A stretch of DNA of 64,000 nt from Escherichia phage vB_EcoM-RPN226. Both the position numbers and the translations under genes were made by a program. The notes beneath the pieces were generated by a model. That model did not search any database, had not been told where the DNA came from, and saw only the letters and a list, made by a program, of their open reading frames with translations. The first letter of the stretch is position 1; each line of letters begins with the position of its first letter. The stretch lies in sequence record OL770073.2. One strand, given 5' to 3'. Below, in pieces: positions 1 to 64,000 of this stretch.

Positions 1-64
1 TTCTTCTGATTGCTACTATGATATTACTGTTTTAACGGAACAACAATATGACGAATGTAGAACT

Positions 65-796
65 TTAGCAGTATAAATATGATTCCCAACAATCTAGAGC
101 ACATCTTTTAGATATAAGTTTTCTGCTTATTCCGGTTTGACGCACAGCTTCTGCTATTGTTGGATATTCTACCCCATCTATACTTACTCTTAGATGGGGT
201 TTCTTTTTACCTCTTTGTGAGTCAGAAATTCGTTTTCTAACTTCATTGGTATGTGTCTGTCCATAATATGGATTATTGATGCCTTTCATATTAAGTGCAG
301 CGTTTCTTTCTTGGAACTTTTTGCTTATTTCTATAGCACGATCTAACCCATAGTGTTCTTCTATAGTTTTACCTTTAATATCTTTAGGTCTACCATGTTT
401 TTGCTTAAGTTCTTCTGGTGATAATTTTGAATTATTATTTTTAATTGCATTTGAAATTTTATTAAGGATTTCTTGCTTTCTTGGGTGATGAGATAAGGTA
501 TCCCCAAACGATGCGTCTGCTATATTATACCCATTTTCCTTTGAGTCATATTCATGTATCCAATAATTTTCACGTTCAATAATGATAGATTTTTCGTATG
601 GAAGTTCTTCTATGATTTTACATACGAAAGCATCTTTCCCATGCTTATTATAAGAACGTTGCAGCTTTATTGAATGATGATTTCCATTATCTAAATCTTT
701 GAAGTGTCGTTTCCATCGTTCTTCAAAATTAATTGCACTTCCTATATAGTGCTTATTGGTTTTAGTGTTTATAATAGCATATATTCCAGATTTCAT
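65..796 (-). CDS. GIY-YIG homing endonuclease, I-TevI-like, free-standing and antisense to nrdA
   Basis: 243-aa ORF; N-terminal GIYAI...HYIGS motif with downstream R, E and N catalytic residues, closely resembling I-TevI; C-terminal HTH-like tail; AGGAGA RBS before ATG. Confidence 0.85.
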   Translation of the reverse strand: MKSGIYAIINTKTNKHYIGSAINFEERWKRHFKDLDNGNHHSIKLQRSYNKHGKDAFVCKIIEELPYEKSIIIERENYWIHEYDSKENGYNIADASFGDTLSHHPRKQEILNKISNAIKNNNSKLSPEELKQKHGRPKDIKGKTIEEHYGLDRAIEISKKFQERNAALNMKGINNPYYGQTHTNEVRKRISDSQRGKKKPHLRVSIDGVEYPTIAEAVRQTGISRKLISKRCALDCWESYLYC

Positions 797-816
797 TATA
801 TTCTCCTATATAAAAT

Positions 817-828
817 TATATTTATATG
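817..828 (-). promoter_or_regulatory. T4-type late promoter (TATAAATA on minus strand) upstream of the GIY-YIG gene
   Basis: plus strand reads TATTTATA about 22 nt upstream of the minus-strand ATG. Confidence 0.45.
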
Positions 829-851
829 GGGTAACTTACTACAGAGGACTT

Positions 852-2285
852 ATGCAATTAATTAATGTTATCAAAAGTAGTGGTGTTTCTCAGAGCTTTG
901 ACCCGCAAAAAATTATTAAAGTTTTATCTTGGGCAGCTGAAGGAACATCTGTAGATCCTTATGAATTATATGAAAATATTAAATCATATCTCCGTGATGG
1001 AATGACAACTGATGACATTCAGACTATTGTCATTAAGGCTGCTGCGAATTCTATTTCAGTTGAAGAGCCTGATTATCAATATGTAGCTGCACGCTGTTTA
1101 ATGTTCGCTCTTCGTAAGCATGTTTACGGGCAATATGAGCCCCGTTCATTTATTGACCATATTTCTTACTGTGTAAATGAAGGTAAATATGACCCTGAAC
1201 TGCTGTCAAAATATTCAGCAGAAGAAATTACATTTTTAGAATCAAAAATTAAGCACGAGCGGGATATGGAATTTACTTATTCCGGGGCGATGCAATTAAA
1301 AGAAAAATATCTCGTTAAAGATAAAACCACTGGTCAAATTTATGAAACTCCGCAGTTTGCATTTATGACTATTGGAATGGCATTGCATCAAGATGAACCT
1401 GTTGACAGATTAAAACATGTTATTCGTTTTTATGAAGCAGTATCTACTCGACAGATTTCACTGCCAACTCCTATTATGGCTGGATGTCGTACTCCAACTC
1501 GACAGTTTAGTTCATGCGTTGTTATTGAAGCAGGTGATTCGCTGAAGTCTATCAATAAGGCTTCTGCTTCAATTGTTGAGTATATTTCTAAACGAGCTGG
1601 AATTGGTATTAACGTTGGTATGATTCGTGCCGAAGGTTCTAAGATTGGCACAGGTGAAGTGCGTCATACTGGTGTTATTCCTTTTTGGAAACATTTTCAG
1701 ACTGCTGTTAAATCATGTTCACAGGGCGGAATTCGTGGCGGCGCTGCTACTGCTTATTATCCTATTTGGCATTTGGAAGTTGAAAATCTTCTCGTTTTGA
1801 AAAATAACAAAGGCGTAGAAGAAAACCGTATCCGTCATATGGATTATGGTGTTCAGCTGAATGACCTAATGATGGAACGATTCGGAAAGAACGATTACAT
1901 TACTTTGTTTAGTCCGCATGAAATGGGTGGCGAACTTTATTATTCTTATTTTAAAGACCAAGACCGCTTCCGTGAATTGTACGAAGCTGCAGAAAAAGAC
2001 CCTAATATTCGTAAAAAGCGTATTAAAGCGCGTGAACTGTTTGAACTACTCATGACTGAACGATCAGGAACAGCGAGGATTTATGTACAGTTCATTGATA
2101 ATACGAATAACTATACTCCATTTATTCGTGAAAAGGCACCTATTCGTCAGAGTAACTTGTGCTGTGAAATTGCTATTCCAACAAATGATGTGAATAGCCA
2201 ACAAACCCGTTTAATCAAAATTAAGAAGTCGGATGTAGCTAAGTTTTATGAAGTTAATCCTGGCGGTATAATTCAAAGCAAATAA
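852..2285 (+). CDS. nrdA: ribonucleotide reductase large subunit NrdA, N-terminal fragment (477 aa; last 26 aa non-homologous)
   Basis: starts MQLINVIKSS; class Ia RNR large-subunit sequence through the NLCCEIAIPTNDVNSQQ active-site motif, then a 26-aa tail and stop; AGAGGA RBS. Confidence 0.9.
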   Translation: MQLINVIKSSGVSQSFDPQKIIKVLSWAAEGTSVDPYELYENIKSYLRDGMTTDDIQTIVIKAAANSISVEEPDYQYVAARCLMFALRKHVYGQYEPRSFIDHISYCVNEGKYDPELLSKYSAEEITFLESKIKHERDMEFTYSGAMQLKEKYLVKDKTTGQIYETPQFAFMTIGMALHQDEPVDRLKHVIRFYEAVSTRQISLPTPIMAGCRTPTRQFSSCVVIEAGDSLKSINKASASIVEYISKRAGIGINVGMIRAEGSKIGTGEVRHTGVIPFWKHFQTAVKSCSQGGIRGGAATAYYPIWHLEVENLLVLKNNKGVEENRIRHMDYGVQLNDLMMERFGKNDYITLFSPHEMGGELYYSYFKDQDRFRELYEAAEKDPNIRKKRIKARELFELLMTERSGTARIYVQFIDNTNNYTPFIREKAPIRQSNLCCEIAIPTNDVNSQQTRLIKIKKSDVAKFYEVNPGGIIQSK

Positions 2286-3108
2286 AGTACACAGACCGTT
2301 AATAAATAATCCATAACAAGAGGAAAAGTTATGGATTATTCTAAAATTTACAATAACCTTATTTCTAAAGCTAAGAACAGAAAATTAGATTGCTATACCG
2401 AATCACACCATATTATACCTCTGTGTATTGGTGGTTCTGATACAAAGGAAAACCTGGCAGATTTGACACCCGAAGAGCATTATATAGCTCATCAATTATT
2501 AGTAAAGATATATCCAGATAATCATAAATTGGTATTTGCCGCTAATATGATGTGTGTGTATTCTGAAGATAATATTGAACGAAAGAACACCAATAAACGC
2601 CATGGGTGGCTTAGAAGAAAATTGGCTATTTCTGTATCTGAAAATAATAAAGGCAAACCAGCTTGGAACAAAGGTATTCCGGTAACTGACGAGCATAGAG
2701 AAAAACTTCAAACAACTTGGGTATTTACTTTCCCGGACGGTCATGAAGAAATCCATAAAGGCCTAAGAGAATTTTGCGAACTACATTCACTCAATGCTTC
2801 GGCAATGTCGGCCGTATGCAAAGGCAAAAGGTCTCAACATAAAGGCTTTAAGTGTCGAAAGTTTGATAATATCTCTGAAAACGATAATCAAGAATACGTC
2901 AGTAAACCTCATCCAAAGGGATTAAAACCCCATAACTTAATTGCTGTAAAAATAAACGGTATAGAATATCAATCAATACATCGAGCATCTAAAGCTCTAG
3001 GAATATCTCGAAAAAAGGTAGAAGAATTAAATGAATATTGATTATGAATTTGTAGATGAATTTTACGAAGATGATGAGTATACAACAATACAAGTTATTG
3101 AAAACAAA
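2205..3108 (+). mobile_element. 904-bp insertion carrying an HNH endonuclease gene, interrupting nrdA between the NSQQ and GEVGLC codons
   Basis: NrdA homology stops at nt 2204 and resumes at nt 3109; the intervening DNA encodes the junction tails and an HNH ORF. Confidence 0.65.
2331..3041 (+). CDS. HNH homing endonuclease (MobE/I-TevIII-like family) inserted in nrdA
   Basis: 236-aa ORF; N-terminal YTESHHIIP...EEHYIAH HNH motif; C-terminal INGIEYQSIHRASKALGIS HTH-like tail; AAGAGGA RBS; stop overlaps start of downstream nrdA fragment. Confidence 0.8.
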   Translation: MDYSKIYNNLISKAKNRKLDCYTESHHIIPLCIGGSDTKENLADLTPEEHYIAHQLLVKIYPDNHKLVFAANMMCVYSEDNIERKNTNKRHGWLRRKLAISVSENNKGKPAWNKGIPVTDEHREKLQTTWVFTFPDGHEEIHKGLREFCELHSLNASAMSAVCKGKRSQHKGFKCRKFDNISENDNQEYVSKPHPKGLKPHNLIAVKINGIEYQSIHRASKALGISRKKVEELNEY

Positions 3109-4020
3109 GGTGAAGTGGGCCTTTGTACCCTTAGCGCATTTGTGCTGGATAACTTCGATTGGCAAGACCAAGATAAAATCAACGAATTAGCAGAAGTTCA
3201 AGTTCGTGCTCTTGATAATCTTTTGGATTACCAAGGATATCCAGTTCCTGAAGCAGAAAAAGCTAAAAAGCGTCGAAACCTTGGCGTAGGTGTTACTAAC
3301 TATGCAGCTTGGCTGGCAAGTAACTTTGCTTCTTATGAAGATGCTAACGATTTAACACATGAACTATTTGAGAGATTACAGTATGGACTCATTAAAGCAT
3401 CCATTAAGCTCGCCAAAGAAAAAGGACCTTGCGAATATTATTCAGACACTCGTTGGTCTCGAGGCGAATTACCTATCGACTGGTACAATAAAAAGATTGA
3501 CCAAATCGCAGCTCCAAAATACGTTTGTGACTGGTCGTCGCTGCGGGAAGACCTTAAGCTCTTTGGCATCCGTAATAGCACATTATCAGCACTTATGCCA
3601 TGTGAGTCATCTTCCCAAGTTTCTAACAGTACAAACGGTATCGAGCCTCCACGTGGACCAGTCTCTGTTAAAGAATCAAAAGAGGGTTCCTTTAATCAAG
3701 TCGTGCCCAATATTGAGCATAACATAGACCTCTATGATTATACGTGGAAATTAGCTAAGAAAGGTAATAAACCTTATCTTACGCAGGTAGCTATTATGCT
3801 GAAATGGGTATGTCAATCAGCTTCAGCGAATACATATTATGACCCGCAGATTTTTCCAAAAGGAAAGGTTCCAATGTCTGTAATGATTGATGACATGCTA
3901 TACGGATGGTATTATGGCATTAAAAACTTCTATTATCATAATACCCGCGATGGTTCTGGTACTGATGATTATGAAATAGAAACTCCAAAAGCTGAAGATT
4001 GTTCATCCTGTAAATTATGA
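3031..4020 (+). CDS. nrdA: ribonucleotide reductase large subunit NrdA, C-terminal fragment (329 aa; first 26 aa non-homologous)
   Basis: contains GEVGLCTLSAF, NSTLSALMPCESSSQ and a C-terminal Cys pair typical of class Ia RNR alpha. Confidence 0.9.
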   Translation: MNIDYEFVDEFYEDDEYTTIQVIENKGEVGLCTLSAFVLDNFDWQDQDKINELAEVQVRALDNLLDYQGYPVPEAEKAKKRRNLGVGVTNYAAWLASNFASYEDANDLTHELFERLQYGLIKASIKLAKEKGPCEYYSDTRWSRGELPIDWYNKKIDQIAAPKYVCDWSSLREDLKLFGIRNSTLSALMPCESSSQVSNSTNGIEPPRGPVSVKESKEGSFNQVVPNIEHNIDLYDYTWKLAKKGNKPYLTQVAIMLKWVCQSASANTYYDPQIFPKGKVPMSVMIDDMLYGWYYGIKNFYYHNTRDGSGTDDYEIETPKAEDCSSCKL

Positions 4021-4071
4021 TATAATTTGACTCACGGACGAGTCACTATCTATTAACTAAGCGGAAAATTT

Positions 4072-5250
4072 ATGAGCACAGTTTTTAATACAAATCCAGT
4101 TGATGTTTTAAAAGAACCTATGTTCTTCGGTTCAGGTCTTGGTATTGCGCGTTATGATATTCAACGCCATAAAGTTTTTGAAGATTTAACCGAAAAGCAA
4201 TTATCATTTTTCTGGCGTCCTGAAGAAGTAAACTTGATGATGGATGCTGCACAATTTAACAAGCTTCCTCAGTATCAGCAAGATATTTTTACTAATAACC
4301 TGAAATATCAATCACTTCTGGATAGTATCCAGGGTCGTGCACCGTCTGCTGTACTTATGTCATTAATTTCAGACCCAAGTCTTGATACATGGGTTGCTAC
4401 ATGGACTTTTAGTGAAACTATTCACAGTCGTTCATATACTCATATCATGCGAAATCTTTATACTGATCCATCGAAGGTATTTGATGAGATTGTACTAGAT
4501 GAAGCTATCATGAAACGTGCTGAATCTATCGGTCGCTATTATGATGATGTTCTGACTAAAACCCGTGAATGGGAAAATGCTAAAGAATTTACAGAACTAG
4601 CTAAAGAATCTCCTGATGCTGTTTTTCGTTTAAATCGAGCTATTAAACAAGAAGCCGAAGCTAAACGAGCACTAATGAAATCTCTTTACCTCTGCCTGCA
4701 CGTAATCAACGCATTGGAAGCTATTCGTTTTTATGTATCTTTCGCATGCACCTTTAACTTCCATAAGAACATGGAAATCATGGAAGGTAATGCCAAGATT
4801 ATGAAGTTCATTGCACGTGATGAGCAGCTTCACCTTAAAGGCACCCAATATATTATTCGTCAACTTCAACTTGGCACTGATGGTGATGAATGGGTTAAAA
4901 TCGCCCAAGAGTGTGAACAAGAAGCAGTTGATATTTTCATGGAAGTTAATCGCCAAGAAAAAGATTGGGCAGTTCATTTATTTAAAGATGGCGATGTTCC
5001 TGGATTAAATACAAATAGCATGTGGAGCTTTATTGATTACTTAACTGTATCTCGTATGAAACAGTGCGGTCTTCCATGCCCAATTACTGATGCTCCGGTT
5101 AAACATCCGTATCCTTGGATTCGTGAATATCTTAATTCTGATAATGTTCAATCCGCGCCACAAGAAGTAGAACTGTCATCTTACCTTGTAGCACAGATTG
5201 ATAATGATGTTGATGATAAAGTTATGATGAGTTTTAAAAAATATTTTTAA
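4072..5250 (+). CDS. nrdB: ribonucleotide reductase small subunit NrdB, uninterrupted
   Basis: 392-aa ORF with R2 ferritin-like motifs; no intron-like interruption. Confidence 0.92.
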   Translation: MSTVFNTNPVDVLKEPMFFGSGLGIARYDIQRHKVFEDLTEKQLSFFWRPEEVNLMMDAAQFNKLPQYQQDIFTNNLKYQSLLDSIQGRAPSAVLMSLISDPSLDTWVATWTFSETIHSRSYTHIMRNLYTDPSKVFDEIVLDEAIMKRAESIGRYYDDVLTKTREWENAKEFTELAKESPDAVFRLNRAIKQEAEAKRALMKSLYLCLHVINALEAIRFYVSFACTFNFHKNMEIMEGNAKIMKFIARDEQLHLKGTQYIIRQLQLGTDGDEWVKIAQECEQEAVDIFMEVNRQEKDWAVHLFKDGDVPGLNTNSMWSFIDYLTVSRMKQCGLPCPITDAPVKHPYPWIREYLNSDNVQSAPQEVELSSYLVAQIDNDVDDKVMMSFKKYF

Positions 5251-5254
5251 GGAG

Positions 5255-5277
5255 TGGGCCGCAAGGCCCATTTTATT
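5255..5277 (+). terminator. hairpin GGGCC-GCAA-GGCCC followed by ATTTTATT after nrdB
   Basis: GC stem-loop plus T-rich tract directly after the nrdB stop. Confidence 0.5.
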
Positions 5278-6865
<1,588 letters not shown>

Positions 6866-6868
6866 GCT

Positions 6869-6899
6869 GTTTACAAGTCCCTCGTGTTGTGTTATAGTA
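6869..6899 (+). promoter_or_regulatory. T4 early-type promoter (GTTTAC -35, TATAGT -10) upstream of alc
   Basis: GTTTACAAGTCCCTCGTGTTGTGTTATAGTA; same element repeated near 18967. Confidence 0.5.
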
Positions 6900-6926
6900 G
6901 ACTTACTGACATAACATGAGGACTTT

Positions 6927-7433
6927 ATGATGGATTTACAGCTTATTACTACTGAAATGGTCGTTGAAGCATACGGTGATACCACGGATGGGATTTCTGT
7001 ATTTAAAGGAAATCGTCGAGTTGGATATATCACCGATCTTAAGAAAGATTTAGCTAAGCAAGTCAAGCGGAAAACGACCATTAAAGAATATCGAAATCGT
7101 CGTCTTGAGCAAGCCCGTGATATGCTTCCTGATGCGGTTGAAGAGATGAAAGTCTTTTTAGAAAATCAACTCGCTAAGTATGATTGTGAAGTATTCATTA
7201 ATCAGACTCAACCCAATGTTCATATCAATAGCTGCAAATGCTATATCATCGTTAATCCTTTAACGGGAAAACATCGTCTTGGAATTAGTAATCCAAATCG
7301 TAGCGCATCAGATATGGCAGAAGATGTTGAGACATGCTTTAAAATTTCTAAATCTCCAGCTGAACATCACATTTTAATTAACGGTCTTTCTCAAGACGAT
7401 ATTATAGAGGTTATTAAAACTTTATGCATGTAA
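6927..7433 (+). CDS. alc: Alc-like protein (inhibitor of host transcription on cytosine DNA)
   Basis: 167/168-aa ORF in the T4 alc position between gene 63 and the pseT cluster. Confidence 0.65.
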   Translation: MMDLQLITTEMVVEAYGDTTDGISVFKGNRRVGYITDLKKDLAKQVKRKTTIKEYRNRRLEQARDMLPDAVEEMKVFLENQLAKYDCEVFINQTQPNVHINSCKCYIIVNPLTGKHRLGISNPNRSASDMAEDVETCFKISKSPAEHHILINGLSQDDIIEVIKTLCM

Positions 7434-7777
7434 GTAATTTTACAGCTGGATTGCTATTACTTGTAATAGCATTCGGCGGAACATCTATTATTTTAAAAAA
7501 TAAGGTAGAAAGATTAGAAACATCGGTTACTGAAATTACAAAAACGGCCAATGAAAACGCTTTAGCATTAAATAATTTGCGAATTCAGTATAATTATATT
7601 GATGCGATGAATAATAAAAATCGTGAGGCAATTGCTGCTATTGAGCGTGAAAATGAAAAACTGCGCAAAGATGCAAAGAAGGCGGATGTGGTGGCTCATA
7701 AGCCAGGATTGGTTGAAAAACAAATCAACAACTCCTTCAACAAGTTCGCAGAAGACATCCAGGACCTTTCTAAATGA
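7424..7777 (+). CDS. hypothetical membrane-anchored protein (pseT.3-like)
   Basis: 117-aa ORF; N-terminal hydrophobic helix then charged coiled-coil-like region. Confidence 0.55.
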   Translation: MHVSNFTAGLLLLVIAFGGTSIILKNKVERLETSVTEITKTANENALALNNLRIQYNYIDAMNNKNREAIAAIERENEKLRKDAKKADVVAHKPGLVEKQINNSFNKFAEDIQDLSK

Positions 7778-8073
7778 TTAAACTATCAGCAGTAATATTA
7801 TCTATTGGTCTTCTAGTTGGTTGTTCGACAAAGCCTCTAGAAGTAAAGAAAGAAACAGTTCATCCTAATTGGCCAGTACAAATAAAGTCATACGATGAAG
7901 CTAAACTATCTTGGCAGGTTAAAGTTATTGATGGTAAAGCTTGGGTCGGTATGCCATTCGAAGATTCCCAGGAATTTCGTATTTGGCTTAATGATGTAAA
8001 ACGATATGTACATGATCAAAAAACTATGATATGTTATTATCGTCAAGAGCTAAAAGAGGATAAATGTAAATGA
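7774..8073 (+). CDS. putative lipoprotein (pseT.2-like)
   Basis: 99-aa ORF; signal peptide with LLVGC lipobox. Confidence 0.55.
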   Translation: MIKLSAVILSIGLLVGCSTKPLEVKKETVHPNWPVQIKSYDEAKLSWQVKVIDGKAWVGMPFEDSQEFRIWLNDVKRYVHDQKTMICYYRQELKEDKCK

Positions 8074-8296
8074 TTTCATGGCATCAATTTGAACATCTCA
8101 AAGGATTGATTTATGAATCCGAGATGGCTGCAATGATTTATGGACGCCAGATTCAACGATTAGAATCTTTACCTCCAACTAATGATGTTTTATTAGCTCA
8201 ATCACGTGCTAATCTTAAAAATGAATACCAAAATAAGTGGGGTAAAGCATCTAAAGACCTGCATGATTATATTCAATCATTGGTTGAGAAAAATAA

Positions 8297-8300
<4 letters not shown>
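8070..8300 (+). CDS. hypothetical protein (pseT.1-like)
   Basis: 76-aa ORF, overlapping stop/start with neighbours. Confidence 0.5.
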
Positions 8301-9518
<1,218 letters not shown>

Positions 9519-9519
<1 letters not shown>

Positions 9520-9716
9520 TGGCTTGGCATCATGAAACTTGGTCTATTGTTATTGTAAATAGTGGTTTAGTTGGTACTAGTAATGGGCAATTTTGTGTAT
9601 TCACTAGTGAAATCAGAGCTTGGGAGGAATGCCTTAAATTAAGAGAAAAGAATCCTGATGTTGAACTAACAGTAAAGAAAACTAAACTGCCTTTACCATG
9701 GAAAACTTATGAATAA
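9519..9716 (+). CDS. hypothetical protein (cd.5-like)
   Basis: 65-aa ORF, start coupled to the pseT stop. Confidence 0.45.
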
Positions 9717-9909
9717 CATAGAAAAGATTTATCAACTTTGCGATAAAATTGAAAAAGAAAAGAAATATCTATTTTGTTTATGGCCTATTGTTGATGGAAG
9801 AATAGACTTAGATATTCTTGATTATGAAACAGAAGACATAGTAGATGGTTCAACTTTTGATAATGCGTTGGATGTTATTAATTGGCTTGAAGAAAATTAT
9901 GTGGGGTGA
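9709..9909 (+). CDS. hypothetical protein (cd.4-like)
   Basis: 66-aa ORF in operon context. Confidence 0.45.
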   Translation: MNNIEKIYQLCDKIEKEKKYLFCLWPIVDGRIDLDILDYETEDIVDGSTFDNALDVINWLEENYVG

Positions 9910-10187
9910 ATATGTTTCCGACTTATTCTAAAATCGTAGAAGTAGTGTTTAGTCAAATTATCGCTAATAATATGTTTGAAAAGCTTGATAACGCAGCCGA
10001 GCTTCGAATTCATGCTCAAGTGACTCATGTATTGAACACTTTGCTTCCAGACCAGGTGGATTCTATTGCAATTACGCTGTATCCGGGTTCCGCGCATATC
10101 ATTGTCGTATTTGGTCTTGATGCTGAGCTAGTCATCAAAGGCGATATTCGCTTTAAATCACAGACATCAGAATTCAAAGCAATTTAA
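9906..10187 (+). CDS. hypothetical protein (cd.3-like)
   Basis: 93-aa ORF in operon context. Confidence 0.45.
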   Translation: MNMFPTYSKIVEVVFSQIIANNMFEKLDNAAELRIHAQVTHVLNTLLPDQVDSIAITLYPGSAHIIVVFGLDAELVIKGDIRFKSQTSEFKAI

Positions 10188-10189
10188 TG

Positions 10190-10219
10190 GTTTACTTTAT
10201 GGTAGAGTTGTGATATTAT
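10190..10219 (+). promoter_or_regulatory. T4 early-type promoter (GTTTAC ... TATTAT) with an overlapping inverted repeat
   Basis: GGTTTACTTTATGGTAGAGTTGTGATATTATAGCTCTACC upstream of the 10250 ORF. Confidence 0.4.
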
Positions 10220-10249
10220 AGCTCTACCAAAACAAATGAGGAAAACAAA

Positions 10250-10486
10250 ATGCTAAGTGAAAAACCAATTACTGTTAAAGAATTCCAAGAAAAAGTTAAA
10301 CTATTTGCTCAGGAATTGGTAAATAAGGTTTCTGAACGATTTCCAGAAACATCGGTTCGTGTTATTACCGAAACTCCTCGTTCAGTATTAGTAATTGTGA
10401 ATCCAGGTGATGGTGACCAAATAACACATCTCAAATTGGATTTTGATGGATTAGTTGAAGCACAAAGGGTGTATGGCGTACTATGA
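10250..10486 (+). CDS. hypothetical protein (cd.2-like)
   Basis: 78-aa ORF with GAGGAAAA RBS. Confidence 0.45.
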   Translation: MLSEKPITVKEFQEKVKLFAQELVNKVSERFPETSVRVITETPRSVLVIVNPGDGDQITHLKLDFDGLVEAQRVYGVL

Positions 10487-10821
10487 TGAATTTAACTGAT
10501 ATAATTGATAATTGTCTTGAAAATGATACTGGCGATCATAGAGCGCTTGATTCTGAAACAGCACAGTTCATTAGAATAACTTTAATGAATGATACTCTAG
10601 TGAATAGTATTCATCCTTCTGTGTATGATGCTATTATTGTGACGAAGTACCCAGTTGAGCTTCACAAAAAGATGGTTGGCGCAATTTTTATTGATAAGAA
10701 AAACCGCTTTAAAGATGGGCAGAATATAATTAGTTCTGTTATTAAAAGTATAACTAAACTTCGTCACGAAATTTATCGTGTTGAAACTGCTAAATCTGCT
10801 TATTTGGTGATTATGAAATGA
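10483..10821 (+). CDS. hypothetical protein (cd.1-like)
   Basis: 112-aa ORF, overlapping stop/start. Confidence 0.45.
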   Translation: MMNLTDIIDNCLENDTGDHRALDSETAQFIRITLMNDTLVNSIHPSVYDAIIVTKYPVELHKKMVGAIFIDKKNRFKDGQNIISSVIKSITKLRHEIYRVETAKSAYLVIMK

Positions 10822-11399
10822 AAGCGAGTACAGTACTTCAAATTGCATATTTAGTATCACAAGAATCAAAATGTTGCTCCTGGAAGGTAGGAGCAGTAAT
10901 TGAAAAGAATGGACGTATTATTTCTACTGGATATAATGGTTCACCTGCAGGTGGTGTGAACTGCTGTGATTATGCTGCTGAGCAAGGTTGGTTGCTGAAT
11001 AAGCCTAAACATACTATCATTCAAGGTCATAAGCCTGAATGTGTATCGTTTGGTTCAACTGATCGTTTTGTCTTGGCGAAAGAACACCGTAGCGCTCACT
11101 CTGAATGGTCGTCTAAAAATGAAATTCATGCTGAACTAAATGCGATTTTGTTTGCTGCACGAAACGGTTCTTCAATTGAAGGTGCTACTATGTATGTAAC
11201 ACTTTCTCCTTGCCCAGATTGTGCAAAAGCGATAGCTCAATCTGGTATTAAAAAGCTGGTTTATTGCGAAACATACGATAAAAATAAACCTGGCTGGGAT
11301 GATATTCTGCGAAATGCAGGTATTGAAGTGTTTAATGTTCCTAAGAAAAACTTGAATAAGTTAAATTGGGAAAATATCAACGAATTCTGTGGTGAATAA
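10818..11399 (+). CDS. cd: dCMP deaminase
   Basis: 193 aa; zinc-binding HAELNAI and PCxxC deaminase motifs. Confidence 0.9.
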   Translation: MKASTVLQIAYLVSQESKCCSWKVGAVIEKNGRIISTGYNGSPAGGVNCCDYAAEQGWLLNKPKHTIIQGHKPECVSFGSTDRFVLAKEHRSAHSEWSSKNEIHAELNAILFAARNGSSIEGATMYVTLSPCPDCAKAIAQSGIKKLVYCETYDKNKPGWDDILRNAGIEVFNVPKKNLNKLNWENINEFCGE

Positions 11400-11635
11400 T
11401 GAAATTTCGTTTGGTACAGCTCACAGCAATTAGTTCTTATTCTAACGAGAACATTTCATTTGCTGTAGAGTATAAGAAGTATTTTTTCTCTAAATGGAAG
11501 CAGTATTATAAGTCAAACTGGGTTTGTATTGATAGACCGTATAGTTGGAAATCTGATTTAGAAAAATGCCAAAAATTGCTTTCCACTCTTAAAGAACGTG
11601 GAACAACTCATATTAAAACTGTGATAGGTAAATAA
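11399..11635 (+). CDS. hypothetical protein (31.2-like)
   Basis: 78-aa ORF. Confidence 0.45.
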   Translation: MKFRLVQLTAISSYSNENISFAVEYKKYFFSKWKQYYKSNWVCIDRPYSWKSDLEKCQKLLSTLKERGTTHIKTVIGK

Positions 11636-11944
11636 ATGAAACTGACGACTGAACAAAAAGTAGCAATTCGTGAAATTTTGAAAACTAAATTGTCCATGGG
11701 TATTTCAAATGTAGTTTTTGAAAAGTCTGATGGTACTATTCGTACTATGAAAGGCACTCGTGATGCAGACTTTATGCCAACCATGCAAACTGGTAAATTG
11801 ACTGAATCTGCTCGGAAAGAATCTACTGATATGGTTCCAGTATTTGATGTTGAGCTTGGCATGTGGCGAGGTTTTTCTATTGACAAATTGATTTCCGTTA
11901 ATGGTATGAAAGTTGAGCATTTGCTTCAATTTATTGGTAAATAA
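11636..11944 (+). CDS. hypothetical protein (31.1-like)
   Basis: 102-aa ORF. Confidence 0.45.
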   Translation: MKLTTEQKVAIREILKTKLSMGISNVVFEKSDGTIRTMKGTRDADFMPTMQTGKLTESARKESTDMVPVFDVELGMWRGFSIDKLISVNGMKVEHLLQFIGK

Positions 11945-11945
11945 A

Positions 11946-11970
11946 TGCTTTAAGAATTATTTGTTATTAT
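11946..11970 (+). promoter_or_regulatory. MotA-dependent middle promoter (TGCTTTA box, 12-nt spacer, TATTAT) upstream of gene 31
   Basis: AAATGCTTTAAGAATTATTTGTTATTAT about 30 nt before the gene 31 start. Confidence 0.45.
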
Positions 11971-12000
11971 TAATTCATCTGTTAACAAAAAGGAAAAATG

Positions 12001-12336
12001 ATGTCTGAAGTACAACAGCTACCAATTCGTGCTGTCGGTGAATATGTTATTTTAGTTTCTGAACCTGCACAAGCCGGTGATGAAGAAGTTACAGAATCAG
12101 GACTTATTATCGGTAAACGTGTTCAAGGTGAAGTTCCTGAACTGTGTGTAGTTCACTCTGTTGGTCCTGATGTTCCTGAAGGTTTCTGCGAAGTTGGTGA
12201 TTTGACTTCTCTTCCAGTTGGTCAAATTCGAAACGTTCCGCATCCTTTTGTAGCTCTGGGTCTTAAGCAGCCAAAAGAAATTAAACAAAAATTCGTTACC
12301 TGTCACTATAAAGCTATTCCGTGTCTTTATAAGTGA
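12001..12336 (+). CDS. 31: co-chaperonin gp31 (GroES-like, capsid folding)
   Basis: 111 aa from [18 protein letters not shown]; matches T4 gp31. Confidence 0.88.
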
Positions 12337-12346
12337 TATAAATAAT

Positions 12347-12354
12347 AATATGAA
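12347..12354 (+). promoter_or_regulatory. T4 late promoter TATAAATA upstream of rIII
   Basis: exact TATAAATA on the plus strand. Confidence 0.4.
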
Positions 12355-12483
12355 TTGGGTGTCGGAATAATAAGTTAACCGAACAATTCTATGTGGTAGT
12401 CTACAACTGAGAGATCTGTCGAAAGAAGATGAAATTCAGAAGAACGTGACTACCGAGTTTTAATCTCTAACGAGAATTTTTAA

Positions 12484-12732
12484 ATGATTAAACAATTACA
12501 ACACGCTCTTGAACTGCAACGAAACGCATGGAATAATGGTCACGAAAACTATGGCGCATCTATTGATGTTGAAGCCGAAGCTCTTGAAATCCTGCGTTAT
12601 TTCAAACATCTGAATCCTGCTCAAACTGCACTAGCTGCTGAGCTTCAGGAAAAAGATGAACTTAAATATGCTAAGCCTCTGGCTTCTGCTGCACGAAAAG
12701 CAGTTCGTCACTTTGTGGTAACACTGAAGTAA
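12484..12732 (+). CDS. rIII: rIII lysis-inhibition accessory protein
   Basis: 82 aa; MIKQLQHALELQRNAWNNGHENYG matches T4 RIII. Confidence 0.85.
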   Translation: MIKQLQHALELQRNAWNNGHENYGASIDVEAEALEILRYFKHLNPAQTALAAELQEKDELKYAKPLASAARKAVRHFVVTLK

Positions 12733-13130
12733 TTTATTGGAGATTCACTGCCTTAGTGTGAGCTAAAATCGAGGAGCCGTCGAACTGTCTGATTAATGAT
12801 TTGCGAATCATTATAGTTTTAAGACCCCGGCAGTTTTACGGTGTACCTCTTGAATGTTATTCTTATAGCGGCAAGTGCATGCTACCCCGAGGTGATGGCC
12901 AATCGGGAGTACGCCTCAAGTCCTATATATCCATCAGTATATATCTTATCCTCGAGAAATCGAACCCGGAACCTTTAAGCTAACGGTGTGCAACAGATAA
13001 GAGCTATAAGGTATGATGACGGGTTTATGGTTATCCTGGTCGTTAAATATTCAAAAACCTATGTTCCCCTTGAGGGCTTGCGCAGGCAATGCCAATAAGT
13101 CCTGCATTTTCATTTAAAAGAGAATTTATA

Positions 13131-13307
13131 ATGGCAAAACAAGCTAAAGCAAAGAAAGCAGTTGAAAAGAAAGTTGGTGATTCTAAACGCGCTGGTTACA
13201 AGCGTGGGTCGAACTCTCGTATCAATCAAACTGTTGAGAAGATCATGCGCCGAGCACGTGCGGTTCTTCGAGATGATGCTTCTCGTTTTGGTAAGCAGAA
13301 AGCATAA
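13131..13307 (+). CDS. small lysine/arginine-rich protein (30.9-like)
   Basis: 58-aa ORF from MAKQAKAKKA, followed by a strong terminator. Confidence 0.5.
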   Translation: MAKQAKAKKAVEKKVGDSKRAGYKRGSNSRINQTVEKIMRRARAVLRDDASRFGKQKA

Positions 13308-13312
13308 GTTAA

Positions 13313-13337
13313 GGACTCCTTCGGGAGTCCTTTTTTA
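13313..13337 (+). terminator. rho-independent terminator GGACTCC-TTCG-GGAGTCC plus T6
   Basis: perfect 7-bp GC-rich stem, tetraloop, TTTTTT. Confidence 0.65.
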
Positions 13338-13418
13338 TTTTCCAAAGATTTGCATAAAGTTGTTTACAGTATAGTTCCTTTGTGATAGTATTATCTTACA
13401 CAAACAAAGGAGAATAAA

Positions 13419-13679
13419 ATGAAAACGATTAATCTGAACGCCACAGTTAAAACTAAATGCTTCAATGGTAAATATGATGAAACTATGTGGTTCTTAATGG
13501 CAGTTGAAGGTGATATTATTGAAGTAGCGATCCAAAACAGGGGCTTTCGTGATGCATTACAAGCCTCGAAAGGAAAAGTTTTGAAGCACAGCATGGCTAG
13601 TTGTCTAACAAAAGATGATACAATACTAACCGAAGCTGAATTTATTGATGTGTTAAACCTATTAAGAGACTCTCTATGA
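13419..13679 (+). CDS. hypothetical protein
   Basis: 86-aa ORF with GGAGAA RBS. Confidence 0.5.
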   Translation: MKTINLNATVKTKCFNGKYDETMWFLMAVEGDIIEVAIQNRGFRDALQASKGKVLKHSMASCLTKDDTILTEAEFIDVLNLLRDSL

Positions 13680-14548
13680 AGCCAACTATTTTAACTGATA
13701 TTGATGGAGTATGTTTAAGCTGGCAATCAGGCCTTCCTTATTTTGCTCAGAAATATAATCTTCCGTTAGAACATATTTTAAAAATGATCCAAGATGAGAA
13801 ATTTATTTCTCCAGGTAAACTCTTTAATTGTGATGAAGAACTTGGCGTCAAGTTAATTGAAAAATATAATCGATCAGATTTTATTCGTTACTTGTCTCCA
13901 TATAAAGATGCTCTGTGTGTAATTAACAAATTAAAAGAAGATTATAATTTTGTAGCTGTTACAGCACTGGGTGATTCTATTGACGCTCTGTTGAATCGTC
14001 AATTTAATTTGAATGCTCTTTTTCCTGGTGCCTTTTCAGAAGTACTGATGTGTGGTCATGATTCTTCAAAAGAAGAGTTGTTCAAAAAGGCAAAAGAGAA
14101 ATATAACGTAATTTGTTATATTGACGATCTCGCTCACCACTGCGATCACGCGAGTGAAATATTAAATGTTCCAGTTTATTGGATGGCTCGAGGAGAGCGT
14201 GACAGTATTCCAAAAACTGCACAGCGAGTTTATACATGGAATGATGTAGAAAATAAGCTTTTTTCGCCGAAGGAAAATAAAGAAAGTTTTGATAGTGAAA
14301 AAGCTATAAAAGATGTAATTGAGAAGATGGTTAAAAACGATTCTTTTCCTTGGAACACTACCTGGAGAACACCTGGATTTAATCCGTATAATCCATATTA
14401 TACACATCCATATAATCCATATAATCCATATTATACACACCCGTATCATATGAATCCATTCCATACGTGGAGTTATACTAAGCCTGGTGATGCAGGGTAT
14501 TTTAATAGATTTACTAGTGGTGATAATATTTTCCAAGGAGCATTCTAA
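13676..14548 (+). CDS. HAD-like nucleotidase-domain protein with C-terminal Tyr/Pro/Asn-rich tandem repeats
   Basis: 290 aa; N-terminal ILTDIDGVCL (DxDGV HAD motif I); C-terminal NPYNPYYTHPY repeated twice. Confidence 0.6.
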   Translation: MKPTILTDIDGVCLSWQSGLPYFAQKYNLPLEHILKMIQDEKFISPGKLFNCDEELGVKLIEKYNRSDFIRYLSPYKDALCVINKLKEDYNFVAVTALGDSIDALLNRQFNLNALFPGAFSEVLMCGHDSSKEELFKKAKEKYNVICYIDDLAHHCDHASEILNVPVYWMARGERDSIPKTAQRVYTWNDVENKLFSPKENKESFDSEKAIKDVIEKMVKNDSFPWNTTWRTPGFNPYNPYYTHPYNPYNPYYTHPYHMNPFHTWSYTKPGDAGYFNRFTSGDNIFQGAF

Positions 14549-14814
14549 TGTTTGTCGTTCACACTATTTATGAAAATGAAGGTAATACTACACGTGATTA
14601 CGGTCACGTAAATCAATTTTTTAGATGCAATCCAGAATTCCGAGCTCAAAAAGACGAACGAATTTTTAAAAAAATGTGTAGAGCAAGGTTTCATTTACGT
14701 CAAGCACTGGATGCAAGGAAATAAAGTTAGAACTACATATCATAAGTCTTTGCCTGAGCTTAATGATGAATTGATTTATAATAGAGCTGTAAACCAAACC
14801 TTGAAGGATGAGTA

Positions 14815-16275
14815 ATGATTCTTAAAATTCTGAATGAAATAGCATCTATTGGTTCAACTAAGCAGAAGCAAGCAATTCTTGAAAAGAATAAAGATAATGA
14901 ATTGCTTAAACGAGTATATCGTCTGACTTATTCTCGTGGGTTACAGTATTATATCAAGAAATGGCCTAAACCTGGTATTGCTACCCAGAGTTTTGGAATG
15001 TTGACTATTACCGATATGCTTGACTTCATTGAATTCACGTTAGCTACTCGGAAATTAACTGGCAATGCAGCAATTGAGGAATTAACTGGATATATCACCG
15101 ATGGTAAAAAGGATGATGTTGAAGTTTTGCGTCGAGTTATGATGCGAGACCTTGAATGCGGTGCTTCAGTATCTATTGCAAACAAAGTTTGGCCAGGTTT
15201 AATTCCTGAACAACCTCAAATGCTGGCAAGTTCTTATGATGAAAAAGGCATTAGTAAGAATATCAAGTTTCCAGCTTTTGCGCAGTTAAAAGCAGATGGA
15301 GCTCGGTGTTTTGCTGAAGTACGAGGCGATGAATTAGATGATGTTCGTCTTTTATCGCGAGCTGGTAATGAATATCTAGGATTAGATCTTCTTAAGGAAG
15401 AGTTAATCAAAATGACTGCTGAAGCCCGCCAGATTCATCCAGAAGGTGTGTTAATTGATGGTGAATTGGTATACCATGAGCAAGTTAAAAAGGAACCAGA
15501 AGGCCTAGATTTTCTTTTTGACACTCCTGAAATTAGCAAAGCTAAAGAATTCGCCGAAGTAGCGGAATCTCGTACTGCTTCTAATGGAATCGCCAATAAA
15601 TCCTTAAAAGGAACCATTTCCGAAAAAGAAGCCAAATGCATGAAGTTTCAGGTCTGGGATTATGTCCCGTTGGTAGAAATATACGGTCTTCCGGCGTTTC
15701 GTTTAAAATATGATGTACGTTTTTCTAAACTAGAACAAATGACATCAGGATATGATAAAGTAATTTTAATTGAAAACCAGGTAGTAAATAACCTAGATGA
15801 AGCTAAGGTAATTTATAAAAAGTATATTGACCAAGGTCTTGAAGGTATTATTCTCAAAAATACCGATGGATTGTGGGAAAATGCTCGTTCAAAAAATCTC
15901 TATAAATTTAAAGAAGTAATTGATGTTGATTTAAAAATTGTAGGAATTTATCCTCACCGTAAAGACCCTACTAAAGCAGGTGGATTTATTCTTGAATCAG
16001 AGTGCGGAAAAATTAAAGTAAATGCAGGTTCAGGCTTAAAAGATAAAGCCGGTGTAAAATCACATGAACTTGACCGTACTCGCATTATGGAAAACCAAAA
16101 TTATTATATTGGAAAAATTCTAGAGTGCGAATGCAATGGTTGGTTAAAATCTGATGGCCGCACTGATTACGTTAAATTATTTCTTCCAATTGCGATTCGT
16201 TTACGTGAAGATAAAACTAAAGCCAATACATTCGAGGATGTATTTGGTGATTTTCATGAGGTAACTGGTCTATGA
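14815..16275 (+). CDS. 30: ATP-dependent DNA ligase (gene 30)
   Basis: 486/487 aa; matches T4 DNA ligase including the KADGAR adenylation motif. Confidence 0.93.
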   Translation: MILKILNEIASIGSTKQKQAILEKNKDNELLKRVYRLTYSRGLQYYIKKWPKPGIATQSFGMLTITDMLDFIEFTLATRKLTGNAAIEELTGYITDGKKDDVEVLRRVMMRDLECGASVSIANKVWPGLIPEQPQMLASSYDEKGISKNIKFPAFAQLKADGARCFAEVRGDELDDVRLLSRAGNEYLGLDLLKEELIKMTAEARQIHPEGVLIDGELVYHEQVKKEPEGLDFLFDTPEISKAKEFAEVAESRTASNGIANKSLKGTISEKEAKCMKFQVWDYVPLVEIYGLPAFRLKYDVRFSKLEQMTSGYDKVILIENQVVNNLDEAKVIYKKYIDQGLEGIILKNTDGLWENARSKNLYKFKEVIDVDLKIVGIYPHRKDPTKAGGFILESECGKIKVNAGSGLKDKAGVKSHELDRTRIMENQNYYIGKILECECNGWLKSDGRTDYVKLFLPIAIRLREDKTKANTFEDVFGDFHEVTGL

Positions 16276-16460
16276 AAGCTTACTTAGAAACAATTGTCGT
16301 GGCTCAAAAAGAAGGTGGAGATGTTTCTACTTCTGTATCACAAATCGTTCTCGAATTTGTAGATGCATATGCTTATAATAAATTTACAGAAACATTTGAT
16401 GCCTATGAAAAAGGGCCAAAGTTTGAAATATACCGTACTCTCTTACCATTAGATTATTAA
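16272..16460 (+). CDS. hypothetical protein
   Basis: 62-aa ORF, stop/start coupled to gene 30. Confidence 0.45.
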   Translation: MKAYLETIVVAQKEGGDVSTSVSQIVLEFVDAYAYNKFTETFDAYEKGPKFEIYRTLLPLDY

Positions 16461-16476
16461 AGGCCTTCGGGCCTTT
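16460..16476 (+). terminator. hairpin AAGGCC-TTCG-GGCCTT followed by TAATTTTAT
   Basis: GC stem-loop plus T-rich tract. Confidence 0.5.
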
Positions 16477-16481
16477 AATTT

Positions 16482-16489
16482 TATAAATA
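16482..16489 (+). promoter_or_regulatory. T4 late promoter TATAAATA upstream of alt
   Basis: exact TATAAATA about 25 nt before the alt start; alt is a late virion protein. Confidence 0.5.
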
Positions 16490-16512
16490 GAATAAACACT
16501 AGAGAGGATATG

Positions 16513-18606
16513 ATGGAACTTATTACAGAATTATTTGACGAAGATACTACTCTTCCGATTACAAACTTAAATCCAAAGAAGAAAATACCGCAAATTTTTT
16601 CAGTTCATGTTGATGACGCAATTGAACAACCAGGCTTTCGTTTATGTACCTATACATCTGGAGGTGATACTAATCGCGATTTAAAAATGGGCGATAAAAT
16701 GATGCATATTGTTCCTTTTACATTAACTGCTAAAGGTTCAATTGCTAAATTAAAAGGTCTCGGTCCAAGCCCAATTAATTATATCAATTCAGTTTTTACT
16801 GTTGCAATGCAGACGATGCGTCAGTATAAAATTGATGCCTGTATGCTCCGTATTCTTAAGTCTAAAACTGCTGGTCAAGCTCGACAAATTCAAGTTATTG
16901 CTGATAGACTTATCCGTAGTCGTTCAGGTGGCAGATACGTCCTTCTTAAGGAACTCTGGGATTATGATAAAAAGTATGCATATATTCTTATACATCGCAA
17001 AAATGTATCACTAGAAGACATTCCAGGAGTTCCGGAAATTAGTACCGAGCTCTTTACTAAAGTTGAATCGAAAGTCGGCGATGTTTATATCAATAAAGAT
17101 ACTGGAGCTCAAGTAACTAAAAATGAGGCAATTGCTGCATCTATTGCGCAAGAAAATGATAAACGTTCTGACCAAGCTGTAATCGTTAAAGTTAAAATTT
17201 CCCGTAGAGCAATTGCGCAAAGTCAGTCATTGGAATCTTCTAGATTTGAAAGCGAATTATTCCAGAAGTATGAATCTACCGCAGCTAATTTCAATAAACC
17301 TGCTACCGCTCCTTTAATTCCCGAAGCAGAAGAAATGAAGCTTGGAATTAATTCATTAGCTTCTAAAACTAAAGCAGCAAAAATTATTGCCGAAGGAACT
17401 GCAGATGAACTTCACTATGATTATAAATTCTTTTCAAAAAGTGAGGTTAATGAAGTTTCTGAAAAAATTAAAGATGTAATTCTTAATGCGATTAAAAATG
17501 AACCGACTACTTCAATAAAATGTTTAGAGAAATACGCAGCAGCTGTTAATCAATTATTTGAAGAATATAAAGATAATTGGCTTGATAAACATAATAAAAC
17601 CCGTAAAGGACAGCCAGATGAAGTCTGGGAAGAAATGACTAAAAATTCCTGGAACGCAGCAAAAACTAAATTCCTCAAAAGAATGATTTACAGCTTTTCT
17701 GGAATTGGTGCAGGTCCAATGATTGATATTACTATTGCCCGTGATGGTTCTAAATATACTCCATCACAAAAGCGTGGCATTAGAGAGTATTGTGGTTCAG
17801 GATATACTGACATCAATAATCTTCTTTTGGGTCGTTACAATCCAGAACGATATGATGTAATGAGTGAAAAAGAAATTGAATCTGCGATAAATAATTTAGA
17901 TTCAGCCTTTGAAAATGGTGACCGTATACCAGAAGGCATTACAGTTTATCGCGCTCAAAGCATGACTGCTCCTATATACGAAGCACTAGTTAAAAATAAA
18001 GTGTTCTATTTCAGAAATTTTGTATCTACTTCTTTAACTCCTATCATTTTTGGACGTTTTGGAATTACGCATGCTGGTATTGGTCTTTTAGAACCAGAAG
18101 CTCGTAATGAATTGACAGTTGATAAAAATGAAGAAGGAATAACTATTAATCCAAGCGAAATAAGAGCGTATAAAGAAAATCCTGAATACGTTAAAGTTCA
18201 AATAGGATGGGCAATTGATGGAGCTCATAAAGTTAATGTTGTATATCCAGGAAATCTCGGAATAGCAACAGAAGCTGAAGTTATTCTACCACGCGGATTG
18301 ATGGTCAAAGTTAATAAAATAACTGATGCTTCTAATAATGACGGAACAACATCTAATAATACAAAACTCATTCAAGCTGAAGTTATGACCACGGAAGAAC
18401 TCACCGAATCAGTCATTTATGACGGTGACCGTCTAATGGAAACCGGTGAAGTAGTTGCAATGACAGATGATATTGAAATAGAAGACAGAGTTGACTTTGC
18501 ATCATTTGTTTCATCAAATGCTAAACAAAAAGTAGAATCATCTCTTGGAATTATTGCGTCTTGCATAGATATTGCAAATATGCCTTACAAGTTCGTTCAA
18601 GGATAA
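16513..18606 (+). CDS. alt: Alt ADP-ribosyltransferase (packaged, injected with DNA)
   Basis: about 697 aa from MELITELFDE; matches T4 Alt as recalled. Confidence 0.85.
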   Translation: MELITELFDEDTTLPITNLNPKKKIPQIFSVHVDDAIEQPGFRLCTYTSGGDTNRDLKMGDKMMHIVPFTLTAKGSIAKLKGLGPSPINYINSVFTVAMQTMRQYKIDACMLRILKSKTAGQARQIQVIADRLIRSRSGGRYVLLKELWDYDKKYAYILIHRKNVSLEDIPGVPEISTELFTKVESKVGDVYINKDTGAQVTKNEAIAASIAQENDKRSDQAVIVKVKISRRAIAQSQSLESSRFESELFQKYESTAANFNKPATAPLIPEAEEMKLGINSLASKTKAAKIIAEGTADELHYDYKFFSKSEVNEVSEKIKDVILNAIKNEPTTSIKCLEKYAAAVNQLFEEYKDNWLDKHNKTRKGQPDEVWEEMTKNSWNAAKTKFLKRMIYSFSGIGAGPMIDITIARDGSKYTPSQKRGIREYCGSGYTDINNLLLGRYNPERYDVMSEKEIESAINNLDSAFENGDRIPEGITVYRAQSMTAPIYEALVKNKVFYFRNFVSTSLTPIIFGRFGITHAGIGLLEPEARNELTVDKNEEGITINPSEIRAYKENPEYVKVQIGWAIDGAHKVNVVYPGNLGIATEAEVILPRGLMVKVNKITDASNNDGTTSNNTKLIQAEVMTTEELTESVIYDGDRLMETGEVVAMTDDIEIEDRVDFASFVSSNAKQKVESSLGIIASCIDIANMPYKFVQG

Positions 18607-18609
18607 ATC

Positions 18610-18995
18610 ATGGAACTTATTACAGAATTATTTGACGGCGCTTCGGCGCCGGTTGTTAACTTAAATCCTAAGCATAAAATACCACAAATTTTTGCTATTC
18701 AAGCCGGCGAAGAAAGCGTGCTTCCTAGATTTAGATTTTGTACATACACCTCTGGCGGTGATACGAATAAAACGTTAAGCCGGGCGATAAAATGATGCAT
18801 ATCGTAATGATAGGTGTTAATGAGAAACTATCATTAGTTAAGCTTAAAAACTTGGGTGGAAATCCAATTGGTGTCATTAATGCTGTTTTTGATGCTGCTC
18901 TTCAAACAATGAAACAGTATAAAATCGACGCATGCCTATTACGCGTACTAAAAAGTTCAAAATGTAGTTTACAAGTCCCTCGTGTTGTGTTATAG
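18610..18995 (+). pseudogene. frameshifted, truncated paralog of the alt N-terminal region
   Basis: ORFs 18610-18795 and 18792-18995 together align with Alt residues 1 to about 130 but sit in different frames. Confidence 0.6.
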
Positions 18996-18997
18996 TA
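18967..18997 (+). promoter_or_regulatory. T4 early-type promoter (second copy of the 6869 element)
   Basis: GTTTACAAGTCCCTCGTGTTGTGTTATAGTA identical to 6869-6899. Confidence 0.5.
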
Positions 18998-19027
18998 GTC
19001 TTACTGACATAACACGAGGAACACAAA

Positions 19028-19318
19028 ATGAAATCTTCTTTACGCTTTTTAGGTCAAGAACTTGTAGTTGAAGGCGTTATTCCTGCTGATAATGCTTTTA
19101 ATGAAGCAGTTTATGATGAATTTATCAAAATTTTCGGAACAGATAAAAAGTTTGGAATTTTTCCTTCTGAAAATTTTTCAAAGCCAGAACAGACTGAAAG
19201 TATTTTTCAGGGTGTAGTAACAGGTAAATTTGAGTCAGAAGCTCCGGTAAAAATTGAAGTTTATATTGAAGACAGTTTAGTTGCTTCAGTTGCTGCTTTC
19301 ATTTCATTCCGTAAATAA
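19028..19318 (+). CDS. hypothetical protein
   Basis: 96-aa ORF after the early promoter, with GAGGAACA RBS. Confidence 0.5.
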   Translation: MKSSLRFLGQELVVEGVIPADNAFNEAVYDEFIKIFGTDKKFGIFPSENFSKPEQTESIFQGVVTGKFESEAPVKIEVYIEDSLVASVAAFISFRK

Positions 19319-19324
19319 AAATAT

Positions 19325-19342
19325 GGGGACCTTTCGGTCCCC
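19325..19342. terminator. bidirectional hairpin terminator GGGGACC-TTTC-GGTCCCC between convergent genes
   Basis: perfect 7-bp stem flanked by A/T runs on both sides. Confidence 0.6.
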
Positions 19343-19390
19343 ATTGTTATATTACTCCTAATATTTTACTTTGCGAATTGACAATTCCTG

Positions 19391-20311
19391 TCATAGTATA
19401 ATGTTGGAAATGCTTCCAGCAGTTCCCCCTAATCTACTGAGTCGTGAAAGCGAATTAGATAGTCCAGTAACACCTCCACTATTTCCGAGAACGCTTTGAA
19501 TACCATTTATAGCAGCAGATTCAAGCCATTCAAGCGCAGCTTGCCTATCAACTGCTCCAGCCTGCATGACTCTATACGCAAAAGTAACATCAAATGTAGT
19601 TATTTGGTTATCTCCATCATATGATAACTCAGGAGCGCTCACTGATATTGGAATGCATCCGGTGAACATCACCGCAGTATGAGGCAATCCATTACGAGAA
19701 TGAAGATTAACCTGAATATCTGCCTCGACATCTTGTGGCAAAGCACGTAATCCAGTTACTGGGTCTTGAACGGAGTTAACCCAGTCTTGCATCGCACGAT
19801 AGTTACAAGCTTCTGAATCCATCCTAAATGAAATAACCAAAGGGTCTAATTCTCTCCCAGTTATACGAATATTAGGAGAATTATAGTTCCAGTCAGTTTC
19901 ATAGGATAATCTATTCTCTGGCATTTTTACAGAATATATCATCAATCCAGATGAGTTATATGCCATGTTAAAGAAGTCAATTAAATATGTACCAACTGTA
20001 AATGAGCCCAATAAACTTTGAACTGTGCGTTGACTCATGGCACCAATAAGATATTTACTAACCCCTGATTTTCTTATCAGTTTTTGTGTGCCAGCAGTAA
20101 TTAGCGTGGTAATTCCCTGATTAATATCGCCTTGAGTCAATCCTAACCAATCTGAATTTAGACCCAAGTTATTATAAGAAAAGTTGCTAATTGAACTTAT
20201 CAACGAAGAGCTTTTAGTTGATGGAGTTGTCGCAAAAACGCAGCTAAACATATTATTACGTTGGAAATCTGCGTTTATTGCTTGATTATTAAATTCCTCT
20301 AAAGAATACAT
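19391..20311 (-). CDS. 54: baseplate tail-tube initiator gp54
   Basis: 306-aa ORF; synteny with 48-29-28-27; recalled T4 gp54 similarity. Confidence 0.8.
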   Translation of the reverse strand: MYSLEEFNNQAINADFQRNNMFSCVFATTPSTKSSSLISSISNFSYNNLGLNSDWLGLTQGDINQGITTLITAGTQKLIRKSGVSKYLIGAMSQRTVQSLLGSFTVGTYLIDFFNMAYNSSGLMIYSVKMPENRLSYETDWNYNSPNIRITGRELDPLVISFRMDSEACNYRAMQDWVNSVQDPVTGLRALPQDVEADIQVNLHSRNGLPHTAVMFTGCIPISVSAPELSYDGDNQITTFDVTFAYRVMQAGAVDRQAALEWLESAAINGIQSVLGNSGGVTGLSNSLSRLSRLGGTAGSISNIIL

Positions 20312-21405
20312 TAAAAAGTCCCCGCATATAAAGAAGCACGGTTTAACGTGATAATTTCTCTCATAGTAATCTCAAGAGTAAATGTACTAGGGAGGTTTGG
20401 AGCAATAGCTAATCCGTTAAAGTTACCATTAGGTGTTTTATCAAATCTGATGCTCTGTATTTGGCATGGGCCAAATATTTCCGTTTTTCCATCAAACTTA
20501 GATGTTGCGCCAAAGTTTTTCACCATCCAAATTGTCGGGTTTGAAACTACTAGAACGTTAGTTAAACTCGATGTCATTTTCTCAAATAGTGTTTTATTTT
20601 TAGCTGCGTCTTCCGGAGATAAAGGTTCAATTAAAGTAGAACGATACCAATCATCTAAATACCCCTTTATTTCAGCAGCATATTGAGATTTACCCGTTTC
20701 ACCATAAGAAAAATAGTTAAAATATTGATAGATATTAATAATAGCCATTAAATCTTCTGTTGAACGTGGCGTCAAATCCCATGTAAACACTTTAGTTCTA
20801 TTCTCAGCACCGCCATACATACTTCTGGCTGTCGTATAAATCTGTTCATTATTATCAGCCATTATACCTTGCGTTATACTTTCCAGTGCCCCAAATACTG
20901 CAGTTGAAGCAATATTACTTAACACGCCAGTAGCAGTACCTCCGCCTCTGCTGATAAGGCTTTCTTGGACATCGTTAAATCTATGTGATGATGTATCAAC
21001 GTCAGATTTAGATCTCGGTAAAAGAATATTTGCCACAGGAGCTTTACTTATTGTTCCTGAATTATTGTTTGATATTAATCCATTTGATAGTTTTGATACT
21101 GTACTACTAATAGTGTTTCTAGCTGTACTTAAAATACTCGAAGATGAAGAAGAGTAGTTAGATCTCATCGATCTAAGACTTCCAGAATCCCTAGATGACA
21201 TATTGTATGCAGTAAATAATAATCCATTCTTATATAGATCTGTTACCTGGAAGTCCCCTGTAGTGTCATTACCACTAGCACGCCCAGTTGGAAACTGGGC
21301 AGTGTATGTTTTAGTTACTACTTCTGATTTAGTACTCTGTCCGGCTGAAATTTTCTCACCGGACTTTTTAATTAAATCAGCAGTTATTTCTTTAACAATT
21401 GCCAT
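20311..21405 (-). CDS. 48: baseplate tail-tube cap gp48
   Basis: 364 aa, same length as T4 gp48; synteny. Confidence 0.85.
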   Translation of the reverse strand: MAIVKEITADLIKKSGEKISAGQSTKSEVVTKTYTAQFPTGRASGNDTTGDFQVTDLYKNGLLFTAYNMSSRDSGSLRSMRSNYSSSSSSILSTARNTISSTVSKLSNGLISNNNSGTISKAPVANILLPRSKSDVDTSSHRFNDVQESLISRGGGTATGVLSNIASTAVFGALESITQGIMADNNEQIYTTARSMYGGAENRTKVFTWDLTPRSTEDLMAIINIYQYFNYFSYGETGKSQYAAEIKGYLDDWYRSTLIEPLSPEDAAKNKTLFEKMTSSLTNVLVVSNPTIWMVKNFGATSKFDGKTEIFGPCQIQSIRFDKTPNGNFNGLAIAPNLPSTFTLEITMREIITLNRASLYAGTF

Positions 21406-21413
21406 ATTATTCC

Positions 21414-23186
21414 TTAATTAACTCCGGTCGCATCAAATACACCAGGAGCAGTCGTGCTCGTTACGGGTGTCATATTATGAACGACAGTATTTTTCTTAAC
21501 AACATTATTAGTATTATTGATCGAAGGAGATGCTTGTTGAACAGGAGCTTGCTGTGCTTTGTTCTTTTCTATTACCTGGACTTGTTTTGCTTCTGGCGAT
21601 TTAGCAGAAGTTTCAGGTTTGGCATTAGGCTGATTTTTCTTGAGCTCTTGATAAGTAGCATCAATTTTAGAAAATCTAGCAGCAAGTTCTTTTTTAACTG
21701 CCGGTGAATTATTTAAATCTGGGTCATCCATCCGTTTTTTAAGGTCTTCATAGGCAGCTTCAACTGATTTAACTGTTGAGTCTTTACTCATATCAGCCGA
21801 ATCAGCATATTTTTCAAAGCGAATCATCGCGGCGCGCGCTTCATTAGCCTTCATTAAAGCATTTTTTCTTTCTTCAGGTGAAAGTTGCTTTAATTTTTCT
21901 TCTTCTGCTGCACGTTCTTCGTCGGTAGTTAGTGCTTCTTTATTATCAACGCCACGAATCCAGTTAGATGCACGAGTTTTCCAGTTCGCAATTTTGTCTA
22001 GTCCTTCTGCTATTGGACCAAGGTCTCCATTCATTCGTTTATCTTGATAATTTGCAACTTTTTCCTGGTCTTCTTTATTGAGAGATGCTCCAGTAGAGTT
22101 TTGGAAATTTTCTAGCGCTCTTCCTTCTACTTCATCAGCGGTATCCTTCATACCAGGAATAACTCGAAGAATTGCCGCAGATAATTTAGCCATTCCAAGC
22201 TGAATAAGTTCTCCTAAATTATAAAGAACCTTTCCAAGCCCTTCTACAATAGCTACTGTCAATCCGCCCCAATCTCCAGCTTCCCAGAATTTTTTAATTT
22301 CATCAATAGAACTAAAGATGCTCTGTAATAAAGGACCCCATGTTCCGGTTTCGCTAGAGAATTTAGTAAAATCTGTACTAAACAAATCCCAAGCCTGTGA
22401 AAATTTATCTGACCAATATTTGAAATGAACCATCAGCAGGTCTATTCCGACAACAACAGCCAATATCATTGCTGTCATTTTAGCAGCTTCAATAGCAGCA
22501 CTGACGGTATACTTAAATAGCATGCTTGATATTTTATCAGTAATTGAAATAGATTTCTTAAATCCGAAATCAACAGTCTTTGTTAATTTATCTAAAGCTT
22601 GAGATAATTTTAAGTTAAATGCGTCTTTTTTCTGTTTTTCTTCTGGTGATTCTTGTTTGGGTTCAACTGGCTGAGGGGTAGGGAAAAAATCAGCATCAGG
22701 ATCATTATTAACTGCTTCAGGAGCTGGTAATAAAGGACCCACAGATTCAGCTGTATCGTCCTCAACAACTTTAACAGGAATAGCGCTTTCAACCGTGGCT
22801 AAACTAGTTCCTGTTTGTTGAATTCCGGCTGTCTGGATTTTTTGCTCGAGTAAACTTGTTAATTTATCTAATTTGCTCCCGAGCGATTCACCGATTTCTT
22901 TATTAATATTATTGCCAATTTCGACAGTTTCAGCAATTAACTCAGAACCGGCAGTAGTATCACTCACTGCGCTTTCTACGTTGTCAATTGCTCCAATTAT
23001 TTCATTCGATTTTTCTTCGACAGTTTGAGCAATTAATTCAGAAGCAGCTTGAGCATCATCCAATTTCGTAGATATATCGTTAAGTCCAGATAAAGTGTTA
23101 GAAGCGGATTTAGCCGCTTCCTGTGTTGGTTTATTATCTGAAATAACTTTTCTACGCATCGTTTGCATTTCTTGTGGCTTTTTCAT
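21414..23186 (-). CDS. 29: baseplate hub / tail length determinator gp29
   Basis: 590 aa, same length as T4 gp29; synteny. Confidence 0.85.
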   Translation of the reverse strand: MKKPQEMQTMRRKVISDNKPTQEAAKSASNTLSGLNDISTKLDDAQAASELIAQTVEEKSNEIIGAIDNVESAVSDTTAGSELIAETVEIGNNINKEIGESLGSKLDKLTSLLEQKIQTAGIQQTGTSLATVESAIPVKVVEDDTAESVGPLLPAPEAVNNDPDADFFPTPQPVEPKQESPEEKQKKDAFNLKLSQALDKLTKTVDFGFKKSISITDKISSMLFKYTVSAAIEAAKMTAMILAVVVGIDLLMVHFKYWSDKFSQAWDLFSTDFTKFSSETGTWGPLLQSIFSSIDEIKKFWEAGDWGGLTVAIVEGLGKVLYNLGELIQLGMAKLSAAILRVIPGMKDTADEVEGRALENFQNSTGASLNKEDQEKVANYQDKRMNGDLGPIAEGLDKIANWKTRASNWIRGVDNKEALTTDEERAAEEEKLKQLSPEERKNALMKANEARAAMIRFEKYADSADMSKDSTVKSVEAAYEDLKKRMDDPDLNNSPAVKKELAARFSKIDATYQELKKNQPNAKPETSAKSPEAKQVQVIEKNKAQQAPVQQASPSINNTNNVVKKNTVVHNMTPVTSTTAPGVFDATGVN

Positions 23187-23716
23187 TCAAATAATCCAAT
23201 AATATTGCCAATTCCGGTTATTGGACCATTAGGGCCAGGAATTGCTAAAGTTGTAAAAATATCATTTGCCCATTTTAAAACGAATGCTGGCATCTCAAGA
23301 AAATTAATTTCTTTAACTTCATCATTGACCTTAAGCAAGCATTTGGATAACATATCGCTCACCGTTAAAAATTGTTCAAATTTTCCAGGAGGTCTAAAAT
23401 AAAATGTATTTCCTTGGTATTGAAATTCCAATCTTTGGCATACATAAACATCATTAATGTCATAAGTATAACCATCTATTTCTTTACGAGATTTAATCTT
23501 TCCATTAAATTCCAATAGATGAATAGAAACGAAATCAACTTCTGCCGGTGATAAATTCGGACAAATAGAATCAATAAGAAGTTTTAAATTTTCATCAGGA
23601 CCTTTAACATCTTTTAAAATGTTATAATGTTTAAGACCCATTTTAGGAATAGAAACTTCTTTATTGCTTATTGGAAGAACTACTTTCTTCAGTGGTAGTA
23701 TCAGATTTAAATTCAT
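23183..23716 (-). CDS. 28: baseplate hub distal subunit gp28
   Basis: 177 aa, same length as T4 gp28. Confidence 0.85.
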
Positions 23717-24836
23717 TTTTAACCTTAACTGGGTCTATTGTTTCCAGTTTCGTTGCATTAGTGAACATATATAGATGAGTTACTGAATTATTATTTGATA
23801 ATTCATGGATGACTTCATCAACGTAAAATTCTGTTTTAAATTGGTTTTTACTATCATTAAAAATAATTTTAACGCCAGGTGTCAAGTTAAAATTACCGAC
23901 AGTAGAACATTTAGCATAACCATCGTATTGTGCCATAGTTTGAAGACGAATAGCTTCTTCATATCCATTCCTATAAGTCATTTCAGAATAAGCACCTGAC
24001 CTTGATACTACAATAGAGTTTTCGCCCTTTCCTGTAGTAATCATTGGCAATGAAGAATCTAAAAATGAATGAGCATAGATAGTAGCGTTTTTCATTGGGT
24101 CACGTTTGTGAGGATTTGATTTAGTCAACCAAACGAAATCATATGCTAATGGATATTTTAATTCTTGGATGAATTGACCTATTAAAGATGGCTCACCGAC
24201 AATCATTGGATACGGTTCTTGATTTATCATCATATCATAGTCCATCATGTTAACTCCCATGATGTCTTGCCACACAAATACAAATTTGTCACTTCCTACA
24301 GCTAGAGCAACTTCTCTGACATATGACAAATAGTTTTCAAATGTGCTAGTCCATGGAATATCAGGAACATAAGCATTTATAGCATTTATTGCTGGAGTTA
24401 ATAACGTGCGATCCTGATAAATGACACCAAGCATTTCCTTTATAGATTCACCTGCATCAGAGAAAAACGGTCTGCCAAATTTAAGATTTTCTATAGAATG
24501 AATAGTTCCCAATTCAATAGCAATGATGTTATCACCCTTTGAATCTACTGACACGGAAAAATGCTTACATCCATAAATTCGTGTTTTAACATTATTAATA
24601 TCGTTTGCATTAGCTACAGAAATCTGAATTATTTCATTTCCATCCATTTTTGTATGGATATTTTTAGAATCATAAAACTGCAGCATTCCTTCATTTCGGC
24701 CATAAAGAGAATCCCGCATAGTTAATGTGGTAATAGTAGCAGCTAATTCAACAAATCTATTATTACTCCAAGCGTCGTAGCTATCAAATAATTTAACGCT
24801 GAGATTTGGATATCCAGGGCGTTGCAGCATACTCAT
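23661..24836 (-). CDS. 27: baseplate hub subunit gp27
   Basis: 391 aa, same length as T4 gp27. Confidence 0.88.
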
Positions 24837-25585
24837 TATTGTTTATCCTTCTCAATCAGTTTTAATACGAATCCGCGCTCGGCAGGAATCATTTTCATTA
24901 TTGAATTTAAGCTATAATTACTTTTTACGAGCGTGTGATTGATTTGATAAAAAGTAAATATTTCATCTGGGTTAACTAATAGCTTAAACACATCTACTAT
25001 ATCAGTGTATTTTTTTACATACTTATTACAACATGACATATGCAATGTTAAATTAATAGGATTCATTGCATCGAGAATTTTTTCTAATGTTTCTATCTCG
25101 ATGGCATCAACAAGTTCTATTTGACTTGATTCGCTAATTTCATTCCAATCATACCACATTTCATCTACTTGAACGGAATGAATATTTTCAGTAATCATCT
25201 TTGCTTTATTTTCATAAAACTCAGAAGGAAACTTTAATTTAATTTTAACATTAGCTACATCAAAAACAGGTTCCTTTAATTCTTTTTGATATATTTCAAA
25301 TGGAACTGTCTTTTCTTTTTTACATTTTGGACATACAAATGTGACCGGTACTTTAGTTTTACCTATTGACCCTACAAATACCTGCAAAAATATAAATGGT
25401 TGCCAAGTCTTCGGATAGTCTCCAAAATAATCAGCAATTAAATCAGCAATTATTTCTTTTTGTTCTTGTGGTGACCGATGTTCTATATCGTTTCGAACTA
25501 ACAAAAAATCTCGATAATCTTCTACCGTAAATGGTTTAAAACGATGAACACCATCTGGTAATTTACAACGAATAATGTTTGCCAT
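24836..25585 (-). CDS. 51: baseplate hub assembly catalyst gp51
   Basis: 249 aa, same length as T4 gp51. Confidence 0.85.
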
Positions 25586-25602
25586 AGATGCTCCTTTTAT
25601 TC

Positions 25603-25614
25603 TATTTATAAATA
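25603..25614. promoter_or_regulatory. overlapping divergent late promoters (TATTTATAAATA) for gene 51 and gene 26
   Basis: TATTTATA (minus-strand TATAAATA) and TATAAATA share the central TATA. Confidence 0.55.
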
Positions 25615-25635
25615 TGATAAATAAAGGAGCTAAAT

Positions 25636-26262
25636 ATGTATGAATACAAATTTGATGTGAGAGTTGGTTCTAAAATAATCAACTGTCGCGCATTTACTCT
25701 TAAAGAATATCTAGAACTTATTACTGCTAAAAAGAACGGTTCAGTAGAAGAGATCGTTAAAAAGCTAATTAAAGACTGTACAAATGCAAAAGATTTAAAC
25801 CGCCAAGAATCAGAACTACTATTGATTCATTTATGGGCGCATTCTCTTGGAGAAGTTAATCACGAAAACTCCTGGAAGTGCACCTGTGGAACTGAAATAC
25901 CAACCCATATAAATCTATTACATACGCAAATAGATGCACCAGAAGACCTCTGGTATACACTAGGTGACATTAAAATTAAGTTCCATTACCCTAAAATTTT
26001 TGATGATAAAAATATAGCCCACATGATAGTATCATGTATAGAAACAATTCATGCTAACGGTGAAAGCATTCCAATTGAAGACTTGAATGAAAAAGAGTTG
26101 GAAGATTTATATTCTATCATCACAGAGTCAGATATTGTAGCTATAAAAGATATGCTTTTAAAGCCTACTGTTTATTTGGCTGTTCCAATTAAGTGTCCAG
26201 AGTGTGGAAAAACTCACGCTCATGTAATAAGAGGACTCAAAGAATTCTTTGAGCTATTGTAA
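25636..26262 (+). CDS. 26: baseplate hub subunit gp26
   Basis: 208 aa, same length as T4 gp26; AGGAGC RBS. Confidence 0.85.
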
Positions 26263-26660
26263 TGGCAAATATTAATAAGCTTTATTCTGACATTGACCCA
26301 GAAATGAAAATGGATTGGGACAAAGATGTTTCTAGATCTCTTGGATTAAGGTCAATCAAAAATAGCCTTTTGGGAATTATTACAACCAGAAAAGGGTCAA
26401 GACCATTTGACCCAGAATTTGGATGCGATTTATCTGATCAGCTTTTTGAGAATATGACTCCTCTTACTGCTGATACTGTTGAGCGTAACATTGAAAGCGC
26501 AGTAAGAAACTACGAGCCACGTATTGATAAATTAGCAGTTAATGTAATACCAGTTTATGATGATTATACTCTGATAGTAGAAATACGCTTTTCGGTCATC
26601 GATAACCCTGATGATATTGAGCAGATAAAACTACAACTGGCTTCCAGTAACAGAGTATAA
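26262..26660 (+). CDS. 25: baseplate wedge subunit gp25
   Basis: 132 aa, same length as T4 gp25. Confidence 0.88.
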   Translation: MANINKLYSDIDPEMKMDWDKDVSRSLGLRSIKNSLLGIITTRKGSRPFDPEFGCDLSDQLFENMTPLTADTVERNIESAVRNYEPRIDKLAVNVIPVYDDYTLIVEIRFSVIDNPDDIEQIKLQLASSNRV

Positions 26661-26686
26661 TGCTTCACGTATAAACGTGGTATAAT
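26661..26686 (+). promoter_or_regulatory. MotA-dependent middle promoter of uvsY (TGCTTCA box, 13 nt, TATAAT); candidate oriF(uvsY)-type origin promoter
   Basis: ATGCTTCACGTATAAACGTGGTATAAT about 40 nt upstream of uvsY. Confidence 0.5.
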
Positions 26687-26726
26687 GAATCTAAGTCCAT
26701 CCAATAACAATTGAATAGAGAACAAT

Positions 26727-27140
26727 ATGAGATTAGAAGATCTTCAAGAAGAATTGAAGAAAGATGTGTTTATAGATTCGACTAAATTACAGTATGAAGC
26801 AGCTAATAATGTGATGTTATATAGTAAATGGCTCAATAAGCATTCAAGTATTAAAAAGGAAATGCTTAGAATTGAAGCGCAGAAAAAAGTTGCTCTTAAA
26901 GCTAAATTAGACTACTACTCGGGACGAGGAGATGGTGATGAATTTAGTATGGACCGTTATGAGAAATCAGAAATGAAGACAGTTCTATCAGCTGATAAGG
27001 ATGTTTTAAAAGTTGATACTTCATTACAATATTGGGGAATTTTATTAGATTTCTGTAGCGGAGCTCTTGATGCTATTAAATCACGTGGATTTGCTATTAA
27101 GCATATTCAAGACATGCGAGCATTTGAGGCTGGAAAATAA
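26727..27140 (+). CDS. uvsY: recombination mediator UvsY
   Basis: 137 aa, same length as T4 UvsY. Confidence 0.88.
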   Translation: MRLEDLQEELKKDVFIDSTKLQYEAANNVMLYSKWLNKHSSIKKEMLRIEAQKKVALKAKLDYYSGRGDGDEFSMDRYEKSEMKTVLSADKDVLKVDTSLQYWGILLDFCSGALDAIKSRGFAIKHIQDMRAFEAGK

Positions 27141-27364
27141 TGAAATATAGCATTGATGATGCTTTTAATTATGAAGAAGAATTCGAAACGGAAATTCAAT
27201 TCTTAATGAAAAAGTATAATCTCAAGCGCCAGGATATTCGTATCCTGGCCGACCACCCGTGCGGTGAAGATGTACTTTATATTAAAGGAAAATTTGCCGG
27301 ATATCTTGATGAATATTTTTATTCTAAAGATATGGGCATTGATATGCATATGAGAGTTATATAA
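27140..27364 (+). CDS. hypothetical protein (uvsY.-1-like)
   Basis: 74-aa ORF, stop/start coupled to uvsY. Confidence 0.55.
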   Translation: MKYSIDDAFNYEEEFETEIQFLMKKYNLKRQDIRILADHPCGEDVLYIKGKFAGYLDEYFYSKDMGIDMHMRVI

Positions 27365-27367
27365 ATA
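27360..27367 (+). promoter_or_regulatory. late promoter-like TATAAATA upstream of the uvsY.-2-like ORF
   Basis: exact TATAAATA about 25 nt before the ATG at 27393. Confidence 0.35.
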
Positions 27368-27392
27368 GATATATAATTTAGAGGAGACAATC

Positions 27393-27560
27393 ATGTCAGA
27401 TAAGATTTGTGTTGTCTGTAAAACTCCAATCGATTCTGCATTGGTTGTTGAAACAGACAAAGGTCCTGTACATCCTGGGCCTTGCTATAATTACATTAAA
27501 GAACTACCAGTTTCAGAAAGTTCGGAAGAACAATTAAATGAAACACAACTTTTGCTATAG
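27393..27560 (+). CDS. small Cys-containing protein (uvsY.-2-like)
   Basis: 55-aa ORF MSDKICVVCKTPID with GAGGAGA RBS; not in the supplied ORF track because under 60 aa. Confidence 0.45.
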   Translation: MSDKICVVCKTPIDSALVVETDKGPVHPGPCYNYIKELPVSESSEEQLNETQLLL

Positions 27561-27583
27561 TGTGACCTTTAGTCTATAGTTTT

Positions 27584-27613
27584 GGCCCTTCCTTTTTGGT
27601 TGGGCCTTTTTTT
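27584..27613 (+). terminator. imperfect hairpin (GGCCC ... GGGCC) followed by T7
   Basis: stem-loop plus TTTTTTT between convergent transcription units. Confidence 0.4.
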
Positions 27614-27616
27614 AAT

Positions 27617-27847
27617 TTAAAAGCTTTCTTCTACTTCATCGTCTGAATCTTCTAATTCAGCTCTTTTTCCTGCCAAAGCATCTCTCACAGAGATGTCATC
27701 AGTATCTTTTAATTCAGTTTCTTTAACTCTTTTCTTGTAATAAGCTTCAAGTTCTTCTAGACCTTCTAATGTTTGACAAGAGGCAATTTTACCCATAAAT
27801 TCATCAATAGAAGCTTCATAAAGAAATTGTTTAAATTTTAGTAACAT
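27617..27847 (-). CDS. uvsW.1: UvsW.1 small acidic protein
   Basis: 76 aa from MLLKFKQFLYEASIDEF (internal ATG of the 80-aa track ORF); acidic C-terminus. Confidence 0.75.
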   Translation of the reverse strand: MLLKFKQFLYEASIDEFMGKIASCQTLEGLEELEAYYKKRVKETELKDTDDISVRDALAGKRAELEDSDDEVEESF

Positions 27848-27872
27848 CTTTTTCTCCAAAGGGCCGGAGCCC

Positions 27873-28565
27873 TTATAAATTAACTGTTTTTCTAAGTATT
27901 CTTAGTTTGTACATTGATAATCCAGTAGCTTTAGAAGCATCTTTCATGCATTTATACTTAACACCATTTACTTCTATAGGTTTAGCAGCTGGGTTATTAG
28001 CTCCTGAATTATCTGGCATGTTATCTTTAATTTTCTGAATAGATTTAGCGGAATGTTTCCTTCCGTACATGCCGTTATTTTTACCCGATTGATTGATCGA
28101 ATGTAATCTTTTAGCTTCTTCAGTCCATTTCGTTGGGTTCATTCTTTTAGTTTTACTAATTTTATTTCCCCATGTAATTGGACGACTTTTCATGAGTTTT
28201 GACATATATTGTTTATGTTCTTCCGTATGGTGTTTTCCGTAAAATGGATTACCTTCGCCGGATTGAAGTTCTGCCATTTTACGACGTTCCCATGCGTAAG
28301 ATTTATTGACGTGTCTTTCATGAGTATTTGAATTCATTCCCATACATATAACGGCTTTAATTATACCGTAATGGTTTGGATGAATTTTAGCTAAAAGTTT
28401 ATGGGCTATAAAATGTTCTTCAGCCGTTAGTTCTACTAAATTACACTTATCATTTGTACCACCCATGCATCTAGGAATTATATGATGAGTTTCAGTGTAT
28501 CCATTAAGGCGAGCCCGATTCTGGGCTCTATTAATTAAATTATCATATATTAATTTATAATTCAA
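27873..28565 (-). CDS. HNH homing endonuclease (Mob-like) between uvsW and uvsW.1
   Basis: 230-aa ORF; YTETHHIIP...EEHFIAH HNH motif; NUMOD-like GNPFYGKHH and NGMYGRKHS repeats; C-terminal VNGVKYKCMKDASKATGLS HTH-like tail; apparent TTG start after AAGAGG. Confidence 0.75.
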   Translation of the reverse strand: MNYKLIYDNLINRAQNRARLNGYTETHHIIPRCMGGTNDKCNLVELTAEEHFIAHKLLAKIHPNHYGIIKAVICMGMNSNTHERHVNKSYAWERRKMAELQSGEGNPFYGKHHTEEHKQYMSKLMKSRPITWGNKISKTKRMNPTKWTEEAKRLHSINQSGKNNGMYGRKHSAKSIQKIKDNMPDNSGANNPAAKPIEVNGVKYKCMKDASKATGLSMYKLRILRKTVNL

Positions 28566-30073
28566 AGTTTAACCTCTTTCATCACATAATTGAACTTCTC
28601 ATCAGCATAACGCTGAATACGATCAAGTCCATGTTTTAAAAGATAGTTTAAATGCGAGTATTTTTTAGAAGATGTTTTTGATTTAGAAACTACGCCCGCG
28701 TCATCTATGAGGTCCCAGACCGTTGCTATTGTCTTAGAACCATGCTTACGTAATACGCGACCTATTGTTTGCAATACAATAATTTTAGATTTAACGCCGT
28801 GCGCTAAAACAACATGATGCAGATTTTTAACTGAAATACCAGTAGAAAATACACCATAACTAGCTACTATAATTATTCCTTTACCGTTTTCAGCTAGGGT
28901 TTTCATTACGTTGCGTGTTTCGGTATCAACTTCCCCTGATACGTAATAAACTTTATCGTATTCATTTTTAATTAAATCGAAAATAGCTTTACCGTGCGAT
29001 ACGTGTTTAAACATGACAAAAGCGTTTTCATCTTTTTGTGCAAGTTTAATAGCTAATTTAGCGATCCATTTATTTCTTTTACTGAGCCCAGTAATAATTT
29101 TTATTTCTTCTTGGTAAGTTTTTCCCTTTAATTTAGTAGTGAACTCATCGGGATAGCGAAGAAAAATACTATTAATTTTTAACTCAGTTACTTGTCCATC
29201 TTCCATTAATTTAGAAGTCGTTACTGGCTTAAATATTTCACCAAACATTCCAACATACTGCATGATATTGGCTTTGCCATCGCGTAATGAACCCGATAGA
29301 CCAAATTTGAACATGCAGTTATTTAAACCTGATATGATAGATGAAATACTTTTTCCTGTAGCAAGATGGCATTCATCATTCATCATCATTCCAAACTGTG
29401 AGAACCATTCTTTCGGTTGTTTTACTACAGTTTGCCATGTACCAACAACGACTGGTGCATCATTTTTATATTTATCATCTTTTGATGCTCCACCGCCAAT
29501 TTTCTTTATCATTGTATGACTGAATAAACGATAGTCAACGAAGTCATCAGCCATCTGAGTTGTCAGAGCCGTTGTTGGAACAATGATAAGAATTTTACCT
29601 TCATAATTTTCCAAATAATAACGTGCAAGCAAAGCTTGAATTAAAGATTTACCTGCAGATGTTGGAAGATTAAGAATTCTACGACGATTAACTAATCCTT
29701 CGAACACTGCATCTTTTTGATACCAGTGTGGTTCAATTCTTTTATTTCCTGAATAGATTTCTAATTTAGAAAGCCATTCATCAAAATCTTTTCTTGATAA
29801 TTCTTCTTTTTCGTTAATTTGCGGGTCAATCCAAGCTTTATAGCCAAAGTTATCGCAGAACTTTTTAATTTGCCCGACTAAGCCGAATGGAAGAAGACGA
29901 TTATAATCTAAAAGACGGATTCGTCCATCCCAGTTGCCATATCTGAAGCGAGGATTAAAACGATACCCATCAGCTTCAAAGCTAAAGAAATCACGGAGTT
30001 CATGAAATGTACTTTCTTCACAATCAATTCTCACGTGACTAAAATCATAAAAATGTACTTTAATGTCAGTCAT
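28562..30073 (-). CDS. uvsW: UvsW DNA/RNA helicase
   Basis: 503 aa; Walker A (TSAGKS) and DECH helicase motifs; matches T4 UvsW. Confidence 0.92.
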   Translation of the reverse strand: MTDIKVHFYDFSHVRIDCEESTFHELRDFFSFEADGYRFNPRFRYGNWDGRIRLLDYNRLLPFGLVGQIKKFCDNFGYKAWIDPQINEKEELSRKDFDEWLSKLEIYSGNKRIEPHWYQKDAVFEGLVNRRRILNLPTSAGKSLIQALLARYYLENYEGKILIIVPTTALTTQMADDFVDYRLFSHTMIKKIGGGASKDDKYKNDAPVVVGTWQTVVKQPKEWFSQFGMMMNDECHLATGKSISSIISGLNNCMFKFGLSGSLRDGKANIMQYVGMFGEIFKPVTTSKLMEDGQVTELKINSIFLRYPDEFTTKLKGKTYQEEIKIITGLSKRNKWIAKLAIKLAQKDENAFVMFKHVSHGKAIFDLIKNEYDKVYYVSGEVDTETRNVMKTLAENGKGIIIVASYGVFSTGISVKNLHHVVLAHGVKSKIIVLQTIGRVLRKHGSKTIATVWDLIDDAGVVSKSKTSSKKYSHLNYLLKHGLDRIQRYADEKFNYVMKEVKL

Positions 30074-30102
30074 GTCTAAATACCATGTAATAAATATATC
30101 TA

Positions 30103-30110
30103 TATTTATA
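30103..30110 (-). promoter_or_regulatory. late promoter TATAAATA (minus strand) upstream of uvsW
   Basis: plus strand TATTTATA about 30 nt upstream of the uvsW start. Confidence 0.5.
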
Positions 30111-30123
30111 CTGAGGAAATATT

Positions 30124-30804
30124 ATGATAGATAAAGATTATATTGCAGAGCTGAAGGCTCTTGATGATAATAAAGAAGCTAAGGCTAAATTAGCTGAATA
30201 TGCTGAACAGTTTGGTATAAAGGTCAAAAAGAATAAATCTTTTGATAATATCGTTATTGATATTGAAGAAGCCCTCCAGAAGCTCGCTAGTGAACCTATG
30301 CCAGAGACTGATGGGTTATCTATTAAAGACTTAATTAATGCTGCTGATGCCGCAGACGGATTAAAATATGACGATGAAGAAGTCAATCCAGAGGCAGCAC
30401 TTCTGATTGATTCTCCAGTTAAATCTGACATTAAAATTGAAGTAGTCGAAACGGATAAAATTCCCGAAAATACCGATGTTTTGATTGAAGATACTCCTTT
30501 TGTTGAAGAAAAATTCGAGAAGGCTGTAGCTGAGATTATTGAATCTGAAAAGCCGTCTGTATTTACTCTTCCGGAAAACTTTAGTCCGAATCTTCAGCTG
30601 ATTGGAAAAAATCCAGGATTCTGTACTGTTCCTTGGTGGATTTATCAGTGGATTGCTGAAACTCCGGATTGGAAATCTCACCCAACTAGTTTTGAACATG
30701 CGTCGGCACACCAAACTTTATTTAGCTTAATTTATTACATTAATCGCGACGGATCAGTTCTAATTCGTGAAACACGCAATTCTTCTTTCGTAACATTAAA
30801 ATAA
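30124..30804 (+). CDS. inh: Inh, inhibitor of prohead protease gp21
   Basis: 226-aa acidic protein adjacent to hoc, in the T4 inh (hoc.1) position. Confidence 0.7.
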   Translation: MIDKDYIAELKALDDNKEAKAKLAEYAEQFGIKVKKNKSFDNIVIDIEEALQKLASEPMPETDGLSIKDLINAADAADGLKYDDEEVNPEAALLIDSPVKSDIKIEVVETDKIPENTDVLIEDTPFVEEKFEKAVAEIIESEKPSVFTLPENFSPNLQLIGKNPGFCTVPWWIYQWIAETPDWKSHPTSFEHASAHQTLFSLIYYINRDGSVLIRETRNSSFVTLK

Positions 30805-30813
30805 GGATAACTT

Positions 30814-31944
30814 ATGGCTTTTACAGTTGATATAACTCCTAAAACACCTACTGGAGTTATTGATGAAACTAAGCAGTTTACTGCTACACCCAGTGGTCAA
30901 ACTGGAGATGGAACTATTACCTATGCTTGGACTGTAGACAATGTTCCACAGGATGGAGCTGAAGCAACTTTTAGTTATGTACTAAAAGGACCTGCCGGTC
31001 AAAAGACTATTAAAGTAGTTGCAACAAACACAGTTCCAGATACTGATGCTGAAACAGCAGAAGCTACTACAACTATCACAGTTCAAAATAAGACACAGAC
31101 AACTACCTTGGCAGTAACTCCCGATAGTCCTTCAGCTGGAGTAATTGGAACCCCAGTTCAATTTACTGCTGCCTTAGCTTCTCAACCATCAGGTGCATCT
31201 GCTACGTATCAGTGGCATGTAGATGGTTCTCCTGTGAGCGAAGCAACTAGTGCTACATTCAATTACACTCCTACTACAAGCGGAGTTAAAAAAATCAAGT
31301 GTGTCGCTCAAGTAACAGCGGCAGATTATGATACAAAAGAAGTTACTTCTAATGAAGTATCATTGACAGTTAATAAGAAGACAATGAATCCACAGATTGC
31401 ATTGACTCCTCCTTCTATTAATGTTCAGCAGGATGCTTCGGCTACATTTACTGCTAATGTTACTGGCGCACCTGACGCAGCACAAATTACTTACTCGTGG
31501 AAGAAAGATTCTTCTCCGGTAGAAGGGTCAACTAACGTATATACTATCGATACCTCATCTGTTGGAAGTCAAACTATTGAAGTTACTGCTGTCGTTACAG
31601 CAACTGACTATGATAGCAAAACAGTTAAAACAACAGGTCAAGTTCAGGTAACTGATAAAGTTGCTCCGGAACCAGAAGGTGAATTGCCTTATGTTCATCC
31701 TCTTCCACATCGTACTTCAGCTTATATCTGGTGCGGTTGGTGGGTTATGGATGAAATCCAAAAAATGACTGAAGAAGGTAAAGATTGGAAAACTGACGAC
31801 CCAGATAGTAAGTACTACTTGCATCGTTACACCCTTCAGAAGATGATGAAAGATTATCCGGAAGTTGATGTTCAAGAATCGCGTAATGGATACATCATTC
31901 ATAAAACTGCTTTAGAAACTGGCATCATCTATACCTATCCATAA
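30814..31944 (+). CDS. hoc: Hoc, highly immunogenic outer capsid protein
   Basis: 376 aa; repeated Thr-rich Ig-like segments and a capsid-binding C-terminus. Confidence 0.85.
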   Translation: MAFTVDITPKTPTGVIDETKQFTATPSGQTGDGTITYAWTVDNVPQDGAEATFSYVLKGPAGQKTIKVVATNTVPDTDAETAEATTTITVQNKTQTTTLAVTPDSPSAGVIGTPVQFTAALASQPSGASATYQWHVDGSPVSEATSATFNYTPTTSGVKKIKCVAQVTAADYDTKEVTSNEVSLTVNKKTMNPQIALTPPSINVQQDASATFTANVTGAPDAAQITYSWKKDSSPVEGSTNVYTIDTSSVGSQTIEVTAVVTATDYDSKTVKTTGQVQVTDKVAPEPEGELPYVHPLPHRTSAYIWCGWWVMDEIQKMTEEGKDWKTDDPDSKYYLHRYTLQKMMKDYPEVDVQESRNGYIIHKTALETGIIYTYP

Positions 31945-31950
31945 TCATAA

Positions 31951-31970
31951 GGGGCTTCGGCCCCTTTCTT
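31951..31970 (+). terminator. rho-independent terminator GGGGC-TTCG-GCCCC plus TTTCTT after hoc
   Basis: GC stem, tetraloop, T-rich tail. Confidence 0.6.
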
Positions 31971-32033
31971 CATTTTGAAAGCACACAAAACACAATCAGA
32001 AAACGGTATATATAATGGCATCAACTCGATAAC

Positions 32034-32249
32034 ATGAGATTGATTATGAGAACTGAGGTTGTGGTGTTTACACTCCATGAGTCTGGAAAGTCATTCATTG
32101 AAATTGCTCGTGAATTGAACTTACAGGCGAAAGAAGTGGCTGTATTATGGGCTCGAGCTATGACTGCTAAGAATAAATTTGAGACTCGAGAAAAAGTTGT
32201 CTATAGAAAAAGACATATTAATAAAAAGGTGAAAAATGGAACAGTATGA
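32034..32249 (+). CDS. hypothetical protein (24.3-like)
   Basis: 71-aa ORF. Confidence 0.45.
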   Translation: MRLIMRTEVVVFTLHESGKSFIEIARELNLQAKEVAVLWARAMTAKNKFETREKVVYRKRHINKKVKNGTV

Positions 32250-32514
32250 TCTTTATGAAAATGAATCTTTTGCTAATCAATTACGTGAAAAAGCACTTAA
32301 AAGTAAACAGTTTAAACTAGAGTGTTTTATTAAAGATTTTTCGGAACTTGCTAATAAAGCAGCTGAACAAGGTAAAACATATTTTAGTTATTATTGTACT
32401 GCTCGCGATAAATTGATTACTGAAGAAATTGGTAATTGGCTGAGAAAAGAAGGATTTAGCTTTAAAGTCAATAGTGATCAGCGTGATGGTGATTGGTTAG
32501 AAATTACATTTTGA
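32236..32514 (+). CDS. hypothetical protein (24.2-like)
   Basis: 92-aa ORF. Confidence 0.5.
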   Translation: MEQYDLYENESFANQLREKALKSKQFKLECFIKDFSELANKAAEQGKTYFSYYCTARDKLITEEIGNWLRKEGFSFKVNSDQRDGDWLEITF

Positions 32515-32523
32515 GGATTAATT

Positions 32524-33528
32524 ATGTTTAAAAAGTATAGCAGTCTTGAAAATCATTACAACTCTAAATTTATTGAAAAACTTTATAGTTTAGGATTGAC
32601 TGGCGGCGAATGGGTAGCTCGTGAAAAGATTCATGGCACAAATTTCTCACTGATTATTGAACGCGATAAAGCAACTTGTGCTAAACGTACTGGACCTATT
32701 CTTCCTGCTGAAGATTTCTTTGGGTATGAAATTATTCTAAAGAATTACGCTGACTCCATTAAAGCAGTACAAGATATTATGGAAACTTCAGCAGTTGTAT
32801 CTTATCAAGTCTTCGGTGAATTCGCTGGACCTGGCATTCAGAAGAATGTCGATTATGGCGATAAAGATTTTTATGTATTTGACATTATTGTTACTACCGA
32901 AAGTGGTGATGTGACTTATGTCGATGATTATATGATGGAATCATTCTGTAATACATTTAAATTTAAAATGGCTCCACTTTTGGGTCGTGGTAAATTTGAA
33001 GAACTTATTAAATTGCCAAATGATTTAGATTCTGTCGTCCAGGATTATAATTTTACAGTAGACCATGCTGGATTAGTTGATGCAAATAAATGCGTTTGGA
33101 ATGCTGAAGCAAAAGGCGAAGTATTTACCGCTGAAGGTTATGTATTGAAACCTTGTTATCCTTCTTGGATGCCTAATGGCAATCGTGTAGCTATTAAATG
33201 CAAGAACTCTAAATTTAGCGAAAAGAAAAAGTCTGATAAGCCTATTAAAGCTAAAGTTGAACTGTCAGAAGCTGATAATAAATTGCTGGTAATTTTAGCT
33301 TGCTACGTTACACTGAACCGAGTAAATAACGTTATTTCTAAAATTGGCGAAATTGGTCCAAAAGATTTTGGAAAGGTGATGGGACTAACTGTTCAAGATA
33401 TTTTGGAAGAAACTTCTCGTGAAGGTATTACTTTAACTCAAGCGGATAATCCTTCCTTGATTAAGAAGGAATTAGTTAAAATGGTACAAGATGTACTTCG
33501 TCCGGCTTGGATTGAATTGGTAAGTTAA
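32524..33528 (+). CDS. rnlB: RNA ligase 2 (gp24.1)
   Basis: 334 aa; KIHGTN adenylyltransferase motif; matches T4 Rnl2. Confidence 0.9.
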
Positions 33529-33535
33529 ATAAAAA

Positions 33536-33551
33536 GGGACCTTTCGGTCCC
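33536..33551. terminator. bidirectional hairpin terminator GGGACC-TTTC-GGTCCC between rnlB and gene 24
   Basis: perfect stem flanked by A-run and T-run. Confidence 0.6.
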
Positions 33552-33557
33552 TTTGTT

Positions 33558-34841
33558 TTATTCATCAACGATAATTTTTGGTAATTTAACACCTAATAAA
33601 ACAGACAAATCTGAACGACCCGCCATTTTATCCATGTCTCCACCATCAATTATTCTTGCTTCTTTTTCATCTTTTGCTACAGTGTAAGGATTTGCAGATA
33701 AAGCATATCTAACCAATAAACCGATAGATGGTTGTAAGCTTTCTGGATCAACCACAACTTTAAATGCACCTACATGTTCAGGGTCATCTAAGTCGAGACC
33801 TTCTGTATACGGAGCATAGAAAATTGATCCGACAATTTCTTTTTCACCAATATTTTCTACTACGCCAACGATTACATAATCTAATGGGCTGTTAGTATCG
33901 CAATAAAGCGGTAAACCATTAGCTAAGAACCCATAGGCATTTTGTGAAAGATATTTATCATCTTCTGGTTTATGTTTTAACCAACCTGATGCAGCAAGAA
34001 TCGCAGCGGCACGAGCTGAAGCAACACAGAACGTTGCAGTATAAGTTGATTCTTTTTGGATATGCGAAACCATTTCACATACCATTCGGTATAATGAACG
34101 ACCAGCTTCAGGTGCAGATGCATAACTCAAATCGATGAATCCACTATCAGTAATTCCTGTAACTTTATAGCGTTTTGACACTGTAATCAAAGACTGCAGA
34201 ATATCTTTATTGATTTCATCTGCCATTTCAGTTGCAAGCAAATCTTCCAAGAAATTAGGAGCATCGAATCCATTTGCTTCTAAATCTTGCGCTAATTCAA
34301 CTGTGATGCCAGTTTTAAGTTTACGAGATTTAACCGCGGTTTGCCATTTATTAATCTGGAATCTAGCATCCGCAATTTCACTATCAGAGCTTTCAAATTT
34401 GCTTGTTGACGCTGCGTCAGAAAATAGACGAACCTTTAAAAGAACAATTGCAATCTGAAGAGCTAGCTCTAAGTCACTTTCTTGAATATCTGCAAATGGT
34501 GTATCTTCTAACACTTTATAGACGATATTATTATATTTGAATAAATCGCCTTTATTGAGAGTTAATTTAGACTCTTCTGTTAATTCTGTGATTTGTTCTC
34601 GGTCTACGTATCCAGCTTCGCCAGCATAAGTAGCACCAGTTTTAAATGTAAATTCGTTATCTGGGTTAAGGTATTTGATACCGTAAAAAGCAGCAACAGG
34701 TTGATTAGTTCTTTGCGTTGCTACAATGTCAGAATATATTAATTTAGTGGTAGCGCGAGTCAAAGCAACGAGATTTGGGCGACCGATTGAGTTGCTATTC
34801 GTTGTGGTTGATTCGCGCAGAAGTTCGTTGATTTTAGCCAT
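33558..34841 (-). CDS. 24: capsid vertex protein gp24
   Basis: 427 aa, same length as T4 gp24; paralog of gp23. Confidence 0.9.
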   Translation of the reverse strand: MAKINELLRESTTTNSNSIGRPNLVALTRATTKLIYSDIVATQRTNQPVAAFYGIKYLNPDNEFTFKTGATYAGEAGYVDREQITELTEESKLTLNKGDLFKYNNIVYKVLEDTPFADIQESDLELALQIAIVLLKVRLFSDAASTSKFESSDSEIADARFQINKWQTAVKSRKLKTGITVELAQDLEANGFDAPNFLEDLLATEMADEINKDILQSLITVSKRYKVTGITDSGFIDLSYASAPEAGRSLYRMVCEMVSHIQKESTYTATFCVASARAAAILAASGWLKHKPEDDKYLSQNAYGFLANGLPLYCDTNSPLDYVIVGVVENIGEKEIVGSIFYAPYTEGLDLDDPEHVGAFKVVVDPESLQPSIGLLVRYALSANPYTVAKDEKEARIIDGGDMDKMAGRSDLSVLLGVKLPKIIVDE

Positions 34842-34868
34842 TGCGCTTTCCTTTTGGTTTATATGATT

Positions 34869-34876
34869 TATTTATA
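34869..34876 (-). promoter_or_regulatory. late promoter TATAAATA (minus strand) for gene 24; a second copy lies at 34899-34906
   Basis: plus strand TATTTATA twice within 40 nt upstream of the gene 24 start. Confidence 0.5.
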
Positions 34877-34915
34877 CTTTTCACGTGATGTGATAAAATA
34901 TTTATAGGAGGATTT

Positions 34916-36427
34916 ATGTCTATTGATATTTATAAAGATAAAAATGGCAAGCTGAACAAGAACTGGAAAATGATACACGCTAAACACCCTGAAATCATTG
35001 ATAGTATTGAGTTGCCATATGATGACCCTAAAACAAAAATCGTTTTAGCGATAAACGGAATGACAGAACTTAGCCGCTGTAAAAACTGTGGTGTTGAGAT
35101 GGATATCTCGAAGCTTGGCTCAGATTATTGCTCTAGAAAGTGTTCAGCTAACTCATCTGAAGTTAAGAGGAAAAAGCTTGATAGCATTAATCTTGAAGAA
35201 CGCGGCAAAAAAATTTCTGAATCTCTTAAAGGTAAATCCACTGCAAAATCTTGGAATACTCGTAAGAAAAAGTATGGTGAAAAAGGATTTAGCCAAACTG
35301 GGATAGAAGCTATCAAAAATAACGGAGTTAATTCTAGCGAAAAACGAATTAATACAATGATTACCCGTTATGGAGTTAAAAACCCGTTTCAACTGGAAAG
35401 CGTGATTGAAACTATATCCAAGGTTCAAACAGAGAATAACACCGCACGAAACCATTTACCCGGTTGGCTGTATGATAAGAATAAATTTAAACAAGTTTAT
35501 TCTAAATCTGGAATTAGAGGAATAATCAAAAAATCTGGCTGCGGTGCAAATTTAGCATATGTTTTATCACGTGAATATCAGCTCCGAGATATGAAAACTA
35601 CTTCGGCCGAAACAGAGATTCTGAGTTTTATTAATGAACTCGGGTTTGAAGCAGAGAAGACGCGCCAAGTGATAGCACCTTTTGAGCTGGATATCTATGT
35701 CCCAGAGAAGAAGCTTGCTATTGAGTTCAACGGTCTTTACTGGCACAGTTCAGGCTCAAAGGAACAGGACATTATTAAGAATAACCATCTCAAAAAGACT
35801 GAGATGTGTGAAGCACAAGGAATTCATCTGCTGCATATCTTCGAGAATGAATGGGTAGATGATACTAAACGCGAGATATGGAAATCGGTTATTAGAAATA
35901 AACTTGGTAAATCTGAACGCATCTATGCGCGTAAATGTAAGGTACATCCGGTTGATTCTAGAGCTGCTAAAGAGTTTTGTGAGTATAACCATTTACAGGG
36001 TCATGTCCCATTCCAGAATGCCCTGGGTTTATTCTATAACGATGAATTAGTACAGTTGGTCACATTTGGCAGAGGCCGCTATCAAGGTAAAACCGAATTA
36101 CTTCGTATGTGCACAAAACGTGGATACAGCGTAGTAGGTGGTGCTTCAAAACTTCTCAAGGATAAGAAATTTATTTCTTATGCTAACCGTAGATGGTCTA
36201 TGGGTAATGTGTATCAACAGATCGGTATGAAACAGATTGGTGTTACTCCGCCGTGTGACTATTATTTTGATAAAGGCCGTCTGTATCACAGGTCAAGTTA
36301 TATGAAACACTTATTAAAAGACAAGCTCAAAGTTTTTGATGAAAATCTTAGCGCGATAGAAAACTGTTATAACAACAAAATAAGAAGAATTTGGGATTGT
36401 GGTAATATAGTTTATGAATCCCAATAA
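34916..36427 (+). CDS. multi-domain putative nuclease (zinc ribbon, NUMOD-like motif, Vsr/DUF559-like PD-(D/E)xK core, unknown C-terminal domain); candidate free-standing homing endonuclease
   Basis: 503-aa ORF with AGGAGG RBS; CKNCG...CSRKC zinc ribbon; EERGKKISESLKGK NUMOD3-like motif; FELDIYVPEKKLAIEFNGLYWHSS...GIHLLHIFENEW nuclease-like core; antisense between genes 24 and 23. Confidence 0.65.
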   Translation: MSIDIYKDKNGKLNKNWKMIHAKHPEIIDSIELPYDDPKTKIVLAINGMTELSRCKNCGVEMDISKLGSDYCSRKCSANSSEVKRKKLDSINLEERGKKISESLKGKSTAKSWNTRKKKYGEKGFSQTGIEAIKNNGVNSSEKRINTMITRYGVKNPFQLESVIETISKVQTENNTARNHLPGWLYDKNKFKQVYSKSGIRGIIKKSGCGANLAYVLSREYQLRDMKTTSAETEILSFINELGFEAEKTRQVIAPFELDIYVPEKKLAIEFNGLYWHSSGSKEQDIIKNNHLKKTEMCEAQGIHLLHIFENEWVDDTKREIWKSVIRNKLGKSERIYARKCKVHPVDSRAAKEFCEYNHLQGHVPFQNALGLFYNDELVQLVTFGRGRYQGKTELLRMCTKRGYSVVGGASKLLKDKKFISYANRRWSMGNVYQQIGMKQIGVTPPCDYYFDKGRLYHRSSYMKHLLKDKLKVFDENLSAIENCYNNKIRRIWDCGNIVYESQ

Positions 36428-36437
36428 ACGAAAAAAA

Positions 36438-36455
36438 GGGAACCCGAAGGTTCCC
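36438..36455. terminator. bidirectional hairpin terminator GGGAACC-CGAA-GGTTCCC between the 503-aa ORF and gene 23
   Basis: perfect 7-bp stem flanked by A7 and T5. Confidence 0.65.
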
Positions 36456-36477
36456 TTTTTATTTTCTAAATTAAATC

Positions 36478-38043
36478 TTAGATACCTTTCACGTATACAC
36501 GGCGGAAGTAAGCATTTTTACCAAGGCTATTCAGAATAGAAGGCATACCGCTCTGGATGCGAGAAGCCGGAGCCTGAGCAGCGGATTCTGCAAATGGGTT
36601 GATACCGATACCGTAACGAGTTTTGAAACCCATAACAGGCTGGAAATTTTTCGGATCAGAACCACGCAGCGGAGTCAGAGCTACATATGGAGCATAGTAA
36701 ATACCAGCATCCATTTCGTTCGGACCTTTATAACCTACAGTGAAATAATCCTGTTTAGCATACTGGTCGATATATACACGGTATTTACCACCCAGAACAC
36801 CAGCAAATACTGACTTGGTAGTATCAGTGTTAAAGCCGGTAGCCAGACCCTGTGCAGCATAAGAAATGCCAGTATCAACTGAAGCCAGAACGTTAACTAC
36901 GTTACGGGAAGCGATAATGAAGTTACCTTCACCACGACCGGTCTGACGAGCAATTTCAACTGCTTCTTTGTCAATCTGGAACAACAGAGCTTTAAAGGAT
37001 TCACCCGCCCAGCGAGCACCACGAATATCAATCGGATCCTGGAAGTCAAATACACCAGCTTTAGAACCCGGAGTCAGGGTCATACCAGATTTACCAACCT
37101 GAGCTGAGTAGTTAATCCAATCAACAACTTCACGGTTGATTTCCAGCATGATTTCGGTAGCCAGAATACCAGACAGTTCAGCATCAGCATCCATACCGTG
37201 AACAGCGCGGAGGTCTTGTGCTAATTCGATAGAGTAAGCAGCTTTCAGCTGACGAGATTTAGCTTCGATAACTTGTTTATCGATACGGAAGCCCATTTCA
37301 TTCCATGGGTTATCGGTAGAACCGTTGAAACTTTCCTGGAGTTCAGCGATAGAAGTAGCCATACCTTCAGCGATTTCTACCAGTGCACCAGCTTCCATTT
37401 GTTTCTTAATTTCAGCATCTAATTTAGCTGCGTCAGTTGCACTTGAACTAATTGTTACTTGAGCAGAAGCTTGCAGATACACAGTACCAGTGTCCTGGAA
37501 GAAGTGAGTATAGATATCACCTGCTGTGGTTTGTGTGCTAGCAGCCAGAGCTGCGAATTTCTTAGCAGCACCCTGACCAGAGAACATTGCATCTGGACCA
37601 TACATTGGGTGGAATGCTTCTTTAGCACCAGAAGCGACCGGGTCTTTACCATATACTGCGCGCAGTGCGAATACCTGGCCAGTCGGGCTGTTCATCGGCT
37701 GAACACCGCAAATATCGAAAGCAATCAGGTTAGGAATAGCACGACGTACCATACCCATAACAGCTGGGCCAATCTGAGTTACTGCGCCAGAAGTCTGACC
37801 TGCAGCGATGTTGGTAGCATTGTAACCGTGGTCACCGCCGATTTCAGCTTCTGTTAAGAAAGAACCAAATGCCTGAGCAATTTTTTCGTCTTTGTACTCT
37901 GGAGCTGTCTGGAAATCTTTTTCCTGGTTTTCAAAGATTTTAGCGATAATCGCTTGTTTGCTATTAGCAATTTCCGGTAAACCTTCACCTTCCAGTAATG
38001 GCTTCCATTTGTTCAAAAGTTCAGCTTTAGTTTTGATAGTCAT
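36478..38043 (-). CDS. 23: major capsid protein gp23
   Basis: 521 aa; MTIKTKAELLNKWKPLLEGEG matches T4 gp23. Confidence 0.95.
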   Translation of the reverse strand: MTIKTKAELLNKWKPLLEGEGLPEIANSKQAIIAKIFENQEKDFQTAPEYKDEKIAQAFGSFLTEAEIGGDHGYNATNIAAGQTSGAVTQIGPAVMGMVRRAIPNLIAFDICGVQPMNSPTGQVFALRAVYGKDPVASGAKEAFHPMYGPDAMFSGQGAAKKFAALAASTQTTAGDIYTHFFQDTGTVYLQASAQVTISSSATDAAKLDAEIKKQMEAGALVEIAEGMATSIAELQESFNGSTDNPWNEMGFRIDKQVIEAKSRQLKAAYSIELAQDLRAVHGMDADAELSGILATEIMLEINREVVDWINYSAQVGKSGMTLTPGSKAGVFDFQDPIDIRGARWAGESFKALLFQIDKEAVEIARQTGRGEGNFIIASRNVVNVLASVDTGISYAAQGLATGFNTDTTKSVFAGVLGGKYRVYIDQYAKQDYFTVGYKGPNEMDAGIYYAPYVALTPLRGSDPKNFQPVMGFKTRYGIGINPFAESAAQAPASRIQSGMPSILNSLGKNAYFRRVYVKGI

Positions 38044-38061
38044 TTGTGTTAACCTTTAAAA

Positions 38062-38871
38062 TTAGAAACGAGATGCGACTTTCGCATATACACTTACAAT
38101 ATCTTCTGCACCAGGTGCAGCTTTATCTTCTACAGCTTCAGTGACGAAATTCAGTCCGGCTGCTTCAGTATCAGGAGTATTTATACCCTCAGTAATAGTG
38201 CTTTCATCTTTATTAGACTTCTTCACCATTTCTACGATGGCACTCAATTTATTTGAGAATTCATCTGAATAATCCATACCTTCGACCAGAGCAGAGACTT
38301 TTTCTTTTTGAGACTCAGTCAGATCTTTAGTACTTTCGCTCAATGCCACTTCACGCTGCACATAATTGATATATGCGTCACGCTTATTGAGTTCTTCGAA
38401 CAGACGAGCTGATTCTTCTTTATGTTCTTGCAGCTCTTCTTCCATTTCAGCCACAACATCAACTGATTCTTCTGGAACAACAACGTTGTGTTCAACAAAG
38501 AGCTCTTTTAATCCACCAAGCATGGATTCAAACAGTTCGGCTTTGATGCCTTTATCAACTGCTAATTTATTTTCAGCGAGCCATTCTTTCGCAAGATGGT
38601 CAATGAATTTAGAAGCTTGCTCAGCGATTTTCTTCTCAGCTTTTTCTTCGGCTTCTTCTTTATTTTTTTCTACTTCTTCTTCTGCTTTTTCAGCAATTTT
38701 AGCGATATGAGATTCAGCTAATTTAACGGCGTGCTGCTTGACGGTAGCTTCGAATACAGTGCCGAAAGTTTCTTTTGCTTCCGGAGAAATATTAACTGAT
38801 TCGAAAATACTATCAAGAGCAACGGAAGCATCAATTTTTTGCGCTTCAGCAATCAGTTGTTCTTTAAGCAT
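38062..38871 (-). CDS. 22: prohead core scaffold protein gp22
   Basis: 269 aa, acidic coiled-coil, same length as T4 gp22. Confidence 0.9.
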   Translation of the reverse strand: MLKEQLIAEAQKIDASVALDSIFESVNISPEAKETFGTVFEATVKQHAVKLAESHIAKIAEKAEEEVEKNKEEAEEKAEKKIAEQASKFIDHLAKEWLAENKLAVDKGIKAELFESMLGGLKELFVEHNVVVPEESVDVVAEMEEELQEHKEESARLFEELNKRDAYINYVQREVALSESTKDLTESQKEKVSALVEGMDYSDEFSNKLSAIVEMVKKSNKDESTITEGINTPDTEAAGLNFVTEAVEDKAAPGAEDIVSVYAKVASRF

Positions 38872-38898
38872 TTTGTAGTCCTGTTGTTTAGATAATAA

Positions 38899-38906
38899 TA
38901 TTTATA
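38899..38906 (-). promoter_or_regulatory. late promoter TATAAATA (minus strand) upstream of gene 22
   Basis: plus strand TATTTATA about 28 nt upstream of the gene 22 start. Confidence 0.5.
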
Positions 38907-39540
38907 ACGCTTTTTTCATGGCCTCTGCAAGAGCCATATAGGCGTCATCGGCACTTGTATCGGCTTCCGCCGTCTGTGATTCGGTAATTTCCTTAGGAGT
39001 TACCCATGCATCTGGAGCACTTGGACCCCATACTGCATCAACACCTACAGTTAATTTGAATCCTTCGTTTACGATACGATAACCTTTATTTGTGTCAGTC
39101 AATGAACCTAATCCACGAGAAGAAACTCCTGGAATCCATCCGGCACGAATATTAGCTGCTAATTTATCTCCAGGACCGTGGTCACCTTCAATAACACGAG
39201 CTCGTCCGTATACGTCATTTCCTTTCCACCACATATCTTCTATAATGATAGCGGCTTGCATCGGGTCAACATTAGCGCGTGGAGGATGATTTAATTCTCC
39301 GAGAGCTTGTTTAGTTAAAACTTGCTCATTAATATAGTCTTTTACCGCTTTTTCTAATATGCGTTTTGGATAAAGACGTTTATTTCTATTGACGACTTCT
39401 GCTTGCATGAATATTCCTTCGATGTATAAACCCGGTTTTAAACCTAAGTCTTTTCCATCGTGGGATTCAAGCATTGGCACACCATCAATAATTTCGCCAG
39501 GTTGACCCCAAGTTTCAATTAGTAATTGGGGTTCATTCAT
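38902..39540 (-). CDS. 21: prohead protease gp21
   Basis: 212 aa, same length as T4 gp21. Confidence 0.9.
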   Translation of the reverse strand: MNEPQLLIETWGQPGEIIDGVPMLESHDGKDLGLKPGLYIEGIFMQAEVVNRNKRLYPKRILEKAVKDYINEQVLTKQALGELNHPPRANVDPMQAAIIIEDMWWKGNDVYGRARVIEGDHGPGDKLAANIRAGWIPGVSSRGLGSLTDTNKGYRIVNEGFKLTVGVDAVWGPSAPDAWVTPKEITESQTAEADTSADDAYMALAEAMKKAL

Positions 39541-39965
39541 TAGCTTAATCCTAATGCTTTACGGCGTTTAAGAGCTTTTTTACGCTTACGCTGAGCACGA
39601 GATTGACCTGCTGGATTGGCAATCTTCGTTTTGGTAGCTTTGCGAGCAATTTGTCTACGTTTTGCTTTAGACAGCCCAGTGGTTTGAAATGCATTGCGTT
39701 CGCGTGTTTTGCGATCTTTAGTACGTGTAATTTCACCACGAGCTGAAACGTGCTTAACAATGAATTCATTTAACGGCATGTTTTCATTAATAGAAGCTAA
39801 TGCAACTGCTAAATCAGTTTCATCATCAAGCATATTCTCGACAATTGTATTTATATCGTCTTTATTTAAAGCAGAAGACAATTCGTCAAAGCGACCCTGT
39901 GCTTCAGGAATAAGTGCTTCGACATTCTCGAGAACTAATTCATGAGTTTCAGGGATCAGAAGCAT
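39540..39965 (-). CDS. 68: prohead core protein gp68
   Basis: 141 aa, same length as T4 gp68. Confidence 0.85.
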
Positions 39966-40206
39966 TATTCATCATCCTCGTCTTCGTCATCTTCGTCAGA
40001 GTCTTTGTCTTTTTTGTCGTCTTTATCATCACCATCTTCGTCATCATCCTCGTCTTCAGGTTCTTCACCTTCGATTAAGAAATTACGAGCGATAGCGATT
40101 TTTTCTTCTTTAATTAAATCAATCGTTCTTGCAGCCATGGCTTCAGCAAATAATTTACGAGCGGCTACGAGGTCGTTTGATTTAATAGCTTCAATTAAAC
40201 CTTCCA

Positions 40207-40207
<1 letters not shown>
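39965..40207 (-). CDS. 67: prohead core protein gp67
   Basis: 80 aa with poly-acidic C-terminus, as in T4 gp67. Confidence 0.85.
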
Positions 40208-41832
<1,625 letters not shown>

Positions 41833-41864
41833 TTAAGCAGGATGGGGATTTCTCCCCATTCATT

Positions 41865-42356
41865 TTATTCCCAATAATCGAGAGCGAGAGTTACTTCAAA
41901 GGTTTGGATTTCATTGTTTGAATCCCAATCTAATTGAAGTTCACCCACGTTAGTAGGCCACAGACCTTTAATTTCGACTTCTTTTGTTACAGTTTTAGCG
42001 TCACGAGCATATTGGCGAACAACAGCGCTCTTTTTATACTCTGCTGGTTTTCCACCAGTAATTTCGTTCCCTTGCCCAGCAGCAATGCTTTGCCAATCAA
42101 CAAACTTCTGGCGAGCATCATGTGCCTCATCGTTCATTACTGTAACAGTCCAGTCATCGAATGTACGATCGCCTGCTACGTTAATTTTACGGTTCATGAA
42201 TCCGACTGGAATTTTTTCTACAATACCAGCTGGTAAAGCAGTGGCTTTACATTGAAACGTAAAATTTTGTCCAAGATAAGAAATTTCTACTTGGAATAAG
42301 TTAGGTCGAGCAAAATCACCAGATTCAAACGCTCGTGTTACATCATCTACAAACAT
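41865..42356 (-). CDS. 19: tail tube protein gp19
   Basis: 163 aa, same length as T4 gp19. Confidence 0.9.
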   Translation of the reverse strand: MFVDDVTRAFESGDFARPNLFQVEISYLGQNFTFQCKATALPAGIVEKIPVGFMNRKINVAGDRTFDDWTVTVMNDEAHDARQKFVDWQSIAAGQGNEITGGKPAEYKKSAVVRQYARDAKTVTKEVEIKGLWPTNVGELQLDWDSNNEIQTFEVTLALDYWE

Positions 42357-42370
42357 ATTAGCCTCTGTAG

Positions 42371-42378
42371 TATTTATA
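42371..42378 (-). promoter_or_regulatory. late promoter TATAAATA (minus strand) upstream of gene 19; second copy at 42430-42437
   Basis: two plus-strand TATTTATA motifs separated by the hairpin GGCCTG-CCGAAA-CAGGCC. Confidence 0.5.
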
Positions 42379-42463
42379 TCCCTATGTTTAACCTAGGGCA
42401 TATAGAATTAAAGAATTAAGGATATAGTGTATTTATATGGCCTGCCGAAACAGGCCTTTAGAA

Positions 42464-43021
42464 TCATTCTAGTAAATCCCAAAGATCTACGCTATTTCTT
42501 TTTGACTTTTCTCGGTTAGATTCCCAAGTGATTATTTCTAAATTTTTTACGCTTGCTATAATTTCCGGCGGAATTAAATTATCAAATCCATATTTGATAG
42601 ATACCTTGTGATCAAGTTGGTAAGCACCTTCTACGCCGCACAATCCTATTTTATCAGCATTCGGCCATTTTGACCAAATTTTTCTTATTTTAGCTGACTT
42701 AGTTATAGAATGAACTCTACTAGCATATAATGCAAACTCTTTTCTTTTACCAGTCCATCGAGGATGTTTATCGCCTCTTTGCCATGGTCTGCTTATTCCA
42801 GATTGAACTTCCGAATTTTTAATAGCAACTTGTTTAATGCTACATTTTCTACATGCATGTGTGGGTGTTCTATTTAAAAGCTGAATGCTTCTACTAAATT
42901 TAATACCACACAAATCACATTTAGCGTCAACTATTTTATTACTATTCTTTGGCATTAATTCTATTGGAACAGATATTGTATCATGATATGATACTTTATA
43001 TCCCAGAATTGTCGACCACAT
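42464..43021 (-). CDS. HNH endonuclease with N-terminal zinc ribbon, inserted between genes 18 and 19
   Basis: ORF with C-terminal YQLDHKVSIKYGFDN...WESNREKSKRNS HNH motif and CDLCG...CRKC zinc ribbon; start taken at the internal ATG (the track ORF extends to 43108 from a TTG). Confidence 0.7.
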   Translation of the reverse strand: MWSTILGYKVSYHDTISVPIELMPKNSNKIVDAKCDLCGIKFSRSIQLLNRTPTHACRKCSIKQVAIKNSEVQSGISRPWQRGDKHPRWTGKRKEFALYASRVHSITKSAKIRKIWSKWPNADKIGLCGVEGAYQLDHKVSIKYGFDNLIPPEIIASVKNLEIITWESNREKSKRNSVDLWDLLE

Positions 43022-43086
43022 TTTTGAATGATTTCTTGGTTTTATTGTAACAAACTTAGAAATAATCACTTGTTTCCTCGAGAATA

Positions 43087-43100
43087 GGGGCCGAAGCCCC
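43087..43100 (-). terminator. hairpin GGGGC-CGAA-GCCCC immediately downstream of gene 18
   Basis: GC stem-loop directly after the gene 18 stop on the minus strand; no clean U-run. Confidence 0.4.
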
Positions 43101-43108
43101 ACAATCAA

Positions 43109-45088
43109 TTAACCTGCAAGACCAGTTAACTCATCGAAATCTGCACCAGTAGCAGTTGCGACGAAATTAAGTTGGATATAATTTATACTACGAGCCGGTT
43201 GAATGTAGAATGTTGCAACAAACTCATTTCTATCAATTACTGACGGAGTGTTATTTGTTGTATCGCAAACTACACGATATTCATAAATTCCACCGAGAGC
43301 TTTAATTCCCTGCAAGTACTGGGAAGTTTCTGTGCGGAACGATGAACGAGTAAACGCGTTGTTTAATTCGAACAAACGATATTTTGAACTACGTCCGATA
43401 TTCGTTTTTAACATATTAAACAGACGACGAACGTTAATACGATCAAATGGAGAAGGAACAGAAGTAGCTGTTTTATCACCATACAATACGTAACCATCAC
43501 CACCTGTACCGGTTACCGGGTTGATAGCTTCTTGATATAAACGGTCGCGCTGCGCCTGGCGAGTTTCAATAGCAAGTTTAATAACGTTAAGAATCTGGCC
43601 ACGATTATAACCAGCTGGAGACATCCAAGTCTGAGAAACGTTATCAGTTCTTGCACACAAACCAGCAATATCAGCTGCTAATGGAACCCAACGATTCACA
43701 TCATTATATTTGTCATACTGATACTTGTAGTTACCATCGATTGCTGCATAGGTTGAACTGATATTAAAGTTGTTATCAGTGTATGAACCTGCTGCAGTTC
43801 TCCAATTGACTAAGTTATCAACAGCACGAGTTACAGGAATTCCAACTACAGTTTCACGCGGTGGTGAGCACAGTACTAAGCAATCTTGGCGAGCATCACC
43901 AATTGAAACGACGTGTTTTTGGACAGTAGATGCTGTTTCTAAAGATTCGCCGGCGCAAGAACCCGCAATAAACAACTGAACGTCAACAGATTCACGGTCA
44001 GCAAAGAAGTCCCAAGCTTCCATCAAATCTCCTGCTGTCACTTCAGCATTTGATGATAATCCACCAGACAGAGTTAAAATTCCAGAGAAGCCTTCTGGCC
44101 AGTTTTGCGCAGTTGCAAAAATATATTCTGAACCACCTTTTGCGAAAAAGTCATCAATATAGATGTTACTATCGTAAATATCTTTTTCACCACGCTTTGT
44201 TGAAAGAACAACGCTTTGAACAATAGCATCATTGCGACGAACTATAATAGCGTATTGTGAATCAGTTTGTGGTCCATATCCAAACACTGCCTTGGCAGTA
44301 GATGCGCGGGTTCCGCCGCCTGGATAAATTGGAAGTAATGCAGAAGCCCCTTTTGCGTAGTCAGCTTTAGATACGATTTCAATTTCGATTTTATCGCCCA
44401 ACTCGCCTGGATAAAGAGCTACTACTCCTGGAATTCCATATTTTTCGAGATTTGCTTGAAAGTCAACAGCTGTCATAGCAGCTTCGGCATTTTCAATTTC
44501 AGCTAATAAAATACCAGAATCAGTAATAATTTTTCCAAGAGTTATTACTGCAGCTAAACCAGAGGAAGACGAAGAAATTTCCGCGGTCCAGTTAGAACCT
44601 AATGCTGGATATTCGCCTACTTCTTTCGCTTTAGCGATAATTTTTGCGGTAGGAATATTAATTTTCTTAATTTTTCCATCAGCATCTACTTCGGTAACTT
44701 TACATTCTGTTTCAATGTCTTCTGAAACATACTTAACCGTGATTTTATCTCCAACCGCGTAGTTACTACCTGGGGTAGAAATAGTGTATTCAATATTACC
44801 GGCAATCGGAGATGAGTTTTTAGCGGTATCTCTATCGACAGCACGCACAACTCGCAAATCATTTCCGTATTGTAAGAAATTCATTGCAGACATAAAATAG
44901 TCAGCAGTTTCAGCTGTAGGTTGACCAAAAGTATTAACTAAATCTACTTCGTTTGTAACCTGTTTAATTTGAAAAGCAGGACCCCACTGGAATTTACCGG
45001 CCAAAGCTGCTGTACCAGTAGAGTTATTAACCACGGTGCTTTGAACCGTAGTTTCTTTGAGCTCAATGCCCGGAGATAATAAAGTCAT
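43109..45088 (-). CDS. 18: contractile tail sheath protein gp18
   Basis: 659 aa, same length as T4 gp18. Confidence 0.93.
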   Translation of the reverse strand: MTLLSPGIELKETTVQSTVVNNSTGTAALAGKFQWGPAFQIKQVTNEVDLVNTFGQPTAETADYFMSAMNFLQYGNDLRVVRAVDRDTAKNSSPIAGNIEYTISTPGSNYAVGDKITVKYVSEDIETECKVTEVDADGKIKKINIPTAKIIAKAKEVGEYPALGSNWTAEISSSSSGLAAVITLGKIITDSGILLAEIENAEAAMTAVDFQANLEKYGIPGVVALYPGELGDKIEIEIVSKADYAKGASALLPIYPGGGTRASTAKAVFGYGPQTDSQYAIIVRRNDAIVQSVVLSTKRGEKDIYDSNIYIDDFFAKGGSEYIFATAQNWPEGFSGILTLSGGLSSNAEVTAGDLMEAWDFFADRESVDVQLFIAGSCAGESLETASTVQKHVVSIGDARQDCLVLCSPPRETVVGIPVTRAVDNLVNWRTAAGSYTDNNFNISSTYAAIDGNYKYQYDKYNDVNRWVPLAADIAGLCARTDNVSQTWMSPAGYNRGQILNVIKLAIETRQAQRDRLYQEAINPVTGTGGDGYVLYGDKTATSVPSPFDRINVRRLFNMLKTNIGRSSKYRLFELNNAFTRSSFRTETSQYLQGIKALGGIYEYRVVCDTTNNTPSVIDRNEFVATFYIQPARSINYIQLNFVATATGADFDELTGLAG

Positions 45089-45116
45089 TTTTAATCCTCT
45101 TTAATATGCTTTAATA

Positions 45117-48257
<3,141 letters not shown>

Positions 48258-48298
48258 GATTTCTCCTAATCTGGGCTTTAATTAGTTTATAATATTTA

Positions 48299-50809
<2,511 letters not shown>

Positions 50810-50822
50810 TTAAAAATCCTTT

Positions 50823-50838
50823 GGGGCCTTGCGGCCCC
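50823..50838 (-). terminator. hairpin GGGGCC-GCAA-GGCCCC downstream of wac
   Basis: perfect 6-bp GC stem after the wac stop, followed by AAAGGATTTTT. Confidence 0.45.
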
Positions 50839-50841
50839 ATG

Positions 50842-52299
50842 TTATGCTGGTGATAAAAAGGTAGAAAGTAGTACCCATTCGCCGTCTTTACGAACGTAAG
50901 CTTGGCCATCTTTTGGAGCTTCAGGAATATAACCTGCTTCCTGTAAAGTCTGAACATCCCCCTGTAATGAAGATACATTACTTTTAATACTATGCATTTC
51001 TTGATTAATAGAAGAAATGTTAGTTTCATTAGCTTTTATTGAATTAGTTAATCCGCGCTCTTCTACTGTTGAACCATTTGGATTTGTGCCGCTTACTAGT
51101 TTATTTAGTGCAACAACTTGGCCTTTAATTCCAGTAGTGTTATTACCAATTTCAACTTGTAAGTTTTGAACATCATTGTTCAGTCTATTAACTGAAGTTT
51201 CAACAGTTGAAACCCTATTTAAAAGAGACCCAGGAGGAGAAGGCTGACCTCCACTAGAATCAGTTCCAACGATTTGGTTTAGCCATGAAACGTTTGCTCG
51301 TAGTCCAGATGAAGTGTTTTCACCAACAATTCCATTTAAAAACTCAATTGATGTTGTATTATCTTTAATTTGACCTTTAATACTAGAAGGAATATCATCT
51401 GAGCCAATTGACGTTTCAATGACAGTCAATCGTTGTTTAATACCTCCGCTTTTATTTAGTTCATCATTTAAAGCTGAAACTTCTCGTGTATTAGTGTTAA
51501 CATCTGTGATTATTGAAGTATTTCCTGGATATCCAATAGAAGTTTTGATAGATTTAATTTCGGAACTAAGATTAATCTGCGATTGATCTAAATTATGAAC
51601 ACGTGAATATATGCTTTCACTGAATGAAGATGGTCTTTGTCCAAGCTCTTGTCTAAGATTTCCGACTTCAATTGTCAGTGAACCTACATCAGATTCAATA
51701 AATTTTTCTTCCAAATCACTTAGACGTATTCCTTGGGAAGTTATAGCATCTGTATTATTAATGATGCGGTGCTTCATACCCGTGCTGCTATTTCCTACAA
51801 CAGGAAGACCATTAATATCTTGCCCAGCATATTGTCCTAATTCCCTTTTAATCCATAACAAATCATTTCTAATCGTTCTATAAACTGAATTTGCTTGCGA
51901 ATTAAATGGACCAATATCAGAAAGAATATTATCAACCGTAGTATTTGTGCCATTTAATATATCAGTATGTTCATTCGTGAGTGTCTTTAAATTTGATATA
52001 TCATTTTTATTAACACTGATCTGTGATAGCGCTTCTATATCTCCTGATACATCTAAAATGTCTTGAATGGTTTTAATATCTTCCTGAGATGTTTCAATGG
52101 CAGTTTTAAGAATTCCTACATTTTCGTCGAGAACCTCGACATTTTTAAACACAGAAACAGTTGGTCTATTCATTGACCCATCGTTTCCATACTTAGTACT
52201 AGCTCCTAATATTTCTTCACCATTTTTAATCCATGAAATACGTTCCTGACCTTCGCCAGGAACGCTATCAACAAAAGGTAACTCTTTTAATTCAATCAT
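50842..52299 (-). CDS. wac: fibritin (whisker antigen control)
   Basis: 485 aa; coiled-coil repeats and C-terminal foldon [27 protein letters not shown]. Confidence 0.93.
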
Positions 52300-52308
52300 T
52301 TGTAATCC

Positions 52309-53859
52309 TTAGTAATGAATTTTAATAATATAGTTTAATGATATATTCCATGGTCTAGTTTCATAACCAATTAATCCTTCACGATTAAGTGTACCAAGGG
52401 CATCTCTCGGTCCACCCAATTCAAATCCATCATTAGTGAAGTATGAAGCATTATCCCAGTCGGCATATTTTCTAGTTCCAAGATATCCTTGATAAACGGA
52501 CGCACCAAATGGAGCTTCATGTCTTTGGTATTCTCCCCAACCACCAGCATGTTTATGGTATGACATTTGTTGTGCCTGAACGCCACCAACATGCATTCCG
52601 TCGCATCCTACACCAAGTCTATCCTTCCCATAGCCATCTTGTCCTCGTTGATTTAAAATATGACCGCCCGTGCCAGCTCCTCTGACGAAAAGACCTCGCA
52701 TATCAGGAATGCCAGGGTTATTCCAATCACCACCAAATCTTGTTCCAACTGTGTTTCTATAATCAGGATATTGATCTCCTGACACTGTTCCACCATGGCA
52801 CATAATCCAACCCGGAGGTGCTGAATCTCCCGCAAACATCATAATAGTTCCAACTGGAACCCTTTCTGACGCATATCTTTCAGTGGCAACAGGTTGATCG
52901 CCATTTTTCCACATTCCGCCGCGCGACCAAATTCCGTTTGCTGTAAGATGGTCTAAATTTAAAGAACCATTAATAGTTTGTCCACCACGAGTATTAATTA
53001 CATCTGCGTTCCATGCTAATGCACCAGAGCTATCACCTTCAGGGGCAATACCGGCTTGCGTCGTTAATTTTACCACCCCACGCATAGAACCAGTAGCTCC
53101 TCGACCATTTAGTGTTTCACCTGTTACTGCAACATCTCCTAAATTACTGTTAATTTCCGATTGTGTTCCTAAACGTATAACACCCTTATATTCTTGTGTT
53201 GCAACAGAATTCATAAAGGTATACGGAGAAATTGCATATCCTTCGCGGAGAGTTCCTTGACGAGTTTGCGCAACAGTAGATAATTGAACTACACCTCTCA
53301 CAGATTCTGATGCAGTATCTTCGGAAGGAGCTATTTGTGAAATTAATTTTATTGCAAGTTTTTGCGTTTTTAATGGAGTCATTGCCGTAGTATCATCAAC
53401 TCCAGCTAAAGCTGCAGGTGTAGATGATATTTTAATAACCCCGTTTGATGACTCAGACGAATATCTATTTTGGAACACATCGTCAGTATGGTATTTCAGT
53501 TTTTGCGGCGTTATTGATGAATTATTATCTGAGCCTTCTAATGTTTCTTCATTTGTTGAATAGCGCGTTAAACCATACTTAGTTTCAGTAGCATTTGGAT
53601 ACAATAATCTTGTTGCTAATGTAGCTGGTGTAACGATTTTAGAATTATTAGTTCCATCTAAAACCTCTTGCTCTGACGCAATCATTGCTATTCCTTTAAC
53701 TTCCATAGTTGCATCAGGAATACCATTTATGCCGATATTACTTATTTTTGATAATGCAGACTGCACTGTCGTGACAGTGTCAGGAAAATTCGATCCAATA
53801 GGATCGAATTTAACATATTTTGATTCATTTGATACGTGCTGATATGTATTGTTACTCAT
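52309..53859 (-). CDS. 12: short tail fiber protein gp12
   Basis: 516-aa ORF with T4 gp12-like repeats and C-terminal receptor-binding region. Confidence 0.88.
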
Positions 53860-54515
53860 GCTATTCTCTCAAAATAATAAAATACTGTAGGTTGTGTGTG
53901 ACTATCTAGCGTGACAGTTTGCGCACCTAATAATTGCCAAGTTCCGTATCCAGGTTTAGAAGGAGAAATTATTTCCTGTTTGAAAGTAATTCCTTTATCA
54001 GAGTATTGTTCTAAGATATGTTCTTGGTTATCTAAATACTTAACTTGTATTTTATTTCCTATGGTAGGATGGTCTTCAAATGAATCAATTGCAATAAATT
54101 TTGCAACCATTTCCTGTAGAGCTGTTCTAACGGCACTGGTAAATTCGATTGAAGTCATTCCGTTGGTAGCTTTAACAGGAATGCCAAACATGTTAACAAT
54201 AACTGGGTCACCCGGTTTGGCTGAAGTATCAGTAACAGTTCCTTCAAATGACCAATAGTCTGTTTGCTGCACGCCAGTAGGAGATACGCCGCTTATATTA
54301 ACTAATACAGCTCCAACTTGTTGCTCTGCCATATTTCTAACATCATTGATAGCAGATTCTACATTTGGGTCATAAAAACCCTTTGCTATTTGTGAAATTG
54401 TTACAGCGCCTACTGGCTGATTATTCATAACCGAAATATCATTTTTCTTAGTTCTAAAACCAAGAAAATCTGCTAAGCGGGAAATAACTCCCGCTTTATT
54501 ATTAAGTAAACTCAT
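53856..54515 (-). CDS. 11: baseplate wedge / short tail fiber attachment protein gp11
   Basis: 219 aa from the internal ATG ([10 protein letters not shown]), matching T4 gp11. Confidence 0.88.
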
Positions 54516-56320
54516 TATGCAATCCTTATCCAACGGTATACAGTAATAGACGGTTGAATATTACTAATATTAGCAGGAGGAGTATGTGAAGAGTTTGTTG
54601 TTGCGTAATCTTCACGGTATTTTGTATATATAGGACCAGTTTCATCTGGGTCATATTGGCAACCTCCAATAATAACCGATCCATTTTCGTCTTCAATTAA
54701 AACTCTTTCGTCGGTTTTAGTTGCAGGAAGATTTGCGTTTTCAAGCGTTACTGATGTTGTTCCAACCGTTCCACCGGCAGTATGTGAAGGATTTCCACTA
54801 GAATCTAAATCATTATTGTTTAAAGCAAAGTTTGGATCCGTAACATCATCATTCCATCCTACTAAAACTTGTCCTTTACCAAATAATTTCCATGAACCAA
54901 ATCCCATATAAGTCACCGGATTATTTGGATTTATAGCATTTTCATAAATTGAACCTACAGGATAAATGCTATCGAAAATAGATGATATTGAATTATACGT
55001 TCTAGTATAAGAATCAACTTTTTCAACATTTGGCCAACCGATTTTATCGAAATCTGTTAAGGCCACATCACCAGTAACTTCAGTAGATGATCCTTTGCTA
55101 ACATAGCGGTCATCAGTCAATTCAATAATGTCATCTTTTTCTAAAAGAGTTCCTAAATCGTTATTGAACCATGTTATAACGATAATGTCACCTGATTCAA
55201 ATTTTCTATCAAATAAAAGACTGGTAGGTTTTCCATCTTCATATTCTATAGAATAATCTGTGTTTGATTCTTTCCATTCGCCACCAAGAGATATACATCC
55301 TTCTTGTGTATCTGAACTAGCGCCTTCACACAAAAACAGAGGATATCCAGCTGTTCCAGCCTGCTGCTGTAAAATTCCATTAAAACGAACCTCAAGAGAG
55401 TTAGGATTAATGGGTTCACCAGGAATTAATCCAAATGCAGAAAATGGAATTGATTTCATCGCCGATAAATCAGTAACATAAATGCTTCCTTCTAAAGAAG
55501 TCTTTGATGTTAGTTTTGAATCTAGTACTTTTATTTGGCGTCTAGTATATGAACTTCTCCATTGTGATACACCATCCATAAATGTTTCAATTTGAACAGT
55601 GTCACCAATATTACAAGGCTGTCTTAATCGAATATTAAATCCATCAAGAGGAACTAATTCGCCTTCATTTTCGCCCGGAGAGCCAAAGTCACTGTTTTCG
55701 CTAAATACATCACCGTAATACAATTCGTTACCACGATGTTTTACTCTGATGTTATTGACATTATAACTAGTTCCATTAAAAACATCTAAAAAGTCTGTTT
55801 GCCCTTGAACTTCGACTAAAAATTCTTTACGAGCTACATTACTAATGTCTGAACTAATAATTTTATCAATTTGCTTATTTTTGACATACTCCCAGCGTCC
55901 TGGAGCGCAATAAACGAGCTCTAAATCACTAAATTGAATATTAATTTCAACTGACGATGACGACCCTTTAATTGTATCTCCGGAAGCAGCTACTAAAGTA
56001 ACTGGATTGATGTTCCATGTAGCGAATACGTCTCTAGCTCTAATTACCTTGTTGTAATCATTAACAGTTCCTTTAGGAAGTTGTAGAGTTACTCTTCCAG
56101 ACGAAGTATTAATGGCATATGATTTTCCCCATTCTGCCGTTAGTGTTTGTCCAGATGAAGCATTATAAGTTTTCCAGGCACCGGCTGAATATGGAACATC
56201 TCCATCACCAAGTTCATAATAAAGTTCATCAAAGTTTTCATTTATTTTTATACCACCTTTACGCAGGTAGTCACCGGTACCATCATCAACAACATTACCG
56301 ATATTAATATTTTGTTTCAT
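54515..56320 (-). CDS. 10: baseplate wedge protein gp10
   Basis: 601 aa (T4 gp10 about 602 aa). Confidence 0.9.
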
Positions 56321-57186
56321 TATTGAGCCACCCCGATTTTCTGCGTAGCGATAACTTTAACTGCTGCTCTCATACCGACAGTTGAAGAACTTATAGTCGC
56401 CGTTACATAATTTTCTTTAATACTAAATGCAATATTAGCGATTTCGTCTTCTTCGGTTTCATTCCCAACCCGCATGACAGCATATTCAGAAGAAATGACC
56501 GTTGAATTAACAGTATCTACAAGAATATTTATTTCTGCCGTTTTAATTTTTCTTCCATCTACCGATTGACACGTAACTAGTAATTTAGCCATATTGTATT
56601 CAGTACGATGAAATAATGGAATGTCAACTGATCCGGATGTAGAAATATTCCATGTACCTTCAGCCGGTGATTCCTTTTGGCCAAACATACTTTCAATAGA
56701 ATAATTCCAAACTGACGTAGAATTATCAGATGAAATACAACGTAAAGTAACTTTACTATATGGGCTAGTTACTACCAAATTACCTGAAACACCTTTAATT
56801 GAATCAATCGCTTGAATCGTTAAAGGATTGGTAACTGATATAGATCCATTTGAGTTAATAAATTCAACGCAATCACCAAGTTCGCCTCTTTCAATGATAA
56901 CTTTAACACCTACAGCAGAGGTATCAATATCGTGTCTAGTACCAACTTTCACCGGAGTTGCGTACTCTGTGATAGAATGCTTTTGATAATATCCAGTAGC
57001 ATGGATAATTTGGCCGTCAGCACCAGTACCATTTGCTACTGCCATTTTACGCTGATCGCCAAACGCGTTATAAATTGCATTAAAATCACTATTAATTTTA
57101 TTACCACCGTCGAATAAGATATCACCAGTAGAAGCGTTACCAATTTCGCCGGTATCAATCAATTTCTTTGGTTCTTGAATGAACAT
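56320..57186 (-). CDS. 9: baseplate wedge / long tail fiber socket protein gp9
   Basis: 288 aa, same length as T4 gp9. Confidence 0.9.
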   Translation of the reverse strand: MFIQEPKKLIDTGEIGNASTGDILFDGGNKINSDFNAIYNAFGDQRKMAVANGTGADGQIIHATGYYQKHSITEYATPVKVGTRHDIDTSAVGVKVIIERGELGDCVEFINSNGSISVTNPLTIQAIDSIKGVSGNLVVTSPYSKVTLRCISSDNSTSVWNYSIESMFGQKESPAEGTWNISTSGSVDIPLFHRTEYNMAKLLVTCQSVDGRKIKTAEINILVDTVNSTVISSEYAVMRVGNETEEDEIANIAFSIKENYVTATISSSTVGMRAAVKVIATQKIGVAQ

Positions 57187-57210
57187 AGCGGTTTCCTTAT
57201 GAGTTTATAG

Positions 57211-57218
57211 TATTTATA
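57211..57218 (-). promoter_or_regulatory. late promoter TATAAATA (minus strand) upstream of gene 9
   Basis: plus strand TATTTATA about 25 nt upstream of the start. Confidence 0.5.
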
Positions 57219-57226
57219 AAGAAAAA

Positions 57227-57244
57227 GGGAGCCCATGGGCTCCC
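57227..57244 (-). terminator. rho-independent terminator GGGAGCC-CATG-GGCTCCC plus TTTTTCTTT after gene 8
   Basis: perfect 7-bp stem followed by a U-rich tract on the minus strand. Confidence 0.6.
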
Positions 57245-57249
57245 TTAAT

Positions 57250-58254
57250 TTAAAATGTAAACAGAATATTGATTTCTTCCGTTTGATCCATTGCCATAAT
57301 AATAGGTGGCCTATTTTCCATATAAATCATTTCGCCCGAATGCCTCATTAAATCTTCCGGATCATAATAATCCTTTTCAGCTTTAACGTTTGGGTCATTT
57401 GGATGAGCTTTAGCTTCAAGAGGATTCGTGATTATTGATATTTGCCTAAATCCTTTATTTCCCGGCAGTGCAGCTTCAGGAAAATAAACTGAATCTAAAT
57501 ATGCTTTAAAACGGATAGTATTTGCCTTAACACGGTAAATTAATCCAAAATCATCTTGCTGCCATGTGAGATTATCTTCATACCCCCATCTAGTCGGATC
57601 TTCTTTTAATTCCTCAGGCCAAGGAACCACGATATATTCATTCGTGCATCTGTTTATAGATACATCAGGCGGAATCTCAAAAAGATATTCCCATACATAC
57701 CCGTCTCCAGGTTCGATTGTTCCTTCCGCGTCTCCTCGACCTTCAGGAGGAGTCATTGACCTAACAGAAGGAGTCCATTTTCCACCTAGCTTAAGGCATT
57801 CATCCTTATTAGTTAAAGACTCAATTGAGCACATTCCAGTATCAGGAACATCTAAACAACGATATACTAACCAGCCTGCGCCTGATTCGGTAGCGTTGTA
57901 AGGAGCTGAGTTACACACTACAATATCGTTAATTCTAAATGTGTATGGATCCGGATATCTAGTATCTCCCCAATCTCGACGAGGAATAACTGCATCAAGC
58001 ATAGATGGAAGAACCTTCACGGTTCCCATCATATGAGTCCACATGTCAGTTACACCTAACACAGAATCGGTGGGATGAGGTGGGGCAAATCCCACCTCAT
58101 TTTCGTTTGATGACCACGGTTCTGATCTTCCAAATGTAATAAAGATAGTGTTTTTATCCGGACCACTTCCAATTGAATTATAAAAATTCAACATTTTTTC
58201 TGTTCTAAATTTTGAAGTAACTATCGCACGATAGATAACACTTGAATCATTCAT
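57250..58254 (-). CDS. 8: baseplate wedge protein gp8
   Basis: 334 aa, same length as T4 gp8. Confidence 0.9.
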   Translation of the reverse strand: MNDSSVIYRAIVTSKFRTEKMLNFYNSIGSGPDKNTIFITFGRSEPWSSNENEVGFAPPHPTDSVLGVTDMWTHMMGTVKVLPSMLDAVIPRRDWGDTRYPDPYTFRINDIVVCNSAPYNATESGAGWLVYRCLDVPDTGMCSIESLTNKDECLKLGGKWTPSVRSMTPPEGRGDAEGTIEPGDGYVWEYLFEIPPDVSINRCTNEYIVVPWPEELKEDPTRWGYEDNLTWQQDDFGLIYRVKANTIRFKAYLDSVYFPEAALPGNKGFRQISIITNPLEAKAHPNDPNVKAEKDYYDPEDLMRHSGEMIYMENRPPIIMAMDQTEEINILFTF

Positions 58255-61200
58255 CTATTTTAACCTGTGTTGGATTTTCAGGGTCTCTTGGATTTCCTAT
58301 ATTATCTTTTAGACGTTTATTAACTAAATCTCTAAATTGCGCAAATGTTGTTCCAGATGCATCAAATAGAGGACTCATTAATTTACGTCGTTCAGATGGC
58401 AATTGACCTTGAAATATTGAATTGTTATTTTCAGCATTATAGTCATCAGGAAGAGGATATTCTACGCCAGCCATTGGGCCAGGCTCGTAAATTGCTTCGC
58501 CTGTTACTGAATCATGTTCGATTTCACCGGTTGGAGTTAATTTAGCTACTCTATCAGCATATTCAGTAGGCAATCCAGAATCCCATTTATAGTTTTTGTA
58601 TTTATTAATTATAGTCTCTGTATGTTTAAGAGTTAAACCAACATTAATAAACATTGTTAAAAGAGTAATTGCTATAAATCCAAATCCTACTGGATGAACA
58701 AAACGAATAACGTCAGATTTCCAACGGGAAGAAGGCAAATTGGATTTAATTTTCATTACATAATATGATCGACTTCTATTAATATAGTCTATATTATTTT
58801 GAAGCAAATCCTTCCCTTTAACTCCACGAATAATTTCGCCTTCAAAACTAGGAAGTCTTTCTGCTTTAACTTCTTGACCGGCAATCAATCTTCCCAAAAG
58901 ATTATGAATAGTTACGGTCCATTGCAATTTACCGTTAGAATAACTTCTTTCTATATAAGTAACATTACATCTTCCTGTAGCTGTATAAATTGTTTGTCCT
59001 ACTAAGTCTTCAGTCAAAGAATCAGATTGAACGATTATATCATATTCAGTACCAGCCCCAGATTCAATTTCAATTTCAACTTCTTCATTATAAAGAACTT
59101 TAAAAAGAAATTTGTACGATGCTTCAATTCCTTTAGTGGAATAAAAATCATAGCTGCGTGATTCGAAAAATCTTGCAACAGCATCGCGTTTGTCAGCATT
59201 CAAATAAATGTTTCTTTTATATATCTCTGACCACAAATATTCCCATGCATGCTCTTCTCGTGGATATTTGTTACGAATTAAATTTCGTAAATTGTTATAC
59301 TGAGTTCCATATCCATCAGAAAGATATTGAATATATGCTTCGCAAAATGCCTCAAAATTCGAATCCTGTAACAAATAAGAATCAGGCATCATTGTGCCAA
59401 TCAATGGTCTTAAATCAGGGTCAGCTAATCCACGCTCTTCTTCGGGCGACCAAGGAGTTTCATGCTCTTGGTTTTGTAAAAATGCTTTTAAAAATACTTC
59501 AGTTGGTTTCCAAATAATTTCTACGGTATCTCTAACACGATAGTTAAAATCATAGTAAGAAATTATTTCACCAGAGGCTTTATAGAAAAGCATCCCAGAT
59601 GCATATTTTTTAAATCCAGTGAATTTAACATTTGGCATTACTATAGTACAATCGCCATCATCCCAGTATTCATGAACTAATCTATCTGGTGATGTTTCAG
59701 GAATATTTTCTATAACTTTAGTGTATTTTAAATCAGCATAAACTACTACAACCCTATCAGAGTTGTTTATCCAACAACGTGTGTTAGATTTTTTAGACCA
59801 GTTAAAGAATGGTTCTGCATAGTATTTCATCGGCTGAGGAGTAAAAGTTTCCCAATCAGACTTTTCATCTGCTATAAATGCCATCATATGATAATGCTTA
59901 TCAGCTAGCCATTCACGAGGAAATTCATATTTAACAGCACCGATTAACTGATATTTCGCTGCAGTTTCAGGGTCATTAACAATGTTATCACTTAAAAATT
60001 TAAAATTACTCGAAGACAGAGAAACTAATTTACCATCAGTTGACATATTCGCATATCCAGGTTGAATACGTCTTCTTTCTTCTTCAGTGTTGCCAAAAAC
60101 TCTTTTCCATGTTTTCGTGGCATGATTTAAAACATATATTCCTTTATCGGCAGAATCAATTATTTTTGATGTTCTAGGATTAGCATTTAATGTTTCAACT
60201 TCTCCAACAATAAGAGCAAAAACTTTATCACCAATAGAATCCATTTTATAACATACTGCTTTAGGATTTCCAGTTATAGTCATCGTATCAGGTTCAAATA
60301 GCCTTTCCGAATATGTTGGAGATAATGGGTCAGAATCTATAGGTGCATTACTCGTTTTTATGTATCTAACTTTGTCTCTGGCGACAACGTAAATGTAATC
60401 ATCGGTGCAAGTAATAGCTTCTGCAATGCGGTATACATTAGCTGGCAAAGTCGCGTAAGTGGCAAAAATTTCTACATCAAATCCTAGATGTAATTGGTCG
60501 CCAAGTTTAGCAAATGTTATATCCTGCGAACTAAATCTGACATCATCAGCTGACCATCTAACATCAGTAGATTTGCGGCCATAGAAAATCTTGTCGTATC
60601 CTAGAACGTATGTTGTGTTTGCAGATTGGTAATATACTGTCTTAGATAAAGGATATCCTACGCGGTCATTGAAGAGTTTTACAGCTTTCCAAGTTTGTCC
60701 TTTATCATTAGATACTTTAACTACAGGTTGATAACGCTCAAAAAGATATAGAATCCCTTCTGATTCCATCAAATAAACTCGGTTAATATCCTTACATACT
60801 TGCTGAATAGAACCTTGTATTTCATGATACTCATTTTCACCAATAATAAAATTACTTATTGATGAAACATCAACATATGATGGGCTGAATTGAAACGATT
60901 CGTTCATCAATGCAGCCATTATAGTGTCATTGTTAAAATTGACATAGTCAGAATTATTAAGAGTAAATTTTTCCTGAATGAATTTATTAGCTAATTGCAT
61001 TTCAATCATGTTTTGAAATGTATAAGCGTTTGTAGCAAAAGTTTCAAACTCTTCAGTATAAATCCAATCAGACTGCTCAAAATCCTGCGCAGCTGTAGCT
61101 ACTCTAATAATGTACGATGTCAATGGATTAGCGTTATCAAAAAAGAAGCTGTTATTTGCAGTATATCCTAAGTTAATCCATCTGTATTGATTACTCGGGA

Positions 61201-61345
61201 GATTTTCCCCCGAGTTTGTTTTTGTCTCAGCGATTTCTACAAAATAGTAGAAATTAGCACCAACGTCATCCCAGCGTACTTGCACCTGATTTGCGGATAA
61301 CTTGGAAATTCTGAGACTAGTGACTGAAGGTGCTTTTACTGTCAT
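58247..61345 (-). CDS. 7: baseplate wedge protein gp7
   Basis: 1032 aa, same length as T4 gp7. Confidence 0.92.
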   Translation of the reverse strand: MTVKAPSVTSLRISKLSANQVQVRWDDVGANFYYFVEIAETKTNSGENLPSNQYRWINLGYTANNSFFFDNANPLTSYIIRVATAAQDFEQSDWIYTEEFETFATNAYTFQNMIEMQLANKFIQEKFTLNNSDYVNFNNDTIMAALMNESFQFSPSYVDVSSISNFIIGENEYHEIQGSIQQVCKDINRVYLMESEGILYLFERYQPVVKVSNDKGQTWKAVKLFNDRVGYPLSKTVYYQSANTTYVLGYDKIFYGRKSTDVRWSADDVRFSSQDITFAKLGDQLHLGFDVEIFATYATLPANVYRIAEAITCTDDYIYVVARDKVRYIKTSNAPIDSDPLSPTYSERLFEPDTMTITGNPKAVCYKMDSIGDKVFALIVGEVETLNANPRTSKIIDSADKGIYVLNHATKTWKRVFGNTEEERRRIQPGYANMSTDGKLVSLSSSNFKFLSDNIVNDPETAAKYQLIGAVKYEFPREWLADKHYHMMAFIADEKSDWETFTPQPMKYYAEPFFNWSKKSNTRCWINNSDRVVVVYADLKYTKVIENIPETSPDRLVHEYWDDGDCTIVMPNVKFTGFKKYASGMLFYKASGEIISYYDFNYRVRDTVEIIWKPTEVFLKAFLQNQEHETPWSPEEERGLADPDLRPLIGTMMPDSYLLQDSNFEAFCEAYIQYLSDGYGTQYNNLRNLIRNKYPREEHAWEYLWSEIYKRNIYLNADKRDAVARFFESRSYDFYSTKGIEASYKFLFKVLYNEEVEIEIESGAGTEYDIIVQSDSLTEDLVGQTIYTATGRCNVTYIERSYSNGKLQWTVTIHNLLGRLIAGQEVKAERLPSFEGEIIRGVKGKDLLQNNIDYINRSRSYYVMKIKSNLPSSRWKSDVIRFVHPVGFGFIAITLLTMFINVGLTLKHTETIINKYKNYKWDSGLPTEYADRVAKLTPTGEIEHDSVTGEAIYEPGPMAGVEYPLPDDYNAENNNSIFQGQLPSERRKLMSPLFDASGTTFAQFRDLVNKRLKDNIGNPRDPENPTQVKIDE

Positions 61346-63324
61346 TGTGATATAGGCTCCAAATCGATAGTTAAGTATTGTGGACGTAAATCATTTTCAA
61401 ATACAATCAGTGAACCATCGCGTGTGAAAATAACATCGTCTATTGGATCAGAATATAGCTCAATAGTCTGAACCTCAAATTTATCGGATGTTAAATTAAT
61501 TTTAGCGATATTCCAATAAATCATGTCAGCTGGATAATTTATTTCACCGATAACGTAGTATTTGTCGCGTCCATCGGAACTTGCTAATTTATTAAAATCA
61601 TTGCCTGTATATGGCTGAATGTTTTCATTTTCTGTAACATCGCCAGAAGCAAATGGACCAATAATAACTTTACCAATTCCTTTAGAATCTCGGTCTGTTG
61701 ATACTATGCGAACGTCATATAATACATCTTCTTCTAAACCAGTATCAGGATTTACAACCTTTCGTCCAGAATTAAATGAAAACGTATTAGATTCCATAGA
61801 ACGATCTTTTATTTGATTATTGTATTTAATACCTGCTTCAGGCGTTTTATAGAAGTTTTGTACTTCACGAACAATTTGAATTGTCGCTGATGAACCAATG
61901 ATAGAATGATCTGCATCATCTACATATGTCAACATCTTAGATTTAGCGAAAGATGAGTTAAAAATTTCTACGTCTTCGGTATAATAACGATCAATTTTAT
62001 CAATTATTTGACCTTCGAGCCACTGTTCGGATTCTTGCAGCTTATTTAAAGCATATGTGACTTTTAAATTAGTCTTAATAAAAAGATAATTAGGAGAAAT
62101 AATTGATGGCGTAATAGGAGCTAAATTATAGTCTTTGAGATAATTTTTAATATCTTCGCGCTGTACAGTAGTTAAATACAACCCTGATTTAGGTTTAGCC
62201 GCAATAAATGCATAACCAGGTTTAGTAGAATCAGTGAAAGTCTGAACTGCTTGAATAATAGAACCAAATCTCTCTGAGACGAATGTATCATAGTCAGTTG
62301 CAGTTACGCAGCGTTGCTGGGTTTCGCGTTTAATAGTACCCAATTCGCGAATACGTTCAATATCTTCTGGATCGCCGCCGCCATCTGCCCCAACAAAATC
62401 TGGGTCATCGTTTGGATTTTCATTAATGTTGATGACAGTTATATTTGTTAATGTATCTGCATATGAAAATCCGACTGCGCCATTCGCATCTGCGCCGTTA
62501 GTACTGATGTACTCAATAACAATCGTAGAGTTCTGAGTAGGTTTAAGACCCCCAATATAATTAGCAGTCAATGCTCCTTCTGCCGCATTAACAGAAATCT
62601 CACCTTCACCAAAATAAAACTCAGTATTTCCATCAATAGTTTCACGCATGTAGTAAATTGTTGATGTAGAACCAGCATGAACCATTGACTTTCTTGTCCA
62701 GTTAATCCATTCTGCTCCATCAACGTACAGTTTAACTTGGTTTCTATCTATATTTTTGTCATAAATGATAATAGGTGTTAATTTATCATAAATGATTTCA
62801 GTTCTTACTATACGTCCCTGGGCTAATTTTAAACGCGGAAAATACTGGTTATTTTTATCGCGAATAGCAATAACATCTTCGGTAGATACAAAGTTATAAG
62901 GATTAACTGAAGTATCTTTTGCATATGCTAAAAAGCGAGTACCACGAGGAATAGTAATGTAATTTCTATTCAATGCATCTGTACAAGTTAGCATAATTTC
63001 AGTTTGAGCAGCTGATTTTGAAGTAGGTAAATATCCATTATCTTGTGCCGCTTGAACTACTGAACTACGTAAGTTAGCAGTACGCATAAAACTTTCATAC
63101 ACGGCAGCATTACCAAACTGCTGAATGTATAATGTATTATAAGCCAAAAGGTCGCACAGAACGTTTAATCTTGAGCCTTCAAAATCATAATCCAAAAATT
63201 CATTTTGGCCATTAAGCCATTCAATGAGGTTTTGTTTTATTTCAGCAAATGTACCCCCGACGAATATCTCGGGAATAGCATTTGCTGTTCTTGTTAATTG
63301 ATAATTTACAGGGGTATTTGCCAT
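61342..63324 (-). CDS. 6: baseplate wedge protein gp6
   Basis: 660 aa, same length as T4 gp6. Confidence 0.92.
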   Translation of the reverse strand: MANTPVNYQLTRTANAIPEIFVGGTFAEIKQNLIEWLNGQNEFLDYDFEGSRLNVLCDLLAYNTLYIQQFGNAAVYESFMRTANLRSSVVQAAQDNGYLPTSKSAAQTEIMLTCTDALNRNYITIPRGTRFLAYAKDTSVNPYNFVSTEDVIAIRDKNNQYFPRLKLAQGRIVRTEIIYDKLTPIIIYDKNIDRNQVKLYVDGAEWINWTRKSMVHAGSTSTIYYMRETIDGNTEFYFGEGEISVNAAEGALTANYIGGLKPTQNSTIVIEYISTNGADANGAVGFSYADTLTNITVININENPNDDPDFVGADGGGDPEDIERIRELGTIKRETQQRCVTATDYDTFVSERFGSIIQAVQTFTDSTKPGYAFIAAKPKSGLYLTTVQREDIKNYLKDYNLAPITPSIISPNYLFIKTNLKVTYALNKLQESEQWLEGQIIDKIDRYYTEDVEIFNSSFAKSKMLTYVDDADHSIIGSSATIQIVREVQNFYKTPEAGIKYNNQIKDRSMESNTFSFNSGRKVVNPDTGLEEDVLYDVRIVSTDRDSKGIGKVIIGPFASGDVTENENIQPYTGNDFNKLASSDGRDKYYVIGEINYPADMIYWNIAKINLTSDKFEVQTIELYSDPIDDVIFTRDGSLIVFENDLRPQYLTIDLEPISQ

Positions 63325-63332
63325 TTTAAATC

Positions 63333-63626
63333 CTATTTAATGAATACTTTAGATGATGCCTGAGCCACAGTATCACCGCATGATATTGGATCAGCCATTT
63401 GAACAGCTTTCTTTCCAGTGACATATACCTTAGAAGTTCTAGGTTGTGTCACTCCGCCATGTGTTTCATATGGCTTTTTAATTTCTGTATGTTCTGTAAT
63501 TGGATCACCTGCTACGAGAACAGCAATTCCTCCAGTGAATACTTTACTTTGTGTAGCATTCACAACCGTTGGAGGCCATGCTTCATGGCCGGCAGTAACA
63601 CACTTATCATAACTTAATCCTGACAT
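63333..63626 (-). CDS. 5.4: PAAR-repeat spike-tip protein gp5.4
   Basis: 97 aa, PAAR-like fold, directly upstream of gene 6. Confidence 0.85.
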
Positions 63627-64000
63627 TTATGGCCTCTCATACACGTAGCTTCTCAATTTATTAGCCCAACGACTCCAATTTCCAACTATAGTTTTTGTAT
63701 AATTTTTAACAAGAGTTTTTCTTATTGGAGCTGGAGGATTCGTTGGTTCAGTAGTATCAGAAGATGACCTAGAATTACTGCCAGAACCTCCAGATTCACC
63801 TTGTTCTTGATAGTCATATATTAATGTTACTTCGTAAGTGAATGTCTTCTGGAGGTTTTGAGGAGCTTTCCATAGATATAACTGAGTATTAGAATCAGTT
63901 GGAAGGTCTTCCCATGAAGCAGCAGTTTTAAATTCATTATCTAAACGATATTTCAACACATCATTTCCAAATCCAAACACAGATTCATACGTTCCATATA
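63627..64000 (-). CDS. hypothetical protein, partial (5' end beyond the window)
   Basis: reading frame stays open to the window edge; Ser/Gly-rich middle region. Confidence 0.5.

Follow-up and report, generated by a model that had tools for sequence, protein, structure and literature searches.

The open reading frame that lies antisense between capsid genes 24 and 23 (34916..36427, plus strand; 503 aa plus stop, ATG start) belongs, judged by its sequence, over its full length to the family of Hef-like homing endonucleases. We favor, with a probability of roughly 0.77, the reading that it encodes a free-standing Hef-type homing endonuclease (Vsr-like EDxHD subfamily) carried on a selfish cassette of ~1.56 kb. 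Both flanking genes are on the minus strand (gene 24, 33558..34841; gene 23, 36478..38043), just as a previous sequence-only reading of the window, i.e., of the whole 64,000-nucleotide stretch analyzed here, had described. The product is 100% identical to RPN226_gp158 of Escherichia phage vB_EcoM-RPN226, annotated as “hypothetical protein”, and no publication dealing with the RPN226 gene was identified. Over aa 6-502, it matches PHROG 3339, labeled “homing endonuclease”, at 2e-142, and BLASTP aligns aa 72-503 with Hef of phage U5 (GenBank AY262133, product “homing endonuclease”) at E = 3e-111; annotated relatives carry the name “Hef-like homing endonuclease”. No further Hef-like gene was found within the window. 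The Hef family is known already, and the RPN226 protein is an ordinary member of it save for the conserved Mom-like domain. The annotation “hypothetical protein” in this T4-like coliphage, which is of a therapeutic type, can be replaced by Hef-like homing endonuclease, with three domains assigned.

The central domain (aa 221-328; 35576..35899, plus strand) is a Vsr-like nuclease of the EDxHD PD-(D/E)xK type, recognized by profile, Pfam, Foldseek and PADLOC searches. The string that had been taken from the letters for a Vsr/DUF559-like core of the EDxHD type, ELDIYVPEKK...AIEFNGLYWHSS...GIHLLHIFENEW, is located at aa 257-313, and both the profile searches by segment and the structure prediction for a PD-(D/E)xK fold, which the same reading had suggested, bear it out. 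PDB entry 3r3p, the catalytic domain of I-Bth0305I, is matched at E = 0.0017 by the single sequence and at E = 8.7e-6 by a family profile of the nuclease segment. Among 22 homologues, Pfam REase MTES_1575 is found in all 22, Vsr in 10 and DUF559 in 5. The top Foldseek match of the AF2 model of aa 1-330 (pLDDT 88) is again 3r3p (probability 1.00, TMt 0.63), with Vsr at ranks 3 (1cw0) and 7 (1vsr) and the endonuclease-like NGO0050 (3hrl) at rank 9. In the defence-system libraries, the sole match was the PADLOC HEase model, at 1.5e-6. Nuclease-fold support is present, and the homologues are not conserved non-nuclease structural proteins.

Alignment with I-Bth0305I places E232, D259, N272 and H277 at the positions of E170, D196, N208 and H213, respectively, and all four are conserved. 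Across 120 homologues, D259, H277, H291, K294 and T295 are invariant and E270 is kept in 119, and we regard E232, D259, E270, N272 and H277 as candidate catalytic residues. The last acid of the EDxHD set in I-Bth0305I, D222, aligns with the variable N289, near which the Hef subfamily has the invariant H291, K294 and T295. Hef-type proteins were placed in the EDxHD family by Taylor et al. 2011 (PMC3239194). As had been noticed before, GIY-YIG does not occur among the Pfam matches of the frame (E ≤ 1); it is also absent among the best 25 of the 37 Pfam families matched by 50 homologues. PHROG 559, which bears the label “HNH endonuclease”, matches the frame at 5e-82; since neither Pfam nor NCBIfam matches an HNH motif or domain in it, the label seems to have been misapplied to a group of Hef-like proteins.

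The N-terminal region begins with a C4 zinc ribbon, C55-x2-C58 ... C72-x3-C76 (35078..35143, plus strand), which gives weak zinc-finger Pfam matches and whose four cysteines, already spotted as a CxxC...CxxxC pattern, are invariant in 50 aligned homologues. It is followed by a helical DUF7487-type region (35144..35575, plus strand) with two K..T...(K/R)YG repeats, from aa 111 and from aa 143. Pfam DUF7487 matches the RPN226 frame weakly (E = 0.009-0.049) and is found in 30 of 50 homologues (best E = 4.8e-30); the region is all-helical in the AF2 model. For the N-terminal fold, Foldseek returned no informative PDB match, just helical-repeat mitoribosomal proteins. Identity over this part of the protein is 35-58% with orthologues from the same slot and 25% with U5 Hef, which occupies the nrdA|nrdB slot. 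Because the N-terminus is variable and follows the insertion slot, it is reasonable to suppose that the zinc ribbon and the DUF7487-type repeats probably recognize the target DNA and set target specificity. A NUMOD3-like motif had been proposed at aa 94-107, and this we reject: the resemblance is visual and without Pfam profile support, the isolated segment has no Pfam match at E ≤ 10, NUMOD3 is absent among the best 25 of the 37 Pfam families matched by 50 homologues, and the region is a DUF7487-type repeat lying within the DUF7487 match. Short motifs score poorly, and aa 94-107 may have a distant kinship with NUMOD3.

The gene behaves as a mobile insertion, present or absent at a defined site beside a conserved gene. 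Compared with the empty-site Tequatrovirus vB_EcoM_CE1, which has 13 bp (CATAAAAACAACT) in place of the cassette, the inserted DNA amounts to ~1.56 kb (34878..36435, plus strand), and alignments place its junctions precisely in the interval that separates the late promoter of gene 24 from the terminator of gene 23. Within Tequatrovirus, CE1 and ESh25 have nothing in the 24|23 slot, T4 has segD there and RPN226 a Hef-like gene; gp24 and gp23, encoded on either side, have 99% and 98% identity with their T4 counterparts. The comparison of the 24-23 intergenic region across T4-like genomes had been recommended in the sequence-only reading, and the empty, segD or Hef-like states with defined junctions agree with its proposal of an autonomous mobile cassette in the segD slot. 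Its use of the antisense orientation as a contrast to T4 segD was mistaken, since segD is antisense to genes 23 and 24 in T4 too (PMC2988022).

The slot is also occupied beyond this genus. Four other Straboviridae lineages (Tegunavirus, Providencia phage PSTCR6, Jiangsuvirus and Lazarusvirus) carry the closest orthologues in the 24|23 slot, all antisense. The closest full-length same-slot orthologues are 47-63% identical by tblastn and 53-63% by local protein alignment. The nearest relative (~74-79% identical, 79% by local alignment) comes from an unassembled Logan contig, and the gp23 of its phage is 89% identical. The 90% cluster of the RPN226 protein has no other member among 5.8 billion 90%-identity clusters (~15 billion sequences). 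Two paralogues are found in each of phiR1-RT and PSTCR6, which is typical of homing-endonuclease gene families.

The C-terminal ~170 residues had been set apart as a segment that could not be assigned. The segment is there; an assignment is possible after all, as aa 329-503 (35900..36424, plus strand) make up a Mom-like GNAT-fold domain. Phage Mu Mom (8bv8_A) is the top Foldseek PDB match (E = 5.3e-6, probability 1.00, 189 aligned columns), and GNAT acetyltransferases come next in the ranking. Pfam Mom PF25680 is matched at E = 8e-5 by the isolated domain, which is below the gathering score, and at 0.0015 by the whole protein; it is found in 11 of 22 homologues (best 4.8e-7). Searched against solved structures, the C-terminal profile returned no Mom and a marginal GNAT match only (E = 1.2). 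Fold comparison was therefore needed for the link to Mom, as the sequence profile reached no solved Mom structure. The hhalign alignment of the C-terminal profile with the single Mu Mom sequence was sensible but of low probability (4%, E = 0.01) and was used for residue mapping only, next to the structural and Pfam matches.

The residues that Mom needs for momylation are H58, Y59, R111, S124, D149, R151 and Y159, and changing D149 to alanine greatly reduces its activity (PMC13219725). Five of these seven active-site positions are kept in the RPN226 domain: H58, R111, S124, R151 and Y159 correspond to H359, R397, S411, R426 and Y433, which are 99-100% conserved in 120 homologues. The other two are replaced, D149 by N424 (N in 105 of the 120 homologues) and Y59 by L360, and for this reason we file the domain as Mom-like and not as a Mom enzyme. 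Helices are present at the place of the essential HTH-like insertion of Mom. The fusion of nuclease and Mom-like domain is found throughout the Hef subfamily (>14,000 clusters at 50% identity). The near-perfect conservation of the Mom active-site equivalents is left unexplained by a purely structural C-terminal role.

In our view, the Mom-like domain is most likely a non-catalytic or altered-function module for DNA handling or dimerization, derived from a DNA-adenine-modifying enzyme. That it is functionally active rather than a passive scaffold seems doubtful to us. An active domain could possibly flip and read an adenine at or near the cleavage site, or it could covalently modify an adenine there, with aminoacyl-tRNA or acyl-CoA as the donor.

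For the Hef-type homing endonuclease that we favor, the comparisons show the identities of the domains, the homology, the polymorphism of the slot and its repeated use across genera; that the protein is active and homes, what it targets and what the Mom-like domain does are inferred, the mechanism being taken from the family. In co-infecting phages without the cassette, the N-terminal region would bind a specific sequence located within the conserved capsid genes 23/24 or close to them, and the Vsr-like domain would cut that DNA, presumably through the candidate residues E232, D259, E270/N272 and H277. The cut genome would then be repaired by recombination with a cassette-bearing one and would in this way acquire the gene along with some of the DNA beside it. 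The Mom-like domain forms part of a “nuclease + Mom-like” module that is invariant throughout the Hef subfamily.

Alternatively, the protein could be a bifunctional enzyme of a restriction-and-modification-like kind, in which the Mom-like domain modifies the phage’s own adenines and the REase-fold domain is directed against host or competitor DNA that lacks the modification; the modification would be momylation-like and possibly aminoacyl-tRNA-dependent. Iyer et al. (PMC7824862) read the Mom-REase-fold fusions of jumbo phages in this manner and propose exactly such a function for Mom domains fused to REase-fold nucleases. The five conserved active-site equivalents, the rank of Mu Mom as top structural match and the helices at the place of its HTH-like insertion are all in line with that proposal. 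However, we consider it unlikely for RPN226. The GenBank annotation of U5 Hef is “homing endonuclease”, and the protein was described as cleaving nrdB, the gene adjoining its own (PMC2988022). The equivalents of D149 and Y59 are replaced, and the gene behaves as a homing-type gene: its slot is polymorphic, it recurs in that slot across genera, its N-terminus is slot-specific and it has paralogues. T-even DNA is, in addition, protected already by glucosyl-hmC.

The signals around the gene bear on a second alternative. A strong Shine-Dalgarno sequence, AGGAGG (34906..34911, plus strand), is found 4 nt 5′ of the ATG, and it had been recognized before, as had the bracketing of the gene by gene 24 late promoters and a bidirectional terminator. 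One gene 24 late promoter motif, TATAAATA (34869..34876, minus strand), is native to the slot and common to the empty-site phage CE1. A second TATAAATA motif (34899..34906, minus strand) lies within insert-specific DNA and overlaps the first base of the endonuclease Shine-Dalgarno. On the other side, a bidirectional intrinsic-terminator-like hairpin of 12 pairs (36433..36460, both strands), common to T4 and CE1, is the gene 23 terminator and at the same time closes the endonuclease gene at its 3′ end. No convincing dedicated promoter was found for the endonuclease gene. A candidate is the putative extended -10 element TGATAAAAT (34891..34899, plus strand), with which the resulting leader would be very short; an ATGATAwwAT box is present upstream of the same-slot genes in phiR1-RT, PspYZU05, KARL-1 and Apostate and also of T4 segD.

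According to this second alternative, the frame would be a homing-endonuclease relic, inactive or in decay, or else a domesticated derivative that regulates capsid gene expression, and genes 23/24 would depend on signals in the inserted DNA, which would explain its retention. The second gene 24 motif inside the insert and the terminator shared with gene 23 fit this idea, and embedded host signals are known to favor retention of endonuclease genes (PMC2988022). An antisense position between the two most expressed late genes may, moreover, keep expression very low, as was argued likewise for segD (PMC2988022). We nevertheless judge this reading to be quite improbable: the frame is intact and of full length relative to all close homologues, the invariant residues of both conserved domains are all kept and the Shine-Dalgarno is strong. 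The native gene 24 late promoter persists outside the insert, so gene 24 does not need the inserted DNA for its expression. As for a structural protein, or an accessory protein associated with the capsid, only the location between genes 24 and 23 would suggest one, and this reading is extremely improbable given a strand opposite to the capsid genes, detectable domains that are all nucleic-acid related and a slot that is empty in close relatives making normal capsids.

Divergence of the flanking genes was used in an attempt to predict the target site. Seven clustered synonymous substitutions in gene 23 codons 462-472 (36628..36660, minus strand) are a possible footprint of co-conversion or of the target site; we keep them as a lead only and make no claim about the target from this patch, which is unusual, because it is not consistently shared by other Hef-bearing phages. 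A patch in gene 24 (34458-34557) was considered in the same way and rejected as ordinary mosaic, present too in the Hef-less phage FL12.

Two unrelated selfish nucleases, the GIY-YIG SegD and the Hef-like protein, have taken the same few bp in the 23/24 junction, both in antisense orientation, and one Hef lineage follows the 24|23 slot across at least five Straboviridae lineages. Taken together, these two facts make the junction a good natural setting in which to study how homing-endonuclease genes compete with and replace one another. Were the Mom-like domain active, cutting by Hef-type endonucleases would be linked to a transaction on a DNA base; such a step might, for instance, mark or protect the genome that encodes them, or license cleavage. 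This question concerns the whole Hef family and not the RPN226 locus alone, and for Mom itself, tRNA-dependent DNA modification was reportedly demonstrated only recently.

Among known systems, T4 SegD is the positional counterpart of the RPN226 gene: it sits in exactly the same slot, antisense, between the same gene 24 promoter and gene 23 terminator. Unlike the RPN226 protein, it is a GIY-YIG enzyme of 223 aa, and the two have no sequence similarity. Homing by SegD was not demonstrated and had the status “not determined” in a 2010 review (PMC2988022). Much closer in kind are the same-slot genes of phiR1-RT (g177), fHe-Yen9-01, TG1, Providencia PSTCR6, Pseudomonas PspYZU05 and the Acinetobacter Lazarusvirus phages, annotated as “homing endonuclease” or “putative nuclease/acetyltransferase”. 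As in RPN226, they lie between the vertex and major capsid genes in antisense orientation, and their N-terminal region is similar as well. At the three closest loci (phiR1-RT, PspYZU05 and Logan L008), the stop codon abuts a hairpin, as it does here. All of these belong to other genera, whereas the RPN226 copy is the only one found in a Tequatrovirus.

U5 Hef, reported by Sandegren, Nord & Sjoberg 2005 (NAR 33:6203; as cited by PMC2988022 and PMC3239194), has the same three-part build, with 43% identity over aa 72-503, rising to 66% for the nuclease and 55% for the Mom-like domain. It is also free-standing, intergenic and located beside a conserved essential gene of a Tequatrovirus. The slots differ: U5 Hef is in nrdA|nrdB, in sense orientation and replacing mobE, whereas the RPN226 gene is in 24|23, antisense and in place of segD. 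With another slot, an N-terminal region only 25% identical and a protein 41 residues longer, U5 Hef is expected to have a different target.

I-Bth0305I (3r3p), the prototype of EDxHD/Vsr-like homing endonucleases, shares the catalytic fold with the RPN226 protein but is intron-encoded, has 266 aa with the nuclease domain at the C-terminus and is without a Mom-like domain. For aa ~330-503, the closest structure is phage Mu Mom, a tRNA-dependent DNA adenine aminoacyltransferase of the GNAT superfamily. The motifs ELxRM, SxA(D/N)xR and GxVYQ are common to both, although identity is ~17% and D149, Y59 and W181 of Mom become N, L and L in RPN226. Mu Mom is free-standing, whereas the Mom-like domain of RPN226 is fused to a nuclease.

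The 503-aa ORF at 34916-36427 (+ strand), which starts with ATG and lies between gene 24 (33558-34841, - strand) and gene 23 (36478-38043, - strand), encodes a new member, so far without annotation, of the Hef-like/EDxHD homing endonucleases, a known family. In Escherichia phage vB_EcoM-RPN226, a Tequatrovirus, a protein with exactly this sequence is on record as "hypothetical protein RPN226_gp158" (100% identity); the 15 kb around the ORF are up to ~97% identical to the closest relatives in the collection. The nuclease proposed by the sequence-only reading holds, with corrections: PHROG 3339 ("homing endonuclease") matches the entire protein (E = 2e-142, aa 6-502), the alignment with the family's founding member, Hef of phage U5, reaches E = 3e-111, and the core of the ORF product is Vsr-like. 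A tblastn search of ~50,000 phage records gave 425 matching records, and many of the listed matches are annotated as "Hef-like homing endonuclease". Family size is considerable: a word-indexed search gave at least 3,829 proteins at E ≤ 1e-5, and the C-terminal domain as sole query retrieved 14,775 representatives of 50%-identity clusters. PHROG 559, labeled "HNH endonuclease", also matches (5e-82, aa 21-501); neither the protein nor its homologues show an HNH domain, and the label was apparently given by mistake to a Hef-like group.

The Vsr-like nuclease domain spans aa 221-328. The single sequence matches the catalytic domain of I-Bth0305I (3r3p) at E = 0.0017, a profile built from 22 homologues at 8.7e-6, and Pfam matches among 22 homologues were to REase MTES_1575 (22/22), Vsr (10/22) and DUF559 (5/22). 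When an AF2 model of aa 1-330 (pLDDT 88) was searched with Foldseek, 3r3p came first, Vsr third (1cw0) and seventh (1vsr) and the endonuclease-like NGO0050 (3hrl) ninth, with uninformative mitoribosomal proteins interspersed. HMMER aligns E232, D259, N272 and H277 with E170, D196, N208 and H213 of I-Bth0305I, whose roles have been described (PMC3239194). D259, H277, H291, K294 and T295 are kept by 120/120 homologues and E270 by 119/120. Taylor et al. (2011) already placed the "bacteriophage Hef type homing endonucleases" in the Vsr-like EDxHD family (PMC3239194).

The C-terminal stretch, left unassigned from the sequence alone, is a Mom-like GNAT-type domain of 175 residues according to Foldseek and Pfam Mom. 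From the full-length AF2 model (pLDDT 89), the best PDB match of this domain is phage Mu Mom (8bv8, E = 5e-6), with many GNAT acetyltransferases ranking behind it. The Pfam Mom family matches the isolated domain weakly (E = 8e-5) and is matched by 11/22 homologues (best 4.8e-7). We mapped the functionally important Mu Mom residues H58, Y59, R111, S124, D149, R151 and Y159 (PMC13219725) onto the protein by motif-level alignment and counted their conservation in 120 homologues. H58, R111, R151 and Y159 correspond to H359, R397, R426 and Y433, all invariant, and S124 to S411 (S in 119/120); Y59 is replaced by L360 (L in 113/120) and D149 by N424 (N in 105/120, D in 15/120). Because of this mapping, we would speak of a Mom-like domain and not of a Mom enzyme. 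Acinetobacter phage annotations read "nuclease/acetyltransferase", which means that the fusion of nuclease and Mom-like domain was seen earlier by others, and Iyer et al. (2021) described jumbo-phage Mom domains fused to REase-fold nucleases and proposed a restriction-modification-like role (PMC7824862). A bifunctional restriction/momylation enzyme as in Iyer et al. is possible for the RPN226 protein too, but it fits poorly with the behavior of the slot and also has the D149-to-N change against it. The Mom-like domain is invariant even though the proteins differ in target, which speaks against a part in sequence-specific recognition; the conservation of equivalents of Mom active-site residues speaks against a mere scaffold. 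Its function is a question for the whole Hef-like family and not for the gene 24|23 locus.

The N-terminal 220 residues comprise a zinc ribbon (CxxC...CxxxC; C55, C58, C72 and C76, all invariant in 50 homologues) and a segment that is helical throughout and contains two K..T...(K/R)YG repeats. Pfam assigns this region to DUF7487, a family that 30/50 homologues match (best 4.8e-30); the NUMOD3-like motif suggested earlier found no Pfam support, either in the isolated segment or among the families listed for the 50 homologues. N-terminal identity is 35-58% with same-slot orthologues and only 25% with U5 Hef, which is encoded between nrdA and nrdB, while the U5 nuclease and Mom-like domains are 66% and 55% identical to ours. 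Since N-terminal identity varies by slot and that of the other two domains stays high, this pattern fits a putative role of the N-terminus in target recognition, with a conserved catalytic module attached to it. The genomes of phiR1-RT (locus L002) and PSTCR6 (locus L004) each have, elsewhere, a second divergent Hef-like paralogue (P0034, P0027) sharing the nuclease and Mom-like module, the alignment covering approximately the C-terminal 56-61% of the query. These alignments show reuse of the module with differing N-terminal regions.

Antisense orientation had been taken as a contrast to T4; this was wrong, since segD, which occupies the T4 slot, likewise runs antisense to genes 23 and 24 (see also PMC2988022). 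An empty slot with a spacer of 83 bp is seen in vB_EcoM_CE1 and ESh25. Alignments put the left junction directly past the late promoter native to gene 24 and the right one at the terminator hairpin of gene 23; ~1,558 bp (34878-36435) stand where the empty site has 13 bp. The gene is an immigrant in Tequatrovirus, because gp24 and gp23 on either side share 99% and 98% identity with their T4 counterparts while no relative of the ORF anywhere comes closer than 79% (local alignment; the homologue table gives 74%). This nearest relative comes from a metagenomic contig with a gp23 of 89% identity. The next ones, at 47-63% (tblastn) or 53-63% (local protein alignment) identity, occupy precisely the same 24|23 slot, also antisense, in Yersinia Tegunavirus phages, Providencia phage PSTCR6, Pseudomonas Jiangsuvirus and Acinetobacter Lazarusvirus.

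Most of the local features listed by the sequence-only reading (ribosome-binding site, late promoters, bidirectional terminator, Cys cluster) are present in the window. An AGGAGG Shine-Dalgarno sequence (34906-34911, +) stands 4 nt ahead of the ATG, and a bidirectional terminator-like hairpin of 12 pairs lies at 36433-36460. The first of two TATAAATA late-promoter motifs is at 34869-34876 (-). The second, for gene 24, sits inside insert-specific DNA (34899-34906, -), so the cassette may supply an additional late promoter to gene 24; it also extends by one base, the first, into the Shine-Dalgarno sequence of the endonuclease gene, and thus the translation start of the cassette gene overlaps a divergent promoter. 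An ATGATAwwAT (extended -10-like) box occurs 16-31 nt upstream of the endonuclease start codon in five of the slot loci examined, namely phiR1-RT, PspYZU05, KARL-1, Apostate and T4 segD (34891-34899 in the window), and is a candidate shared promoter of the slot endonuclease genes. A 2010 review stated that a segD-specific promoter could not be found (PMC2988022). Another bidirectional terminator-like hairpin (33533-33554), between the convergent rnlB (end 33528) and gene 24 (end 33558), stands in the path of any read-through from upstream + strand promoters toward the endonuclease.

Compared with T4 and CE1, gene 23 has ten synonymous changes in its last 213 nt (36478-36690), and a run of 11 codons (462-472; 36628-36660) holds seven of these; 36490-36516 also stands out. 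Over the 213 nt, the best identity to any record of the phage collection is 96.2%, while nearby DNA is 97-100% identical to relatives. These changes may reflect a co-conversion tract or a variant of the target site tied to the cassette; they are a lead, since other Hef-bearing phages do not consistently share them. A gene 24 patch (34458-34557), with 10-11 mismatches to T4 and CE1, some of which alter the ATIEESDLE peptide, was rejected as linked to the endonuclease: the cassette-less phage FL12 is 100% identical over 34440-34580. The patch is ordinary T-even mosaicism.

A free-standing homing endonuclease is the best-supported reading, its activity, target and homing being inferred from homology and context. 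The N-terminal region would recognize a sequence near the 23/24 junction in phages without the cassette, the Vsr-like domain would then cleave that DNA, and recombination would copy the cassette into the cleaved genome. A decaying relic is unlikely because all conserved residues are intact, and a structural role is excluded in practice. The nuclease-Mom-like architecture is already known, and so is the slot as host of another endonuclease gene in T4, where SegD is the product of a different gene at the same position as the Hef-like gene of RPN226.

Follow-up and report, generated by a model that had tools for sequence, protein, structure and literature searches.

[quoted passage not shown] The gene described here resembles mobA to mobE, which are intergenic between conserved genes, vary in presence among the T-even phages and in several cases ride on upstream transcripts for want of a promoter (PMC2988022). 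The order of domains is reversed, however, as Mob proteins carry their HNH domain N-terminally and a presumed DNA-binding region C-terminally (PMC2988022). These descriptions set the protein apart from the Mob family, from which it also differs in having no paralogue in the window and no Pfam HNH match. Its proposed mode of action is like that of SegF and SegG, where a cut in a neighbouring conserved gene, at a distance from the endonuclease gene, is accompanied by localised marker exclusion and co-conversion of the flanks (PMC2988022). By catalytic family the Seg enzymes are GIY-YIG, and their cleavage sites have been mapped experimentally, whereas the site considered here is a candidate lying 50-85 bp from the insertion point. 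The nearest systems also include small HNH nicking endonucleases, such as those of Geobacter (Gme HNH, PDB 4h9d), phage GVE2 (5h0o) and phage T5 (SciA, 9qgx).

The gene itself is already known as ORF19.1 of T6, deposited in 1994, with which it shares the GTG start, the hairpin, the Shine-Dalgarno sequence and the site between genes 18 and 19. T6 records name the product 'hypothetical protein' or 'ORF19.1' and assign it no function. Repoila et al. (1994, EMBO J) reportedly describe this T-even polymorphism. In the literature searched, no relevant paper turned up on ORF19.1 or on homing endonucleases encoded between gp18 and gp19.

The window, which is the whole stretch of 64,000 nt analysed, comes from a Tequatrovirus, a T4-like phage, and has the order genes 17-18-ORF-19-20 with all elements on the minus strand. 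Gene 18 differs from its T4 counterpart at 111 of 1980 nucleotides. The features of the locus are as follows, in the direction of transcription.

45117..45124, minus strand: late-promoter motif TATAAATA just 5' of gene 18 (motif scan)
43109..45088, minus strand: gene 18, tail sheath, 659 aa
43160..43192, minus strand: patch of mostly synonymous substitutions, gene 18 nt 1897-1929, codons 633-643, 49-83 nt 5' of the stop
43180..43187, minus strand: TATAAATT inside the patch, candidate variant late promoter
42465..43108, minus strand: insert of about 644 nt, in place of TACGGTGC of T4 (alignments with T4, T6 and RB3, and junctions in 14 genomes)
43087..43100, minus strand: insert-borne hairpin GGGGCTTCGGCCCC, GGGGC-UUCG-GCCCC, 8 nt past the gene 18 stop
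43073..43079, minus strand: Shine-Dalgarno sequence GAGGAAA, its GAGG 6 nt 5' of the GTG, kept in T6 and RB3
42464..43069, minus strand: gene of ORF19.1 type, 201 aa from GTG start to TGA stop, predicted to encode a free-standing HNH-like homing endonuclease
42842..42919, minus strand: four-cysteine zinc ribbon (C51, C54, C73, C76) in the N-terminal domain (residues ~1-95), putative DNA-recognition module
42515..42613, minus strand: HNH-like catalytic core in the C-terminal domain (residues ~96-201)
42439..42456, minus strand: ancestral hairpin GGCCTGTTTCGGCAGGCC, GGCCUGU-UUCG-GCAGGCC, identical in T4 (RNA fold)
42430..42437, minus strand: late-promoter motif TATAAATA, distal copy, ancestral, in the same place in T4
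42380..42398, minus strand: small hairpin CCCTA-GGTTAAACA-TAGGG, ancestral, just 5' of the proximal motif, identical in T4
42371..42378, minus strand: late-promoter motif TATAAATA, proximal copy, ancestral, 14 nt before the gene 19 ATG, in the same place in T4
41865..42356, minus strand: gene 19, tail tube, 163 aa
40207..41793, minus strand: gene 20 (ORF list)

An earlier note on this DNA had reported that the 18-19 interval holds a nuclease-type gene that T4 lacks. Comparison with T4 bears this out, and the sequence features that the note described are present where it placed them. The insert stands immediately after the gene 18 stop codon, where T4 has the 8 nt TACGGTGC, and its edges are ambiguous by 1-2 nt. 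The target-site duplication that the note had raised was rejected, as the alignments with T4, T6 and RB3 show none in the flanks and none is expected for repair-mediated homing. Sequence comparison places the cassette directly after the gene 18 stop and upstream of the ancestral hairpin and both gene 19 late promoters, so that the signals of gene 19 are left intact.

That these signals were either preserved or duplicated had been the note's suggestion. Preservation is upheld, since the ORF was inserted upstream of signals that T4 also has. Duplication would make the hairpin and the promoter pair by-products of the insertion, and the two ATATAAATAC motifs lying 59 nt apart 3' of the ORF are what speaks for it, although the repeated motif is just 10 nt in length. 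The note itself had named relatives that lack the gene but keep the signals as what would refute its reading, and such relatives exist. Read base for base, T4 has both copies of TATAAATA, both downstream hairpins, the Shine-Dalgarno sequence of gene 19 and indeed the entire 107-nt spacer in identical form, and the equivalent of the hairpin at 42439..42456 directly follows its gene 18. T2, RB32, G50, T4_ev151 and five metagenomic contigs also lack the ORF yet have the same downstream hairpin, and all gene-less junctions examined show the same 140-nt geometry with a single clean junction. (An exact-pattern spacer scan of viral contigs returned five loci only, too few for statistics.) The genomes without the ORF already refute duplication on sequence grounds, and we give it practically no weight. 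What is known of gene 19 expression is unchanged, as the hairpin and double late promoter are ordinary T4 sequence.

Within the window TATAAATA was observed 19 times against 9.5 expected, a number reached in none of 100 shuffles, and for the two copies in the 107-nt spacer between the ORF and gene 19 about 0.008 would be expected by chance. T4 GenBank records carry no promoter annotation in the 18-19 interval. The copy at 45117..45124 is presumed, from its position, to be the source of a late transcript running through gene 18 into the ORF, and no consensus late promoter was found between the two. The GC hairpin after the gene 18 stop, which the earlier note had called the gene 18 terminator, is present but is not the hairpin that follows gene 18 in T4. 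It is borne by the insert, being absent from T4 and common to both Tequatrovirus alleles, and a stable hairpin lies 5' of the homologous ORF in each genus examined. The terminator label is not borne out either, because no T-run follows this hairpin and the terminator scan did not call it. The same is true of the second UUCG hairpin, and both were rejected as intrinsic terminators.

The maximal ORF (43108-42464) has a TTG start and takes in the hairpin and the Shine-Dalgarno sequence. The true start is almost certainly the GTG at 43069, judging from the sequence, because GAGGAAA precedes it, the alignment consensus begins there (M-I-I-S-K, with nearly all displayed rows starting at this point) and T6 records annotate the equivalent start. 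The protein matches PHROG 5104 (E 7e-82), a family listed with unknown function, and is 98% identical in amino acids to T6 ORF19.1 at the equivalent position. The two genes differ at 10 of 606 nucleotides, and the ratio of seven synonymous to three nonsynonymous changes indicates a gene under constraint. No paralogue was detected within the window. Searches with tblastn placed the gene at a single location in each listed Tequatrovirus genome, and 232 of 242 matches span at least 80% of the protein; all copies translated in the analysis are intact.

Conserved motifs and the predicted fold show a protein made up of an N-terminal zinc ribbon, presumed to recognise DNA, and a predicted C-terminal HNH-like nuclease domain. 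Across 43 homologues three of the cysteines (C51, C54 and C73) never vary, and the fourth, C76, is kept in at least 90%. The ribbon, modelled with pLDDT above 90, gives weak matches to the DUF4379 treble clef in 15 of the 43 members and a profile match to mS66 (E 0.004). In the C-terminal domain D153, H154, N176 and N185 are invariant in the same 43 homologues, down to about 35% identity, and we take their roles to be those of the corresponding residues in known HNH enzymes. The predicted fold is a beta-hairpin followed by an alpha-helix, as in a beta-beta-alpha-metal finger, from a confident structure model (pLDDT 88-89). D153-H154 ends strand 1, N176 precedes strand 2 and N185 lies in the next helix, which is the residue pattern of HNH (His-Me finger) nucleases.

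Curated HNH models in Pfam and NCBIfam gave no significant match, the best scores being E 0.0056 for HNH_4 in the distant Mokit homologue and E 0.078 in one of the 43 alignment members. The earlier note's description 'zinc-ribbon HNH' is therefore supported by conserved motifs and predicted fold but not by a curated family model. Sequence and profile searches of the PDB returned just weak zinc-finger matches and spurious leucine-rich-repeat matches, and the resemblance of segment IPPEIIASVKNLEIITWESNR to such a repeat in one PDB profile search was taken as chance. A Foldseek search of the PDB returned no significant match. Profile comparison with a Bp7 ORF annotated 'HNH endonuclease' detected no similarity; by its N-terminal motif that Bp7 ORF looks GIY-YIG-like. 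At least 3880 protein clusters contain the C-terminal domain, which is elsewhere fused to NUMOD3, helix-turn-helix arrays, DUF7487 or zinc ribbons, and its joining to such varied DNA-binding modules is a modularity typical of homing endonucleases.

The gene is present in some 117-119 Tequatrovirus records and absent from 382, and among T4-like phages of Klebsiella 40 records have it and about 101 do not. In the Gelderlandvirus/Moonvirus group it is found in S16, STP4-a and Ursula and is lacking in Melville, CGG4-1, Moon and Merlin. At one precise intergenic site, near-identical genomes of at least three groups thus differ in whether they have the gene, and in the Klebsiella and Gelderlandvirus relatives the insert starts 0-2 nt past the sheath-gene stop codon. 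The tail-sheath gene is directly followed by a full-length homologue in eight or more further genera (Hadassahvirus, Winklervirus, Klebsiella phages, Gelderlandvirus, Dhakavirus, Karamvirus, Ceceduovirus and Emdodecavirus). In Acinetobacter phage 133 a relative of the C-terminal domain splits rnlA, and Karamvirus phage KMB20 has two family members in tandem. In CHI14, Mokit and AS-zj just 3-21 nt separate the end of the gene from gene 19, and CHI14 and Bp7 have the late promoter on its 5' side. The arrangement in these four phages looks like stable integration into the late operon, which fits long residence as well as mobility.

There are two alleles in Tequatrovirus. Their 5' leaders and C-terminal ~80 aa are 73-100% identical in nucleotides, whereas their N-terminal domains are just 38% identical as protein and are nearer to alleles of other genera, one to KMB20 (57%) and the other to Roth19 (61%). 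The N-terminal domains have thus been swapped between the Tequatrovirus alleles, as would be seen with an exchangeable DNA-binding domain.

The 3' end of gene 18 carries a further trace that may be connected with the insert. Within the patch 14 of 33 nucleotides differ from T4 and 10 of 11 codons are affected, with one amino-acid change. Other 33-nt windows 5' of gene 18 position 1850 have at most seven differences, and none of 20000 permutations matched the patch. Pairs of Klebsiella phages and of Gelderlandvirus phages with and without the gene have their mismatch maximum at the equivalent location. Six carriers from five genera read ATA AAT T(A/T)T at the patch, where gene-less T4, RB32, Roth51 and K65evo2 read ATT AAC TAY. 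There are exceptions in both directions. T2 and G50 lack the gene yet have the allele-B patch, and T4_ev151 lacks it yet has an allele-A-like patch. Shigella phage sb3 has an intact allele-B gene adjoining a T4-type patch, which overturned our reading of band counts that no carrier has this type; at least one and at most about 14 of some 119 carriers do. The distant homologues in CHI14, Bp7, AS-zj and phiM7 also adjoin codons of the gene-less type. The patch correlates with the cassette imperfectly and is not a clean marker for it. We regard it as a weakly supported candidate for a homing site or an immunity determinant; a variant late promoter driving the ORF is the alternative.

Taken together, these sequence comparisons and models make it probable that the ORF is a promoter-less free-standing homing endonuclease cassette made up of hairpin, Shine-Dalgarno sequence and coding region. 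Two other histories of the gene have to be weighed. It could be an ancestral accessory late gene with a non-selfish role, for example as a nuclease that attacks host or phage DNA late in infection, that owes its position to vertical inheritance and was lost repeatedly, including in the T4 lineage. Synteny right behind the sheath gene in eight or more genera, extending to the very distant Sinorhizobium phage phiM7, is what such a gene would show, as are its tight packing in the late operon of CHI14, Bp7, Mokit and AS-zj and purifying selection with invariant catalytic residues. Against this, only about a quarter of the Tequatrovirus and Klebsiella-phage records, which have flanks 95-99% identical, carry the gene, and every gene-less genome examined has the identical clean junction. 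The relationships of the N-terminal domains cross phage genera, a relative splits rnlA in phage 133, two copies stand in tandem in KMB20, and T4 is fully viable without it. An accessory role is therefore unlikely.

Less likely again is a decaying or inactive homing endonuclease, kept since its deletion is neutral or awkward. Its weak GTG start and the absence of a promoter of its own would suit a remnant, many gene-less genomes carry gene-associated variants of the patch, as expected late in a homing cycle, and defunct endonuclease genes do exist in T4 (PMC2790892; PMC3014915). Decay is, however, hard to reconcile with full-length copies in nearly all matching records (about 117 in Tequatrovirus), with intact reading frames wherever the gene was translated, with the unvarying D, H, N and N residues, or with the constraint seen in the comparison with T6, and we consider it improbable.

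As a homing endonuclease cassette, the ORF would be transcribed late, probably on gene 18 transcripts that read on through the C(UUCG)G hairpin, and the variant late promoter TATAAATT in the 3' end of gene 18 may add to this. Translation from the GTG is probably weak. When a gene-less relative (T4, for instance) shares the infected cell, the enzyme would nick or cut the relative's genome, most likely in the conserved 3' end of gene 18, and repair by recombination with the carrier genome would then transfer a copy of the cassette together with flanking sequence.

A wider reading, which we put forward tentatively and think possible though not probable, is that the ORF19.1 family tracks one target, the 3' end of the tail-sheath gene, across T4-like phages and beyond. 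It would do so with interchangeable N-terminal zinc-ribbon specificity modules and a C-terminal domain representing a large HNH-like family without a curated model, while a portable immunity patch in gene 18, whose codons may be ATA AAT TAT as opposed to ATT AAC TAC, moves between genera with the gene.

Public records label the gene variously as 'hypothetical protein', 'head morphogenesis protein', 'holin' or 'type II restriction endonuclease', and a better uniform label would be 'putative free-standing HNH-like homing endonuclease, T6 ORF19.1 family'. The finding places a probable mobile nuclease within an essential late structural gene cluster, and crosses of T6-type with T4-type phages are predicted to show marker bias localised around genes 18-19. 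With its two alleles, its three variants of the patch and both carrier and gene-less genomes, the ORF19.1 family offers a natural series suited to studies of endonuclease-target co-evolution.

The open reading frame (ORF) between gene 18 (tail sheath) and gene 19 (tail tube) is ORF19.1 of phage T6, deposited earlier and uncharacterised, and is best classed as an unstudied new member of a well-known group, the free-standing homing endonuclease genes of T-even phages. Our literature search found no paper describing ORF19.1; its presence/absence polymorphism was reportedly first described by Repoila et al. 1994. Public labels for the gene conflict, and include hypothetical protein, 19.1, putative head morphogenesis protein, holin, HNH endonuclease, homing endonuclease and type II restriction endonuclease. 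The window comes from a Tequatrovirus, one of the T-even phages, and megablast of window positions 41800-43700 matched 694 phage records, the best at 98.8% identity over the full query. Genes 17, 18, 19 and 20 all lie on the minus strand, and the locus contains the following features.

45117-45124, promoter motif of gene 18
43109-45088, minus strand, gene 18
43108-42464, minus strand, ORF at its maximal extent, between genes 18 and 19
43100-43087, minus strand, hairpin GGGGCTTCGGCCCC, within the first 39 nt of the maximal ORF
43079-43073, minus strand, Shine-Dalgarno GAGGAAA, within the first 39 nt of the maximal ORF
42456-42439, minus strand, hairpin GGCCTGTTTCGGCAGGCC, 3' of the ORF TGA stop
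42437-42430, minus strand, late-promoter motif TATAAATA, 3' of the ORF stop
42398-42380, minus strand, small hairpin, 3' of the ORF stop
42378-42371, minus strand, late-promoter motif TATAAATA, 3' of the ORF stop
41865-42356, minus strand, gene 19

The true start is almost certainly the GTG at 43069, which gives a protein of 201 aa, because the consensus of 43 homologues opens M-I-I-S-K there and the start annotated in the T6 records is the same; nearly all displayed rows of the homologue alignment begin at this codon. The ORF differs from that of T6 by seven synonymous and three nonsynonymous changes and, judged from its sequence, is intact and constrained. That it is a decaying remnant is very improbable given its conservation. 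Two records, MG010123 ('Staphylococcus phage SAJK-IND', 32 kb) and OR584013 ('Pseudomonas phage PsgM02F'), carry a Tequatrovirus gene 18 - ORF19.1 - gene 19 segment with 94-99% identity to the window, which suggests mislabelling or contamination because Tequatrovirus DNA is odd for the stated hosts.

In T4, genes 18 and 19 are separated only by a spacer of 116 nt with no gene in it, which bears out the earlier note in its claim that a nuclease-type gene is inserted here relative to T4. From ATTCTAAAGG onwards T4 matches the window through the hairpin, both copies of TATAAATA, the small hairpin, the gene 19 ribosome site and the gene 19 start. The same ORF-less arrangement occurs in T2, RB32, G50, T4_ev151 and five metagenomic contigs, which have the junction TAA-TACGGTGC-ATTCTA in common. 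Aligned with T4, an insert of ~644 nt (43108-42465) takes the place of the 8 nt TACGGTGC, and no target-site duplication was seen. The GGGGCTTCGGCCCC hairpin now 3' of gene 18 is part of the insert, and the post-gene-18 hairpin of T4 is the one now 3' of the ORF; both are of the UUCG-loop type, which, after Tuerk et al. 1988, is said to be long known as common in T4 intercistronic regions. Read from these alignments, the gene 19 signals (the hairpin and two TATAAATA motifs) are ancestral, the insertion having evidently occurred upstream and left them intact with nothing duplicated. The earlier note had proposed that gene 19 signals were preserved or duplicated; preservation stands, and duplication of the promoter by the insertion is refuted by the ORF-less genomes with the same signals, T4 itself having both promoters and the hairpin without the HNH gene.

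The hairpins and the two late-promoter motifs that had been noticed are present, and the motif pair is far beyond chance: the window holds 19 copies of TATAAATA against 9.5 expected, no shuffle reached 19, and two copies in a 107-nt spacer are far above chance. The terminator label that the earlier note gave to the hairpin after gene 18 found no support in the terminator scan, which called neither GGGGCTTCGGCCCC nor GGCCTGTTTCGGCAGGCC because both lack a 3' T-run. Elsewhere in the window, two TATAAATA motifs on opposite strands overlap at 25603-25614, forming a palindromic late-promoter-like site. Three more lie within 66 nt on the minus strand (34869-34876, 34899-34906 and 34927-34934), upstream of gene 24 (33558-34841) and at the 5' edge of a 503-aa ORF (34916-36427, plus strand), which occupies, in antisense, the gap between genes 24 and 23 (36478-38043). 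Pfam matches this ORF weakly, below the cutoff, to the restriction-endonuclease-like family REase_MTES_1575 (E 5e-6); it may be a further nuclease insertion.

Pfam and NCBIfam have no model that matches the nuclease part of the ORF19.1 protein or covers its C-terminal domain. PHROGs assigns the protein to family 5104, of no known function. Alignment of the 43 homologues (identity down to ~35%) revealed two conserved blocks, one with C51, C54 and C73 invariant and C76 in at least 90%, the other with HPRW followed by Y-Q-L-D-H-K-x-S...N-L-x-x-x-x-W-x-x-N-R-x-K, in which D153, H154, N176 and N185 are invariant. AlphaFold2 models are confident (pLDDT 89 for the whole protein and 88 for residues 96-201), with H154 ending a strand, N176 preceding a second strand and N185 in the next helix. 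The DUF4379 treble-clef zinc finger and mitoribosomal protein mS66 match the N-terminal domain weakly. By profile search, the C-terminal domain (window 42467-42784) defines a large family, with 3880 representatives of 50%-identity clusters at E <=0.001 and 1262 at E <=1e-10, and it is C-terminal in nearly all of the best 150 of the 3880. It is also fused to zinc ribbons, and a sample of longer proteins carries NUMOD3 motifs, helix-turn-helix arrays or DUF7487 at the N-terminus. Such a modular build, a nuclease domain with varied N-termini, is typical of homing endonucleases. The protein is not of the Mob type, because its domain order is the reverse of that in T4 Mob proteins (PMC2988022). A segment, IPPEIIASVKNLEIITWESNR (window 42500-42570, residues ~167-187), resembles the leucine-rich-repeat consensus, and a profile search of the PDB retrieved Leptospira LRR proteins (E 0.002 for the whole protein); as no single stretch was significant, this was judged a chance pattern match.

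Of ~500 Tequatrovirus records, ~117-119 have the gene; in 382 the junction is gene-less and of the T4 type. Klebsiella T4-like phages are similarly divided (40 records with it, ~101 without, flanks 95-97% identical), as are Gelderlandvirus/Moonvirus (present in S16, STP4-a and Ursula; absent from Melville, CGG4-1, Moon and Merlin). In both of these groups the insert starts 0-2 nt past the sheath-gene stop codon, with an ancestral hairpin and a late-promoter spacer downstream of it. Wherever the context of a full-length homologue was read, the gene lies directly 3' of the tail-sheath gene (Acinetobacter Mokit, Serratia CHI14, Klebsiella Roth19, Salmonella STP4-a, E. coli Bp7, Enterobacter KMB20, Aeromonas AS-zj and, very distant, Sinorhizobium phage phiM7). 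Such strict synteny across genera could speak for an ancestral accessory gene lost many times, as could the short gap of 3-21 nt that separates the ORF from gene 19 in CHI14, Mokit and AS-zj and the late promoter upstream of the ORF in CHI14 and Bp7. We consider this unlikely, though less so than decay: the gene is patchy among near-identical genomes, gene-less genomes have a single clean junction, domain relationships cross genera, and a relative splits rnlA. In the last case, an ORF of Acinetobacter phage 133 (locus L023, own numbering, 1874-2695) divides the RNA ligase gene into rnlA-A and rnlA-B, and over 58 aa its C-terminal part is 47% identical to the ORF19.1 nuclease domain; its depositors had already remarked on the similarity to T6 ORF19.1.

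KMB20 has two ORF19.1-family genes of different subfamilies in tandem between genes 18 and 19 (locus L021, 2201-2800 and 2910-3602; 63% and 31% identity to the window protein). A further KMB20 ORF between genes 19 and 20 (4098-4679) has a GIY-YIG-like N-terminus (MYCTYLT...YIGST). Bp7 (locus L020, 3469-4050 and 4108-5030) has an 'HNH endonuclease' ORF with a GIY-YIG-like N-terminal motif between genes 19 and 20, and its downstream portal gene is annotated in two pieces, gp20' and gp20.

At the 18-19 site, two alleles occur in Tequatrovirus, A (the window and T6) and B (RB3, RB6 and others). They have in common the hairpin, the Shine-Dalgarno, the first ten codons and the last ~80 codons (73-100% nucleotide identity), whereas identity between their N-terminal domains is 38-57% at the nucleotide level and 38% at the amino-acid level. 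That of allele A is nearer Karamvirus KMB20 (57%) and that of allele B nearer Klebsiella Roth19 (61%) and Salmonella STP4-a (58%). The window and RB3 nevertheless have 99% identical gp19, so the history of the ORF cuts across phage phylogeny.

Between the window and T4, gene 18 shows 111 differences in 1980 nt, and 14 of these fall in a 33-nt patch near its 3' end (gene nt 1897-1929, window 43192-43160), changing 10 of 11 codons and one amino acid. Upstream of position 1850 any other 33-nt stretch has at most seven differences, and none of 20000 permutations reached 14. The homologous position is the mismatch maximum in other genera too. Roth19, which has the gene, differs from the gene-less Roth51 and K65evo2 at 11/33 positions with no amino-acid change; the latter two differ there at only two, despite an overall divergence as large as that of either from Roth19. 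STP4-a and Melville differ at 15/33. Six carriers from five genera have ATA AAT T(A/T)T (Ile-Asn-Tyr/Phe) where gene-less T4, RB32, Roth51 and K65evo2 have ATT AAC TAY, and RB3 and Roth19 have an identical 26-mer at this place in otherwise clearly distinct sheath genes. The patch may mark a homing site in the conserved 3' end of gene 18, carriers having resistant synonymous variants, in agreement with the habit of free-standing endonucleases of cutting a neighbouring conserved gene and not the insertion point (PMC2988022). Counting against this, gene-less T2 and G50 have the allele-B patch, gene-less T4_ev151 and two metagenomic contigs an allele-A-like patch, and ~136/382 Tequatrovirus records without the gene a non-T4 patch; in Shigella phage sb3 a T4-type patch stands next to an allele-B gene that is intact, and the distant homologues in CHI14, Bp7, AS-zj and phiM7 adjoin codons of the gene-less type. 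Linkage over 50-85 bp alone would yield much of the association. On a second reading the patch could be a variant late promoter of the ORF: in genomes with AGT ATA AAT TAT it spells TATAAATT, one base off the late-promoter consensus, T4 late promoters with a single deviation exist (PMC2988020), and several T4 endonuclease genes have their own promoter within the 3' end of the upstream gene (PMC2988022). The patch of KMB20, STP4-a and Mokit, GATAAATT, is a poorer fit.

There is no consensus late promoter between the gene 18 motif (45117-45124) and the ORF, so the cassette probably has no promoter of its own and depends on read-through transcription, as reported for seven free-standing endonuclease genes of T4 (PMC2988022). 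Low expression would follow from the GTG start and from the stable C(UUCG)G hairpin just 5' of it. Translation of other phage homing endonucleases is known or suspected to be limited by RNA structure (PMC3014915), but the predicted leader structure here covers the Shine-Dalgarno only marginally. As a homing endonuclease, the predicted enzyme would nick or cut a co-infecting genome without the gene, and recombinational repair would then copy the cassette into the cut genome. What goes beyond the ordinary is the fidelity of the family to the sheath-tube junction in many genera, the two domain-swapped alleles and the recurrent synonymous patch in gene 18, which would come as no surprise to a specialist and merit a targeted experiment.
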